Assembly (NCBI GenBank): GCA_918797485.1
Contig: CAKKNE010000003.1
Location: 5,270,001 to 5,334,000, forward strand
Direction: 5' to 3'
From: Pelagomonas calceolata
Lineage: Eukaryota
Length of the DNA: 64,000 nucleotides
Of this stretch, positions 1 through 64,000 are shown one piece after another. Each line of letters begins with the position of its first letter. Position 1 is the first letter of the stretch. Made by a program: the position numbers and the translations under genes. Below the pieces are notes generated by a model, which worked only from the letters and a program-made list of their open reading frames with translations, made no database searches and had not been told where the DNA came from.

Positions 1-3000
1 CGAACTTGCGCGCGTCCCGTGAGCTCGACGCGAGGGGGAGCCTGGCGCCAGTGACCGCATCCACGACGTCCCAGGCGTACGAGACCGCTCGTCCGCTCAT
101 CGGCCGGCCGTCGCACGACGTCGCGACGCCGCGCGCGTCCACCTCGACGCCGTCGGCCACCAGGACCGTCCGCTCGCGCGCGCCGACGAACGTGAGCGTG
201 GGCGGCGTGCCGCCCTGGACCTTGACGCGCACGGCGGCCTCGGCCGTGCCTGCGGAGTCGCGCGTGGTTGCCTCGACGAACGCGCGCGTCTCTCTCGCTT
301 CGTCCGCCGGCCCCGCCGCTTCGTGTCCGCGCCGCGCGCGCGCCGCCGAGGAAGTTCGCCAGCTCGAGGCGCACGTCGAGCGAGGACACGTTCAGGTGAG
401 ATGCGTTCAGGACCAGCTCGTACCACTTGGTCGCGGTCGACGGCACGGCCGCCCAGGCGGCGCCGGGCTCCGCGATCGACCACGCCACCGTCGTGAAGTC
501 GCGCCCGCCGGAGCCGCCGCTCTGGAGCGCCGACACAAAGCCACCCTCGCAGCGCGACACCGTCTCGGGCGCCTCGAGGACGATCGCCGGAGCGGGCGGA
601 TTCTCGGGCGGCAGGACGACGGTGCGGCTGGCGTTCGCGTAGGGGTGGCACGCGCAGGCCCGGGGCGCCGGCGCGCCCACGACGCAGGCGCGCCGCAGGA
701 CGCCGCCCAGCGCCGTCGCGTTGTCGCCCGGCACGATCGCGGCGCTCGCGACGTCCGCGCGGACCGTCCGCTCGTCGGACCAGTAGCACGTCGCGTCCGT
801 CGCCCCGGGGAAGTCCAGAATGGAGCCACAGGCGAACGCGATCCCGACGCCGCCGCCGCCCAAATCGGTCTCGGCGTCCCACGCCACGTCGACGGTCGCG
901 CCCGAGTCGTCGAAGACGACCTCGACGACACGCGGGGGCGGGTCGTCGGCGTCGCAGCCGACCGTCGGCGCGGCCGTCGGCGCGACGCTCTGCGGCCTGG
1001 CCGTCGGCGTCGGCGTCGACGGCCCGGGCGTCGGGCCGGGCGTCGGGTCCGGGAACGCGACGACGACGGTCAGCGGCACGACGGTCGCAAAGGCCGCCGA
1101 CCGCGTGCGCAGGCGGTGCGCCAGCACGCCCGTCGCAAGCGCCGCGTCCAGATCCGCGGCGAGGTCCGCCGAGGACCGCCGCGACAGCATCTCGAAGAGG
1201 ACCGTCGTCGCGGGCGCGTCGTCGAGGCGCCGGCGCCGGCGCGCGTCCGTCGCGCCGGTCACGGTGACGGTCGTCTCGTTCATCGTCGCCTCGAGGCCCT
1301 CCTCGAAGCTCGCCACGACGTCCGCGTCGTCGAAGTCGCCCGCGGCGACGCCCTCCATCGAGAGCGAGCCGGTCGACGTCGCGAGCGCGCGCGTCGGCAG
1401 CGCCGTGGGCCAGGCCGTCGTCGGCGGCGCCGTCGGCGGCGGGGTCGACGCGGCGCTCGGCGGGGTCGTCGGCGCGCGCGACCTGCGCGGGGGTCTCTCT
1501 CTCTCTCTCCGTCGTCTGCGCGGACCGACGGCGTCTGTTGGCACCGGCACCGACGGCGCCGACGTCGGCGCCGACGTCGGGGCCGAAGACGGCGCGGCCG
1601 TCGGAAGCGACGTGGGCGCAAGCGTCGGCAGGGGCGTCGGCGGGCCCGTCGGCACGGCCGTGGGCGCAAGCGTCGGCGCGGCCGACGGCCTGCGCGGGCG
1701 ACGTCTCTGTTCGGCGCCCCTCGACGTTCGACGCCGAGTCGGACGGTGGGCTCAAGTCCTGGTAGAGGACGTCGATCTGCCAGGCGGCCAGGGCGCCCCG
1801 GTAGACGTAGACCTCGTCCACGGCGCCGGAGAGCGTGTGCGACCCGTTGACGTCCGCGCCCACGTAGAGCGCGGAGGCGCTCGTGTTGACGGTCGCGTTC
1901 CAGCTCGTTTCCCTTTGACCGTCCACGTACAACGTCACGTTCCGCCGGACGTACGTCAGGCAGTAGTGGCGCCACGTGCCGATCCAAGGGCTGCTCTTCG
2001 TCGTCGCGTTGGATCCTTGCTTCGCCTGCGGGCGTCCGCCGGCGCTGTGAGGCCCGGTCCCCGCCGCCGCGCAAGGCGGGCGGCCGCATGCCCCACGCGT
2101 CGGGACCGTCTCCCCCGGACGGACGTCGGCCGGCGAAAACAGGCGCGGCCTCGACGCCGACGACGCGATCCAATCCACGTTGAAGGGAGGCGCCGAAGCG
2201 CGCCGCGGCAACCCGAAAGCCTCCCGTGAGGTTGACCGTGGCGTTGCCGTGCCCGACGCTCTCGAAGCGGCCGGGGGGCGTGGAGGTGCGCAGGCCGAAC
2301 CGCCGCGCGAGGTCTCCGCCGTACTCGAAGAGCTGGGCCTTGTGTTCCCAGACGTCGATCCGGACCCACAGGCAAATGGTCCGCGGCGCGTCCCCGGAGA
2401 CAGCCGCCGTCGTGCTGTTGGGCAGCTCGACGTACCTGCTCGCGTTGAGCAGCACCGCGTCGCCGTGGTCGCGCGCCGCGGCTCTTTTCAGCTTTTTCCC
2501 ACACCCCTGGGCGTCGCAGCCCCGGCCGTGGGCGCCCCCGCGCACGTCGGCCAGCGACCCATTGATCATCGGATAGTGCGCCACGATCTCGTACTCGTAG
2601 GCGTAGGTCGTCGGCGCGGGCGAGATCGACGGCGCGGGCGTCGGCGTCGGCGTCGGCAGAGGGCTCGGCAGCGTCGTGGGCACGCCCGTCGGCGCGGACG
2701 TCGGGATCGTCGTGGGTACGGACGTGGGGAGCGGCGTAGGCGCCGAGACGGGAACGAGCGTCGGCGGCAAGGTAGGGAGCGACGTCGGGGCCGCCGTTGG
2801 CGTCGTCGATGGCAGCGCCGTGGGCTCCGATGTGGGGGCCGTGGTGGGCTCCGACGTCGGCGTCGTCGATGGCAGGGCCGTGGGCTCCGATGTGGGGGGC
2901 GTGGTGGGCTCCGAGGTCGGCGTCGTCGATGGCAGCGCCGTGGGCTCCGATGTGGGGGGCGTGGTGGGCTCCGAGGTCGGCGTCGTCGATGGCAGGGCCG

Positions 3001-6000
3001 TGGGCTCCGATGTGGGGGGCGTGGTGGGCTCCGAGGTCGGCGTCGTCGATGGCAGGGCCGTGGGCTCCGATGTGGGGGGCGTGGTGGGCTCCGAGGTCGG
3101 CGTCGTCGATGGCAGCGCCGTGGGCTCCGATGTGGGGGGCGTGGTGGGCTCCGAGGTCGGCGTCGTCGATGGCAGGGCCGTGGGCTCCGATGTGGGGGGC
3201 ACGGTCGGCACCGGAGACGGCGGGACCGTCGGAAGGCCCGTGGGCTCGGCCGTCGGAACGCTGGTGGGGAACGGGGAGATCGTCGGGGGATGGGTGGCGC
3301 ACTGGTTTTCGTACCAGCCTGCGGGATCGTTTGCTCTCGCCTGGACGACATCCCAGTCCCCGTCGGCGTCGGCGTCGAACACCGCCACGCCGACGCCCGC
3401 GTTGCTGGTATCGTCGATCATATTTTCGGTAAAGGTCTGGTCTCCCGCGTTCTCCAGCCAGCTCAGGTCGTCGTCGTTGTACGCTGATACGACAATGTCC
3501 AGGAAGCCATCACCGTTCACGTCGGCGACGGCAACGCCCCAGGGGTAGTCGCTCTCCTCGCTCACGATGGTTCGCGTAAAGGTCATCGTCCCGTCGTTTT
3601 CGTAGTAGGCCACTTCGTCGTCATTCTGCGACGCGGATACGCAGTCCACGTCTCCGTCGCGGTCGAGGTCGGCGGCCTCGACGTCCTTGGGTCCGTCGGC
3701 GCCCGTCCCGACCGTGTACTGGGCAAAGTTTTCCTGACCGTCGTTCTCGAACCAAAAGATGCTGTCGCCCTTGAGCGACGCGACGAGCACGTCCACCTGC
3801 GTCGGTAGCGGTGAGCGAGCGGGAAGGCGCCGGTGAGCGAACGCCTTCCCGCGCGCGCGCGCTCTCTCTCTCTCTCTCTCTCTTACTCGCCGCGCGACCG
3901 CGGGTCAGCCCTGCTCGCGCGCTGCGCGCCCTTGCGTCCGACGACGTCGCCCGGCGACGATCGCCGTCCGCCTGGTGCAGGCCAGACCACGCGCCCGAGC
4001 TCGCTCGCGCCCGCCGCTCCACGAGGACGCCGCGCGCCACGTCCTGGTCGCCGTCCATGTCGACGGGCGCCGCTTCCCTCGGCGTATTGACATAGTTGCT
4101 CACGTAGCGCACCCGATAGTTCTGCGAGCCCTGGTTTTCGAACCATTCCACGTCGTTATCGCCCTCGTTGGCGACGACGGCGTCCACGTCGTTGTCGCCG
4201 TCGACGTCGGCTCCGATGACCGACAGCGCGCCGCCTCCGTACGTGTTGAGCACGTGTTCGGCAAAGTTCGCGGACCCGTCGTTTTCCCACCACGACACGA
4301 TGGAGTCGCGGTAGGAGCACGCAAATATATCGACGTCGTCGTCTCCGTCGACGTCGAGCGGACTCGCGTAGAACAAGCCGTCTCGCGTGCTCGTCACGAC
4401 GTGCTCGGTGGTAAATGCGCCGGAGCCGTCCGCGTTTTCGTGCCACGCGAGGGTGTCCCTGTTGTCTGCCGCAACCACCACGTCCGTGTCGCCGTCTTGG
4501 TCTACGTCCACGGGAAACACGTTCTTCGAATCGTCCGTGCCCGCGAAAGGTTGACGCGCGCTCCAGGCCATGATGTCGCACGTCGCCGAGGGCCGCGGCG
4601 TCGGCGCGGGCACCGTCGGCACCGGCGTGAGCGTGGGCGCGGCCGTGGCGTAGCTCGGCGTTCCCGTCGGCGCGGGCGTGTCGTAGGAGGGCACGGGCGT
4701 GGGCTGCGGCGACGTTGTCGGCCTGGGCGTGAATGTGGGCTCCGGGGTCCCGCACTCGTTCTCGAACCAGGAAATTTGGTTGTCGGCAAAGTCGGCCACC
4801 AGCGGGTCGACGTCGCCGTCGCCGTCGACGTCGGCGGCGTGTATGCGATAGCCCGAGTCGACGCCGCCGATCCAGTGCTCGATGAACAGAGGCACTCCGT
4901 TGTTCTGGTACCAAAGCACGTCGTCCGTGTTGCTCGTGGACGCGAGTAAATCTGTATCGCCGTCCCCGTCCACGTCGGCCGCGAAGACGCTGAGGGTCGA
5001 GTGGACCGTCGACTGCACGTGTGCCGTCCAGGTCAGCGAGTCGCCCTTGGCATTTTCGTACCAAATTACGCTGTTGTCCCGGTTCGAGCCGCACGCGACG
5101 TCCATCGCTCCGTCGCCGTCGATGTCGTCCGCGACGCAGCCCCAAGGCCCGTCCTGGGCGGTCGTGATGATGTTCTCCGCAAAGGATTCGCCCGTGCCGT
5201 CATTTTGCCTGCGCATCGTCTGAAGTGTTTGCTTTTTTGGGGGGGGATGGTGGCGTGATCGTCGTTTCGACGAGGCCCATTCCGCCGTCGAGCAGTGGAT
5301 CGCGTCGCGTCGATGGCGTCGAGGGCACGCCGTCGGTCGTGGCGAGCGAGGACCTGGCGGGCTCTCGCGTCGATGGCGTCAAGGTGGTGCGGTCCGTCGT
5401 CCCAACAGAAGGAGGAGGGGGGGCGGAGACCCTTCTCGGAAACTCTCGGGCGCAAAGGGCGACGAGCGGCGCATTCACGACGCCGTCGTTTTTACCACCA
5501 AGAGACCGTATCGTCGCCCCACGAAGCGAGGAGAACGTCCGCGTGGCCGTCGCCGTCCATGTCGACCGGGCGCGCCAGCCACGCCCAGTTCCTCGACGTG
5601 GTGAGCGTGTGCAAGGTCCACGATTGCGCCTCGCTGACGCCGGGCACATAGTCGTAGGTCGTGCTCGCCTGGGCGTCCCTGTGCGCGTCCGTGACGCCGC
5701 ACCAGCCGTTAGCCTCGTTGCAGTATTCCGCGCCGCCGCTCGACGAATACCCCGTGCACTTCGTATCCGCGAAGAGCGGGCCGCAGCGACTGGGGTCTGT
5801 CTCTCGATGGCGTACGATACTCGCTAAATCTGACTCGTACCACGCGAGCGTATCGTCGTTGTACGACGTAGAAACCACGTCTAGGTCGCCGTCGTCGTCG
5901 ACGTCGTGAGCACAAACGGACGTGGGACCGGCCTAGGAGTAAAACACGTCGTGGCGATGGCGTGGAGGTGACGCTTTTTTTTTTGATTCGCCACGGCCGC

Positions 6001-6964
6001 GGGAACAAAAGGGAAGTGGACGCGGGGCGCAGGCCGGCGTCGCGATGAGGCGCTTGGTGAAGGTGGTCGAAGTGCCATCGTTCTCCCACCACACGAGCTC
6101 GTCGCCCGTGCGCGCGGCCGAGAGCACGTCTACGTCCGCGTCGCCGTCGACGTCCCCGACTTCCGCGTACCAGGCGTCGTCCGCGCTGCTGCTGATCACG
6201 GTCTCGGTAAAGGTTTGGCTGCCGTCGTTGAAGAGCACGGCGACGGTGTCCGTAGCCGAGGCCGAGAACAGGACGTCTACCGCGCCGTCGCGGTCAACGT
6301 CGGCCGCGAGTACGCAGGTCGCGCCGGTCGCCGAACTCTTGATGACGTGCTCCGTGAACGTGTTGCTCGCGCACCAAACCCAGTGTGGGCGCGGTGTGGG
6401 TCGTGCGCTCACTGTGGGTTGTGCGGTTGGTACCGAAGTCGGCAGTGCGGTTGGTACCGAAGTCGGCGGTGCGGTTGGCAGACCGGTTGGGAGCGTTGTC
6501 GGGAGAGCGGTTGGGACCGCGGTTGGGGATGCTGTTGGTGCTGCTGTTGGCAGCGCCGTTGGTGCTGCTGTTGGCAGTGCTGTTGGCGCTGCTGTTGGGA
6601 GTGCGGTTGGCAGACCGGTTGGGAGCGCGGTTGGGCTTGACGTGAACAAAGGCCGCGGCGTCGGGGCCGTCGACGCGGCGCACACCCGCACGCGGTTGGA
6701 ATCAGAGGGCTCGCCGGTGGGGTCGCCCGACGTCGACCAAAAGCCGCTGTTTACAAACGGTCCGCTGAGGTACGTGTGGCAGCCGAGGCCCGAGCCGTAC
6801 GACCAGGCAAAGGGCATGGTGTTGTAGCCCTCCGACAAGCCCGCCGCGGCGACGGCCGCCCGGCACTCCGCTTCCGTCTCGGGCGACACGCACGGCACAG
6901 GTGCAGGTGTTGGCTGAGCTGCTGCCAGGGCAGCTGCCGCCAGGACCGCAATCACGGCTGCCAT
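1..6964 (-). CDS. Very large multi-exon secreted/surface protein: signal peptide, FG-GAP/VCBS beta-propeller repeats, Pro/Thr mucin-like stalks, LamG/concanavalin-like domain, probable PKD/REJ-like region; 3' end runs off the window
   Basis: ATG 6964 MAAVIAVLAAAALAAAQ. Many DxDGDGDxD..W(F/Y)ENDG repeats in ORFs 5933-6964, 5492-5878, 3621-5216 and 1280-3796. LamG motifs (RTICLWV, WRHYCLTY, LYVDG, GAVDEVYVY). Frames are joined by inferred introns 5933-6034, 5209-5495, 3797-4040, ~2026-2210 and further ones near 1690-1745, 1480-1530 and 290-345. Confidence 0.8.
2797..3200. repeat. 60-bp coding tandem repeat, about 6.7 copies (PPTSEPTALPSTTPTSEPTT)
   Basis: Consecutive 60-nt lines 2821-3181 are nearly identical. 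Confidence 0.95.
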
Positions 6965-7192
6965 GCCCCTTGTTTATGGGAGTCGTTCGTCTCTTTGGTT
7001 TTCATTACTTTGTCTCGGAGTCGCGTCGATGGCATACAGGGCGGCTTCAACTTTTGGGGGCTTTGAATTGTATGGACCTACAAAACCTACAAAACCCGGC
7101 GTCGCAGCTGCGCGCGCCGCGGCACACGAGGCCGATTTTTAATAATACTTCACCAAGAATAGCGACGCCAAGGGGCACAATCCACTCCATAA

Positions 7193-9983
7193 ATGCGGCC
7201 GTGGCCGTTGCTCCTCCTCGCGGCCAGCAGCGATGCGCGCTGTCGCTGCGACCGGCGCGTGATCGTCGCCACGACGGTCAACGGCGTGCGCACGGCGTCG
7301 TTGCTCGTGCCGAGCGCGGCGCGCGTCGGCGCGGCGCTGGTCGTCTACCACGAGGACTCGGCCGACGCCGCCGCGGGCCTCGAGCCGACGGAGCCGCGCG
7401 CGCGGCGCGACGCGCCGGCGTGCTTCGTGGAGGCGGCGGGCTGCTACGCGGCGCACGACCTCCACGTGCTGTACCCGTGGCTCGCCGCGTTCGCCGACGC
7501 GCAGGACCCGACGGAGGGCCCCGCGACGGTCTTCGGCCGCGCGTACGCGAACGCCGTCGCGCGGCGCGGCGCGCCGCGCCACGCGACGCACCTGACGGCC
7601 AAGGCGCACTTCATCTTCCGCAAGGTCGCGGCGATCCGGCACGCGGCCGAGGCCGGCGCGCGCGACGCCAGCGTGGACGTCGTCGCGTGGGCCGACGCCG
7701 ACATCGAGCTCGTCGCGCCGCTGGCCGACGCGCGGTTCCTCGCGTTCGCGCGCGCGCACGACGTCGCGACCATCCACCGCTACGTCGTGCCGTCGCGGGC
7801 CGACTACCCGCGCGACGGCGACGCGGCCGCGTGCCTCGCGCCGCGCGACTTCTTCGCGGCGAACCGCAGCCAGCGCGCGCTGCCCGACACGGGCTTCCTG
7901 ACGCTCGCGCTCCGCGGCGGCGCCGCCGCGCCGGCGCTCGCGTTCGCGCGCGCCTGGAGCGGCTACTACGCGACGTCGTTCGCGGCGCGGTCGCGCTGCC
8001 TCAACGACATCTGCGTCTACGACCGCGTCCTCTTCCCGACGGCGGGGACGGCGGGCGACGGCCTCGCCGGCCGCGCGCGGCGGCGGGGGGGCCGCGCGCT
8101 CGTCGAGGCGCGCCGGCGCCGGCGGCCGGGCGCGCCGGCGGCCGCCGCGCCGCCGCCGCCGCCTCCAAGCGACGCGCTCGCGGAGGCCGCCGCCGCGGCG
8201 CTCCTGCCGCCAACCGCGGCGGCGCCACCGCCGGGCGGCGCGCGCGCCGCGCTCGACCGCTCGGTCGCGGCCTTCGCGCGCGCCGGCCGCCGCGCCGTCG
8301 TCGAGGGCTGGTACGCGCTCTGCGCCGAGGCCTGGCCCGCCGCGCGCGCGCCGCCGCCGGCCGCCGCCGCCGGCGCGCGCACCGCCGGCGCGCGGGGCGA
8401 CGCCGCCGGCCAGCGGCTCTCGCGCGAGGCGATCGCCGCGCGCTACCGCGTCGACCTCGGCCGCGCGCACCCGTGCCCCGGCGCGACGCCGCGGACGTCG
8501 CCGTTCCACCTCTTCGCGTACGCGCTGCACGCCAAGGGCGGCGCGGACAAGCGCGACTGGCGCGCGGCGGACGGCCGGCGCCGTCTCGAGGCCGCGCGCC
8601 GCCTGGCCTCCGACGCGACGCGGCGGTGGCGCGCGTTCCGCAAGGAGGCGCTCTCGCACCCGTTCGACGCGGGCCGCGTGAACCTGACGAGCCTGCTCGG
8701 CGCGGCGCGCGGCCTGGACCTGCCGCTGGGCGCGGTCGTCGAGGCCGCGCGCGCGGCGGCGGGGCCGACCTTCTACGACCTCCTCGCCACGTTCGACGCG
8801 CCGGTCGGCTACGCCGTCGCCGCCCTCGACGGCGGCGCGCGATCGACGCTCGACGCGGCCGACCGGCCGCGCCCGGGCGCGCGCGTCTGCGCCTGGGACG
8901 CCGAGGCGCTCGGCCTCCAGGCGTCGCTGCTCGTCGGCGGCGCGTGCGGCTGCGCGACGGCGACGCGCGCGGTCATGGAGGGGAAGATCGGGCTCGGCGG
9001 CGAGCTCTCGGCGCTGCTCAAGCCGTTCCGCGCCGCGGTCGACGCGCGCGCGCGCTTCCGCACGCCGGCGATCCGGCGCGTCGGCTGCGCCGCGGACGGC
9101 GACGCGGCGGCGTGCCTGGGCCTCGAGCCTCTGGACCGCTGCGGCGCCGGCGCCGGCGCCGGTGGCTTCTCCGCGCGGCTCGCCGGCAAGCGGCTCGCCG
9201 CCGCGCCCGCGGCCGCGCACGCCCACCGCGGCCTCTTCTGGTGGACGTCGCAGGCGGTGGCCTTCCTCGCGCGGCCCGACGGCGCGACGCTCGGCCGGCT
9301 CTGGGCGGCGCAGGACCGGCTCGACTGGGCCGCGCGGCGCCCCGTCCTCGGCGTCCACGTGCGGCGGGGCGACACGTGCCTCGACGGCGGCCGCGGCGAG
9401 CTCCGCAAGCACAAGGGCCGGACCTGCGACGGCCTCGCGGCGTACGCGGCGCGCGCGCGCGCCATGGTCGACGCGCACGGCTTCCGCGCCGTGTTCCTCG
9501 CGACGGACGACCCGCAAATCGTCGCCGAGGCGCAGCGGACGAACGCGTTCGGCGTCCCCGTCCTCGCGCCCGGCGGCGTCGAAAACGCGTCTTTTTCTTC
9601 TCCGTGTGTGGCGGCCGTGGGTCCAAACTCTGTTTTCACGCGGCGACGGCGCCCCCTCAACCTCCCGCGCGCAGGTGGCCAACGAGGACGTCGACCGCCA
9701 CCAGCTCTACGGCCGCGGCTACTACAACAAGGTCCTCAAGGACATGCCCGAAGCCGACGCGCGAGCCGACGCGCGCGCGGTGCTCGACGACCTCTTCCTC
9801 CTCGCGGCGTGCGACGGCTTCGTCGGCAAGTTCACGTCCAATATCGACCGCCTCGCCGTCGCGCTGTCGAACGCGTGGCGCGGCGGCGACTGCGTCACGC
9901 CGTTCGAGTCCCTCGACGCCGCGTGGTGCGCCGATTTCGGGCGCCGGACGGGGAAGTCCATCCACGGGGACTTTATGTGCTGA
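7193..9983 (+). CDS. Secreted/Golgi glycosyltransferase: N-terminal DxD GT-A-like domain plus C-terminal alpha-1,6-fucosyltransferase-like (GT23) domain
   Basis: Signal peptide MRPWPLLLLAASS; WADAD motif; GT23 motifs GVHVRRGD, VFLATDDP and DLFLLAACDGFVGKFTSNIDRL; inferred GC-AG intron 9566-9674. Confidence 0.75.
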
Positions 9984-10217
9984 GCCTTTTTTTGTGTTGC
10001 CAGTGGAGTACTCTATAGTAGATCAGAACTACGAGTCGTCTTCCTGCTATTGGACGTTCCCCAAAAAACCGATTTTCCCCAATAAGTACGTTTTTTGCTT
10101 ATCATGATCGTCTTACTAGTAATCACGAGCCCGGGCCTCGTAGGGTCACCGCCGGGTGACTAGCCTGACTCGGACTCGGAGGGTCACGGTCACAATAGTA
10201 ATCATTGATAAGCATGG

Positions 10218-10730
10218 TCATTTTGTTGTTGGCTTTGCACCTCTTGATTCTTCAAAAGCTCTTTGTATTTCAAGTACTTCATCATCAAGTTTCTTGGTGA
10301 GCCTATCCTCCGCCTCTTTGAGACGCTCTTCGAGTTTCTGTTCAGCTCTAACCGCGTCTGCTTCAGCATTTGCTTGATCGATCGCGTTTTTCACAAGCTC
10401 GTTTATTGCAGCAGGATCCATCGCTGGATCTTCTTCTTCGCTCTTTTTGGATTTCTTTTTAGGTGATTTTTCTTGTCTAGGCATTCACTGTAAAACACTC
10501 TACGTCAATAGGCGGAACCTTGTGGGCCCATAACCTAGCAAGAGTATGTCGCAGCGTTATGTAAAATAGCAGGGTCCTAGCTCACCAGCCGAGGGCTGGG
10601 CCAACCTAACTACGAGAGTGTTTTATGGCTATTTGTTGTTACACCGTAGCGTCAAAGATACTCGCTGTATAGACTCCAAACTTAGAGAGTGGGAGATACA
10701 TATCTAGGGTAGTAGGTTTCTCTCTCTATA
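10218..10730 (-). mobile_element. Truncated Ty1/copia element: LTR (~10536-10730), PBS (10523-10535) and start of a gag-like ORF (10218-10484)
   Basis: Minus-strand GGTTATGGGCCCA is the copia-type tRNA-iMet-fragment PBS and abuts a ~195-bp segment repeated at 27863-28159. AT-rich coiled-coil ORF follows. Confidence 0.7.
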
Positions 10731-10816
10731 CCGTATACTGCGGTACTGCGGTATAGCCACTCGATCCTCCCATCGATCACAAGTGTGCGCTAGCTGCAGC
10801 GCTTACGGATTGCAAG

Positions 10817-13503
10817 ATGTTTCCCGCGGGCTGGGCCCAGACCAGCCACGCGGACGCCGCCATCGACGCGGCGCTGCGCTCGGCAGGCGGCGGCACCGGC
10901 GGGCCGCCGGCGGCGGGCTCGCTAGACGAGCGCGTCGCGCTGCTGCTGAGCGTCGGCGAGGAATGGTCCGTCCCGCGTCGGCATAGTGGCCTTCACCTTG
11001 GGAGCCGCCTAGACGCCGCCGCCGAAGCGCACCAGCGACGATGACACGACGCCCGATTCCGCGCAGCCAGACGGAGCGGGAGCTCAGGCAGCTGCTCCTC
11101 AAGCACGAGCAAACCGGCTTCCGCCTCTACGACGGCTTTGAGCCGAGCGGGCGCATGCACATCGCGCAGGGCGTTTTCAAGGCCATGAACGTGAACCGAT
11201 GCCTCGCGGCCGGCGGCACGTTCGTCTTCTGGGTAGCGGACTGGTTTGCGTTGATGAACGACAAGATGGGCGGCGACCTCGCGAAGATCCGAGACGTCGG
11301 CAACTACCTCGTCGAGGTCTGGCGCGCGGCCGGCATGCGCATGGACCGCGTCGAGTTTCGGTGGGCTTCCGACGAGATCTGCCGCCGGGGAGATGAATAC
11401 TGGCCGTAGCCCGCAGCGCCGCGCGGCGCCTTCGCCTTGCGCGCTTTTTGGCGAGCGCCGCGACGACGAAAGGGTCGCGCGCGCGGGGGAGAGGGTCGAC
11501 CGCCGCGTTCGCTCGCTCACCTCCGCGAGCAGGCAAATGCTCGACGTGGCGCGGCGATCCACCGTCGCGCGCGTCCGCGACAGTGCGCTGACCCTTCGTA
11601 CTTTCGCCGGGGGCCCCCGCGCCCTCGACGCCGATCTGCGTCGGCCGCCAAAAAGTCCGTTCGCGCTACCGTCGCCCGCAGGTCCGCAAGTGCTGCACGA
11701 TCATGGGCCGCGGCGAGGCCGGCCTCTCGGCCGCGCAGATGCTCTACCCGCTCATGCAGTGCACCGACGTCTTCTTCCTGCGGGCCGACGTCTGCCAGCT
11801 CGGCGTCGACCAGCGCAAGGTTCGTCGTCCGGCGTACCTCGTGGCAACCTTTTGTCTCCGCATGAGTTTTTGGTGCTCAGGTCAACATGCTCGCGCGCGA
11901 CTACTGCGACGCGGCGGGCCGCAAGAAGGGCAAGCCCATCATCCTGTCGCACCACATGCTCTACGGCCTCAAGGCCGGCCAGGCGAAGATGTCCAAGTCG
12001 GACCCCGACTCGGCCATCTTCATGGAGGACTCGACGGCCGACGTCCGGCGGAAGATCCGCGGCGCGTACTGCCCGCGCACGGCCGACGCGGCCGTCGCGC
12101 GCGACGCGGAGATGCAGCTCGCGGCGGACGACCTGAAGAACCCGTGCCTCGACTACGTGCGGCACGTGGTCTTCGCGGCGCCCGGCGCGACGTTCGCGGC
12201 CGGCGGCGCGACGTTCGCGAGCGCCGACGCCGTGCGCGACGCCTTCGTCGGGGGCGCCCTGTCGGAGGCGGACCTCAAGGACGGCCTCGCGGACGCCGTC
12301 GACGCGCTCCTGGCGCCCGTGCGCGCGCACTTTGAGCGCGACGCGCGCGCCGCCGCGCTCCTCGCCCGCGTGCGCGCCTACAAGGCGCGGCCCGACGCCG
12401 CGGCGCCGGCCTGGGCCGCGCCGGCGCAGGCGTCGCGGCGGCGCGCGCTCGCGGCCGCCGCCGACGTCGCCGTCGGCGACGCCGCGCGCGTCGTCGTCGC
12501 CTTCGCGCCGGCGCCGCGCCTCCAGTGCCCGCTCGCCGACGCCGCGCGCCACGCGCGCGGCCTCGCCGACGCGCTTCGCGCCGACGCCGGCGCCGTCGGC
12601 GTCGTCTACTGCTCCGACTGGGCGGCGCTCGCGGTCGACGCCGCGGGCGCGGACGCCAAGGCGATCGCCGCGTGCCACCGCCGCTACGTGCGCGCGGTCC
12701 GCGCGCTCGCGGACCTGTACGCGCCCGGCGTGGGCGCGCGCGTCGGCGCCGTCGCGCAGTCGGCCGTCGCGCTCGCGCGGCCGTCCGACTACTGGATCGA
12801 CGTCATCGCCGCCGGCCGCCGCGTCCGCCTCGCCGACGCGCAGCGCGCCGCCGGGCAGCGCGCCGACGACGAGGGCGCGCGCGTCGGCGCCGTGGTCGCC
12901 GCGCTCATGCGCTGCGCCGACGTCGCGGCGGCGTGCGCGGACGTCGTCGTCGACGACGGCGGCGCCGGCGGCGCGCTCGCGCTCGCGCGGACGTTCTGGG
13001 CCGAAGACGACCGCGGCGGCGCCGCGGCCTACGCGCCGCCGCGCGTCGCCGCCGCCGCGCCGCCGCCGCCGCTGACGCTCGACGCGGCCGCGGCCGCGGC
13101 CGGCGACGAGAACGCCGCGTTCTGGGTCGGCGACGGGCCCGACGCTGCCAAGCGCAAGCTGAAGAAGGCGTTCTGCGAGCCCGGGAACGCCGACGCGAAC
13201 CCGCCGCTCGCCCTCGGCGCCGCGCTCGTCGAGAGCGGCCTCGTCGCCGCGCTCGCCGTCGCCCGCGCGCCCGAGAACGGCGGCGACGCCCGCTACGGCG
13301 CGGACGACCTCGACCGCCTCGTCGCCGACGTCGCCGCGGCGCGCCTCCACCCGGGCGACCTCAAGCCGGCCGTCGCCGCGGCGCTCCGCGAGAGCGTCCT
13401 CGCCGCCTCGGCGGCCGCCGCCGACTACCCCGACGCGAAAAAGGACGCCGCATGCCTCAAGGCCCTCGCGAAGAAACTTGCCCGGGCGAAGAAGTCGTCG
13501 TAG
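10817..13503 (+). CDS. YARS: Tyrosyl-tRNA synthetase, eukaryote/archaeal type, double-length (pseudo-dimeric)
   Basis: YDGFEPSGRMHIAQG, YPLMQCTD, QLGVDQRKVNMLAR, KMSKSDP; a degenerate second copy (KRKLKKAFCEPG, LHPGDLKP). Inferred introns 10966-11066, 11406-11532, 11573-11681 and 11820-11880. Confidence 0.93.
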
Positions 13504-14038
13504 GAGGCAAGCGGTCGACAGACGCGCCGCCCCCTTTTTAAGTTGGGTATAAATATTTTCCCCGATACTTGGTTGATACTCGACTTCAAAGTATTGAAGT
13601 ATTAGCACGAGTACAGTAGCAACTTAACCGCCAGGGTTGTGCGTGACCATGGTACTAGAAGTACGGGAGGCTCGGACTTACGAGGGTACAGAATAGGGTC
13701 TCCGCACCTCCGTCATACGAGAATTTGATATGAGACATGTCCGTGGAACCGTCACGGTCTGTCGAGTATAGACCACGACTCCTTCGCGCCGAGAAATCCT
13801 GGGTAAACCCGATTTACGTCGCCTAGACGTGTTGGCGGCTCGGGAGGCGTGGCCTAAACGCGACAGCGTCACGGTGAGATCCTACTAGACTTGTTTCCCA
13901 TTGTGCACCGCCACCGGAGCTGCCGGCGGGCGCCAGCTCCTCGAGGACGGAGGAGGCAAAGGCCCTCCGATAGATGCACAGGCCCAGAGCATTCCGACCA
14001 AGCAGGGCGAGGTGAACGAACCCAAGCATTCGAACAGA

Positions 14039-16993
14039 TTACAGATTGAGGGGCGGCGCGGGACGACCGTCGAGGAACGCGCTCACGGCGGCGACGATGG
14101 ACGCGCCGTACTTCCGCATCTTCGCCGCGGGGAAGGCGTCGAGGACGTCGCCGAGGCGCGCCGTCGTCGTCGGCGCCTCGGCGGCGATGACGTTCATGTG
14201 CTCCTCGTTGATGATCTGGAACGGGAGGTTGTTGAGCGCGTTCGCGACCTCGCGGCGCCACGCGACCACGCGCTCCCGGAGCCCCGCCTCGTCGTGGGCC
14301 GGCGAGGGCGCGTCGCCGCCGCCGTCGTCGCCGTCGCGACCGCCGGTGAGGTCGAAGTGGGGCGATCGCGGCGCCCGGGCGACGCGCGGCGGCGCGGGGC
14401 GCGGCGGCGGCGCCGCGGGGCGCGGCGCCGCCGCCGCGCGCCGCCGGCCCGTGCGCACGGAAACGCAGAATTCCGGCGCGTCGGCGCGTCGAAACTCGTC
14501 CGCGCGGGTCCCTGCGCTCACGTAGTCGGCGGCGAACTTGCCTTCAATACCAATCGTCACCGACGCCTCCGCGAGGACGTTTTCGCAGACGAGTCGGCCG
14601 ACGAGGTCGTCGACGGCGTCCTTGCCGAGGCTCCGGCCGGCGCCGAACTCGGGCCGCCCGGCGACGCGGAGCTTGCGCGTCGCGGCCGTGTTCGCGCCGC
14701 GGTACGCGTCCGCGAGCGACAGGCGCGTGGCGACCGGCCGGTCGGTGTCGGCGGCGGCGCCGACCGCGTCGAGCAGGCGCACGATGCGCGCGGCGTGCTC
14801 CGCGAGGTCGCGGCTCTCGACCGGGCGGCCGTCGGCGCAGTTGTCGCAGAGCCCGCCGCAGCCCGCCGCGGGGTCGAAGTCGCGCTCGCCGAAGTACTCG
14901 AGCACGATCGCGCGGCGGCACCGCGCGCGGTCGGCGGCGAAGCGCGTCATGGCGCGGAGCGCCGCGAGCTCGGCGTCCACCGCGGCTTGGCTCTTCGGGG
15001 CGCCCCCGCGGCGCCCCGTCTTGTCCGTGATCATCGCCTGGTGGATCGCGCGGTCCTTCCAGGCGAAGAACAGGACGCACAGCGCGCCCAGGCCGTCGCG
15101 GCCCGCGCGGCCGCTCTCCTGGTAGTAGTTGGCCAGCGACTTGGGCATGCTGAAGTGGAAGACGTAGCGGACGTCGGGCTTGTTGACGCCCATGCCGAAC
15201 GCAAGCGTCGCGACGATGAGCTTGATCTCGCCGCGGCTCCAGCGCCGCTGGCGCCGCTCGCGCTCGTCGGCGTCGAGCTCGGCGTGGTAGTACGCGACGC
15301 GCGCGCGCGCGCCGAGCTGCTTGCCGAGCGCCTCGCAGACGACCTCGCAGTCGCGGCGGCTGAGGCAGTAGACGAGGCCGCTCTCGTCCGCGTGCGCGCG
15401 GACGTGCGCGGCGATCTGCTCGATGGCCTTGGGCTTGGAGGTCTTGGCCCGGACCTCGTAGCGCAGCCGCGGGCGGTTGAACGACGCCGTCCACGAGAAC
15501 GCGTCCCGGCGGAGCGCCAGCGTCGCGCTCACGTCGGCGACGACGCGCGCGTCGGCCGTCGCCGTCAGGGCCATGATCGGCACGCTCGGGAACTCGCGCC
15601 GGATCCGCCGGAGCTCGAGGTAGTCGGGCCGGAAGTCGTGGCCCCACGAGCTCACGCAGTGCGCCTCGTCGACGACGAAGCGCGAGAGGAGGCCGCGCGC
15701 GCGCAGCGCCTCGAGCGCGCGGCGCGCGGCGGCCGAGCGCGCGAACTTCTCCGGCGTCAGGTAGAGCACCTTGAGGTCGCCGTGGGCCGGGAGGTCCCGG
15801 AGCCGCGCGAGCGCGTCGGCGCCGCCCCCGCCGCCGCCGACGCTGCCGAGGCTCGCCGCCCCGACGCCGGCCTCCGCCATGCCGTCGACCTGGTCCTGGA
15901 TCAGCGAGACGAGCGGCGAAAAGACGACGGCGAGGCCCGGCGCGCACCACGCCGGAAGCTGGTAGCACAGGCTCTTGCCGCCGCCGGTCGGCATCAGCAC
16001 GAAGCAGTCGCGGCCCGCCATCGCCGCGCCGACGACCTCGCGCTGGCCGGGCCGGAAGCCCCGGTGCCCGAACGTGCGCCGGTTCTCGACCTCGAAGTCC
16101 TTGACCTCCGCGCCCGCCGCCGTCCGGTCGACGGCGTCGGCGCCGCCGCCGTCCCACTCGAAGAAGCCGCAGTCGCCGCCGTCGCGCGCGCCGCACCGGT
16201 AGAAGGCGCGGCCCTCGTTCTGCTCCGTCCGCGCCGTCCGGCGCACCGCCGCCACCCCGCAGCGGCACGTCCGGCCGTCGCCGCCGTCGAACGCGCCGGG
16301 CGGCGGCGCCGGCGCCTCGTCGGGCGGCGGCGCCGGCGCCTCGTCGGGCGCGCCGCGGCGGAGCGCGGGCGCCGCGCCGGCGCCGCGCCGCGCGCGAGCG
16401 ACGAGGGCCTCCAGCGCCGCCGCGTCGACCGCGTCGCGGCCCGAGACGAGGGCGAGAATCTCCGCCGCCGGCACGCGCGCCTCCGCCGGCCGCGTCGGCG
16501 CCGCGGCGGCGGCGCGCTCGGCCGCCTCGGTCGCGCGCAGGAGCGCCGCGTCGTCGAATCCGCCGTCGTCGACCGGCCGCGGCGGCGCCGGCCGCGCGGC
16601 GCGCTCGGCCGCCTCGGTCGCGCGCAGGAGCGCCGCGTCGTCGAATCCGCCGTCGTCGACCGGCCGCGGCGGCGCCGGCCGCGCGGCGGCGCGCGCGGTC
16701 CCCTCGCCCCGCGGCGGCGTCTTCGCCGGCGCGGGCTCCGGGCGCGCGGCGTTGCCGCCGTCGCGGAGCGGCGGCCGCGGCGGCGCGACGACGCGGCACG
16801 CGCCCTCGAGGCCGCGGCCGCCGCAAAGGCGTAGCGCGCGGTCCCTCGATTCGCAGTCGGCGCGACTCCGCGGCGTCCACAGCTGGAAACCCGCCTCGAC
16901 GGCGCCTCGGCGCGAGAAGGGCTGGAGGCCCAGCGTCGGGTCCGCGCCGTCCAGCAACGACTTTACGCGCGCTGCGCTCTGCGAGGACGGCAT
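14039..16993 (-). CDS. RecQ-family (BLM/Sgs1-like) DNA helicase with N-terminal GRF zinc finger, RQC and HRDC domains
   Basis: MPTGGGKSLCYQLP, VDEAHCVSSWGHDFRPDY, ALTATA, FGMGVNKPDVR, YYQESGRAGRDG, CRR..YFGE..CDNC; GRF motif CRCG..NEGRAFYRC..CGFFEW. Confidence 0.95.
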   Translation of the reverse strand: MPSSQSAARVKSLLDGADPTLGLQPFSRRGAVEAGFQLWTPRSRADCESRDRALRLCGGRGLEGACRVVAPPRPPLRDGGNAARPEPAPAKTPPRGEGTARAAARPAPPRPVDDGGFDDAALLRATEAAERAARPAPPRPVDDGGFDDAALLRATEAAERAAAAAPTRPAEARVPAAEILALVSGRDAVDAAALEALVARARRGAGAAPALRRGAPDEAPAPPPDEAPAPPPGAFDGGDGRTCRCGVAAVRRTARTEQNEGRAFYRCGARDGGDCGFFEWDGGGADAVDRTAAGAEVKDFEVENRRTFGHRGFRPGQREVVGAAMAGRDCFVLMPTGGGKSLCYQLPAWCAPGLAVVFSPLVSLIQDQVDGMAEAGVGAASLGSVGGGGGGADALARLRDLPAHGDLKVLYLTPEKFARSAAARRALEALRARGLLSRFVVDEAHCVSSWGHDFRPDYLELRRIRREFPSVPIMALTATADARVVADVSATLALRRDAFSWTASFNRPRLRYEVRAKTSKPKAIEQIAAHVRAHADESGLVYCLSRRDCEVVCEALGKQLGARARVAYYHAELDADERERRQRRWSRGEIKLIVATLAFGMGVNKPDVRYVFHFSMPKSLANYYQESGRAGRDGLGALCVLFFAWKDRAIHQAMITDKTGRRGGAPKSQAAVDAELAALRAMTRFAADRARCRRAIVLEYFGERDFDPAAGCGGLCDNCADGRPVESRDLAEHAARIVRLLDAVGAAADTDRPVATRLSLADAYRGANTAATRKLRVAGRPEFGAGRSLGKDAVDDLVGRLVCENVLAEASVTIGIEGKFAADYVSAGTRADEFRRADAPEFCVSVRTGRRRAAAAPRPAAPPPRPAPPRVARAPRSPHFDLTGGRDGDDGGGDAPSPAHDEAGLRERVVAWRREVANALNNLPFQIINEEHMNVIAAEAPTTTARLGDVLDAFPAAKMRKYGASIVAAVSAFLDGRPAPPLNL

Positions 16994-17401
16994 GTCGCAC
17001 CGCGCGCACTTGGATCAGCCCAGCGCCCGGCCGGCGCGGCAGGCAGGGCCGCGCGCGGGCAAGCTCGCGATATAAATGTTCAAAACCCGACGCAGCTGAG
17101 CCGCGGCCGCGCGGTAACGTTGCAACTACTAGTTCTCCGGGCTCAGCCCCAGGGAAATTGTGCGATTGTGCCGCTCGGCGCCACAAGACGAATAACTTCG
17201 CCGCCGCACCGCGAATCTTCAATCTCACACGTGTGGTAGCGCGTCCCTCCATTTACACAAATAAATAAAGAATAGACGCAAGCGATATCCACTGGCATCG
17301 GTCAAATCGTACCTTGCAAAAAAAGGCATCATCAAAGCCTCACATTCGAACAACATACGCTGGATCATCTCCGAGTCGCGGGGATATCGGGGACGTCATA
17401 A

Positions 17402-17510
17402 TTCTTTTTGATGTGTCGGTTTTTACATCATTTTTATGATTAGAGGTCGATTGTCCTATGCGAATAGGGCATAATAGACCTCTAAAATCATAAAAATGGT
17501 GTAAAAAACC
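17402..17510. repeat. AT-rich fold-back dispersed repeat; related inverted copy at ~23800-23895
   Basis: Arms GGTTTTTACATCATTTTTATGATTAGAGGTC and GACCTCTAAAATCATAAAAATGGTGTAAAAAACC; homologous sequence in reverse at 23.8 kb. Confidence 0.75.
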
Positions 17511-17517
17511 ACTCAAC

Positions 17518-18968
17518 TTATATCATCATCGGCCGCCGGCCCTCGGACTGGGCCCGGATGTCGCTAGCCCCGACGGCGTCTCGGCCTTCGCGCCACCGCC
17601 CGCGGACAGCGCGCGGGCGGTGGTGGTGGGGACGCTTGCGCAGCGCCGCGGCCGCCGCGGCCGCCGCGGCCGACGCGTCCATCCGGCACGCGAGGTGGAC
17701 ACCGCCGACGGCCTCGCCGCAGCCAAAGGCGTCGCAGCCGTACGTCGCGCAGTCGCCGCTGCGGCCCTCCCCCTCGCATGCGGTCTCGTTTTCGAGAAGA
17801 TAGAAGTAGGGCACTCGGCCCTGCCGCGGATGCGGGTATCTCGCCTCGTCGAGCGGCTCGCCGTACGCGCGGTGCTGCTTAAACCAGTCGCCGTAGCTGT
17901 TCATCGCCGGCCGGCCGGACGCCGCGACGTTGCCGCGCATCGACTCGTGAAGCTCACGGTCTAGCTCGTAGAACCGTTCCGAGTGGGGGTTGCCCCGGAG
18001 CTCGGCGCCGTGGGCGCCCCACCTGCGGGCGGCGCGCGCTCCGCCGAGCGATTCCCAGGCCCCCGTCCACACACACGCGGTCAGCTCGCTGGCAGCTCGT
18101 GTGCCGAAATTTACCGAGCGGCTGGGCGGTCACGTTGTGGCAGATCCGCCTGGCCGTCACGGCCCTCCCGAGCGCGCCGGGGCCCGTCACGTAGAGCATC
18201 GACAGGTGGCCCTCGTGCGGATAGTAGCGCCGCTTGACGTTTTCTACGATATACTCGATGGCCCAGAGGAGCTGACGGACGCGCGGCGTCGCCATGATGA
18301 AGCCCTGCCACATGACGGGGGCGCCGCGCTTGTCCATGCCCTCCGCGGTCTCGTCGACGCACGTGTGCGCCTGGAAGCGGAGGTCCGGCGGTCGGTGCTC
18401 GAGTTTCAGGAAGTGTCGGTCGGACCAGGGCCCAAACTTGGTCTGGAGCCGCATCTTGGAGTCCACGTACACTCCGCCGCACGCGTAAAGCATCGCGTAG
18501 CGCCACAAGTCGACCTTGAAGGCGAACGGACCGAGCTGCTGGAACGCTTCGTAGCTCCCGACGACGCCTTCCTCCCTCCTGAGCAGTTCGTCGAGCGCCT
18601 TCATGCTCGTCGCGAGCGCGTCGTCGTCGAAGTAGTGGAACGCGTACCACTCGGGGTAGCCCCAGTCGCCTGTCGCCCGCGCCTGCGTCGACGGAGGCGG
18701 CCCCACGAGATTTCTCAGGTCCGCGTCGCCGCGGCCAGTGTAGTAAACGTGCCTAGCGCGCGGGTCGCGTTTGATTTGGCGCGCGCGCGCGGCGTTCCCA
18801 CGCGGCGGCGCGCGGCGGGAAGTGCGGCTCGATGCCTGCCGGCAGCGGGTTGTCGGCGAAGCAAACGTCGTGCGAACCGGGCAGCGGGTCCGGGTAGGCG
18901 CGCTTTGGGCCCGCCAGGGCCCGCGTCACGCCAGCCAGCATTGCTAACCTCATTTGTTTGCTCCTCAT
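17518..18968 (-). CDS. GT32-family (DxD sugar-binding) glycosyltransferase
   Basis: KVDLWRYAMLYACGGVYVD and LYVTGPGAL; inferred introns 18753-18813 (GC donor) and ~18022-18074. The start may be 18953. Confidence 0.75.
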
Positions 18969-19384
18969 TTGTTTGCTTGCGAGCGAGCAGAACTAAGAAC
19001 GGTTTTAAACATTACTGCCCCCCAACTCCCCTCTAGCGGATGCAACATGCAGCGGATGTAACATGCGTGACACTTTCTTCGGACAGTACCACGGTACCAC
19101 GGTATCGTAGGCATGCCTAATACAACTTAATACATACTTGGTACCTTGTATCTACCACTTGTACAAGCTATTGGTGCAGGTTGGTACGAATTCAGCAGGA
19201 CGTTGCGTGAGTGTGTCGCTTGCCCGTGATGGTCGGTCCGCGCCGCGCCGAAACGTGTGCGTTCCTGCTGGCCACCTGCTCGGCCTGGCTCGAGTTGGCT
19301 GCCGCCGCTCCCAAGAACACAAACGTGCCCTATTTCCGGCGCCGGACGACGCGGGGGCGTGACCACAAGCTGGCACGACACCGC

Positions 19385-19561
19385 ATGGACCTCTACAAGC
19401 GCCTTATCACCTACGTCTTCGCCGCGGTCCTCTTGCCGATCCTCTGCACTTTCGTCTACAGCCTCTGCACGGACCCCGCGGTCCCAGAAATCGCGCGGCG
19501 GCTCCTGGAGGCCGCGCACCGCAGGTTCGCAGTGCGGCTCTCGACCAAAAAGGGGCGATGA
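19385..19561 (+). CDS. Small single-pass membrane protein, hypothetical (58 aa)
   Basis: MDLYKRLITYVFAAVLLPILCTFVYSLC with host-like GC3 codon use. Confidence 0.45.
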   Translation: MDLYKRLITYVFAAVLLPILCTFVYSLCTDPAVPEIARRLLEAAHRRFAVRLSTKKGR

Positions 19562-19776
19562 CCACCGAGTCGTTGCAGGCTGTGTCGCACGCTCCGTCAC
19601 GGTTCAGGGCAGACGTGTGGCACTCGAAGGGCCTGTTCCGCGCTCCTCAGTGAGGCTGCTTTTTGGGGCCTTCTCCCTCCTCGGTCAGGATGCCCAACCG
19701 GAGCTGCGAAATAGCAATAAGTGCGAATGATGCAAGACCAAAGGGGAACGCACCTTTGGGAGTACGGCGGCTGAGA

Positions 19777-20158
19777 CTAGGTTGCCGTTAACCTGTTAAT
19801 TACCCGTTATTAACCTATAATTACCCCTCGGAGGGGATCCGGGGTTAATAACCCGCTCAATAACCCGACGGGTTTTCGACTAAACCCGTTTAGTGAGTTT
19901 AGCGAAGACCCCCTCCGGGCGAGCGGATGGGCGCAAGCAGCCCATTGGGCTTTTGGATACGTACAGGTGCGCCAAGGCAAGTACCAAGTCATGTGGCCCG
20001 GCGCGGCCCAGGCCCGCGCCAATGGCCCGTGAGGCCCCCTCCCCCTACCCCTCTATAAGATCCCGGGGTTAATAACCCGTACTAACGGGTAATTACCCGG
20101 GTTACTAACCCCGGGCCGCGATTGGGGTTAATAACCCCTGGGGTTAATGGCAACCTAG
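19777..20158. mobile_element. Non-autonomous hAT-type MITE (382 bp)
   Basis: 17-bp TIR CTAGGTTGCC(G/A)TTAACC; perfect 8-bp TSD GGCTGAGA (19769-19776 and 20159-20166); subterminal GGGTTAATAACCC repeats. Confidence 0.9.
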
Positions 20159-20773
20159 GGCTGAGATAATCTGCCGGGGAGCTACCTTAAAATACACTAA
20201 GTAGTTTTGGTTTCAAATTTTGCGGTGTTTATTACGCGTTGCGTGTTGTGTGTGAAGTACTAGTAAGTGTATATAGAACTTGAAGGGTATACTAGGATAC
20301 TAGGTCCTAGGCCCGGGGTATTTCGCCCTATTTATCGCACTCCCCCTTTTGATAAGGGTAAGCTCTTGTTTCCCTTATGGAAATACAGGGTGAAAGTTGA
20401 CTCTCATCCTTGTTGTTCGTTTCATTGAAATATGCGCCGCGGCGTTGGGCCTAGGGCATTGAGCCAGCCTGAGCGTGTGAAATCCGCGACGGCGTCCCGC
20501 CCCGGCCGACTAGGCCGCCGATTTACAGGGATCTTGACCATCTCTCAGGCTCCGGAGCCTACTACCGACGATGCCTGTCAGATAACCGGGAACGATTCAA
20601 GTCGAGGACTTCCGCGACTCCGCGCCAGCTGAGCAGACCCGCTAGGATCAGGGTAGGATCAGGGGTATCTTAGGACACATCGGGCACGGGTATCGGCGGT
20701 TGCGCTGCTGCTGCCGGTGAGCTCGGGAGGGAGCGAACTCAGCGAGCTGGGTTCGTCCTTGCCGCGTCAGCGT

Positions 20774-21743
20774 TCAGGCGACGACGCGCGGCGGCGGCGG
20801 CGGCGCGGTGCGCGCGCGGAGCTCGCGGAGGATGGTCGCGGCCTCGCGCTCGAGCGGGTCCGAGCCAAAGGCGGCACGGAGCGCTCCGCGAAAGTCGACC
20901 GCGGCGGCCGGCGCGGGCGTTGCGGCGGCCGCCGCCGCCGCGGTTCGCGCGCGCGCGCGCGGCTTGGCGTCGTTGAGGAAGCGGCGGCGCTGCTTGGAAT
21001 TCCAGCGGTTCTTGATGGCGTTCTCGGACCGGCCCGTGAAAGCGCGCGAGATCTCATTCCAGCGATTACCGAGGATCGCCTGGAGCGACACGAGCAGGAA
21101 GTCTTCGGCCGCCGTCCAGGGCGTCTTCACCAGATGCGGGTCCAGGTGGTTCTGCCAGCGCCTGTGCAGAAATGAAATTACACTGTGCGTCCCACTCGCT
21201 GGTTGATTTCCACGCCGGCTGGTGCTCGCGGACCTGCTTCGTGAGGCGCCCGGGCAGCAGCGCCGCGACCGCCGCCCAGTTCAAGGAGCCGGCGGGGGCG
21301 CCGCCCGCCGCCGCTGCGACCGCGCGGCGGACGACCTCGTCCTCGCCGGGCGTCCAGGGTCCTTTTACGAGGCCGAGCTTGAGGACCTTCTCCCACCGGT
21401 CCGCGCACTGGGAGGGGCTGCGGGCGCCCCCGAAGGCCCGCGCCGCCAGCGCGCCCCAGTCCCGCGCGCCCGCGCCCGCCGCGTCGGCCTCGACGACGGC
21501 GCGGAGCGTCTCGTCCTCGCGCTTGGTCCAGCGGCCCGTCTTCGCCGCGGGAACGGCCAAACCGCCGCGCGGCGGGGTGACGACGCCGGCCGCGGGGCGC
21601 GACGCGGACCCCAAGGGGTCGACGCAGGGGAGCTGCCCGCGAGGGTGCCGCGCCGCGCCGAGAGGGGAGACCCGCGCGCGCTTCGCCGGCGGGTGGTCTA
21701 TGATCAACGGGGGCGGTCTTGAGCCCGCGGGGGCCGATTTCAT
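20774..21743 (-). CDS. Three-repeat (R1R2R3) MYB transcription factor
   Basis: GRWTKRED..QCADRW, KGPWTPGED..KQVRERWQNHLDP and KTPWTAAED..GNRWNEIS..NAIKNRWNS; GC-AG intron 21162-21225 restores RERW. Confidence 0.92.
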
Positions 21744-22171
21744 GACGCTGAAGCGCGGCAGCCCAAGGCAAACACAGCGGCCCAGTATAGGAGGGAGGCT
21801 AATTTACGAGGTTGTAATGCGATGAAAATTCGTCTACGCAGACCGCCAGACCGCCGCGGTCGTGAGGGATCTCTAGAGGACCAGAGGGCTGCGAGAGATG
21901 TCGGAGCATACCATTTCAAGCGCGAGGGCAGGCAACTGCACTGCCATCATGGTGCACCATAATTACCATAGTAAGAGTCATTCGAGCGCCATGAAGCGTG
22001 CACAGGAGTTATCTAGGTCCAAAAATCATGATCTCAAAATTTGACAAAAGCCTCTTAAGCTCTCAAAAGGAAATGCCTGGTATAAGCTCGTCGACCGTGT
22101 TGGCAATTTGCGCGAGTTACATGTAGGTCCGCCGTGCGATGTTCGGGCAGCCCTGCGCGCCGGCATCTAGC

Positions 22172-23687
22172 ATGCGCCGCCTGTGCCTGATGATCTTGGC
22201 GACCGCGCAGTGTCACAGGGTGGCGGTCCTCACGACCAGCGACTGCCGGTCGGCGTCGCCCGTCACGCACCACGAGTTCGGCACGCAGCTCGCGGCGAGC
22301 CTCGTCGTGCTCTTACGCATGCGTGAGCTGTTTCCGGGCTGGGACGCCTTTCTCGCCACGCGCCCGTCGAAGTGGAACGGCAGCCCCGGGTCGAACGCGG
22401 CGAAGGACGCCAGCTGCCGCGAGGTCTGGGACGACCTCTCGGGGCTCTACCGCGAGCGTTTCGGCGCGGAGCTCCGCCTCGTGAACTACGACCATCGCGA
22501 TTTCGCGATGTTGGACGTCGTCCGTTGTGTGGAAACCGGAGGACGAGAGAGTACCCCTCGCCGGCCTCCACGCCATCGAGCAGACGCAGTTACAAGGGCA
22601 ACGCCTCGCGCCGGGGGCGTGGGGGCTGACACTCGAACTCGGATTTGATTTCCGCACAGGTCGTCAGCCGCATCCCGGGCAAGGAGACCGACCACAGCCG
22701 CGGCCACTGGCCCTCCGAGGCATTCGTGCACCTCGTCATCGGCGCCCGCATGCTGGAGGAGTACGGCTACTCCCACACGGTCTACGTCGACGCGGACGCG
22801 TGGCCGCTCGACGACGCGCTCCGCTTCGAGGTCCCGCGCGTCGATGGCATTGGGTGCGTCGCGGCCCTGCCCGCACAGTGCCTCGAGGTGCGCCGATCCC
22901 CGCGCCGCCGCGCCGCCTCGGGGAAGGAGCCCCCTCTCCCGCCGCGCAGGTCGAGCTGCCGCGGGGAGTCTCCTCGGCGGCGAGCCGCGCGGCGAAGGAG
23001 CGCGCGGACGAGTATCGCCTCGTGACGGACCCGGCGCTCCGCGCGGGCGTCGCGGAAGCGGCCGCGCGGCTCGGCCACGGCTACCGGGTGGTCAACGGGA
23101 CCAACTCGGGCGTCGTCGTCTACAACAACGAGTTCTTGAAACACGCGCGCTGGGCCGATTGGATGCACGCACTGGTAAACGTGTCGCGACGAGGCTTCTA
23201 CGGCGACCAGACCGCGCTGACCGTGGCGCTCGGCCGCGCGGACGTGCCCGTACGGTGGCTTCACCCGCGGTTCAACGTCATGGTCACGTTACCGTACTCG
23301 TACGTGCTCAGTTCGTGCGGCGAGGACGCGCTCTACGCGGGTCGCGCGGCGCGCGCGGCGGGCGCGGCGCCCGTGTCGATCGCGCACTTTACCTGGGGCC
23401 CCAAGCCCTGGATGAAGGCGCTCGACGCGTGGCGCGCGACGCACCGTCTCAAGACCAACGCTGTCCAGAACGACGGTCCGCTCGCCAACGACTACCGCGC
23501 GTGGGTGCGCGAAACGCTCGGCGCGCGGCGCGTCGCGCGCTTCTTCTCCGACGACGCGATGGCACCGCTGCCGAACGCGACGGCGCCCGGGAGCGCGCGT
23601 CTCGACCCCCGACCGTTCCGCCGGTGCGGGGCGCTGACCGCGGGCGGCGCGGGGCCCTGCCATGGCGGCATGTCGTCCGTCCGGTGA
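22172..23687 (+). CDS. GT8-family glycosyltransferase
   Basis: Signal peptide; YVDAD, NSGVVVYN, GDQTAL, RFNV and AHFTWGPKPW; introns 22517-22659 and 22888-22949. Confidence 0.8.
22525..22659 (+). mobile_element. Introner element forming intron 1 of the GT8 gene
   Basis: TSD GTCGTCCG / GTCGTCAG (7/8); TIR TTGTGTGGAAA ... TTTCCGCACAG; core shared with 41865-41976. Confidence 0.85.
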
Positions 23688-23931
23688 GATGAGATGGCCC
23701 AGGGTGCAACTTACGCGGAAAGGACGCCGCGCAGTAGTTGTAAGATGCGTGGTTTAGTCAAGGTAGAACTTTCTTCTAGCACTTTCTACACAAGTTTTAA
23801 GATTCTAGAGGTCGATTAAGCCCTATTTGCTGCGCTCATAGGACAATCGGCCTCTAATCTAAAAAGTGATATAAAAACCGACACATCAAGAAAAATATAT
23901 AGAAGCCCGGTCGCCAGCCCCTACTAGTAGG

Positions 23932-24092
23932 CCGGTTGCCACTTACCTGAGGGGTTATTGACCCCAATCGCGGCCCGGGGTCAGTTACCCGGGTAATTAC
24001 CCGTTACTACGGGTTATTAACCCCAGGATCTTATAGAGGGGTAGGGGAGGGGGGCCATGGGCCACTGGCGCGGGCCTGGGCCGCACCGGGCC
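23932..24092 (-). mobile_element. Partial inverted copy of the 19777-20158 MITE
   Basis: Reverse-complement match to ~19997-20155, including the degenerate TIR. Confidence 0.85.
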
Positions 24093-24286
24093 GCTCCAGG
24101 CCCCGAGGGCGGCAGGAGCCTGTCACAGGCGCTCCCCGAAGCCTGACGGCCCCAGGGAATGGCAACGCGGCGCGGCGCGCGTAAGTAGCGCTAGCGACCT
24201 GTAAGATACTAGGCACCGTGCCTAAAGCACAAAAAAGCCTAGGCGCTACAGCATAGATGGTCCTGTCGTGACGCGGCGTTGCGAGA

Positions 24287-25334
24287 ATGCGCGAGAACGG
24301 CTTCGACTATCCGCTGCATCCGCTGCAGTGCCTGACCTGGGCCTTGTTCCCGGTCGTCCTCCTCGACTTCTACTGGCTGCTGCTGCCGCTGCTTCCCGGC
24401 GAGGCGACGCGCTGGGCTGTCGGGACGGTGTACACGGCCGCCGCGGCGACGACCTTCTTCTGTGCTTGGATCACCGCGGCCGTCGACCCCCGCGACCCCA
24501 GCGTCGCCGCCGCGGCGCCGCCGGCAACGAATCGCCTCGCCCGGTGTTGCGAGCCGCTGGCGCTGTGGCCGCCGCCGGTCGGCGAGGACACGTGCCGCTG
24601 CTACCTCTGCCAGGTCCACGTGTTCGCGTCGTCGAAGCACTGCCGGTTCTGCGACAAGTGCGTGCTTCGCTTCGACCATCACTGCAAGTGGCTGAATACG
24701 CGCGCGTCGGCGCGGCCGGGGCGCCTTCGTATATTCGTCCCGGGGGCGCGCCGGGGGAGAGTGGGGGCGCCCAGACGACGCCCGGGCGATCAGGTGCGTC
24801 GGTGCCAAGAACTACGGCTACTTCCTCGCGGTGATCGCGTCGACGTGCGTCTTCACGACGATGCAGCTCGCGCTCTCCGTCTACGTGGTCGTCGAGCTGG
24901 CGGTGCCCGACCGCCGGCGCTCGGCCGTCGCCGCCCGCGCGCGCCGGCACGCCGTCGGCCGCGAGCGTGGCGTCGACGCGGTCCTGGCGCTCGTCTGCGC
25001 GTACGCCGCGCTGCTCGTCCCGCTCGTCGTATTGATCGGCCAGCTCGCCTTGTTTCACGCCATGCTCGTCCGGAGGGGCCTCACGACCTACGAGTACATC
25101 CTGGGCGAGCAGCGGGTCGACGAGCGCCCGTCGGCGCCCCCCAGGACCATTTGTGAGCCGTGCGCCCCGCCGATCCCGCCCGCCACGCCGGAGGATTCTC
25201 CGGACCTCGTCGTCGTCGAGCGAGGACGCGGCGACGGCTCGCCGCGCCGCGCCGGCCCGGCGGGCGGCAGTCCTGCGCCGACCAGCGGAGACATTGGCGC
25301 CGCCGGCGGTGTGTCGTCTACTAGTACTATTTAA
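24287..25334 (+). CDS. DHHC palmitoyltransferase (ZDHHC1/11-like N-terminus)
   Basis: [41 protein letters not shown] joined by GC-AG intron 24700-24793; TTYEYI; four TM segments. Confidence 0.92.
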
Positions 25335-25863
25335 ATAAATAAATAACTCGGGGAGGCGGCGTATGAGGGCCGGGGGCGGGGCGGCGTCGTGGTAGTTAGG
25401 CGGCCTAGCTCTGAGCAAAGCAAATAAATAAATAAAAATAGAAACGAAGGACACGCAATGGTCCACAGCACAAGGCCTGGCGCTTTTCGCCCGCGCCCCC
25501 GCGTGACATATATAATGCAAATACAGATCCGCAGCCAGATCCACCGCCGCCGTGGTGGGTATTTCGCACAGGGCAAGAGAAGAGGCCGGGCCGATAGCAT
25601 GTACTTCGTCCTGGAGCCGGAGGACGCGGCGCCGAGACCTCGGGCTAGAAAAGAATACCTGCTGTTGTTTGAAAATAAAATAATAAATACTAAAAAAATT
25701 AACTTGAACTTGAAGCCTGAGGAAGATTCGGACCTAAAAAAGGAACCCGCTCTCTGCTCGGTCAGGATGCCCATGAGTAGTGGCGTTATTATTACTACAA
25801 TTATACCAGGCTACTAGTACTAGAGGCAAGCGCTCGGCGCTATCACTGTCACAATGTCCGGGC

Positions 25864-27762
25864 TTAGAACTCGTCCGCCTCGGCCCACGCCGCCCCGTCG
25901 ACGGCTCCCTTGAGGTCCGCCAGCCCCGAGAGTCGCTCGAGGAGGCCGGGGTCCGCGCCCACGTCGCGGACGAGCGCGACGCCCCGGTCGCGGTACGCCG
26001 CGACGACGGCCGGCGCGCAGGCCGCGCACCGGTCGAAGGCCGGTGTGGTTGGCAGCACCGTCGCGTAGTGAGTGAGAAAGCCCCGGATCGAGTGTGGCAC
26101 GAGGCCGAGGGGCCGGTTCCCCGGGAGGGGCGCGCCCGGCGGCGTCGCCGGGTCTGCGGGCGCCGCGCCCTCGCGGGGGTGGTGCAGGAGCGCGACGAGC
26201 AGCTCGACGGCGAGCGCCGCCGCCGCCGGCGCGAGGCCCGGGCGGGATACGGTGCACTGCTGGTCGAGCGTACGGTCGCGCGTCGAATTCGTCGGAGCCG
26301 CGACGTCGCCGCAGAAGTAGCAGCCGAGGCCGTTGCCGCCGTGGCCGTGACGCTGCACCACGAACGTGTCGAGGCCCAGCGCGACGTTCACGAGAAGCGT
26401 GCCGCGCGCCGCGGCGACCACGGTCGGGAGCCACCGGCTTTCGCGCGTGTCGGTGAGCAGGAACACGCAATCCGCGTCCGCGACGAGCGCGTCGAGCGCG
26501 TGCACCTCGGCGTCGGCGGCGTCGCCCGCCGGCGTGCCGGCGGCCGGGAGCGCGTGGCCCGGCATGGCGATCGTTAGCTTTTTTCCGACGAACGCCGGCG
26601 GCGCGGCGGCCGAGCCCGGCGCGATGCGCCGGAGCGCCGCCGCGGCCGCCGCGGCCTTGGGGGCCTGCGCTTTCGCGTCGTCGACCGTGTAGAGCCACTG
26701 GCGCGCCGGGTTCGAGTACGCCACGGTACCGCCGTCGACGAGCGTCACGCGCGTCACGCCCCACGCGACGAGGCTGCGCGCGACCGCGCAGCCCAGCGTG
26801 CCCGCCCCCAGGAGCAGCACGCGCGTCGCCGCGAGCTTTTCGACGTCGAGGCCCGGCAACAGTCGCCAGCGCATGAGCTCGAGGTTGAGCGCGGCCGCGG
26901 CGGTCGCCAGCGCGCCGGGGTCGGCCAGCGGCGCGAGGTCCGCCGACCGCGGGGCCATGCGGCCGCTCGCGTTGGCCTCCCAGCCGACGACGGCGACGTC
27001 GGCCGCCGCGCCGCCGGCGACGCGCGCCTCGACGACGCACCCGCCGCGGCCGCGGAGCAGCGCGATGCGGAACGCGCGCCGCTCCGGGAACCGCCGCGCG
27101 AGGAGCCACAGGAGGTTCCGCGCGGGCCAGCCCGGCGCGCCGGCCGCCGCGGGGTCGAGCACGCAGAACACGTCGCCGCCGGCCGCCTCGCGCAGCGGCG
27201 CGCGCGACGCGCCGGTCCACGCGAACGCGAGCGGTGCGCCCGGTTCGGCCGCCGCCGCGAGCAGCGCGCGCGCGGCGGCCGCGCCGAGCGCGTCGTCGAG
27301 CGGCGCCGGCGCGCCGCGCGTCGCGGCCGCCGCCGGTCGCAGCACGAGCGCGGGGAACGCGAACCAGTAGACGTACGCGTGCCGCTTCAGGTCAGCGAAC
27401 GCGACGACCTCGAAGGGCGCGAGGCGCGCCGGGTCCGCGAGCGCCGCGCCGTCGTCGACCGCGGCGGCGAGCGCGTCGCCGGCGCGCCGGAGCAGCGCAG
27501 CCTTATCGACGCGCCGGAACGCCTCGAGCGTGTTGACGACCGTCACGCGGCCCGCCAAGGCCGTCGCGCCGGGCGGCGCCGCGCCGTCGCGCAGCGACGC
27601 CCCGTCCAGCACGAGACGCGCGCCGCCGCCGGCCCAGTAAAAGCCCCGCGCGGGCCGCGGCGCGTCGTCCAGGCGCCAGTCGCGCAGCTTGCGCTCGGCC
27701 ACGGCCTGCCAGAACGCGACCTTCGGCGCCGACGAGAACGGGACGAAGCGCAGCGCGTCCAT
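25864..27762 (-). CDS. ATG7: Ubiquitin-like modifier-activating enzyme ATG7
   Basis: FADLKRHAYVYWFAFP, LNLELMRWRLLP, LLGAGTLGC, LGCYFC and DRTLDQQCTVSRPG. Confidence 0.96.
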   Translation of the reverse strand: MDALRFVPFSSAPKVAFWQAVAERKLRDWRLDDAPRPARGFYWAGGGARLVLDGASLRDGAAPPGATALAGRVTVVNTLEAFRRVDKAALLRRAGDALAAAVDDGAALADPARLAPFEVVAFADLKRHAYVYWFAFPALVLRPAAAATRGAPAPLDDALGAAAARALLAAAAEPGAPLAFAWTGASRAPLREAAGGDVFCVLDPAAAGAPGWPARNLLWLLARRFPERRAFRIALLRGRGGCVVEARVAGGAAADVAVVGWEANASGRMAPRSADLAPLADPGALATAAAALNLELMRWRLLPGLDVEKLAATRVLLLGAGTLGCAVARSLVAWGVTRVTLVDGGTVAYSNPARQWLYTVDDAKAQAPKAAAAAAALRRIAPGSAAAPPAFVGKKLTIAMPGHALPAAGTPAGDAADAEVHALDALVADADCVFLLTDTRESRWLPTVVAAARGTLLVNVALGLDTFVVQRHGHGGNGLGCYFCGDVAAPTNSTRDRTLDQQCTVSRPGLAPAAAALAVELLVALLHHPREGAAPADPATPPGAPLPGNRPLGLVPHSIRGFLTHYATVLPTTPAFDRCAACAPAVVAAYRDRGVALVRDVGADPGLLERLSGLADLKGAVDGAAWAEADEF

Positions 27763-27862
27763 TCGTAGGCGTCCCTCGCTCTACTTCAGCATCCTGAAAA
27801 TGTTGATGACTACTGCGGTATGCAGCAAGTACCGCAGTACCGCCTGGCACCTCTTAACCTCT

Positions 27863-28159
27863 TAGAGAGAGAAACCTACTAGCCCTTCCTACCCGATATG
27901 TATCTCCCACTCTCTCTAAATTTGAGTCTATACAGCGAGTGTCTATTGCACTACGTTGTAACAACAATTTACTATAAAACACTCTCGTAGTTAGGTTGGC
28001 CCAGTGGCAGCCCTCGGCTGGTGAGCTACTAGTAGGACCCTTGCACTACGTTGTAACAACAATTTACTATAAAACACTCTCGTAGTTAGGTTGGCCCAGC
28101 CCTCGGCTGGTGAGCTAGGACCCTGCTACCTTACATAACGCTGCGACATACTCTTGCTA
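27863..28159 (+). mobile_element. Solo LTR of the 10.5-kb copia family, with an internal tandem duplication (27946-28040 / 28041-28123)
   Basis: Reverse complement of 10536-10730; no PBS follows. Confidence 0.75.
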
Positions 28160-28524
28160 CCTCTACGCCGAGACTACGGTATGCCTACGGTACTATGCGT
28201 ATAGATACGCGATATATCGTGAAAACGCGATGCGAATTTGAAGGCATCGCGCCGCGATAAATAATACATGCTAGTATATAATTGCAATTGGAAATATGTT
28301 GGTATAATACTAGAAGTATACTGACCGCGCGTCCCTCTACGCCACAATAGTCTGGCGAACATGCTCGCCCTTTTTTTGGCCCTTCAAATCCAACCTGGCG
28401 AAGTTCCTAATAGGCGAAGTTCCGACTGTGTAGTAGGACACACACCATTCGAGTCTTCGCGAAAACCGGTGCAGTGTACCCGTGATGGGCCGGCATTTGA
28501 CATGAAAGAGTGCAGGTAGCGCGT

Positions 28525-28934
28525 CTACGGCCGGAACGCGGGAGTTTCGCGAGGCGGATGGTGGTCGCAGATGCCCGAATGTCGCTCGACCCACTGCCAC
28601 CACAGAAGTCCCGTCGCCGGATCCACTGGCATTTTTTGTAGCATCTCGAGCTGTTTCTGTTGGATTGCCCCCGTTTTCCACGCCTCGTAGAACTCTGTGA
28701 GATGCCGGTGGACCTCCATGCTGCTCAGAATCTTCTTTGGCCGCGCTGTCGACGTAGCCTACGAAGCATTCCGTGTGCCCGTCACAAATGCGACGCCGGA
28801 CGGGCTGAAAAAGTTCCCTTGGCGTTGGACGCTGGACCCAGTACCTGGCTGTATTCGACCGGCTTCGAGTAATCGCTCTCCGCGTCGTCGGGGCTGCCGC
28901 AGTCGCCAAGACCACAATCTAGGGAATTGCCCAT
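28525..28934 (-). CDS. Hypothetical spliced gene, possibly N-myristoylated (MGNSLDC); extent uncertain
   Basis: ATG 28934, plausible intron ~28759-28785 and downstream exon MEVHRHLTEFYEAWK; no recognisable domain. Confidence 0.25.
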
Positions 28935-29147
28935 GCCGCAATCGCGCAAGCGCGCCTGACACACGATCAGCTCCCGCAAGCGAGCTTCCCCATCGCAGGG
29001 GGGCAGGATCGACGATAAGAGGAGGCAGCAGCTGCGCCAGGCGTTCGTGAGGCGTAAGGCGCGTATTTGCACGGGAATTATAAGGTACCGTAAGGTACGA
29101 AGGGTACGTGAACAGCGCCTTAGCAGCCTCACCCCATCTCGCGCGGT

Positions 29148-29732
29148 ATGCCGTATGTGCGCGAGGACACCGTGGACCTTAAAGAGAAAGAACGGCGCAT
29201 CGACGAGGCGTACCACGTTCGGCGCTGGCCGTACTCCGCGTGCGCCGCGTCGCATGACAAGCCGCGCCCCCCTCGGTCGCGGCGTCGCCGCTCTGAAGGT
29301 GGCGACAGCGACGACGACGACACTTACGACTCGCTTCCAGCCCGGTCGTACGCGCGCACGAAGCCGCGGCCGCGGCGTTTGAGCGGAGAATACGCAGGGG
29401 GTGAAAGCGACGACAGCTCCTACAACACGTATGACTCGCGCCACGAGCGCGATGACAAACACACGCGGCGCAGCACGCGGTCGCGTCGTTCCGCCGGCCG
29501 CCGGCGCGGCGCTCACGTCTTCGACCATCAGCGCCCGGTATTCCACTCGTATGACGTCGTCCACCGCCACTACTTTCCTCACTACCACCGCGTGACGCAC
29601 ATCAATACATACACGTCCCTCTCGAGCTACAGCCCGTGGCCTGGGAAGACGTACGGTAGGATGGTCGAGCTGATTCGCGTCGAGCAGCGCGCCGATAAAG
29701 CTGGCAACACGAGCGCTGCTACCGGAAGTTGA
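29148..29732 (+). CDS. Hypothetical low-complexity (R/S/D/H/Y-rich) protein
   Basis: 194-aa ORF with GC3-biased codons. Confidence 0.35.
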   Translation: MPYVREDTVDLKEKERRIDEAYHVRRWPYSACAASHDKPRPPRSRRRRSEGGDSDDDDTYDSLPARSYARTKPRPRRLSGEYAGGESDDSSYNTYDSRHERDDKHTRRSTRSRRSAGRRRGAHVFDHQRPVFHSYDVVHRHYFPHYHRVTHINTYTSLSSYSPWPGKTYGRMVELIRVEQRADKAGNTSAATGS

Positions 29733-29981
29733 TCTTGAGGGCTGCTGAGCCCGCTAGCTGCCACTCATCCGAGACTTGCTGAGCCGGCCCGCCGGCAGCT
29801 AGCAAACTGTATGTCCCTGGCACCTCCCTGCAATGGAAATACACGTCCTAGGATCCCAAGGTTCAACTGAGACGTATCCAAGCACAACCCGTACTTGTAT
29901 TACCCGCCTAGGCTACTTCCCATCCTAGGGTACTCCGATATCCCCTTAGTAGGGGGAAGTCGCCTCTCACTCCTAACTATT

Positions 29982-30273
29982 ATCATCCTGAGTCACTTTT
30001 ATTGACGGACACAATTCCCCGTCACAAACCCCATCAAACATGGGAGAAACTATTTCGTTAGGCGACTACACTACGCTGCCGGGGAAGTCCGGAGCTACAC
30101 ACTCTATTTCCCTATGCATCGCAGGTTATGGGCCCACGCTCTGCGTGGTGCCAGTGTTACTAGTAGCCTGAGACGGAAAATTTGAGATCACAGATCCGTG
30201 GTTACCAAATAACATCATCCTGAGTCACTTTTATTGACGGACGCAATTCCCCGTCACAAACCCCATCAAACAT
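29982..30273. repeat. 60-bp direct repeat (29982-30041, 30214-30273) flanking a second-family copia-type PBS (30124-30136)
   Basis: ATCATCCTGAGTCACTTTTATTGACGGAC(A/G)CAATTCCCCGTCACAAACCCCATCAAACAT twice; CA|GGTTATGGGCCCA between the copies. Confidence 0.8.
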
Positions 30274-30480
30274 ATGCGACCTAAATAGCTTGCGCGCTCT
30301 ACAGTGACTTTTTCGATGGAGATAAACTCCCCAGTTATCAGGCGGCCCGGCAGCATCCCAGCCCGCTGTGGTGCACCACAGAGCCACTTTTAGCCTGCCC
30401 CGCCATAGCTTTTTGTACGAGGACTGGCGGTTGCTAGCCTAGATATCTGACAACGTTTGGTTAGATACGGTTCGTTACGT

Positions 30481-30637
30481 TTGGCGCGGGGGCGCGTGGT
30501 CCGGGGGCCCTGGGGTTGGCGCCCGTTGTGGCAACGGCCTTTTCCCCACTTATAAATCTCCCAAATTTTATCTTAGCTTCACTATCCTAGTTTCATTTAT
30601 CCTAGTTAAATACCCGGATAGAATAGGGCTAGTGAAT
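30481..30637. repeat. Dispersed repeat A; inverted copy at 36764-36921
   Basis: About 155 bp of reverse-complement similarity read directly. Confidence 0.85.
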
Positions 30638-30741
30638 ACCGGTACGGTACCTACGGTACCTACGGTACCGTAGGTATCTGCAGTAACGGCGGAGTCAAGG
30701 CGGAGGACTTGTGGCCGGCAGGCCAGCGGGCGCTTTGCAAG

Positions 30742-31614
30742 ATGCAGGATAAGTTTCGGTTCTTCCACGTTCCCAAAGCAGGGTCATCTTTTGCACCGCT
30801 GGTTTGGGCCATGGCGTGCGAAGCTGGAAACAAATCGTTGGACCTGCTGCTCAAGCCGGGAGGACTCACTAGGTTTCCCGCCGGAGTGCTCGGGCCGCGT
30901 TGTAATGTGCGCTACCTCGGGGGCGGCTCGCGTGTCGAGCCCGACTACCATCACGCAGCCCTTCGTGGCGACGAAGAGGTCGCCGCGGCCATTGGTGTCT
31001 TCCGCGAGCCCGCGTCGCGTATCGTGAGCGCATATCATTATGACTACCATGTGCACCTCCCTACATGGGACCAAGCGCCCATAAATCGCACGGCGTTGCT
31101 GGCGCTCCCCGAGGCGAACAGTACGCGTCTCCTTGCGTTCGCGCGCCTCCCGATCGTGAGTAACACTGCGACCAAGATGCTTATTGGCTCACCTCCGGGC
31201 TCGATACGGCGCATCGTGGCCGCAGATATCACTCTAGCCCTGCGACGCGTCGCCGCTTTGCGCTTTGTCGCTATCACGGAATGTCTTCACGAGGCAGCCG
31301 ACGTCCTCCGCGTGGCCAAACATGACTGGGGCTTGGACAATGTCTCGTTGCCACCACTCCGTTCATTCCGTACAAACTCTCTTCTCGGTGCCAATGACCG
31401 GCAACTCGATATCTTGGCTGTTACCGCTGATCTGCTACGGCGGTGCAGCGTCCATGACATGGACGAATATGACGCAGATGTTGAGATTTACAATGTCGCA
31501 GCCTGTCGTTTCCACAGGGCTCGCCACATTGCTCACGTTGAGCCCCAGTCGCCGTTGTGCGCTGAGTCGGCGCGCACATTCTCGCCGCAGTTCTGTCGTG
31601 CGAGACATATCTAA
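30742..31614 (+). CDS. Sulfotransferase-family protein
   Basis: 5'-PSB-like FFHVPKAGSSF, 3'-PB-like FREPASRIVSAYHY, FVAITE and DVEIY. Confidence 0.8.
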   Translation: MQDKFRFFHVPKAGSSFAPLVWAMACEAGNKSLDLLLKPGGLTRFPAGVLGPRCNVRYLGGGSRVEPDYHHAALRGDEEVAAAIGVFREPASRIVSAYHYDYHVHLPTWDQAPINRTALLALPEANSTRLLAFARLPIVSNTATKMLIGSPPGSIRRIVAADITLALRRVAALRFVAITECLHEAADVLRVAKHDWGLDNVSLPPLRSFRTNSLLGANDRQLDILAVTADLLRRCSVHDMDEYDADVEIYNVAACRFHRARHIAHVEPQSPLCAESARTFSPQFCRARHI

Positions 31615-31722
31615 GATGGATAAATCGTGTGCACACGAGGCGCAGCGTATTCTAAAGGCTGTGGAGAGCAATTAAAGTACAAGGATTGCGGTTAATGAAG
31701 CGCTGCAGATCCCAGTTAAGCC

Positions 31723-31822
31723 AGGTATGGGGCTAGTATGATTTAAAGTAACTCGGGTTAGGGGCTAGTATGATTTAAAGTAACCCCGGGTATGGGCCTA
31801 GTATGATGTAAAGTAACCCCCT
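31723..31822. repeat. ~33-bp tandem repeat, three copies
   Basis: GGTATGGGGCTAGTATGATTTAAAGTAAC(T/C)C unit. Confidence 0.85.
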
Positions 31823-31953
31823 AGTAGGGGGTAGGGTTACTTACTGAAGTAGCTCTAGAGCTACTCCAGTCATCGCACTCCCCTCCATTTTAAAATGGCA
31901 ACCTGCTATTGTTTTACACTTACTACACGCTTCTCGACCAGTGATTTGGCCGC

Positions 31954-32504
31954 TCATGAGAGGTCAAACTGGCTCGGCGTGTAGTTGATGGCCGCGAGTC
32001 GCCGCACGTCGGCCTTCGAGACTCCCTTGGGCTCGAATCGCCGGAACAAGATATCCATGAGCTCAGGTCCGACGAACGCGCCAACCGCCTCGCCCTCGGC
32101 GCGTCTCACGTCCGCCCGGAGCGCCTCCGTGCGGTCGTTCGCCGTAAACGTTTCGAGCAGCCGCCGCCTGCGTGTGGAATCAAGCTCCAGCAGGCTAGCC
32201 TAGACCAAGACGCGGTCTTTATGTCTTGGAGTGACCTTTCAAAGAGGGGCGGGCGGTGGATTATTGCGAAGCCCTTCTGCCTCGAGACTCGTTTTTAGGA
32301 CACTGGACATCACTTCTTGAGATGGCGCAGCAATTCTCGCTTTTTTCGCCGCCTGTCGCGATCGGCCTTTTGTGCGTCGGTCTGCTTGAGCCGGCCCGCA
32401 ACCTTGGCTAGCGCCCCAAGGCCGAGGCCAGGTTTCTTCGGCTCGGGCGCCTCGCTAGGCTCGACGGCGAGCGCAGCGCCGGGCGGCGGCTCCTCGTCGT
32501 TCAT
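31954..32504 (-). CDS. Hypothetical protein (~135 aa), two exons
   Basis: Exon 32504-32314 plus GT-AG intron 32168-32313 gives a continuous frame to stop 31954. Confidence 0.45.
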
Positions 32505-32620
32505 GTCATCTGCAATCGTAATACAACCGTTTTTGTATACGTCCGGCTGTTGCGGCTCCCGTGACGATACGCTGTGCCGTAGGTACCGTGGTACCTACCT
32601 GCTATGATATGGCCACGTAT

Positions 32621-32775
32621 CCTATGTAAGGCTGACTCAGGTTTGTCAGCTATGTTTGGTATCTTGGCAGCAATATCGTCACATCTAGTGGCTCGCTGCA
32701 AGATACTTTCTTATACTTGCTCGTGTCCCATAGCGCTCCGATTGTGAGAGCGCAGGACAAAGGAGCAAGAATTTT
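32621..32775. repeat. Dispersed repeat B; inverted copy at 36947-37103; followed by an AT-richer ORF fragment (32817-33092), probably TE-derived
   Basis: Near-identical 155-bp reverse-complement match. Confidence 0.85.
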
Positions 32776-33595
32776 TGGAGTGGGTTGTGTTGCTATTAGG
32801 TTGTTGAACTTCTCTGATGGCTGAGCAGCCTCTCGCAGGACCTGCGCCGGCGCCGGCGCTGGTCTTTACAGCGAGAGAACCAAGCGAGCTCCTTAAACAA
32901 CGGTATGGTGAAAACGAGGAATTCGTGGAAGTCTCGTATATACCCCCGTCATTAGCAGGAGCTTTTGCTGGAGGCTATAAAGATACTGAGGGTAAGATCG
33001 TGTTTCCGCGGTCGATGATAGCAGCAATGGCGCTGCTCGAGTCTAATCATTTCGGAGAACCAGTGGCTCACGCTCAACAGGTTAGTGGATGATGAGACTG
33101 GCTGTCTACACCCGAATGGAGTGTTACTTCTTCTGAGTCTTCCTCCGCTAAGAAACCTGAACATCCAGAGGGGCTCAAACGACCTTGTATTATTTATTCC
33201 AACTTCAAGTTTGTATTATCGACTTGAATCTCACGGTTGAGGGGGTTCCCATGCTCTCACGTCTCAGCGAGAGTCCTTCCTGTTGGCATCTCCGTGTCAC
33301 ATTGACACCCGAGAGCCTGAGACCTAGCTACCATGACCGTGACCGTCGCGGTGACCATCATGATAGCTCAGGCTGCATTGTGCACTGACTGGCATACTGC
33401 ACCCACTGCCACCCAGCTCATCAGATCCAACTTGAAGCACAAACCAAAGCTGATATCGCTGCCAGTGAAGGTGACGGGACCAGTGGACCTTATAAGGTCC
33501 AGCTCGCGAGTAAGTCACGGTCACCGAACCACCTACTAAGACGGCCATACACTACTATATGTCACTACTAGCCCCGGACCTAGGAAGCGAAACAG

Positions 33596-36500
33596 TCAAA
33601 CAGAGTCCACCCCCCCACTGGCAAGTGGAGATGAGGGCGCTGGAGCTTCGGCGGCGCCGGCGGCGCGCGACCGCTTGGCGGCGGGCGCGGCGAAGACCCC
33701 TGCGCACTCGAGCATGAGCGCGTCCTCGAGCGCGTCGGGCGGCGGGAGCCGCGGCTCGAAGCGGGCCGGCCGCGCGGACCCCGCGGCGCCGTCGCTGGAC
33801 GCGCCGCCGGCGTCGGACGCCTCGCCCGACGCGTCGAGCGCCGCGTCGAGGCGCTCGGCCGCCTCGGCGGCGACGCGCGTCGACATTTCGAGGAGCGACG
33901 AGACGCGGAGCGGCTTGGCCTCGAAGGCGTCGGCGCCGCTGCGGAGCGCGCCGTCGCGCCGCTGCGGCTCGGCCGAGACGGCGCAGACGCGCTGCGGCCG
34001 GACGCCGGCGGGGGCATCGCGCTCCCACGCGCGGAGTTCCCGCGTGCTTCGCCAGCCGTCCATGACGGGCATCTCGAGGTCCATGATGACGAGGTCGTAG
34101 GGCGTGCGGCGCATGCACACGAGGGCCTCGCGGCCGTCCCGCGCGGCGTCGACGAGGAACCCCGCGTTCTCGAAGCTCCGCCTCAAGAGGCGCCGCGTCG
34201 TCTCGGAGTCGTCGACGACCAGCGTCCGCCGCGTGAGCCAGTCGCCGCGCTCCTGCATGCCGTAGTACCGCAGCTGGCGGAGGCGCACGAGGACGTCGCG
34301 GAGCGCGTCGAAGCGCGCCGCCGGGTCGGCGCACGCCGCGCGCGCGGCGAGGTCCGCGCGCAGCCGCGCGGCGAGCCGCGGGAACGCGTCGACGCGCGGC
34401 GTCGCCCCGTCGAGCGCGCGTCGCTCGCCGGCGCCCGGCGGCCGCGGCAGCGCCGCCGCCCGAGGCGGCGCGTCGACGCCCTCGTCGAAGTCGCGCGGCG
34501 GCGCGGCGCAGAAGAAGAAGCGGTAGAGCTCCTTGAGCTCGTCGAGGTCGAACGGCAGCCGCGCGACGTTGGCCAGGAGCTGGAGCTGGCGCCGCCGGCG
34601 CGCGTCGTCGCTCGGCTCGCCGGCGCCGCCGCGCGCGGCCGCCGCCGGCGCCGCGACGAGCGCGCCGAGGTTCGGCAGGAGCGCGGCGTTGCTCAGCTCG
34701 GCGACGCCGCCGCCGCCGACGCCGAGCGCGGCGAGGCCGCGGCCCAGCGCGACGCCGCCGAGCTCGGCGAGGCGGCCGTTCGCCGCGACGCCCGCGCAGA
34801 CGTGGCTCGCGCCGACGCCGCTCGCCGCGATCGTGCCGCGGAGGTCGACGCGCGCGAGCGCCGGCGCCTGCGCGAGCGCGCACGCGACGGCGCGCGCCGC
34901 CGCCGTGCCGACGGGCGAGCCGCGGATCGACAGCGACTCGAGCGTCGCGTGCGTCGCGACGGCGGCCATGAGGCCCTGCACGACGGCGCCGTCGAGCCCG
35001 GCGTCGTCGACCTGCAGCGACCGCAGCGCCGGCGCGGCGCCGCAGCGCATCGCGTGCGCGAAGTACCGCGCGGCGTGCGCGGCGCCGCCGCCGCCGAGCC
35101 GGAGCTCCAAAAGCCGCGGCGCCGCGCGGACCGCCACCGCCGGCGGCAGCGCGACGCGATGCAGCGCGAGCGGTTCCACCGGCGTCGCCGCGGCCGCGAC
35201 GGCCGGCGCTCGGTCGCCGGCGGCGCGCGCGTCGCCGTCGCCGACCCAGACCGCCGAGAGCTCGCGGCTGCCGACGCCGACGGCGCCGACGCGCGCCGCG
35301 CGCGCGGCCGCGGACGACGCCGCGTCGCGCGGCGCGGCGCGCGCGAGTCCGACGGCGTCGGCGACGCGGTGCGCCTCGTCCTCGTCCGACGCGTCGCCGC
35401 CGGCGCCGCCGCCGGCGACGGCGCAGTGGAGCGCCTCGACGGACGCGGCGGCGACGTCGGCGACGAGGCGCGCGACGCACGCGTCCGAGAGGCGGTTGCC
35501 GTTGAGGCGCAGCACGCGGAGCGTCCGGTTGCCGCGCGCCTCCGAGAGGACCGCGCCGAGCGCGCCCGCGCCGCTCGCGCCGACGCGGCACGCGTCGAGC
35601 GACAGGACCTCGAGGGCGCCGTTCGTCCGCAGGGCCGCCGCGAGCGCCACGGCGCCGCGCGACCCGACGCGGCCGTTCTCGGAGAGGTCGAGCTCGCGGA
35701 GGCCCGCCGGCGCCGGGGGCGCCGGCGGCTCGCCCGCCTCCGCCTTCCGCTTCCGCCGCGACGGCGAGCGGCGACGCGGCGCGAGCTGCGTCGCGAGCGT
35801 CGCCGCGAGCGCGGCGGCGCCGACGGCCCCCACGTCGTTCGCGCGGAGCGCCAAGACCTCGAGGCCGCGGCACGCGGTCGCGAGCGCCGCGCACCCGGCG
35901 TCGCCGACGGCGCACCGCGACAGGTCGAGCGCGCGGAGCCGCACGTCGTCCGGCGCCCGGGTCGGCGCGGCGCGGAGCGCGGCGGCGATCGCGCTCGCGC
36001 CCAGGTCGCCGACGCGCGGCGACCCGGCCAGCGACACGCGCACGCTCCGCCGCTCCGGCGGCGCCGGGCGTCCGGCGCGCCGCGCCTCGGCGCGCGCGAC
36101 GCGACGCGCGTCGCCGCGCGTCTGCGCCGCGAAGAGCCACGCGACGGCCGCGGCCTCGCCGGAGTGCACGCCCGCCAGGACGTACGCCGCGTCGTCCGCG
36201 TCGACCGCGGGGTCGTCGCTCCGGCGGAGCTCGAGGGGCGTCACCGGCGACCCGGCGACGGCCGACGCCTGGGCTCCGCGGACGGGCAGCTCGATGACCA
36301 CCGCGTCGTCGCCGCGGTTGATCCACGTCGCGACGCACCGCGCGGGCGACATGGCCACCGGCGGCGCCGCGGACCAGCGGTGGAAGTGCGGCATGCTCGT
36401 GGCCTCGCCGCGCCGCAGGTCGTCGATCGACCGCACGAGGAACCCCGGCCGCACGCACCCGACGCGGCTCAGGTAGCTCTCGCCCACGGCGACGGGCGCG

Positions 36501-36640
36501 GTCGCGGCGTCGCTGGCGCCCGGCGCCTCGTCGCGGCGCGGCCGGGCGAGCGCGAGCTCGACGAACGCCGCGACGCGCAGCTGGCCGTCGAGGCGGTAGA
36601 GGACGCCGCCGGCGCCCGAGGTGCCGGGCGTCGTCGCCAT
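33596..36640 (-). CDS. RNI-like leucine-rich-repeat protein with C-terminal response-regulator receiver domain
   Basis: LDLSRCAVGDAG, LDLSENGRVG, LRLNGNRL; receiver motifs LVVDDS, DLVIMDLEMPVMDG, AVSA and AKP. Confidence 0.85.
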   Translation of the reverse strand: MATTPGTSGAGGVLYRLDGQLRVAAFVELALARPRRDEAPGASDAATAPVAVGESYLSRVGCVRPGFLVRSIDDLRRGEATSMPHFHRWSAAPPVAMSPARCVATWINRGDDAVVIELPVRGAQASAVAGSPVTPLELRRSDDPAVDADDAAYVLAGVHSGEAAAVAWLFAAQTRGDARRVARAEARRAGRPAPPERRSVRVSLAGSPRVGDLGASAIAAALRAAPTRAPDDVRLRALDLSRCAVGDAGCAALATACRGLEVLALRANDVGAVGAAALAATLATQLAPRRRSPSRRKRKAEAGEPPAPPAPAGLRELDLSENGRVGSRGAVALAAALRTNGALEVLSLDACRVGASGAGALGAVLSEARGNRTLRVLRLNGNRLSDACVARLVADVAAASVEALHCAVAGGGAGGDASDEDEAHRVADAVGLARAAPRDAASSAAARAARVGAVGVGSRELSAVWVGDGDARAAGDRAPAVAAAATPVEPLALHRVALPPAVAVRAAPRLLELRLGGGGAAHAARYFAHAMRCGAAPALRSLQVDDAGLDGAVVQGLMAAVATHATLESLSIRGSPVGTAAARAVACALAQAPALARVDLRGTIAASGVGASHVCAGVAANGRLAELGGVALGRGLAALGVGGGGVAELSNAALLPNLGALVAAPAAAARGGAGEPSDDARRRRQLQLLANVARLPFDLDELKELYRFFFCAAPPRDFDEGVDAPPRAAALPRPPGAGERRALDGATPRVDAFPRLAARLRADLAARAACADPAARFDALRDVLVRLRQLRYYGMQERGDWLTRRTLVVDDSETTRRLLRRSFENAGFLVDAARDGREALVCMRRTPYDLVIMDLEMPVMDGWRSTRELRAWERDAPAGVRPQRVCAVSAEPQRRDGALRSGADAFEAKPLRVSSLLEMSTRVAAEAAERLDAALDASGEASDAGGASSDGAAGSARPARFEPRLPPPDALEDALMLECAGVFAAPAAKRSRAAGAAEAPAPSSPLASGGVDSV

Positions 36641-36763
36641 ATAGCAAGCTTGGTGCCGCCAAGTTGGAGCAGGCTCGATCCTAGCCAGGCGCGACGAGCC
36701 CCTAAAACCAGGGTCTCGCGCGCAGCTAACAAGAGTCCCTCCCTATCCTGGTTTGCAATGTAC

Positions 36764-37103
36764 ATTCACTAGGCCTACTCTGTCCGGGTATTTAACCAAG
36801 ATAAGTGAGACTAGGGTAGTGAAGCTAAGATAAAATTTTGGGAGATTTATAAGTGGAAAAGAGGCCGTTGCCACAACGGGCGCCAACCCCAGGGACCCCG
36901 GACCACGCGCCCCCGCGCCAAAACAACCAAGGGAGGGTGGGAGGGCCAAAATTCTTGCTCCTTTGTCCTGCGCTCTCACAATCGGAGCGCTGTTGGACAC
37001 GAGCAAGTATAAGAAAGTATCTTGCAGCGAGCCACTAGATGTGACGATATTGCTGCCAAGATACCAAAACATAGCTGACAGACCTGAGTCAGCCTTACAT
37101 AGG
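36764..37103. repeat. Composite of inverted copies of repeats A and B
   Basis: Matches 30481-30637 and 32621-32775. Confidence 0.85.
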
Positions 37104-37499
37104 TTCGGGACAGCCCTTGGGTCTCTTATTAAAGCTCCTTCTGTAAACAGAGGGCTGTTGACCCCACTCATCACGGGCGCCGCGGGATTACAACGATCCA
37201 CTGATTGGATTCAAAGGTTGTATTTGTCAAATCATGAAAATTTTTCAAAAATGATATTGTTCCCGATTGACCTTTTAAAAAAATTATTTTATGGTGCCGG
37301 TAAATTTCGGGGAAATACTGTCGTACGGGGCTGACTTTGGCCCCGGCCTGAGGCACGTCGCCCGGGGCCGGGGGCTGCCCGAGGCGGGGAGACCCGGTGA
37401 GTGCGGTAATGGGCATTCGCGGGGGTCGGCCCAGGGAGGTTGCCTCCCACGCGCTCAGCACGCTATACCAGCCGGCATGTGCCCGGAGCCGATAATTCC

Positions 37500-37966
37500 C
37501 AGGGACGGGGCGTAGTACGCAGCACTGCGCAGTACTCCCGGACCGGGAGTACTGCGCAGTGCTGCGTAGTACCTGCGCAGTACTGCGGTTTTTATTTTAA
37601 TTAATTTTTATTGTTTAGGGGGGGTCCCGGACGGCGGGCCGGGGCAGCCCGGGGGCTACTATACGCGGTCCTGGGCTGCCCATCACATCCCGGGACCATC
37701 TCTAGGCCATGTCTAGGTCAATGGGCCAGTAAATGGAGCCTCGAATACAGTAACGGGCGTGGTATCGCCGAAAGTACCGAAATTTTGCCCCCATGGATAT
37801 TTCACAGGAACTCTGGGGATGGATGCAGCTCGGAGAGATACGTCGATTTCCGGTCTCAGACTCCACCGACTACGAACTGCCCTCAGACCCCTGCGTGGTA
37901 TCATAGTACCCTAAGCTGTCCGTAGTACCCGCGCGGTACTACGCGCGGTACTACGCCCCGTCCCTG
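37500..37966. mobile_element. Non-autonomous hAT-type MITE (467 bp)
   Basis: Perfect 19-bp TIR CAGGGACGGGGCGTAGTAC; perfect 8-bp TSD ATAATTCC (37492-37499 and 37967-37974). Confidence 0.93.
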
Positions 37967-38289
37967 ATAATTCCCTATATCCCGCACTATCTTCTTGCTT
38001 ATCCAAGTGGATCAAGCCCGGCGCTAAGTACTAAGTAGCTGCCGTAAAGACACCGGGGTGAACCTAAAGTAAGTTCACTTTAAAAGCGGCGAACGAGAAG
38101 ATCGGACGCGTCCAACGACAAGATGTTGTTGCGAAATTTCAACGCTGCGGCGTCTATACGAGTAATAAATTAAGGAAGACCTATGTGACGCCCCGTCCGC
38201 TTATACTTGTATCATCCCACCGCTTACTCGAAGGTATATAATTAAGCTGGGGACGAGTCACGGTCCGGCCGCCTGCGAGCGTTATTCCA

Positions 38290-39082
38290 TCACCAGCCGC
38301 CATCGCCGTCGCCGCCGGCCTTGGGCGCGACGAAGGACGCCGACGTCCAGTCGGTCTCGAGCTTGTAGGGGTCCGAGACGAGCGTGCCGGTAGCCGTTGC
38401 CTTGGAGAGGACGACCGTGTCGAGCGCGCGGCAGTCGCGGTAGAAGAGCACGCGGAGGCAGTCCTCGAGGAGCGCGCGCGCCTCGCCCTCGTCGAGGTCC
38501 GGCGTCCACTTGGCGCGCATGATGGGGAGCGCGAGGTGGCTACCGTAGCCCGTCGCGATGACGTCGTCCTCGTACGCCGTGCCACGGAGGTCGACCGAGC
38601 CCAGGAACGGCGCGCCGTCCTTGAACCCGCCGACGACGAGCGAGTTCCAGAGCGGGTCGAACTTGTTCCGGCGCTGGTAGAGCACCGCGCGGAGGTACGA
38701 GTAGATCTCGGCGGGGCCGTGCTCGAAGCCGTCGTCGCAGTTCGCGTTCGCCTGCGCGAGCCCCTTCAGCTTGTCCAGGAGCGCGTGGTAGTCCGAGAGC
38801 TCGCCCGACGCGCCGACCAGCGTGTACGAGCCCGTGCGCGCGATGCGCGTCACGTCTTTGAACATGGCGAGCGACCCGTACGACGCGAGCGTGTCGGCCG
38901 CGAGCATCACGCCGTCCTTGTACTGCGCGCGTGATGAGTGAGGACCGGGCTCGGGCGGTGGGCGCGGGGCGGGTTGGGGGACGTACCTTTATGCCGAGGA
39001 CCGACGTGCCGGTGACGATCGGCCGGCTCGTGTGCTGGCGCGCGGGCGCCTCGGCCGCCGTTGCGCCAGGGTACAACAACAT
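38290..39082 (-). CDS. PSMB4: 20S proteasome subunit beta 7 (beta type-4 / Pre4)
   Basis: PIVTGTSVLGIK|YKDGVMLAADTLASYGSLA, RRNKFDPLWN, ATGYGSHLALP and RVLFYRDCR; GT-AG intron 38923-38986. Confidence 0.96.
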
Positions 39083-41144
39083 GATGCAGAGGACGCGCAG
39101 CGCCCGGAGAGGATTTATTTTGCCGTCTACGATTTCAGCCGCCTCCAAGCGCCGCGAGCCCGCGAGACAGGCCCTTGCTAGTGTCTTACCGGCCGCTAGC
39201 GCGAGGTTTTTGTCGGGCGGATCGTGATGCCTTGGATCGTGACATATAGACAAAGGAGGCGGGGTGGGGGGGAGGGTAATCCTTCATGATTCGCCGGCTG
39301 GGGGAGGGGTCGATGGCGGGGTCCGGCGTGGATTCCGCGAGAAACTCCTAGACGCGGCATGCACTTTTATGAGTATCGTTCGGTTCGCTACTGGTCCAAA
39401 GAGATCAATGGGGCACGTACTGGGGGGCGAAAAAAATAATATTTTTAATTCGCGATACTGACGAGCCAGTGACGATGCCACCATGGCGGGCGCGTCGGTG
39501 GAATCCTGTCAATTCGTGGCCCTGAAGTCTCCCTGGGGTCGCTTAGGGTCGGTACTATACACGTGCAAGCGCCTACGCCGCATACGCGGGCGCTTCAATC
39601 GGTGGATACATATCAGTACAGGTCCCCAGCAATGCGCGGCCCACCAGTCGCTCCCCCCCCGTCGTGCGAGCTCGTCGCCCCCCGCGGTGCAGAAACTCGT
39701 GAAAGGAGGTCGGAGCCGGGCTTGCCCTCGCAAGTCAGGAACTGGTCTCGAGGAGTACCCGCCCCGGGCTAGGTCCCTGCGGTTGCGTAGGTCAATAGGT
39801 AGGTAGTACAAGTCTCTCAAGTTTTGGATCCAGAGCTCTCTGGGGAGCTCCAAGCGCCGGCGCATGCGGTGCAGGCGACTACCCGACCTCAGACCTATCC
39901 CGGAGGGAGTTCACGAGCCGATCTACATCCGAAAAAAGTAAGTAATTTGGGCCCGATGGCACCCCGTTCCAGTAAAAAACGCCAATTACCCGAGGGCCCC
40001 CAGAAGTCGCCGTAGCGGTCTCGTCGGACCCCATACTACCCCACCGATAGTCAACTACAAGTATTTGACATCTGCACCGCGAGAAGGCTACTTTGGGCTG
40101 CCCACGCTCGGGACGTGAACATCTGCATCTGGAGCTCGCGCAAGTCGGTCGATCATGAAACAAATGATCGCGTCATGGTCCATAGGAATCGTACACGGGC
40201 TGATGGTCGCAGGTTCAAGTAATTCGCCCATTAAAGCCAGATCGTGGGCTCGCGAGACCGACGACCCGCGCCGAGCATCTTTGGGTCTCGGAGCAATGTA
40301 GTACACAATCAAGCCGGTTAGCTGGCCCGTCCTAGAACTAAATCGCCTGAAACGCAAATTTATTTCACAACTCACCGGTCTGGGGCCTTTCTGGTGCCCC
40401 GTCTACGCACCGTCGTCCGCGGAGAACGGGCAAGTCGGTCGATTGTGAATAGAACAACGGCGTTATGGTCCATCTGGATGGTGGCGTCGCTGATACTCGC
40501 AGGTCTAGGCCTGGAGCCCGCCTTCATATAAACGCGAGGTCCCGAAGTCGACGAATCGCGGGACTCCAATGGAGCATCTTACATAGCTCAGTGATCGCTG
40601 ATTCGACCTAAATGGAATCTACCATTAACAAACGGAAGGAAACGAACATAAACTCGGGAGTTGTCTAGTAGAATTCTTTTCCCGCCCTCCGAGCGCGGGC
40701 CGTCGGCTCCGGTTCCGTCGATTGTGAATGAAAACTGGGCTGGAGTTGATATAATGTACCATTTGGACGGTAGAAGGCATCCTCAATCGCTGGTGTATTT
40801 TGGCAACCCGTAAGACTCATCCGCGAATGTCGCAACGGGGCAGCGTCTTTCGGGAGCCGCGAGGGTATCTTCTCTGAAATCTTTGGTCGCGGCGAACGAC
40901 TATGATGAATTCTGAATTTGGGAGCCCATGTATTCTAACCCCGGGTCGTTTCTATGTAAGTGAGCCGCGCGCGCGTCTGTGGTATATTACTAATAACTAC
41001 TTTCCGAAAATCGAAATTTATTCCTCCCTAGTAGGAAAAGTTACCGGTCTCTCCCGGCTACTTCGTCTTGGATTGCCACCCTGATAGATTACTCAGGCTT
41101 GCCAAGTTGCGATTTATAAGGTCACAAACGGCAGCGGCCCACGG

Positions 41145-42476
41145 TCACTCGCCGCCGCCCCCCGTCAGACGCCGGACCACGGCGAGCGCGTCGAGGACGG
41201 CCGCGCGGAGCTCCGGCAGGCCGCGCCCCTGGCGCACCGAGACGAGGAGCGCCCCGTCGGGCGGGGGCGGCGGCGCGTCGGCGGCGTCGTAGAGGTCGGC
41301 CTTGGACACGACGTCGATCCAGGGCCGCCGCGGGAAGCGCGCGCGGAGCGCGTCGCGGACCGCGAGCTGGGCGTCGGGCGACGACGTCCGCTCGCCGGCG
41401 TGGCCCGAGAGGTCGCACACGAAGACGACCGCGCTGGGAAGGTGGTCCATCGTCGCCATCGTCAGGTCCTCCATGGCGTTCCGGGCCGCGGCGTCGCGGT
41501 CCAGGAGGCCCGGCGTGTCCATGACCTGTCCCGCGAGCGCGCCGCCGTCGTAGACGTGCCCGAGCGACACGCCGCGCGTCGTGAACGCGTAGTTGCCGAC
41601 CTCGGGCTCGCCGGTCGACAGCGCGCGGACGAGCGTCGACTTGCCGACGTTCGGCGCGCCCACGAGGACGAGCGTCGGGGCGCGCAGCGACACGGTGGGG
41701 ATGCGTCGGAGGGCGCGCTGGTGGCCGCGGAGCTCCTCGAGCGCGCGCCGGCCCCGGCCGGCGAGCTCGCGCTCGATCGCGGCCAGGACCGCGTCGGGCG
41801 CGGTCGCGGCGTCGCGGGCCGTCGGCGCGGCCTTGGCCGCGGCGGCGCCGTCCCGCGCCGCCGCCTGCGTGAAACTCAGCACGTGAGTTAGGTTCTTCCA
41901 CGCCATCGAGCAGACGCAATCACAGGGACAACGGCGCGTCGATGGCGGGGCGCCGTGAAATTTGATTACCACACAGGCCGCCGCGAGGACGGCGAGGCGG
42001 ACGGCGGCGATGTCCGCGAGCACGTCGGCCGGCGCGCGCGCGCCGGTGCGCGTCCGCTGCGCCGCCGTCAGCGTCGCCGTCGCGTGCTCGAACGGGTGCA
42101 GCGACCGCCGCAGCGCCTCGGGCGCGTGCGCGTCGAGGACCTGGCGAAGCGGCACCGAAACCGCCTGGCCCATCGCGTCCGCGCGCGCGGCGGCCTGCTT
42201 CGCGGCGCGGCGCCGCGCGTTCGGCTCGGCGGCGTCGCGCGGCACCTTGGCCGCGCGGCTCGCCGCGCGCCGCAGCAGCTCGTCGGCCTTGGGCGCGTGG
42301 GGCAGCTGCCGCAGCTTGCCCGTGGCGCGGGGCGCGCGCGCCCGCGGCCGCGCAGGCGGCTCGGCCGCCACCACGGCGCCGCGGCGCAGCGCCGGCCGGC
42401 TGCCGTGTCGCGTCAGCTGTTGCAGCGCTCGCGCGGTGCGCAGCACAGACAGGGTGAGGCCGAGGCGCATGATCAT
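41145..42476 (-). CDS. NOG1-like (OBG-superfamily) GTPase, probably organelle-targeted
   Basis: LVGAPNVGKS, NYAFTTRG, DTPGLLDR..RNAME, SKAD, LHPFE; N-terminal signal-like sequence; in-frame 120-nt intron 41865-41984. Confidence 0.88.
   Translation of the reverse strand: MIMRLGLTLSVLRTARALQQLTRHGSRPALRRGAVVAAEPPARPRARAPRATGKLRQLPHAPKADELLRRAASRAAKVPRDAAEPNARRRAAKQAAARADAMGQAVSVPLRQVLDAHAPEALRRSLHPFEHATATLTAAQRTRTGARAPADVLADIAAVRLAVLAAACVVIKFHGAPPSTRRCPCDCVCSMAWKNLTHVLSFTQAAARDGAAAAKAAPTARDAATAPDAVLAAIERELAGRGRRALEELRGHQRALRRIPTVSLRAPTLVLVGAPNVGKSTLVRALSTGEPEVGNYAFTTRGVSLGHVYDGGALAGQVMDTPGLLDRDAAARNAMEDLTMATMDHLPSAVVFVCDLSGHAGERTSSPDAQLAVRDALRARFPRRPWIDVVSKADLYDAADAPPPPPDGALLVSVRQGRGLPELRAAVLDALAVVRRLTGGGGE
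41865..41976 (-). mobile_element. Introner element (112 bp) in the NOG1-like gene
   Basis: Perfect 8-bp TSD GCCGCCGC (41857-41864 and 41977-41984); termini CTGCGTG ... CACACAG. Confidence 0.9.
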
Positions 42477-43323
42477 CCTTGGATCGATGCTGGCTAGATT
42501 ACTGCGATCGAGCTCAATGCAAGGCGGAAAGGCGTGCCAACTGCGCCACACTTCTATCTAGCGCGCAGATATGGCGCGGACGGGCACCTGTTTCACTCAG
42601 CAGAGCCGAGCAGTTAGCGGCCGTAAGACACTAGCAATCCATTGCCAAGGCGCACTTGGCGCGCGGAGGGTGCCTCGTGAGAGGGTGAGAGGGCTAAGTG
42701 CACTCAGACTCGTGGAAAGGTCGGGCACCGAGATTACCGTCGTGAAACGTCGACCGCGGCAGCGAGCTCTTCGGAACGTCCCACGCCAGCCGGAGCAGTA
42801 CCCGTACGATGCCCCCACCTGGGAGGCTTCCGACTCCGAGGGTCATGTGTATATAGTAAAACTCACTTCTTAAGCCTGAGACGACAGACAACAGTCTTTT
42901 TTCAGACGAGTCAAAGGGGAGGAGAATAGATATGTACCGGGAGGCGCCGGCTCAGGACCAGTCCTCGTCGTCGCCCACGGAGACTGCCTTGCTATGACCA
43001 TCCAGCCTTGCCAAGAGTGATAGGTGGCTCGTAATAAATAAATAAATTAAGGAAGATATAAAATACCAAAACCCATATTAGCCCCATTACCCTTCAAATT
43101 AACCCACTAGAGAGGTCGGTCGGTCCAGCAGGTGGTCCGCTACGCCAATGGGGACGTCGCCTTGCCCCTGCACCGTAGGTACCGTAGGTACCTACGGTAC
43201 CTACGGTACCTAGGTATGGTACCGTACAACTTGCATCAAACTAGCAGGCCCGAGATGGCAATGAGAAGCTGCCCCATGTAGTAGTCAGAAACCATCAAGG
43301 CTCCGACGTCAGAGCCTTCATCC

Positions 43324-45344
43324 ATGCGGGCGGAGGCGCGCGGCGCCGGCGCCTGGGAAGCCATCCTCTGCCCTCTCACCCTCGTGGGGGTCGTCCTCGC
43401 CGCGTACCGGCCGCTCCTGGACCACGACGGCGGCTGGGGCCTCGCTCAGGAGTGGGACGACCGCAACAACTTCCTGGAGAACGACCTCGTGCGGCGGCCG
43501 CTGAGTCGCGAGACGCTGCGCGGGATGTGGAGCGCGAGGCGCATCAACGTCTTCGAGCCGCTCGGGTGGCTGCTCAAGGCGCGCGCCCGCGCGGCCACCG
43601 GGGGGAGGGGGAGCGGGTCCGGCCAGCGGCGCGCGCGCAGGCCGTCGTCCAGCGGCTGACGGCGCGCCTCGACGAGGCCTCGGGCCTCCTGACGGTCGAC
43701 GGGTGGTACCACCGCGTCGCGACGCTGGCGTTCCACGCGGCCAACGCCGTCGCGCGCGGCGCACGGCGTCTCTCGTCGTCGCCCGCCGCGACGGCGCACG
43801 CGCGCGCGCGCAGGCTCTGGGCGCTCTGCGGCGCGGTCCTGCGCGCCGCCCGCGTCGGCGGCGACGCGCGGACGCGGCACGCGTGCGCGTTCGTCGCCGC
43901 GGCGTGGTGGGCCGCGCACCCGGCGCACGCGGAGGTCGTCGCGTGGGCGTCCGCGCAGCCGTACGCGCCCGCGGCGCTGCTCGTGCTCCTGGCGCTCCGG
44001 AGCCACGTCGCCGTGGTCGAGGCCGACGGCGCGGCTGGTGCCGCGCTCCGCGCCGCCGGGCCCGCGCTCTACCTCGCCGCGACGCTCTGCAAGAGCGTCG
44101 TCGTCCCGGCGCCGGCGGCCGTCGCCGCGCTCGACGCGACGCTGCTCGCGCGCCGCGTCGGGGCGCCGCGCCTGCTGCGGCGCGTCGCCGCGACGACCGC
44201 GCGGGACCTCGCCGGCTACGCGGCGGTCGCCGCGGTCGTCGTCCCCGTCACGCTCCGCGCGAACGCGCTCGGCCACGACCCGGACGCCGACGTTATCGTA
44301 CTACACACCGGCGCGCAGCGCTGCGCCAAGGCGCTCGTCACGATCTGGTTCTGCCTCGGCAAGGCCGCGTACCCGGCGGGCCTGAGCCCGCACTACGCGC
44401 TCCGGGACCTCTACTTCGAGGCGGGCCACGACGACGGCGAGGCGCGCCTCGCGCTCGCGTGCTTCGTCGCCACGACGGCCGGCTGCGCGGCGCTCGCGCT
44501 CGCGGGGCTCGACGGCGGCGCGGCGCTCGCGGCGTGGGTCTACGTCGTGGCCGCGTTCCTGCCGACGTGCGGCCTCGTGCAGCACGGCATGGTCCAGAAG
44601 GGCGGCGACCGCTACCTCTACCTGCCGACGCTCGGCCTCGCGGTGCTCGGCGCGGTGGCGGTGGCGGTGGCGGGCGACCGCGCGCGCGGCGGCTCCGGCT
44701 CCGGCGCCTCGACGAGCGGCGCCGGCGCGACTTCGGCGCCTCCGCCGCCGGCGCCGGTCGCGCCGGTGCCGCCGCGCCGCCGCGCCGCCGCGGCCGCCGC
44801 GGTCGCGGTCGCGGCGGCGGCGCTGGTCGCGGCGCTCGTCGACGCGACGGCGGCGCTCGCGCCGGCGTGGCGCGACGACGTGCCGCTCCTCGAGCGGTGC
44901 CTCCGGGTCGACGCCGACGACTGGCGCTGCCTCGACACGTACGCCGAGTACCTGATGGCGCGCGGCGACCGGGGCGACACGGCGCGCGACCTGATGGCGC
45001 GCGGCCTCGCGGCCGTCGAGCGGCTCGGCGTCCCCGAGAGCCCCAAAACGCTTGTCTTCCGCGGCAAGGCCCTCGTCATGCTCGGCGAGCTCGACGCCGG
45101 CTGCGCGCTCTTCGACCGCTGCGTCGAGCGCTTCCCGCACGCGGGCTTCGCGTGGATCGACGCGGGCATCTGCGCGCTCCGCGACCCGGCGCGGCGCGAG
45201 GCCCAGGAAGCCACGTTCGAGAAGGCGCTCGCCCTCGCGCGGCGGCCCGAGCACGTCGACGCCGCGCGGGCCAACCTCGCCGAATTCCGCCGCTGGCGCG
45301 ACTCGGGCTGGGCGGGCACCTTCGACGGCACGCTCGTCTACTAG
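43324..45344 (+). CDS. TMTC-like (GT105-related) multipass membrane protein with C-terminal TPR repeats
   Basis: WDD..F.EN, FEPL, HPAHAEVVAWASA, DRYLYLP and helical TPR-like tail; GC-AG intron 43579-43640 and a probable in-frame intron ~43754-43813. Confidence 0.8.
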
Positions 45345-45548
45345 GCCCCCATCTTTTGGGCCCCCCCCCCCCCCCCCCGGGGCCGCGTCCTGGATAGGAT
45401 CGACCTTCCGAAGCCGCGCGGCCAAAACTCGGACCGAGCGCTCGACTATCTCTTGAAACGCGGCCGCAGCTGCGAGAGTACTTCCAACGCATACGTTAGA
45501 CACACGCAACCGCGCGCGCGCGCGCGCTGCCCGCCGTCACGCGACGAC

Positions 45549-46127
45549 TCACACCTTGAAGCCCTTCGAGGCGCGGCGGCCGCGCGCCTTCTCGAATTTG
45601 CGGCCCTTGGCCCGGACGTAGGGCTTGGCGCCGCAGTGCGTGTGGACGGACGTCGCCGTCGACTGGTGGCCGAAGTGCTTGTAGACCTCGCGCGCCTTCT
45701 TGGGCCCGCGCAGGAGGACCGTGTTCGAGCCCTTGGGCGCGCGCAGCGCGAGCTGGTCGAACGTGAGGCACTCGCCGCCGGCCTTGACGATCCGCGCGCG
45801 CGCCGTCTCGGTGAAGCGCAGCGCGCAGACGGTGAGCTTGGGCATCTCGAGCAGGCGCGGGTCGTCCGTGACGGTGCCCACCAGCACGGCGACCTTGTCC
45901 TCCTTGCCCTTCATGAACTTTGCCAGGTTGTTCAGCGCGAGCGGCGGCCGGTTCGTCCGCGACATGAACAGCCGCTTCAGGACCACCTTGACGAACTTGG
46001 AGTCCGTCCGGCGGCTCAGGAACCGGTAGAGCTTCACGAGGAGCTTGAGGTACACGTTCTCCGACCGCGTGTCGGTCCGCGCCTTGTGGCCCACGCGCCG
46101 TCCGCCAGCCACAATGTCTATGCCCAT
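45549..46127 (-). CDS. RPL18: 60S ribosomal protein eL18
   Basis: [41 protein letters not shown]. Confidence 0.98.
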
Positions 46128-46817
46128 GGTTGATCGCGGTCCTTCCTGCGGTTGACGTTCGACGGTCGGCGGCGGGCGCGGACGCGGCGCGGCGCGGGGG
46201 TGTGTGTGGGTGTCTGGCGCGGCGTCGACGCGCAGCGTGGCGTACAGACCAAGCGGGCGTGGCAGGCCCGCGGCCTCGCACTCTGCTGCCTCTCGCTGTC
46301 GAGCTGCGGTCGTTTGGGTAGCCCGGCGTAAATAAGCAGGCCTTCGCTACGCCGCGTAAGCACAGTGCTAGCGCTTTATTCTGCTCCTGCGGCGTGTCCC
46401 GGTTAGCCCGCGGCGCCCAGGTCGCCAAGGCGATGATAGCTCGCTTCGCCTTTTTTATTTATTATTTTATTCCGAGGCCTCTACACGCGCACGACTCACA
46501 CCTGGGCTGACGGCTCGAGCGGCGCGGCGGAGCCTTCCGGAGCCCGCAGCCGAGCTGCGCAGGTGCACACGTCGCGCTGGCCGCGCCGCGACACCGACCT
46601 CGCGTGCTCGCCGCCCGGTCGCCGCTGTGCTGGCGCGGCCGACCGGATCAGCTGGCAGGAACCGACCTTCGCGGCGAGGCGACCGGTAGGAGTTGGTGCT
46701 GTGCCGCCCCACACTTAGTTGCGCAGACGCCGAGTCCCTTGCGTCCCAGCTCAAGGGCGGCTCCGCCGAGAGCAAGCCGACGCAGACGCACTCCTTCTGC
46801 GGCACAAAGTGTGCGGC

Positions 46818-49800
46818 ATGGCCGGCGCCGGCGCCGCCGCGACGTCGTCGCGCGGCGACGGGTGCCCAGCCAACGCCGATGCCCCCAAAAAGACGAAAAA
46901 GAAAAAGTCCAAGGAAGCGCGCCCCGGCGTCTCGGCGGGACTCGCGCGTAGTAGTCGACGCGGCCGCCTTCCCCTCGCAGTCGCGCGACGGCGCCGCCCT
47001 GCGCAAGCTGGTCAAGGGCCTGATCTTCGGCGCCGCGGACGCGGCGCGCGCGCGGCGCCGTTAATTTCTCGTCCGACCGCGGTTCGTCGCCTCTCACGCG
47101 TCGCGGCGCGCAGGCCGTCGACGAGTCGACGGCGCGAGAGCGGCGGAGGAAGAAGCCGCCGTCGCTGGCGCAGCGCGAGGCCGAGGCCGCGCGCGCGAAA
47201 CGCGAGGCCGCGCGCCGGCGGCGGGTCGAAGCGGAGCGCGCGGGGGCCGCGCCGGCGCCCGCTCCGGCGCGGCCGGCCGCGCCGGCCGCGCCCGCGCCGC
47301 CGGGCTCGCCCGGCGCGAGTGCCGCGCCCGACCGGGCCGCGGGCCCGTCGTCGAAGGGGAAGGCGCCAACGCCGCGGTCGCGCGGCGCGTCGGCGGACTG
47401 GGCCGACGGCGCGAGATACGGCGCGTCGCTCGCGCGCGGCGGCGCCGCGTTACGCCGCCCTCGGCCCTCGACGACGTGCGCCTCCCCGCCGCCGCAGGCC
47501 GAGGCCAGGTCCGGGCGCGCCGCCGCCGCGCCGCCGTCGCCAGCGCCGTCCCCGCTCGCGGTCCTGCGGCGACCCGCCCACCTCAGCGCCGAGGGCGCGT
47601 GGCGGCGGCCCGCCGCGCCGGCGTCGTGGGCGTCGGCCGTCGCCGGCGCGGCGCCGGCGCCGGCCGCGGGGGCGAGAGCGACGCAACCTTCGTGGGCGGC
47701 GCTCGCGCGCGCGCCGCCGCCGCCGCACAAGCCAGCGCCCCAGCAGACGCCCAACGCCTGGACGCAGAAGCCGCGCGGCGCGCTCGCGCGCGGCTTCGCG
47801 GCGCTGCGAGAGAGGAGCGAGGCCGAGGCCGCCGCGGTCGCGCGCGCCGAGGCGGCCGCGTCGGAGACGTCGTGCGCGAGCGCGCCCACCGCCGAGACGC
47901 CGCACGCGCGCTTGGACGACCCGCCGTCCGCCGCGGTCTCGGACGCGTCGGACGCCGCCGGCGCCGACGACGACCGCGCCGCGCTCGCCAAGGCGCCGCG
48001 CGCCGCCGCGTGGGGCGGCGAGCTGCCGGCGAGCCTCCGCCTCGCGCGCGCGCCGCCGCGGGCCGGGGCCGCCGGCGCCCCCGCGCGCGCGGGCGCGGCG
48101 CCGGCGCCGGCCCCGCGGCCGGCGCGGCCGGCGCCGGCGCGGCGCGTCGCGGCCATGTACCACGCGGGCCCCGCGCTGCCCCAGCTCGACGAGGCGGGCG
48201 ACGACCCGCACCGCGCGCCGCGCGAGGCGGCGGACGCCGCCGCGACCGCCGCGCGCCGCGCGGCGGTCGGGCGCGCGACCGAGGCCGAGCGGCGGCGGCG
48301 CATCGCCGAGGACGCCGCGGGCGACGGCCGCGACCCGCGCGCGCGGCGCGACCGCGCGCGCCTGCTCGAGGACGAGTACGCGCGGCGCGCGGCCGAGCAC
48401 GAGCGCCGCGTCCGCGCGCACGAGCGCCGCGTCCGCGCCATGCGCGCGCGCCTCGCGCACGACGTCAACGACTTCGTCGCCTGCCTCGAGCGCGCCATGG
48501 TGCACCAGCGCCGCGCGCGGACGGCCGTGCTCGACTCCGTCTCCGAGACGGCGCGCGGCATCTGGGCGCACGCCGAGTGCTCGCTCTACGGCTCGTGCCT
48601 CACGGGCCTGGACCTGCCCAGCTCCGACGTCGACGTCGTCGTCCGCGGCCTCAACTGCGACCCGACGCCCAACCCGCCCGCGGGCGCGCCCGGCGCGCCG
48701 GCCGCCGCGGACGCCGCGCGCGCGCCGGCCGCAGGCGGCGCCGCCGCGCGGCCGGCGACGCCGCCGGCGACGCCGCCGGCGACGCCGGAGCGCGCGGCGT
48801 CCGCGCCGGCGTCCCCGGCGGCGGCCGACGACCGGCCGCGCGCGCCCAGCCGCCGCGGCGCGGACGCGGCCGGCGGCGGCGGCGGCGGCGGCGGCGGGCC
48901 CGGGTCCGCGCCGGCGTCGCCGCGTCGGTCCCCCGCGCGCCCGGGCCCGTCGCCGCGCCGCGCGCCGGCGGCCGCGCCCGGGCCGCACGCCGGCGTCGTC
49001 CGGTGCGTGCAGACGCTCGCCGCGGCGCTCGGCTCGCAGCCGTGGGTCCGCGAGATCAAGGCCATCGAGACGGCGTCGATTCCCGTGATCAAGCTGCTCG
49101 CCGACCCCGCGGTCCTCGGGTGCCCGCTGCCCGAGTTTCGCCGGACGCGGCCGCGCGCGCGCTCGGAGGACGCCGCGCGCGCGCTCGCCGAGACCGACGC
49201 GCCCGACCTGCCGCCGCCGCCGCCGCCGCCGCAGAGGCCCCGGGCCGCGCCGACCGCCGCCGCCGCGACGCCGCCGTCGTCGACTCCAGCCCCGCCGACG
49301 TGGTGCGGCGCGGTCGGGCGCTGCGACGCGGGCCTGCTCGCGGTCGACATCAGCTTCGAGGCGCCGAACCACGGCGGCCTCGCGTCGTCGCGCTACGCGC
49401 TCGAGGCCATGGGGCGCTGGCCGGAGCTCGCGCCGCTCCTCCTCGTGTTGAAGGAGCTCCTCTGCCAGCGGGGCCTCAACGAGCCCTTCACGGGCGGCCT
49501 GAGCAGCTACTCGCTGCTCCTCCTCGCGATGACGGCGCTGCTCCAGGCCGGCGTCGACCCGCTCGAGGCGCCGCTGCCCCGGCCGCAGCATCACACGCCG
49601 CTCGGCGAGGCCGCGCCCGGCGCCGAACCGCCGGCGGCCCAGCGCGCGCCGCTCGGGCCGCCGACGTCGGTCCGCGAGGCGTGGGCGCGCCTCCGCGACG
49701 ACCCGGCGCGGCGGCGCCGGCCGCTGCGCGACGCCGCCGGCGCCGGCGCGCGGCGGCGGCCGAGCCTCGCCGCGCGAATCAGAGGCGGCGACGCGCTGCT

Positions 49801-50167
49801 GTGGAGCGGCACCGACCAGCGGCGCGCGTTCGAGCGGGACGACGACGCGCTCGGCTACCTCCTGACTTTTTTCCTCGAGTTCTTCGGCCGCCACTTCGAC
49901 CCGCAGCGGCACGCGGTCTCCGTGCTCCGCGGGGACGCGGGAATCATCGCCATGGCCGGCCCCGGCTACACGACCGACCCGCAGTTCGTCGCGCCGCTCA
50001 TCGAGGACCCGCTCGAGTGCACGCGGAACGTCTCGCGGTCGTGCTTCGGCATCGCGCAGATCCAAAACGTCTTCGCCCATTGCCTCTGCATCCTCGAGTC
50101 CAAGGGCGCCGCCGCCGCGATGAGCGACGACTCGTGCAACATCCTGAGCCTCGTCCTTTCCTATTAG
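46818..50167 (+). CDS. Non-canonical poly(A) polymerase / terminal nucleotidyltransferase (Trf4/TENT4-like)
   Basis: YGS..TGLDLPSSDVDVV, ASIPVIKL, RGLNEPFTGGLSSY and IEDPLECTRNVSRSCF; 5' exons inferred through GC-AG introns 46917-46980 and 47041-47113 (less certain). Confidence 0.85.
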
Positions 50168-50360
50168 TAGTTGCTGCGGGCCCGCCGCTTCCAGAGGAGT
50201 AACAAACCGTTAGCCTGCGGGCATCGTCGCTTTATTTACTCATGTACCGAGCTATGTACGCTTCCTGTCACCGTGTCGTGAACCGTCACGCCGGCGGTTG
50301 TTACACATGCTCGCCGCGGACGGATGACACAGAGGCCCACATCACAAGGATGGACTATTA

Positions 50361-50975
50361 CTACACGGCCCCGGCCTCCGTCTTGCGCTTCCTAATGAGG
50401 TGCTGCGTGACGCGCGAGAGCACGGCGACGTAGCCCGTGACCGCGGCGGTGCAGTAGGCGACGCGGAGGTGCGCGGGGACGCAGGCAAACATGAAGCCGT
50501 TCGCGGGGACCCAGAAGGCCCAGAGCACGGGAAGTTGCGTCGCGGCCTCGTCGGCGTAGAGGCGCAGGGCCCGCGCGGGCGACTCGCGCCGGACGAGGGA
50601 GTGCGTGAACAGATAAAAGCAGGGGAAGTAGAAAAGCGGCGATAGCAGGAGGCTGTCGGCGGCGATGGCCGCGGCCACGTTGCGCCACAGCTTCGAGCCG
50701 TCGGCCGCTTCGTGCGGGAACCACCTCGAGAACAGCGTCGCGTAGACGTACAGGTCGATGACGAAAGTGACGAACAGCGTCCACGCAACGTAGGTCAGGG
50801 ATCGGCGCCAGTCGAACGCCGCGAGGCCTTCGGCTTTTTGCGCCATCGCGTCGCCGACGCAGCCGCTCGCGCAGCCCAGGCAGAGCGACGACGCCACCGG
50901 GTTGTCCTCGAGCGCACGGCTCAGCCCCTTGGCTAGCGGTCGCAGCGTCGAGGCGACATGCTTCAGGCCGCCCAT
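50361..50975 (-). CDS. Mpv17/PMP22-family membrane protein
   Basis: NPV..GCVGDAMAQ, FDWRRS, WAFWVPANGFMFACVPAHLRV. Confidence 0.88.
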   Translation of the reverse strand: MGGLKHVASTLRPLAKGLSRALEDNPVASSLCLGCASGCVGDAMAQKAEGLAAFDWRRSLTYVAWTLFVTFVIDLYVYATLFSRWFPHEAADGSKLWRNVAAAIAADSLLLSPLFYFPCFYLFTHSLVRRESPARALRLYADEAATQLPVLWAFWVPANGFMFACVPAHLRVAYCTAAVTGYVAVLSRVTQHLIRKRKTEAGAV

Positions 50976-51088
50976 CGAAGACGAATTTTGTTTTTTGCGC
51001 TGTCTCTGCGCTGTCCTCTGGGTTCCGCTCTGCACGGGTTTTCTAAGGCTTCCATTTGTGTATATTCTTTCCAGCAGCTTTCATGAGT

Positions 51089-51201
51089 GCTCCAATAGCT
51101 CATCGCTGTCGAAGTGCAGCGGGCGCGGTGGCAGAGCACCTTTCCTTTGGAGTGCAACACTAGTAATGAGAAGGTCATGAGTTCAAGTCTCATTTGGAGC
51201 T
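51089..51201 (+). tRNA. tRNA-Thr(AGT) interrupted by two non-canonical introns (51103-51127 and 51142-51157)
   Basis: Acceptor stem GCTCCAA/TTGGAGC, D-stem GCTC/GAGC, anticodon loop CTAGTAA, variable AGGTC, T-arm ATGAG-TTCAAGT-CTCAT, downstream oligo-T. Removing the two inserts gives a 72-nt cloverleaf. Confidence 0.88.
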
Positions 51202-51203
51202 TA

Positions 51204-51220
51204 TTTTTTTGTTTTTTTTT
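51204..51220 (+). terminator. Pol III oligo-T terminator
   Basis: T7-G-T9 run immediately after the tRNA. Confidence 0.8.
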
Positions 51221-51376
51221 GGCTGTGGACCTTATCGAGACCTTTTGGGCGAGAGCGGAGGGTGGCGGTGAGAGGGGGGGGTTACCGTCCGGCAGGCGAC
51301 GGCGCGTTGCACGCCACAGCGGCAGCCAAAACACCGCCAGCGGGGTCGCGCTGCCCCGCCCGCCGCTCGCTCTCCC

Positions 51377-52723
51377 ATGGGGGAGGCGCCCCAGCGCGCC
51401 GCCAAGCCCGCCAAGGCCGCGCGGCGGAAGAAGCGCGCGGCCGAGGAGTGCCTCGTCTTCGAGTGCCTCAAGCCGCGCTACGACGCCTTCAAGAAGGTCG
51501 GCAACGGCAGCTACGGCGTCGTCTGCAGCGCCGTCGACGCGCAGGACGCCGGCGCGCGGCGCGTGGCGATCAAGCGCGTGAGCCCCTGGGCCGACGACTG
51601 CTGGGACGCGCGGCACACGCTCCGCGAGCTGCGGCTCATGCACCTGCTGCGCGGGCACCCGAACGTGATCAGCCTCCACGACGCGGTGCTGCGCCCCGGC
51701 GGCTCCGACGACCTCTTCATCGTCATGGAGCTCATGGACTCGGACCTGCACCGGGTCGTCTCGTCCAAGCAGGCGCGCGGCCCGCGCCGACGTTCGCGGC
51801 ACACGGGGCGCCCGCGCGCGCCGCCGGCAGGGGGCGCGGTCGACGCGCGGCCGCCGCGCAGGTCCTGACGGCCGAGCACGTCTCGTGCATGCTGTGCCAG
51901 ATCCTGCTGGGCGTCCAGGCCCTGCACAGCGTGGGCATCCTGCACCGCGACCTGAAGCCGGGCAACGTCCTGGTCTCGCGCGACTGCCGCGTCCGCATCA
52001 CGGACTTCGGCCTCTCGCGGTGCGTCGCCGGCCTCGCCGCCGACGCCGCGCGCGCGGACGCCGCCGACGACGCCAAGAACCCGCTGACCGAGTACGTCGT
52101 CACGCGCTGGTACCGCTGCCCCGAGGTGCTCCTGGCGCCGCACCTGCCGTACTCGACCGCGGTCGACTGCTGGTCCGTCGGCTGCATCCTCGGCGAGATG
52201 CTGCTGCGGAAGCCGCTGTTCCAGGGCAAGAACTTCGTGCACCAGGTGCAGGTCATCCTGGAGAAGCTCGGCACGCCGACGGACGGCGCGCTCGGCTTCG
52301 AGCCGCGCGAGGACGCCGCGCGCTTCCTGGCCAAGCAGCCGGCGCGCGACGACCCCGGCGTCGCCGCGCTGCTCCCCGACGCGACGCCCCGCCAGCGGGC
52401 GCTGGCGCGGCGCTTCCTCCAGTTCAACCCCGAGGTGCGGTGCACGGTCGAGGCCGCGCTCGCCGACCCGCTCTTCGACGACGCGCCCGAGCTGCCGGCG
52501 CCGTCGCGACCCTACTTCGACGCCGCCGCCGCGCGCGCGGGGACGGCGCCGGCGGCGCTCCGCGACTTTGCGGCGAGCGTCGCGGCGGATCCGTGCTTCG
52601 ACTTCGACTTCGAGCGGAGCGGCACGACGCTGGCCGAGCTCAAGGCCGAGGTCAAGGACCAGATCGCGGCCGCGCGCGCCAAGGCCGCGCGCCAGGCCGC
52701 CGCCGCGGCCGCACCCAGGGCGC

Positions 52724-52757
<34 letters not shown>

Positions 52758-53436
52758 GCCGCGCGCCGCCGAAGCGAAGCAGCCGCTCGCCCCGCGGCCG
52801 GCCGCGGCCATTCGCGCGCGCGATCCCGGCGCGGCGCTCGCGCCCGCGGGGCCGAGCTCGCACGACGTGGCCGCGCGGCCGCTCGCGGCGCTGCCGGACG
52901 ACCCGTCGCGGCGCCTCGCTTCGGCGTCGCTCGGCGACAAGCCCGAGCCCTGGAGCCCCCGCGCGCGCGACCGCGACCGCGATCGGCCGCGCGGCGGCGG
53001 CGGCCGCGTCCTGCCCGCGCGCGCGGACCGGCGCGCGCGCGGGCGCCCGGCCGCCGACCTCCTGTCCGGGCGCCTCGCAAGCGCCCCTGCGCGGCCGGCG
53101 CGCGGTGGGTCGGCCGCGCCGCCCGACGCCGACGCCGCGCGCGCCGACGCGGCCGCGCGCCCGCCCGCGCGGCCTCAACCCGCCCGCGGCGCGCGCGCGC
53201 GCCTCTTCGCGCTGCCGTCCCTGCGCCCCCCGCGCCAGCACCCCGGCCGCGTCCGGCCGCACGGCTCCCCGCCGCGCGGCGGCCGCGCCGCGTCGGCGGG
53301 CGCGGGGGAGGCGTCGCCGCGCCGCGCCGCGCGCCCGGGCCGCGAGAAGCTCCTGCTCGCCAACGTCCCCCGCGCGGGCGACAAGCCGGGCTCCGCCGGG
53401 CTGCTGTCGCGGCTCCGCTCCGTGTCCGCGCGGTAG
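51377..53436 (+). CDS. Mitogen-activated protein kinase (TEY type) with long low-complexity C-terminal tail
   Basis: [29 protein letters not shown] and [18 protein letters not shown] intron 51773-51861. Confidence 0.95.
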
Positions 53437-53889
53437 CCTTGTAGTAGACCCGAGTGCGCTTTAATTAATTTAAGCCCGTCACGGTGGCACTGGCACGCGA
53501 GCTGCACGCGTCCGAGTCGGGGCACGTTCTCGGAGGCTGGGCGAGACGCCGGTCTCTTGACGCGTCTTTGGCGCTGGCCGCGGTCGCGGCGTGCAGGGGA
53601 CTGCTCGGGTGGCGCGGCGGACGACGCTCTAGCGCTGCCTGATGAGCAACGTCGCACCGGACTCGGACCGCGACCGCGCCTAGGAGCGATTTCCGGTTGC
53701 CAATGGTCCGACGACGACTCGGACGACCCCCTACGCCTCGGTTGCTTTTGAAAAGGTGTTGTTTTGAGGCGATTAGAAAGGGCGAACGGGCTTTTCGGGA
53801 ACACATTCCTTCCCCCGAAACGGCACAGGGGCCCCGGATAGGTCCCGGCCGGGTCGGAATCTAGGAGACTCCGGAAGTTACATGCCTCC

Positions 53890-55017
53890 CTAGCTGGCCG
53901 TGTGCATGAGCTTTTTGAATTCCTCGTAAGAAATCGTCTTGGAATGGTCGAGGTCGCCCTCGCCGATGAGCTCCTCGGCCTTCTTCTTCGAACCCGTGAG
54001 CGCGACGAGGTTTTCGACGGATATGTCGCCCGAGTCGTCGACGTCGAGGTGCTCGAAGACCTTGCGGACGTTTTCCTCGCGGAGGTAGAGCTGGCGCTGC
54101 ATCGTGGCGGCGATGAACTCGCGGTAGTCGATCTGCTGGTCGCCCGACACGTCGGCGGCCTCCATGAGCGACTGCGCCGCGTCGCGGTCGCCCGCCTCGA
54201 GGCCGCCGGAGTCGGCGCGGTGCGCGACGTGCGGCTCGAGCGCGCGGCGCAACTCGGCGGTCGAGATCGTGCCCGAGCCGTCGGTGTCGATCTCCCGGAA
54301 GACGTCGCGTAGCTGCGTGAGCTCGGGCCCGCTCAATTCCTGCCTGCGCGGACATGAACAGTTTACGGTCTCTTGCAATGGTCCGCACGGTCTGCTTCGT
54401 AATTGAACGCCACTGGTGACGTAAGAAGATGAAGAGGGCGCCGTGGTCCCTTTGCCGAGAGGGAGAATTTTGAAGGTCGATTTCCACACCGACGCTCGCG
54501 CCAGCACGTTGAGCGGAAATTACACGTTTACGGTTCCCCGATCGCTCGTCGTCTTGATCAGATGTCGTCGACGAGATGCCCACCGCCCTCCGTCCGTGCG
54601 ACGCTCGCGTCGTCCAAACGACCGCGAGACGGCCGAGGCGGAGCGTCGAGTGTACCTCGGGCGCGGTGCCCGCGTCGCTGGTTGACTTTTCCGCGCAGGC
54701 GCCGACGGGTCCGCGCGCGGCGAGCAGCGGCGCACGACGCCGTAATGTCCCTCGCCGAGCACCTTCTTGTCCACGACGAAATCGTCCTTGAGGCGCGACG
54801 ACGGGGCGCGGGCCGCGCGGCTTTGGTTTTTTTTTCGCGGCGTGTCCTTGCGCGCCTTCTCCTTTTCGCGCGTCACGCGCGCGGCCGCCGCGGCCTTGGC
54901 GTCCTCTTGGATGCGGACGCGTCGCGCGGGCGGTCGCGCCTGCGCCGGGCTCCGGGCGGCTCCTCGGTCGCCCGCCGAGAAAACCCCGGTGGCGCCTTTG
55001 AGCCACTCGAGCACCAT
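53890..55017 (-). CDS. CDPK-derived gene lacking almost all of the kinase domain; four EF-hands retained (could be a pseudogene)
   Basis: LGEGHYGVVRRC (subdomain I only), junction remnant LNVLA at ~54500-54515, then QELS..DTDGSGTISTAE, DVSGDQQIDYRE, DVDDSGDISVEN and DLDHSKTISYEE. Confidence 0.7.
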
Positions 55018-55496
55018 GAGGATGACCAGCGAAGCTTTTTCGGGCCGGGCGCCGGCCGCTCGGCTTCGGAAAACTGACCTGTCTTGCTCACACGCGGGCT
55101 TGTCTTCGTAAACCCGTTTTTTTTTTACGGTCCTAGATGGGTGGCCTGGGGAGCGGGAGGGGTACGGGGGACCCTCAGCAACCTATAACTTTATACGTTT
55201 CTAACTAAAGTGGGCGAACGCGCGACAGGAGGACGCTGTTTGGGCTTACCCGTCGAGCACATTTGGCTGCTGAGTAGAGTAAGGCTAAAGATAATTCACT
55301 GGCGACTGAGCCCCGAGCCTCCTGAGCTCGCGGGTTCTACGTCGATAGCGCTATTATATATATATATATCTATATAGATCTCTACATAAGTACTCCTACA
55401 CTTATATACGACGTCGTACAGCAATCTGCTCCCGTCTCGAGCAGGGTGCGTTTTACGACTGGGCGCAGCGAGCGGCCCACACGTCCAGCAAGGTAC

Positions 55497-57013
55497 ATGG
55501 CCTTGCGCGTCGCCATCGTGGGCCGGCCCAACGTGGGCAAGTCGACGCTGTTCAACGCGTTGCGCGACGTCGCGGGCGGCGGCGCGCGCCCGCGGCGCGC
55601 GCCCGCGCCGGCCGCGCGCATCACCTCGCCGGTCGCGCGGACGACGCGCGACGCGGCGACGGCGCCCGCGCGCCTCGGGCCGCTCCGGTTCGAGGTCGTC
55701 GACACGGCGGGCGTCGAGCGCGACGGCGTCGACGTCGACGGGCAGCGCGGCGCGCACGCGGGCCTGGCGGCCGCGATGCGCGCGCGGACCGCGGAGTGCG
55801 TCCGTCGCGCCGACGTCGCGCTCCTGCTCCTCGACGGCGCCGTCGGCGCGACGGGCGACGACGACGCCGTCGGCCGCTGGCTGCGGCGCCGCGCGGGCGA
55901 CGTGCCGCGCGTCGTCGCGTTCAACAAGTGCGAGGACGGCCGCGACGTGTCGGGCGCCGACCGCGAAGTCGCCGCGCGCCACGCCGACGTCGGGCCGCTC
56001 CTCGTGTCCGCGACGCACGGCGACGGGCTGCCGGACCTGCTGGACGCGCTGCGGGGCTTCGGCGCGGCCGCAAACAGCGCCCACGACGACGGCGACGCCG
56101 CGCCCGCGGTGCGCGTGGCGCTCGTCGGGAGGCCGAACGCGCGCCGCCGCGCGCGTCGTCGTTTTTTTCCGTCGCGCCCGGCGGCGACGCCGTTGACGCG
56201 CGGGATCGCGTCCCGCAGGCGGGCAAGTCGACGTTGCTCAACGCGCTCGCGCGATCCGCCGCGGCGACGACGGCGCGCGAGGCCGGCGTGACGCGCGACG
56301 CCGTCGAGGCCCGCGCGACCGTGCGGGGCCGCGCGGTGACGGTCGTCGACACGGCGGGCGCGGCCGCGCGCGACGCCGCGACTGGCGCGGACGCGCTCGC
56401 CCGCGCCGCGGCGCGCGCCGCGGCGTTCGAGGCGGCGCGGTGCGACGTCGCCGCGCTCTGCGTCGCCGCGTCGCCGCGCCCCACGCGCGACGATCTGCGC
56501 CTCGCGAGGCGCCTCGTCGACGCGCGCGTGCCAGTCGTCGTCGTCGCCACGAAGCTCGACCTGGTTCGGGCGACGGCGCGCGACGTCGAGCGCGGCCTGC
56601 GCGCGTCGCCGCTGCGGTTCCTCTTCGACGCCGCGGACCCGCCGGTCGTCGCGTGCTCGGCGGTGCAAGCGCCGGCGCGCGCGCGCCGCGCGCTCGCGCT
56701 CGCCGTCCAGACGCGCGACGCGCACGTCGAGCGGCGCATCGCGACGGGCCCGCTCAACGCGTGGCTCGCCGACGTCAAGCGCGGGCCCGGCGGCGAGCGC
56801 CTCGCGGCCGTCCGTTACGCGGCGCAGGTCGCGACGGACCCGCCGACGTTCGCGCTCTTCGGCCGGGGCCTCGGCGCCGCGCTCGGTCCCGCGCGCCGCG
56901 ATCGCCTCGCGTCCGCGATCGCGCGCGACCTCGGCTTCCGCGGTGCGCGCGTGGCGGTCGTGCTCCGCGGCGACCCGGTCCGTCGCCTGCGCCGCCAGCC
57001 GGCGCGATCGTAA
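55497..57013 (+). CDS. Divergent Der/EngA-like double GTPase
   Basis: GRPNVGKS..TTRD..DTAG..NKCE; GRPN|AGKS..VTRD..DTAG..TKLD; KH-like RYAAQVATDPPTF; GC-AG intron 56139-56218. Confidence 0.88.
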
Positions 57014-57126
57014 TTTTGTGCACGTGTTATCACCTTGCCCAGCCTCGAGGCTGTTCCGTACCACAGCTCCGGTTGCCAGTGGGCATCCTGACTGAGTCCT
57101 GAGTGGGGAGATGATGATATTGAGCA

Positions 57127-57690
57127 GTGTATTTATTTCAAGTTATAGAGAAGAACGGCAAAACCTTGTCACTTATCGTAGCCTACTCGGAGTTTTCCCG
57201 CAAGGGCTTCTCCGTTGACCGAAAGGCCTTCGAGGCCGGTGTATGTAGAGAATTTGCCCGAGCGCGGCGGCGCGGTAACGATTCGCACCCGTTCGTGTTG
57301 TGGGACGCGAATATACGAGTAGCGTGCGACGTGGAGCCGGGCAATCCTCTCCACCGAGGCGGAGAACCGACCCGCGGGACCAATCATAGTAAGGAGGACG
57401 TTACGGACTTCCTCGAGGCCATCGCCAAGGCAGGTGGAAGTATCGTACACGGCCGGTGCTGCCCGTGGAATTACACGTTCAACCAGGCTAGGTATATAAC
57501 TTGAACTTGCAAATCCAGAGAAAGTCCACATCTCGCCGCTTTGCGCACAGCGGTAGCAGCGGCGGCGGCGGCAAGACCTCTCACTAAATACCTTACGAAT
57601 CGAGGACAGATGACGCAAAGGTCCACATCCCGGCCAACTACACGTAGGCGGCTGCCGTGCGAAGTAAAGACAGCTTTCTACTGGCAATGT
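57127..57690 (+). mobile_element. Possible decayed non-LTR retrotransposon (APE-endonuclease-like) fragment
   Basis: Lower-GC ORF with LIVAY, VLWDANIR (GDFN-like) and YTF, interrupted by a stop; resemblance only. Confidence 0.3.
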
Positions 57691-57692
57691 AG

Positions 57693-59931
57693 CTAGGGCG
57701 CGTAGGTCCCGCGGTAGGCCCGCGGGGACCAGCGGCCGTGGCCTGGCACCGCCGGCGCGCCGTGGATCGCCTCCGTGTCGACGGCCGCGAGAAAGGCGCG
57801 CAGCGTCGCGTCGCGCGGCGTCTCGCCCATGGCGGCGCGCGCGGCGCGCGAGACGCGCGCCTGTTCGGGCCACCACGCGCCGTCGGCGTCGGTCTCGCAC
57901 GCGCCTCCGTGCCGCGCGGCGACGCAGCGCGTCGGCGGGTACAAGCGGTACCAGTGCGGGCCGGCGTGCGCCTCCTCGTCGACGGCGGCCTCGAGGTCCG
58001 CGCGGTCGCCCGGCGCGCAGCTGCCGCCGGCGGCCGCGCAGAAATGGTCGAGCGCGGCGGCGAGGGCTCCGCCGTAGCGCTTTTTCTCCGGGTGGGCGTC
58101 CACGCCGACGATGCGCAGGAACGCCCGCACGTAGCCGTCGTCGTGGAAGAGGTCGCGGTAGCCGCCGGCCCGCCCGTGCGTGCCCATGATTTTCCCGTTC
58201 GCGTTGATTTCCTCGACGTAGACGCGGCCGCGCCGGTCGACGGCGAGGTCGGGCGCCAGGAGCGCGAACCGGCGAAGCCCCGCCGCCGCGGGGTCGGCGC
58301 GCTCGTGCGCGGCCTTCGCGCGGAGGAGGTCGCGGCGTGCCAGGAGCAGCGCGGCCGTCAGCGCTCTCTCGACGTTTGGCCAGACGGTCGCCTGCCAGAA
58401 GTGCTCCGCGTCGACCCAGCGCGCGCGCGCGCCCGGGGCGGTCGCCGTCGTGTTCCCCGGCAGCGGGGGTGGGGCGTGGCCGCGGACGAGCTCGAAGCCG
58501 TCGTGGAAGACCGGCGACGCCGTCGACTTCGGGTAGCCGTCGGGAAAGTTCGCGAGGAATTCGCCGGCCCCGTGGACGCAGGCCGGATCTAGCATCAGGC
58601 GGACGTGTCGGCACTGGTCTCCGAGGTCTCGCGTGCCCGTGTACGCGCGCGACGCGATCTTGGGGTAGCCGTGCCGCAGGACGTAGAGGCGCAGCGGGTC
58701 GACGGACGTGACCAACACCCAGACCCGCACGTCGAACTTGCGGCCGCGCACGAGCGCCGTCCGGTGCACGTAGCGCTGGAAGGTCACGTTCTTGCGTCGA
58801 TCGCACTCGGGGCCACGGCGCGCGGCCGGCCGCCGGCAGTCCCTGTCGACGACCCTGTCCAGGACCCAGGCGTCGAGCGCGGCCGGCGTCGCCACGTCGC
58901 GCCGCGACATCGTAACGACGTGCATGCCGCGCGACAGGTAGCTGCCCTCGCGCGGCTTGACGATCCAGACGACGGGAAACGTCTGGCTCGCGGCCCACGC
59001 GACGACGTCCGACGCGCGCGACACCGCCACGCGGACGTCGCGCGGCGGCCATCCCCGGGACGTCGAGGCCACGTCGAAGGCGGGCAGGAGCGCGGCGCAG
59101 AGCCAGGCGTCGGCGCGCGACGACATGTGGCCGCGGCACGTCCAGAACGCGTGCGCCGCGCCGCCTTTCGACGCGATGCGCGCGACGCCGGGGACGTGGC
59201 CGAGGCGGGCGTGCGGTGCGAGGCGCGCGGCGCCACCGCCGGCCGCGCGCGCCGCCGCGCGCGCCGCGTCATCCCCGGTGCCTGGCTCCCCGATGTACAC
59301 GTCGAGCGGCGCGCCGCGCGCCGCGCGGTCAAGCGGGCCTGCGCGAGCTCAAACAAGTCAAAGGTGCCTTGAGTTTTGGATTTTCACGCGGGAGCAGACA
59401 GAGCCCGAGCTCGAGAAGCTCTTCTGCGACGAAGCCTCTGTAGTCCTTGCGCGTGCTCGTCGCGAACGTCGGTGCCCGCGGCGCGCACGCCGTCCGGTTC
59501 CGGCTCCGCCGCGCGGCCAAGCCGCCCGCGGCGCGCGCGCGCGCCGCCTTGGCGAGGTGCGCGTCGAACGCCTCGAAGTCGAGGGCGTTCTCCGTCGCTC
59601 GCGTCAAACCCGCGGCGCCGCCGAGTCGCGCGAGGAGCCGCCGCTGCGTCGCGACGCGAGCGTCGCCATGCACGGCGACGATCGTGCCGCGCGGCAGCGC
59701 GGCGGCCTCCGCCTCGGGGTCCGGCGCGTCCCGCGGCGTTTTGCCGCCCGCCGAAGGCGCCGGCTGCGGTGGCGCGGCCGCCGACCACGCCGCCGCCGCG
59801 CGCACCACGCGCGCGCGCACGTCGCGCGGCGCGGGCGCGTGATGGATGAAAAGCGGAACGGTGGCGAGGACCGCCGCGCCCGCTGCAATGGCGACGGCAC
59901 TGCGCGCCCGGCGCCGGCGCATCATCATCAC
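57693..59931 (-). CDS. Tubulin-tyrosine-ligase-like ATP-grasp protein with N-terminal signal anchor
   Basis: WIVKP, QRYV..GRKFDVRVWVLVTS.DPLRLY, APDL and EEIN; intron 59339-59399 joins exon 1 (RRRRARS-AVAIAAGAAVLATVPLFI). Confidence 0.8.
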
Positions 59932-60430
59932 TGTGTTACGATGCAGCTCGTGATGAAATCAGAAAGGGCAGCTTGTAAGACCGGCCCCTGTTTCGAGGCT
60001 GCGTCTCTCCACGACCAAGTCTCCACGATCAGTGTTCCAATTGCATCGTAGTTGTCGCACACCGTGCCCGGTTGGGCCCGGTATCACACACAACGGTACA
60101 AGCTGGTACCTAATAACTGATCGATAACTGATCGATTAAGCACTCGAACACAACTGAAAAATATTAACATTCCACCCCGCCCATGCCAAAATACTAAGTA
60201 GATTTGTGCAAGAAAACAGAATGACACAGCTCGAGGAATCATTCGACAAAAAAGTTCGAAGAACAGCGAAACTTGAACTTTGAAGGATCACTCAGCCTGA
60301 GGCTGGCATACTTCGGTCCCGGATACATTGCCATTGGGTGTCTCAGGCTACCGACGCTACAGAAATGCAAAGCGGGGATCTTGAACTCAAGTTGAAGTTT
60401 CACTAATGTACCGCATGCGGTACATTAGTA

Positions 60431-60500
60431 TACTCTTGCAAGGTTATGGGCCCACAAGGTTCCGCCTACTGACGAAGAGTGTTTTATCGTGAATGCCTAA
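60431..60500 (+). mobile_element. Copia fragment: LTR end, PBS and leader
   Basis: Reverse-complement match to ~10478-10546; PBS at 60442-60454. Confidence 0.8.
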
Positions 60501-60696
60501 AAGTGGCATTACCAGAATACCGTGACCTACCACTATTAGAATACCTACGGTAGTACCGTAGGCAGCAGCTTTAACAAGTAGTCACGGGCCTGGGCAGCCG
60601 GGGCCCGCCAGTAGATAAATTATTTCAGTAGTCGCGCGTTAGAGTTGCGAGTCTCATCCGAACTGACGAACTCGCCGACAGACCAGGAGCACATTC

Positions 60697-62562
60697 TCAA
60701 GGTGTCAGTCCGAGATGCCCACAACCATGGTGCGACGCGTTCGACGATCTGGTACTGACCGACGGAAACACAGGGGCGCCGCAGCCCCCCATCATACCTC
60801 GCTCGTGGTTGGGGAGCTTTGCTTCTTTGGGACATTGCAAGACCCAGTTTCCTTTGGTCATGTTGAGATGATACATCATCGCAAATGGTAAGACATTTTG
60901 GTCGCGTTTTAAGCCGTAGGCAATCAACGTACGGAACGTGTTCACGAACATATGATTGAGAACTGGCGTATTGTTATTCTTGCGCATGAATACTCCCAGC
61001 TCAAAGAGAGGCACCTTGCTGACGGCGGCACATCCGAATCGGCGGCCCACGGATCGAGCAAAACCGCGGATATTGGGAACCTTCTCCAGTCTGTAGCCTA
61101 CTGTCGCCTTCCATTCTTGAAATGCAAATGATCGTTGCCCGTGTTTCCACAACACAAGTTCCGTACTCTTGTGTAACCGCAAGAAGCGGGAAAGATGCGC
61201 AAACTCAGGGACGATGTAACGATTAGGGTTATTTGCAAAGGCGCTGAAGTCAACGTGCAACGTGTACTCGTATGAACGAAGTGCGCGTGGGATGTGGCCG
61301 AACTTGAAGTATTTTGTCAGCTTCCAGCCGTCAGATACGTCCCGTGGTATTATGACGCGCGGTAGCGCTTCGACGGGAACCTACGCATAGAATCGAATAC
61401 CGTGGTCATATCATTCGACAGACGCCGCAAGAAGCATCGTCGGCTGATACTTTGGAAAGAATCCAGCCATCGTCTGCTAGCGGCCTCGCGACGTCCACGA
61501 GGTCGGTGAAGAAGAATCGATCGTAGGCGCACGAGAATTTCTGCGTCTGTTTCCTGTAGCGTGATATTTCCCCCCGGAAATTCCCAAAGTTGTACGAGAA
61601 TAGGACAACCTGCGCACGGACGTATCTGCTCGTTCTACCCCCGCTTCTAAACGGAGACACCGCTGCAAGTATACAAGTTTTTGCGCGCCAGCTGTGCGAC
61701 TCGTCGAGTCGCATCGCGCCCTTTTGGCCATCGGCGCAATGACGCTACTCTTTGGTTTGAAAACGTACCACGATGGGTTGTAGGTATTCGTGATCACGAG
61801 GTCGTAGTCCATGCCGTCCTGCGCGAGCGACGTCCGCGTGAAATTCTCGATCGTGTGGTAGACCTCGAGCTCGGGGTGCCGCGCAAGCCACTCCTGCACG
61901 GCCCTCACGACGTCCCACTGGTTCGCCGCGCGCCGGTCGCCCTTGCCGTGTCGAACGCCATACTCGGTGTATTTCACGCACGCCGGCACGTCCGCGCAGC
62001 CCCGGCACGCCAACGGCCTTTCGTCGTACTTGCAATAGTCGTGACCCGCAAGTATGCCGCCCGGCCGCAACATTCGATAATACGGCTCGAGCTCCCGGGC
62101 TACGTTCGCGTAGTCGTGCGCGCCGTCCAGGTAGATAAAGTCAACGGACTCCGGGGCGATGGCGTCGAGGACGGACTGGTCGAGCGAGAGCGCCTTGAAG
62201 AAGCGCAATTTTGACGTGGTGCCAATGCCCCGCGATGCCCAGGACGTAGGCATCTCTTCGAGCTGGCGCCGCGGCGCGCGGCGTCCGCTCGTCGACGGCG
62301 GATAGCGGGCCTGAAGCATCTTGTTCGGGAAGGGTTCGACCATGTACCACGTTTTAGGCTGGGCGTCGATCAGAAAATGTTCCGAGAATCGGCCGTCGGC
62401 CACGCCCACTTCCATGGCAACGTCGTACGGACCGTCGCGCACCAGTCGGCTGAAGTAGGCGCGGGAGGGGTGCGCGCGCAGAAAGGCGATCATCTGGTCC
62501 TTCGTCTCGAGCCTGGCGGCGGCGCACGCCGTCCCCAGAACGAACACCAAAAGCATCTTCAT
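60697..62562 (-). CDS. Secreted class I SAM methyltransferase (Methyltransf_24-like), probably fused to a DUF616/MUCI70-like glycosyltransferase
   Basis: Signal peptide; EVGVADG, DFIYLDGAHDY, LRPGGILAGHDY; then VVLFSYNFG, FFFTD, KYFKF, LHVD, WKH..R...QE and RDQ..LPF through introns 61610-61674 and 61381-61450. Confidence 0.7.
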
Positions 62563-63727
62563 ACAGCAACGCGCCAGCGGCGCGTTTTACGCAGGGCGCA
62601 TCCTCATTCTGAGTTTTTCTTTTGCAAGCTCTGGGTCTGGGATGGGCTGCCTGGTACCGCAGTATATCGTAGGTATGCAGGTACCACGGTACCGTAGGTA
62701 CCGTAGGTAGCTGTGACCGTACCTGTATCACATTACTGAACACATGGTACATGTGCTTTTAATTCCTTCTATTGGCATGGTAGTTTGGGACTAAATACCC
62801 CTATGACCGTAGAGACCAATGGGGCTAGCTTTCCCAGCCTGAGGATCATGTCACGGTCCCGTTCAAGTTCAAGTTCGACCCGTCGCGGATCGGTCACGGT
62901 TATGCTCTTTTGCATGCGGTCTCGTGGCGAGCTAACTTGTTCGTTTGCTCGGGTATTTCCCTGAAGGTATGGGGTATCCCGGAACTGGTGTTGGTCGCCC
63001 GGATACGCAGGCCCGGAGGCTATCCCTAGATCCGCCGCGCCGCCGCGCCGCCGCGCCCGCCGGCGTCCGCCACGGCGTCCGGTGGGTCGACAACCCCTAC
63101 GACGATACCCCGGGCTCGCAGAGGGAGGGGGCCGCTAAGGGGGCGGTCTCGTAATCTGAGGTTCGAGTTCCCAGCCACTTTTCCGGTCGCGATTTTGGCT
63201 GTGGGATCCCAAAGAGCCCCTTTGTACGCCCCATGACCGGGCTGGGGGGAAGGGTCCACTTTCGCGGCGAGACGCGGTCGCGAAGTTGCCCATCTGGGGC
63301 CTAACGTGCGGGTATTTCAGAGACCTCTGGACTGAAAAATCAAAACTCGCTTCTATGCTGGTAATTTGGTCTCCCAGGGGCCCTCGGGCACCTATGGCGT
63401 GGGGCGGATGCGTAGGCGCGGCCGGGTACCCGATGGGCTGCCAGATAGGTCGCCTGACGCGGCACGAAACGCCACTGGCTCGACCTTCACAGGCCACTAA
63501 AATTTCCAAACCTAATCGTTTCGCTTACCCGTTTCGGTCACGTCCTAGAGGGGTACGTTGGGCCCCTATTCTCAATTTGCGACCGGCCAAGACGTCTAGT
63601 TATAGAGATACGGCAAATTTGGGGTTGGGTGTCCGCCCCCGTGGGCCGCTCCTCGTGCGAGTCGCTTGTTGTTTGAATAGACTGAACGGCACGTGTACTA
63701 TTACTGCGCCTTATCTTACTAGTCGCC

Positions 63728-64000
63728 CTACTTCTTGAACAGGGGGGTTCCCACCACCTTCTTCGTCTTTCTGGGCAGCTCGATCTTCGGCGCGGACGGC
63801 GCGGGCCCCGCCGCCTTCTTCGGTGCGGCGGCGGCGGCGGCCTTCTTCGGAGCGGATTTGGACTCGGCTTTCTTCGCCGCGGCTTTTTTGGGGGGCTGGG
63901 CGGCCTTCTGCTCGCCTTTGAACAACGCCTTGCCCTTGACTTTCTCGCGCTTTGGCGGAGCAGCCTTCTTGGGTGCTGGCGTCTTCTTCTGCGTCGCGGC
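63728..64000 (-). CDS. 3' end of a Lys/Ala/Pro-rich protein (partial)
   Basis: Open frame from the window edge with PKKAAA repeats; stop at 63728. Confidence 0.5.
   Translation of the reverse strand, partial: AATQKKTPAPKKAAPPKREKVKGKALFKGEQKAAQPPKKAAAKKAESKSAPKKAAAAAAPKKAAGPAPSAPKIELPRKTKKVVGTPLFKK

What the first reader, a model, noticed from the sequence alone, without database searches (positions are those of the whole stretch)
51089..51201. Cryptic nuclear tRNA-Thr(AGT) with two archaeal-style BHB-like introns at non-canonical positions
Seen: removing 51103-51127 (25 nt, position 14/15, D-loop) and 51142-51157 (16 nt, position 29/30, anticodon stem) gives GCTCCAA TA GCTC AGTGGCA GAGC A CCTCA CTAGTAA TGAGA AGGTC ATGAG TTCAAGT CTCAT TTGGAGC T, a 72-nt cloverleaf with only a C27.A43 mismatch, followed by oligo-T. 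Both inserts have splicing-endonuclease geometry. Intron 2: exon GCAC pairs perfectly with intron GTGC, flanked by CT^T and AA^C, with an inner TCC/GGA stem. Intron 1: 6-bp inner stem CGCTGT/GCAGCG, CA^T bulge, AGCT/GGCG central helix (3 of 4 pairs), CG^G. Outer helices are relaxed. Known: eukaryotic tRNA introns are normally at 37/38; ectopic, multiple BHB introns are typical of Thermoproteales archaea and of Cyanidioschyzon and nucleomorphs. Inference: this lineage has structure-guided tRNA splicing and a hidden tRNA set that standard scans miss. Intron 1 also splits the Pol III A box, implying unusual promoter use. I am not aware of a description in pelagophytes but cannot check.
Basis: partly seen in the sequence, partly recalled or inferred. 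Interest (0 to 1): 0.9.

Follow-up and report, generated by a model that had tools for sequence, protein, structure and literature searches.

The report
Double-intron tRNA in a pelagophyte alga
A marine pelagophyte alga carries a threonine tRNA gene that standard scans miss because two short inserts shaped like archaeal-type introns split it at unusual places; it is likely spliced by an enzyme that reads RNA shape, a design we found reported for archaea and red-algal lineages but not for this group.

Summary
Removing 51103-51127 (position 14/15) and 51142-51157 (29/30) gives a 72-nt tRNA-Thr(AGT); ARAGORN and Rfam miss the gene. Both inserts have HBh'-type bulge-helix geometry at those registers (about 1 in 1,000 shuffles each). 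In five metagenome alleles 0 of 113 sites vary against 52 of 242 flank sites, and a TATA-like block is conserved. RPL18 places the host among pelagophytes.

Not shown: splicing (RNA contigs hold only the unspliced form), covariation in the intron helices, other such genes in the host, absence of an intronless copy. The BHB folds are minor states in the folding model, and intron 1 has a rival 23-nt register.

Verdict: a likely functional tRNA spliced as in Cyanidioschyzon; a known kind in a supergroup where ten literature searches found no report. This scan earlier noted similar introns in giant viruses and C. merolae, not this gene.

The parts
51049..51069 (+). Conserved upstream AT-rich block with a TATA-like hexamer at 51061-51066, 28 nt before G1; likely Pol III upstream promoter element
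   Evidence: 1 of 21 sites variable in 3 alleles against 34 of 88 in the adjacent upstream DNA, Fisher p=0.0015; promoter role inferred
51089..51102 (+). Exon 1: acceptor 5' strand, U8-A9, D-stem 5' strand, A14 (tRNA positions 1-14; first half of the A box)
51103..51127 (+). Intron 1, 25 nt, position 14/15 (D-loop): 6-bp inner stem 51104-51109/51116-51121, central helix strand 51122-51125 against exon 51097-51100 (3 of 4 pairs)
   Evidence: 199 of 200,000 shuffles reach this geometry; rival register 51104-51126
51128..51141 (+). Exon 2: G15 to U29 (rest of D-loop, D-stem 3' strand, A26, first three bases of the anticodon stem)
51142..51157 (+). Intron 2, 16 nt, position 29/30 (anticodon stem): 3-bp inner stem 51143-51145/51149-51151, central helix strand 51152-51155 against exon 51136-51139 (4 of 4 Watson-Crick pairs)
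   Evidence: 154 of 200,000 shuffles reach this geometry
51158..51201 (+). Exon 3: C30 to U73, with anticodon AGT at 51162-51164, variable loop, T-arm 51177-51193 (intact B box), acceptor 3' strand 51194-51200
51204..51221 (+). Oligo-T tract (T7, G, T10); likely Pol III terminator
   Evidence: sequence; present in all 5 alleles, 2 of 21 sites of 51202-51222 variable

Best explanation
This is a nuclear tRNA-Thr(AGT) gene of a pelagophyte alga, split by two short inserts with bulge-helix geometry at positions 14/15 and 29/30, that is likely transcribed by RNA polymerase III and likely matured by a tRNA splicing endonuclease reading local RNA shape, not distance from the tRNA body. Proposed steps: (1) Pol III starts from the upstream TATA-like block helped by the intact B box, since the A box is split, and stops at the oligo-T (inferred). 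(2) Each intron folds a hairpin whose 3' arm pairs with a D-stem strand, placing both splice sites two bases into 3-nt bulges (geometry shown; folding in vivo inferred). The two motifs use opposite D-stem strands and can form together. (3) TSEN cuts, a tRNA ligase joins the exons (inferred from C. merolae and archaea). (4) Ends are trimmed, CCA is added and A34 becomes inosine, so that the tRNA reads ACC and ACU (established eukaryotic pathway, recalled, untested here).
For: Product is a full cloverleaf called Thr(agt). Uninterrupted viral gene L163 matches 64 of 72 without gaps; 6 of 8 differences form 3 compensatory pairs; L154 matches 59 of 72 with 4 compensatory pairs and 1 broken pair; both share C27.A43. 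BHB geometry falls on the same registers, 199 and 154 of 200,000 shuffles. 0 of 113 sites vary in 5 alleles, introns 0 of 41, against 52 of 242 flank sites; 5 RNA-run contigs over the gene show no differing letter in 51085-51222. ACC is 8 of 33 Thr codons in three nearby genes. The same design, with upstream TATA and split boxes, is expressed and spliced in C. merolae (PMC3728597).
Against: No spliced form seen: 4 RNA runs, contigs only, no joints; such libraries would rarely hold a mature tRNA. No covariation in the intron helices, as all alleles are identical and no other species was found. Central helices have pair probabilities of 0.04-0.07 in the precursor, and the best fold with both motifs is -33.0 against -37.2 kcal/mol; local folds have z of -0.73 and -1.57. 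Intron invariance is not significant against a nearby mostly spliceosomal-intron region (0 of 41 vs 5 of 111, p=0.20). Host TSEN was not found or tested.
Confidence: 0.82

Rival explanations
1. A dead or non-spliced copy: two insertions into a tRNA-Thr gene whose job is done by an intronless copy elsewhere in the genome.
For: No spliced reads; BHB folds are minor in the model; a review notes that short D- or T-arm insertions in eukaryotes are mostly taken for pseudogenes (PMC4090602 passage); an intronless copy in the host was not excluded (no genome).
Against: All stems intact; 0 of 113 sites vary against 52 of 242 flank sites, p=3e-10; upstream block and terminator conserved; two independent inserts both have splice geometry at the registers fixed by homology.
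Confidence: 0.08
2. Same mechanism, but intron 1 is cut in the neighbouring register (23 nt, 51104-51126, position 15/16), giving a 74-nt tRNA with U15 and a 9-nt D-loop.
For: That register has a 4 of 4 central helix and a 5-bp inner stem; ARAGORN still calls the product Thr(agt).
Against: It loses G15-C48, found in 44 of 44 uninterrupted Thr(AGT) genes; HMM score 56.1 against 63.4.
Confidence: 0.05
3. The inserts are removed, but by something other than TSEN (another endoribonuclease, or a different route for each insert).
For: Outer helices are missing or weak and intron 1 has a mismatch in the central helix; most G. theta nucleomorph introns cannot form a BHB yet are excised (PMC3728597 discussion; PMC4090602 passage).
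Against: Both inserts place the cuts where the BHB rule predicts; their ends are TC..CG and TT..AA, not spliceosomal; they are too short for group I or II introns (own knowledge).
Confidence: 0.04
4. The locus is a tRNA-Gln(TTG): intron 1 is removed and a different 16-nt stretch near 37/38 is spliced, as ARAGORN proposes for the form lacking intron 1.
For: ARAGORN calls tRNA-Gln(ttg) on that form.
Against: It needs an extra base before the anticodon stem and a 4-bp stem with a G-U pair, and would discard the anticodon loop that is identical in the uninterrupted viral Thr genes. HMM 36.6 bits, though that model is built of Thr genes.
Confidence: 0.01

Closest known systems
Ectopic and multiple BHB introns of nuclear tRNA genes in Cyanidioschyzon merolae 10D (PMC3728597; read parts 1-3 of 6)
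   Same: Nuclear gene, two short introns off 37/38, D-loop site, relaxed HBh'-type motifs, split A box, upstream TATA-like element and T-stretch, missed by standard scans.
   Different: Host is a stramenopile, not a red alga. The paper lists D-stem, D-loop, variable arm, T-stem, T-loop and 37/38 sites, no anticodon-stem site such as 29/30. Splicing is shown there and not here. No permuted structure here.
Atypical tRNA introns of Chondrus crispus and the Guillardia theta nucleomorph (passages in PMC13578239, PMC4090602; primary papers not seen)
   Same: Non-canonical, sometimes multiple introns in eukaryotic tRNA genes, including anticodon stem-loop sites in nucleomorphs.
   Different: Those are red algal or red-derived genomes; most G. 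theta introns cannot form a BHB. Here the gene lies in a host nucleus of the SAR supergroup.
Non-canonical HBh'/hBH introns of Thermoproteales and other archaea (passages in PMC4090602, PMC8450103)
   Same: Position 29/30 is listed among archaeal sites; several introns per gene; splice sites set by local structure.
   Different: Eukaryotic tRNA body with AGT anticodon, Pol III-type terminator and nuclear neighbours; no archaeal homologue among 122 GTDB loci examined.
Hypothesis that eukaryotes outside Amorphea have an (alpha-beta)2 TSEN able to cut non-canonical introns (PMC10485636, section 6 read)
   Same: Predicts exactly such genes, hidden from tRNAscan-SE eukaryotic mode.
   Different: That section names Leishmania, Plasmodium, plants and red algae, not stramenopiles; the enzyme was not examined here.

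Membership tests
Eukaryotic nuclear tRNA-Thr(AGT) gene | Cloverleaf with conserved U8, A14, G15-C48, G18G19, U33, T-loop and AGT anticodon after insert removal | tested here: met
   one stem mismatch (C27.A43), shared with uninterrupted viral genes
Eukaryotic nuclear tRNA-Thr(AGT) gene | Lies in nuclear DNA with Pol III signals (B box, oligo-T) | tested here: met
   Neighbours RPL18, Mpv17/PMP22-like, protein kinase; RPL18 in a 97/96 clade with named pelagophytes; oligo-T at 51204-51221
Eukaryotic nuclear tRNA-Thr(AGT) gene | Under purifying selection | tested here: met
   0 of 113 vs 52 of 242 variable sites in 5 alleles
Eukaryotic nuclear tRNA-Thr(AGT) gene | Expressed as a mature, charged tRNA | tested here: inconclusive
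   RNA contigs hold the unspliced form only and may be DNA
Ectopic BHB-type tRNA intron (C. merolae / archaeal kind) | Insert off position 37/38 whose clean removal restores the tRNA | tested here: met
   Unique best of 50,050 splices against an uninterrupted homologue
Ectopic BHB-type tRNA intron (C. merolae / archaeal kind) | 4-bp central helix with splice sites in flanking 3-nt bulges, at least in relaxed HBh' form | tested here: met
   Intron 2 4 of 4 pairs, intron 1 3 of 4, each with an inner stem
Strict hBHBh' motif | Both outer helices present | tested here: not met
   Exon-exon helix 0 of 4 (intron 1) and 2 of 4 (intron 2) pairs; not filed as strict BHB
Ectopic BHB-type tRNA intron (C. 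merolae / archaeal kind) | Motif kept by covariation across species | tested here: inconclusive
   Only 5 near-identical alleles found; no variation in the introns
Ectopic BHB-type tRNA intron (C. merolae / archaeal kind) | Excised in vivo by tRNA splicing endonuclease | not testable with these tools
   Needs tRNA-seq, RT-PCR or in vitro cleavage
Canonical eukaryotic 37/38 tRNA intron | Single intron one base 3' of the anticodon | tested here: not met
   Sites are 14/15 and 29/30
Spliceosomal intron | GT/GC...AG ends | tested here: not met
   Ends are TC..CG and TT..AA

The most novel reading that the evidence does not exclude
Pelagophytes, abundant open-ocean stramenopiles, independently evolved a genome-wide set of hidden tRNA genes with ectopic BHB introns, processed by an archaeal-like structure-guided TSEN and transcribed from upstream TATA elements without normal A-box use; marine giant viruses with such introns rely on hosts of this kind.
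Probability: 0.4. Interest if true: 0.75.

Novelty: new member of a known kind. Interest (0 to 1): 0.58.

Why it matters
A 2026 review (PMC13578239, passages) places non-canonical tRNA introns in red algae and a red-derived nucleomorph and leaves open whether they are ancestral, convergent or transferred. A case in a stramenopile host nucleus widens the range to the SAR supergroup. It gives a short, ready substrate in a cultured lineage for the open proposal that eukaryotes outside animals and fungi have a shape-reading TSEN (PMC10485636, section 6). It also means tRNA counts and codon-adaptation work in pelagophytes may rest on incomplete tRNA sets, and it offers a candidate host type for giant-virus tRNAs with ectopic introns.

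Tried and rejected
No whole genome is held, so no genome-wide search for further genes, an intronless copy, TSEN or TFIIIC. ARAGORN with long introns or lowered thresholds gave only GC-rich noise and never the right structure. Rfam at gathering and E-value thresholds found no tRNA. No second tRNA-like gene in the window (that scan would miss T-arm introns); the two weaker matches to the upstream motif led nowhere, one of the two was read. The metagenome pattern that requires intron 2 found 5 loci, all 97-99% like the window, no other species; the same kind of pattern found 0 in GTDB. Of 122 GTDB loci with the Thr(AGT) 3' motif, 108 were plain tRNAs and 14 were half genes or chance, none with these introns. 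Of 120 viral loci none had inserts at 14/15 or 29/30. RNA contigs X19 record 7 and X20 record 9 cover mainly the gene, and several contigs start at 51085, but the break lies beside a polymorphic site and DNA can be in these libraries, so this is not counted as expression. The order of splicing could not be inferred: module energies (-10.3, -6.0) would put intron 1 first by the C. merolae rule, but pair probabilities change little between intermediates. In one search my T-stem and anticodon-stem coordinates were wrong, so those rows and the three fixed-structure energies are discarded. The MAFFT alignment misplaced the gaps and was not used. The 5-of-111 comparison region is approximate and holds about 24 coding bases. 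No tRNA_int_endo domain was found in virus bin G001 (68% complete). Species of the host was not determined.

Full report
Observation. The sequence at 51089-51201 is as described. Removing 51103-51127 and 51142-51157 gives a 72-nt cloverleaf that ARAGORN calls tRNA-Thr(agt); the genomic form and the form lacking only intron 2 give nothing. The default ARAGORN scan and Rfam find no tRNA in the window. The only unpaired stem position is C27.A43. A scan for a T-arm with matching acceptor ends found this one site on both strands, against 0.01 per window in 100 block shuffles and none with oligo-T.

Host. Neighbours are nuclear genes: RPL18, an Mpv17/PMP22-like gene and a protein kinase. RPL18 is 88% identical to Aureococcus anophagefferens and 80% to Aureoumbra and Pelagophyceae CCMP2097, and falls in a 97/96 clade of 13 of 27 rows with these named pelagophytes. 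So the host is a pelagophyte other than A. anophagefferens. The locus occurs in marine metagenomes. The species was not determined; Pelagomonas is a guess from my own knowledge. No genome is held.

The boundaries are fixed by homology, independently of the BHB idea. Viral contigs yielded 44 distinct uninterrupted tRNA-Thr(AGT) genes. The closest, L163, matches the spliced product at 64 of 72 positions without gaps; six of the eight differences form three compensatory pairs and two lie in loops. L154 matches 59 of 72 with four compensatory pairs and one broken pair. Both share the anticodon arm and the C27.A43 mismatch, so that mismatch is natural. On an HMM of the 44 genes the product scores 63.4 bits, the one-intron forms 51.6 and 48.5, the genomic form 36.7.

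Splice geometry. By the BHB rule the central helix pairs exon bases n-5 to n-2 with intron bases -6 to -3, and an inner stem starts at intron base 2. Intron 2 meets this with 4 of 4 Watson-Crick pairs and a 3-bp inner stem; intron 1 with 3 of 4 pairs and a 6-bp inner stem. Shuffled introns reach these values 154 and 199 times in 200,000. The exon-exon helix is absent for intron 1 and has 2 of 4 pairs for intron 2, so the motifs are the relaxed HBh' type, not strict hBHBh'. Against: intron 1 has a second register (23 nt) with a 4 of 4 helix, though its product loses G15-C48, kept in 44 of 44 reference genes, and scores 56.1. The central helices have pair probabilities of 0.04-0.07 in the precursor and the best fold holding both motifs lies 4.2 kcal/mol above the minimum; local folds are not more stable than shuffles (z -0.73 and -1.57). 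The enzyme would have to capture a minor conformer.

Selection. Five metagenome contigs, 97-99% identical to the window, carry the gene; four cover all 113 nt and one starts at 51105. No site varies in the gene (0 of 113; introns 0 of 41) while 52 of 242 flank sites do (p=3e-10; introns alone p=1e-4, or 0.011 against the downstream flank only). A 21-nt block with a TATA-like hexamer 28 nt upstream varies at 1 site against 34 of 88 around it. Against a nearby region that is mostly a spliceosomal intron (5 of 111) the intron invariance is not significant (p=0.20). As nothing varies, there is no covariation test for the helices, and no other species was found.

RNA. Four metatranscriptome runs held as contigs gave 11 pieces; five overlap the gene, all unspliced, with no joint and no differing letter in 51085-51222. 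These libraries are unsuited to mature tRNA and may hold DNA, so this neither shows nor excludes splicing. Whether the host has an intronless copy stays open.

Mechanism. Most likely Pol III transcribes the gene from the upstream TATA-like element and the intact B box, because intron 1 splits the A box (positions 8-19 per PMC3978253), and stops at the oligo-T. The two introns pair with opposite D-stem strands and can fold together; TSEN cuts in the bulges, a ligase joins the exons, and the usual end processing and A34-to-I editing give a reader of ACC and ACU. ACC is 8 of 33 Thr codons in three nearby genes. Shown: anatomy, boundaries, geometry, conservation. Inferred: transcription, folding, cleavage, editing. 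Confidence 0.82; rivals are a dead copy (0.08), the other intron-1 register (0.05), another enzyme (0.04) and a Gln reading (0.01).

Known systems. The same design is established in C. merolae, with northern and RT-PCR evidence, upstream TATA and split boxes (PMC3728597, parts 1-3 of 6 read); its listed sites include the D-loop but no anticodon-stem site. Position 29/30 is listed for archaea, and nucleomorph introns occur in the anticodon stem-loop (PMC4090602 passages). A 2026 review names C. merolae, Chondrus and the G. theta nucleomorph for non-canonical introns and does not mention pelagophytes in text or searched supplements; its table holds two heterokonts (PMC13578239 passages and supplement). 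PMC10485636 (passages and section 6) proposes that eukaryotes outside Amorphea have an (alpha-beta)2 TSEN that may cut such introns and that tRNAscan-SE eukaryotic mode would miss them. Ten searches found no report for pelagophytes or stramenopiles. Passages only were read in PMC8450103, PMC8975779, PMC11237714 and two preprints; preprint supplements could not be seen. Cognat 2022, Maruyama 2010, Kawach 2005 and Marck and Grosjean 2003 were not seen and could hold a mention. PMC11237714 reports 123 tRNAs for an Aureococcus assembly, which speaks against a gross shortage there.

Earlier notes of this scan describe ectopic introns in giant-virus tRNAs and known C. merolae genes, none for this genome or gene. 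They prompted the viral scans but were not checked. One virus bin with the intronless Thr gene also holds a tRNA-Tyr with a 25-nt insert at 43/44 of the same geometry as intron 1.

Verdict. A real and likely functional double-intron tRNA gene: a new member of a known kind, in a supergroup where I found no report. Interest 0.58. The bolder reading, a lineage-wide hidden tRNA set with an archaeal-like TSEN, has probability about 0.4 and would merit 0.75.

Noticed in passing
L289:63-173 (G001:C8, giant-virus bin): tRNA-Tyr(GTA) with a canonical 13-nt intron plus a 25-nt insert at 43/44 with the same geometry as intron 1 here (central helix 3 of 4, inner stem 7 bp); removal gives a 73-nt tRNA-Tyr. 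The same bin holds an intronless tRNA-Thr(AGT) with the window gene's anticodon arm. Host unknown.
   Followed up: partly
L154-L165: 13 viral loci, several from marine giant-virus bins, carry an intronless tRNA-Thr(AGT) with the same anticodon arm and C27.A43 mismatch as the spliced window product; may reflect capture from a related algal host.
   Followed up: partly
L127, L128, L131, L135, L137, L138, L149 (also L146, L147): Viral tRNA-like genes with matching acceptor ends and 22-35 nt hairpin inserts in the D-loop at 14/15 that fail the BHB test (central helix 1-2 of 4). Enlarged D-loops or another kind of intron.
   Followed up: partly
window 51773-51861 (+): Likely GC-AG spliceosomal intron in the MAP-kinase-like gene that starts at 51377.
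   Followed up: partly
window 50361-50975 (-) and 51377-53436 (+): The tRNA gene sits in a 400-nt gap between divergently oriented Mpv17/PMP22-like and protein kinase genes.
   Followed up: no
window 51113-51118 and 51151-51156: The two introns share a short AGTGCA stretch; chance or a trace of common origin.
   Followed up: no
window 48155-50167 (+): Non-canonical poly(A) polymerase-like gene (MTPAP-like central and PAP_assoc domains), about 0.9 kb upstream of the tRNA gene.
   Followed up: no
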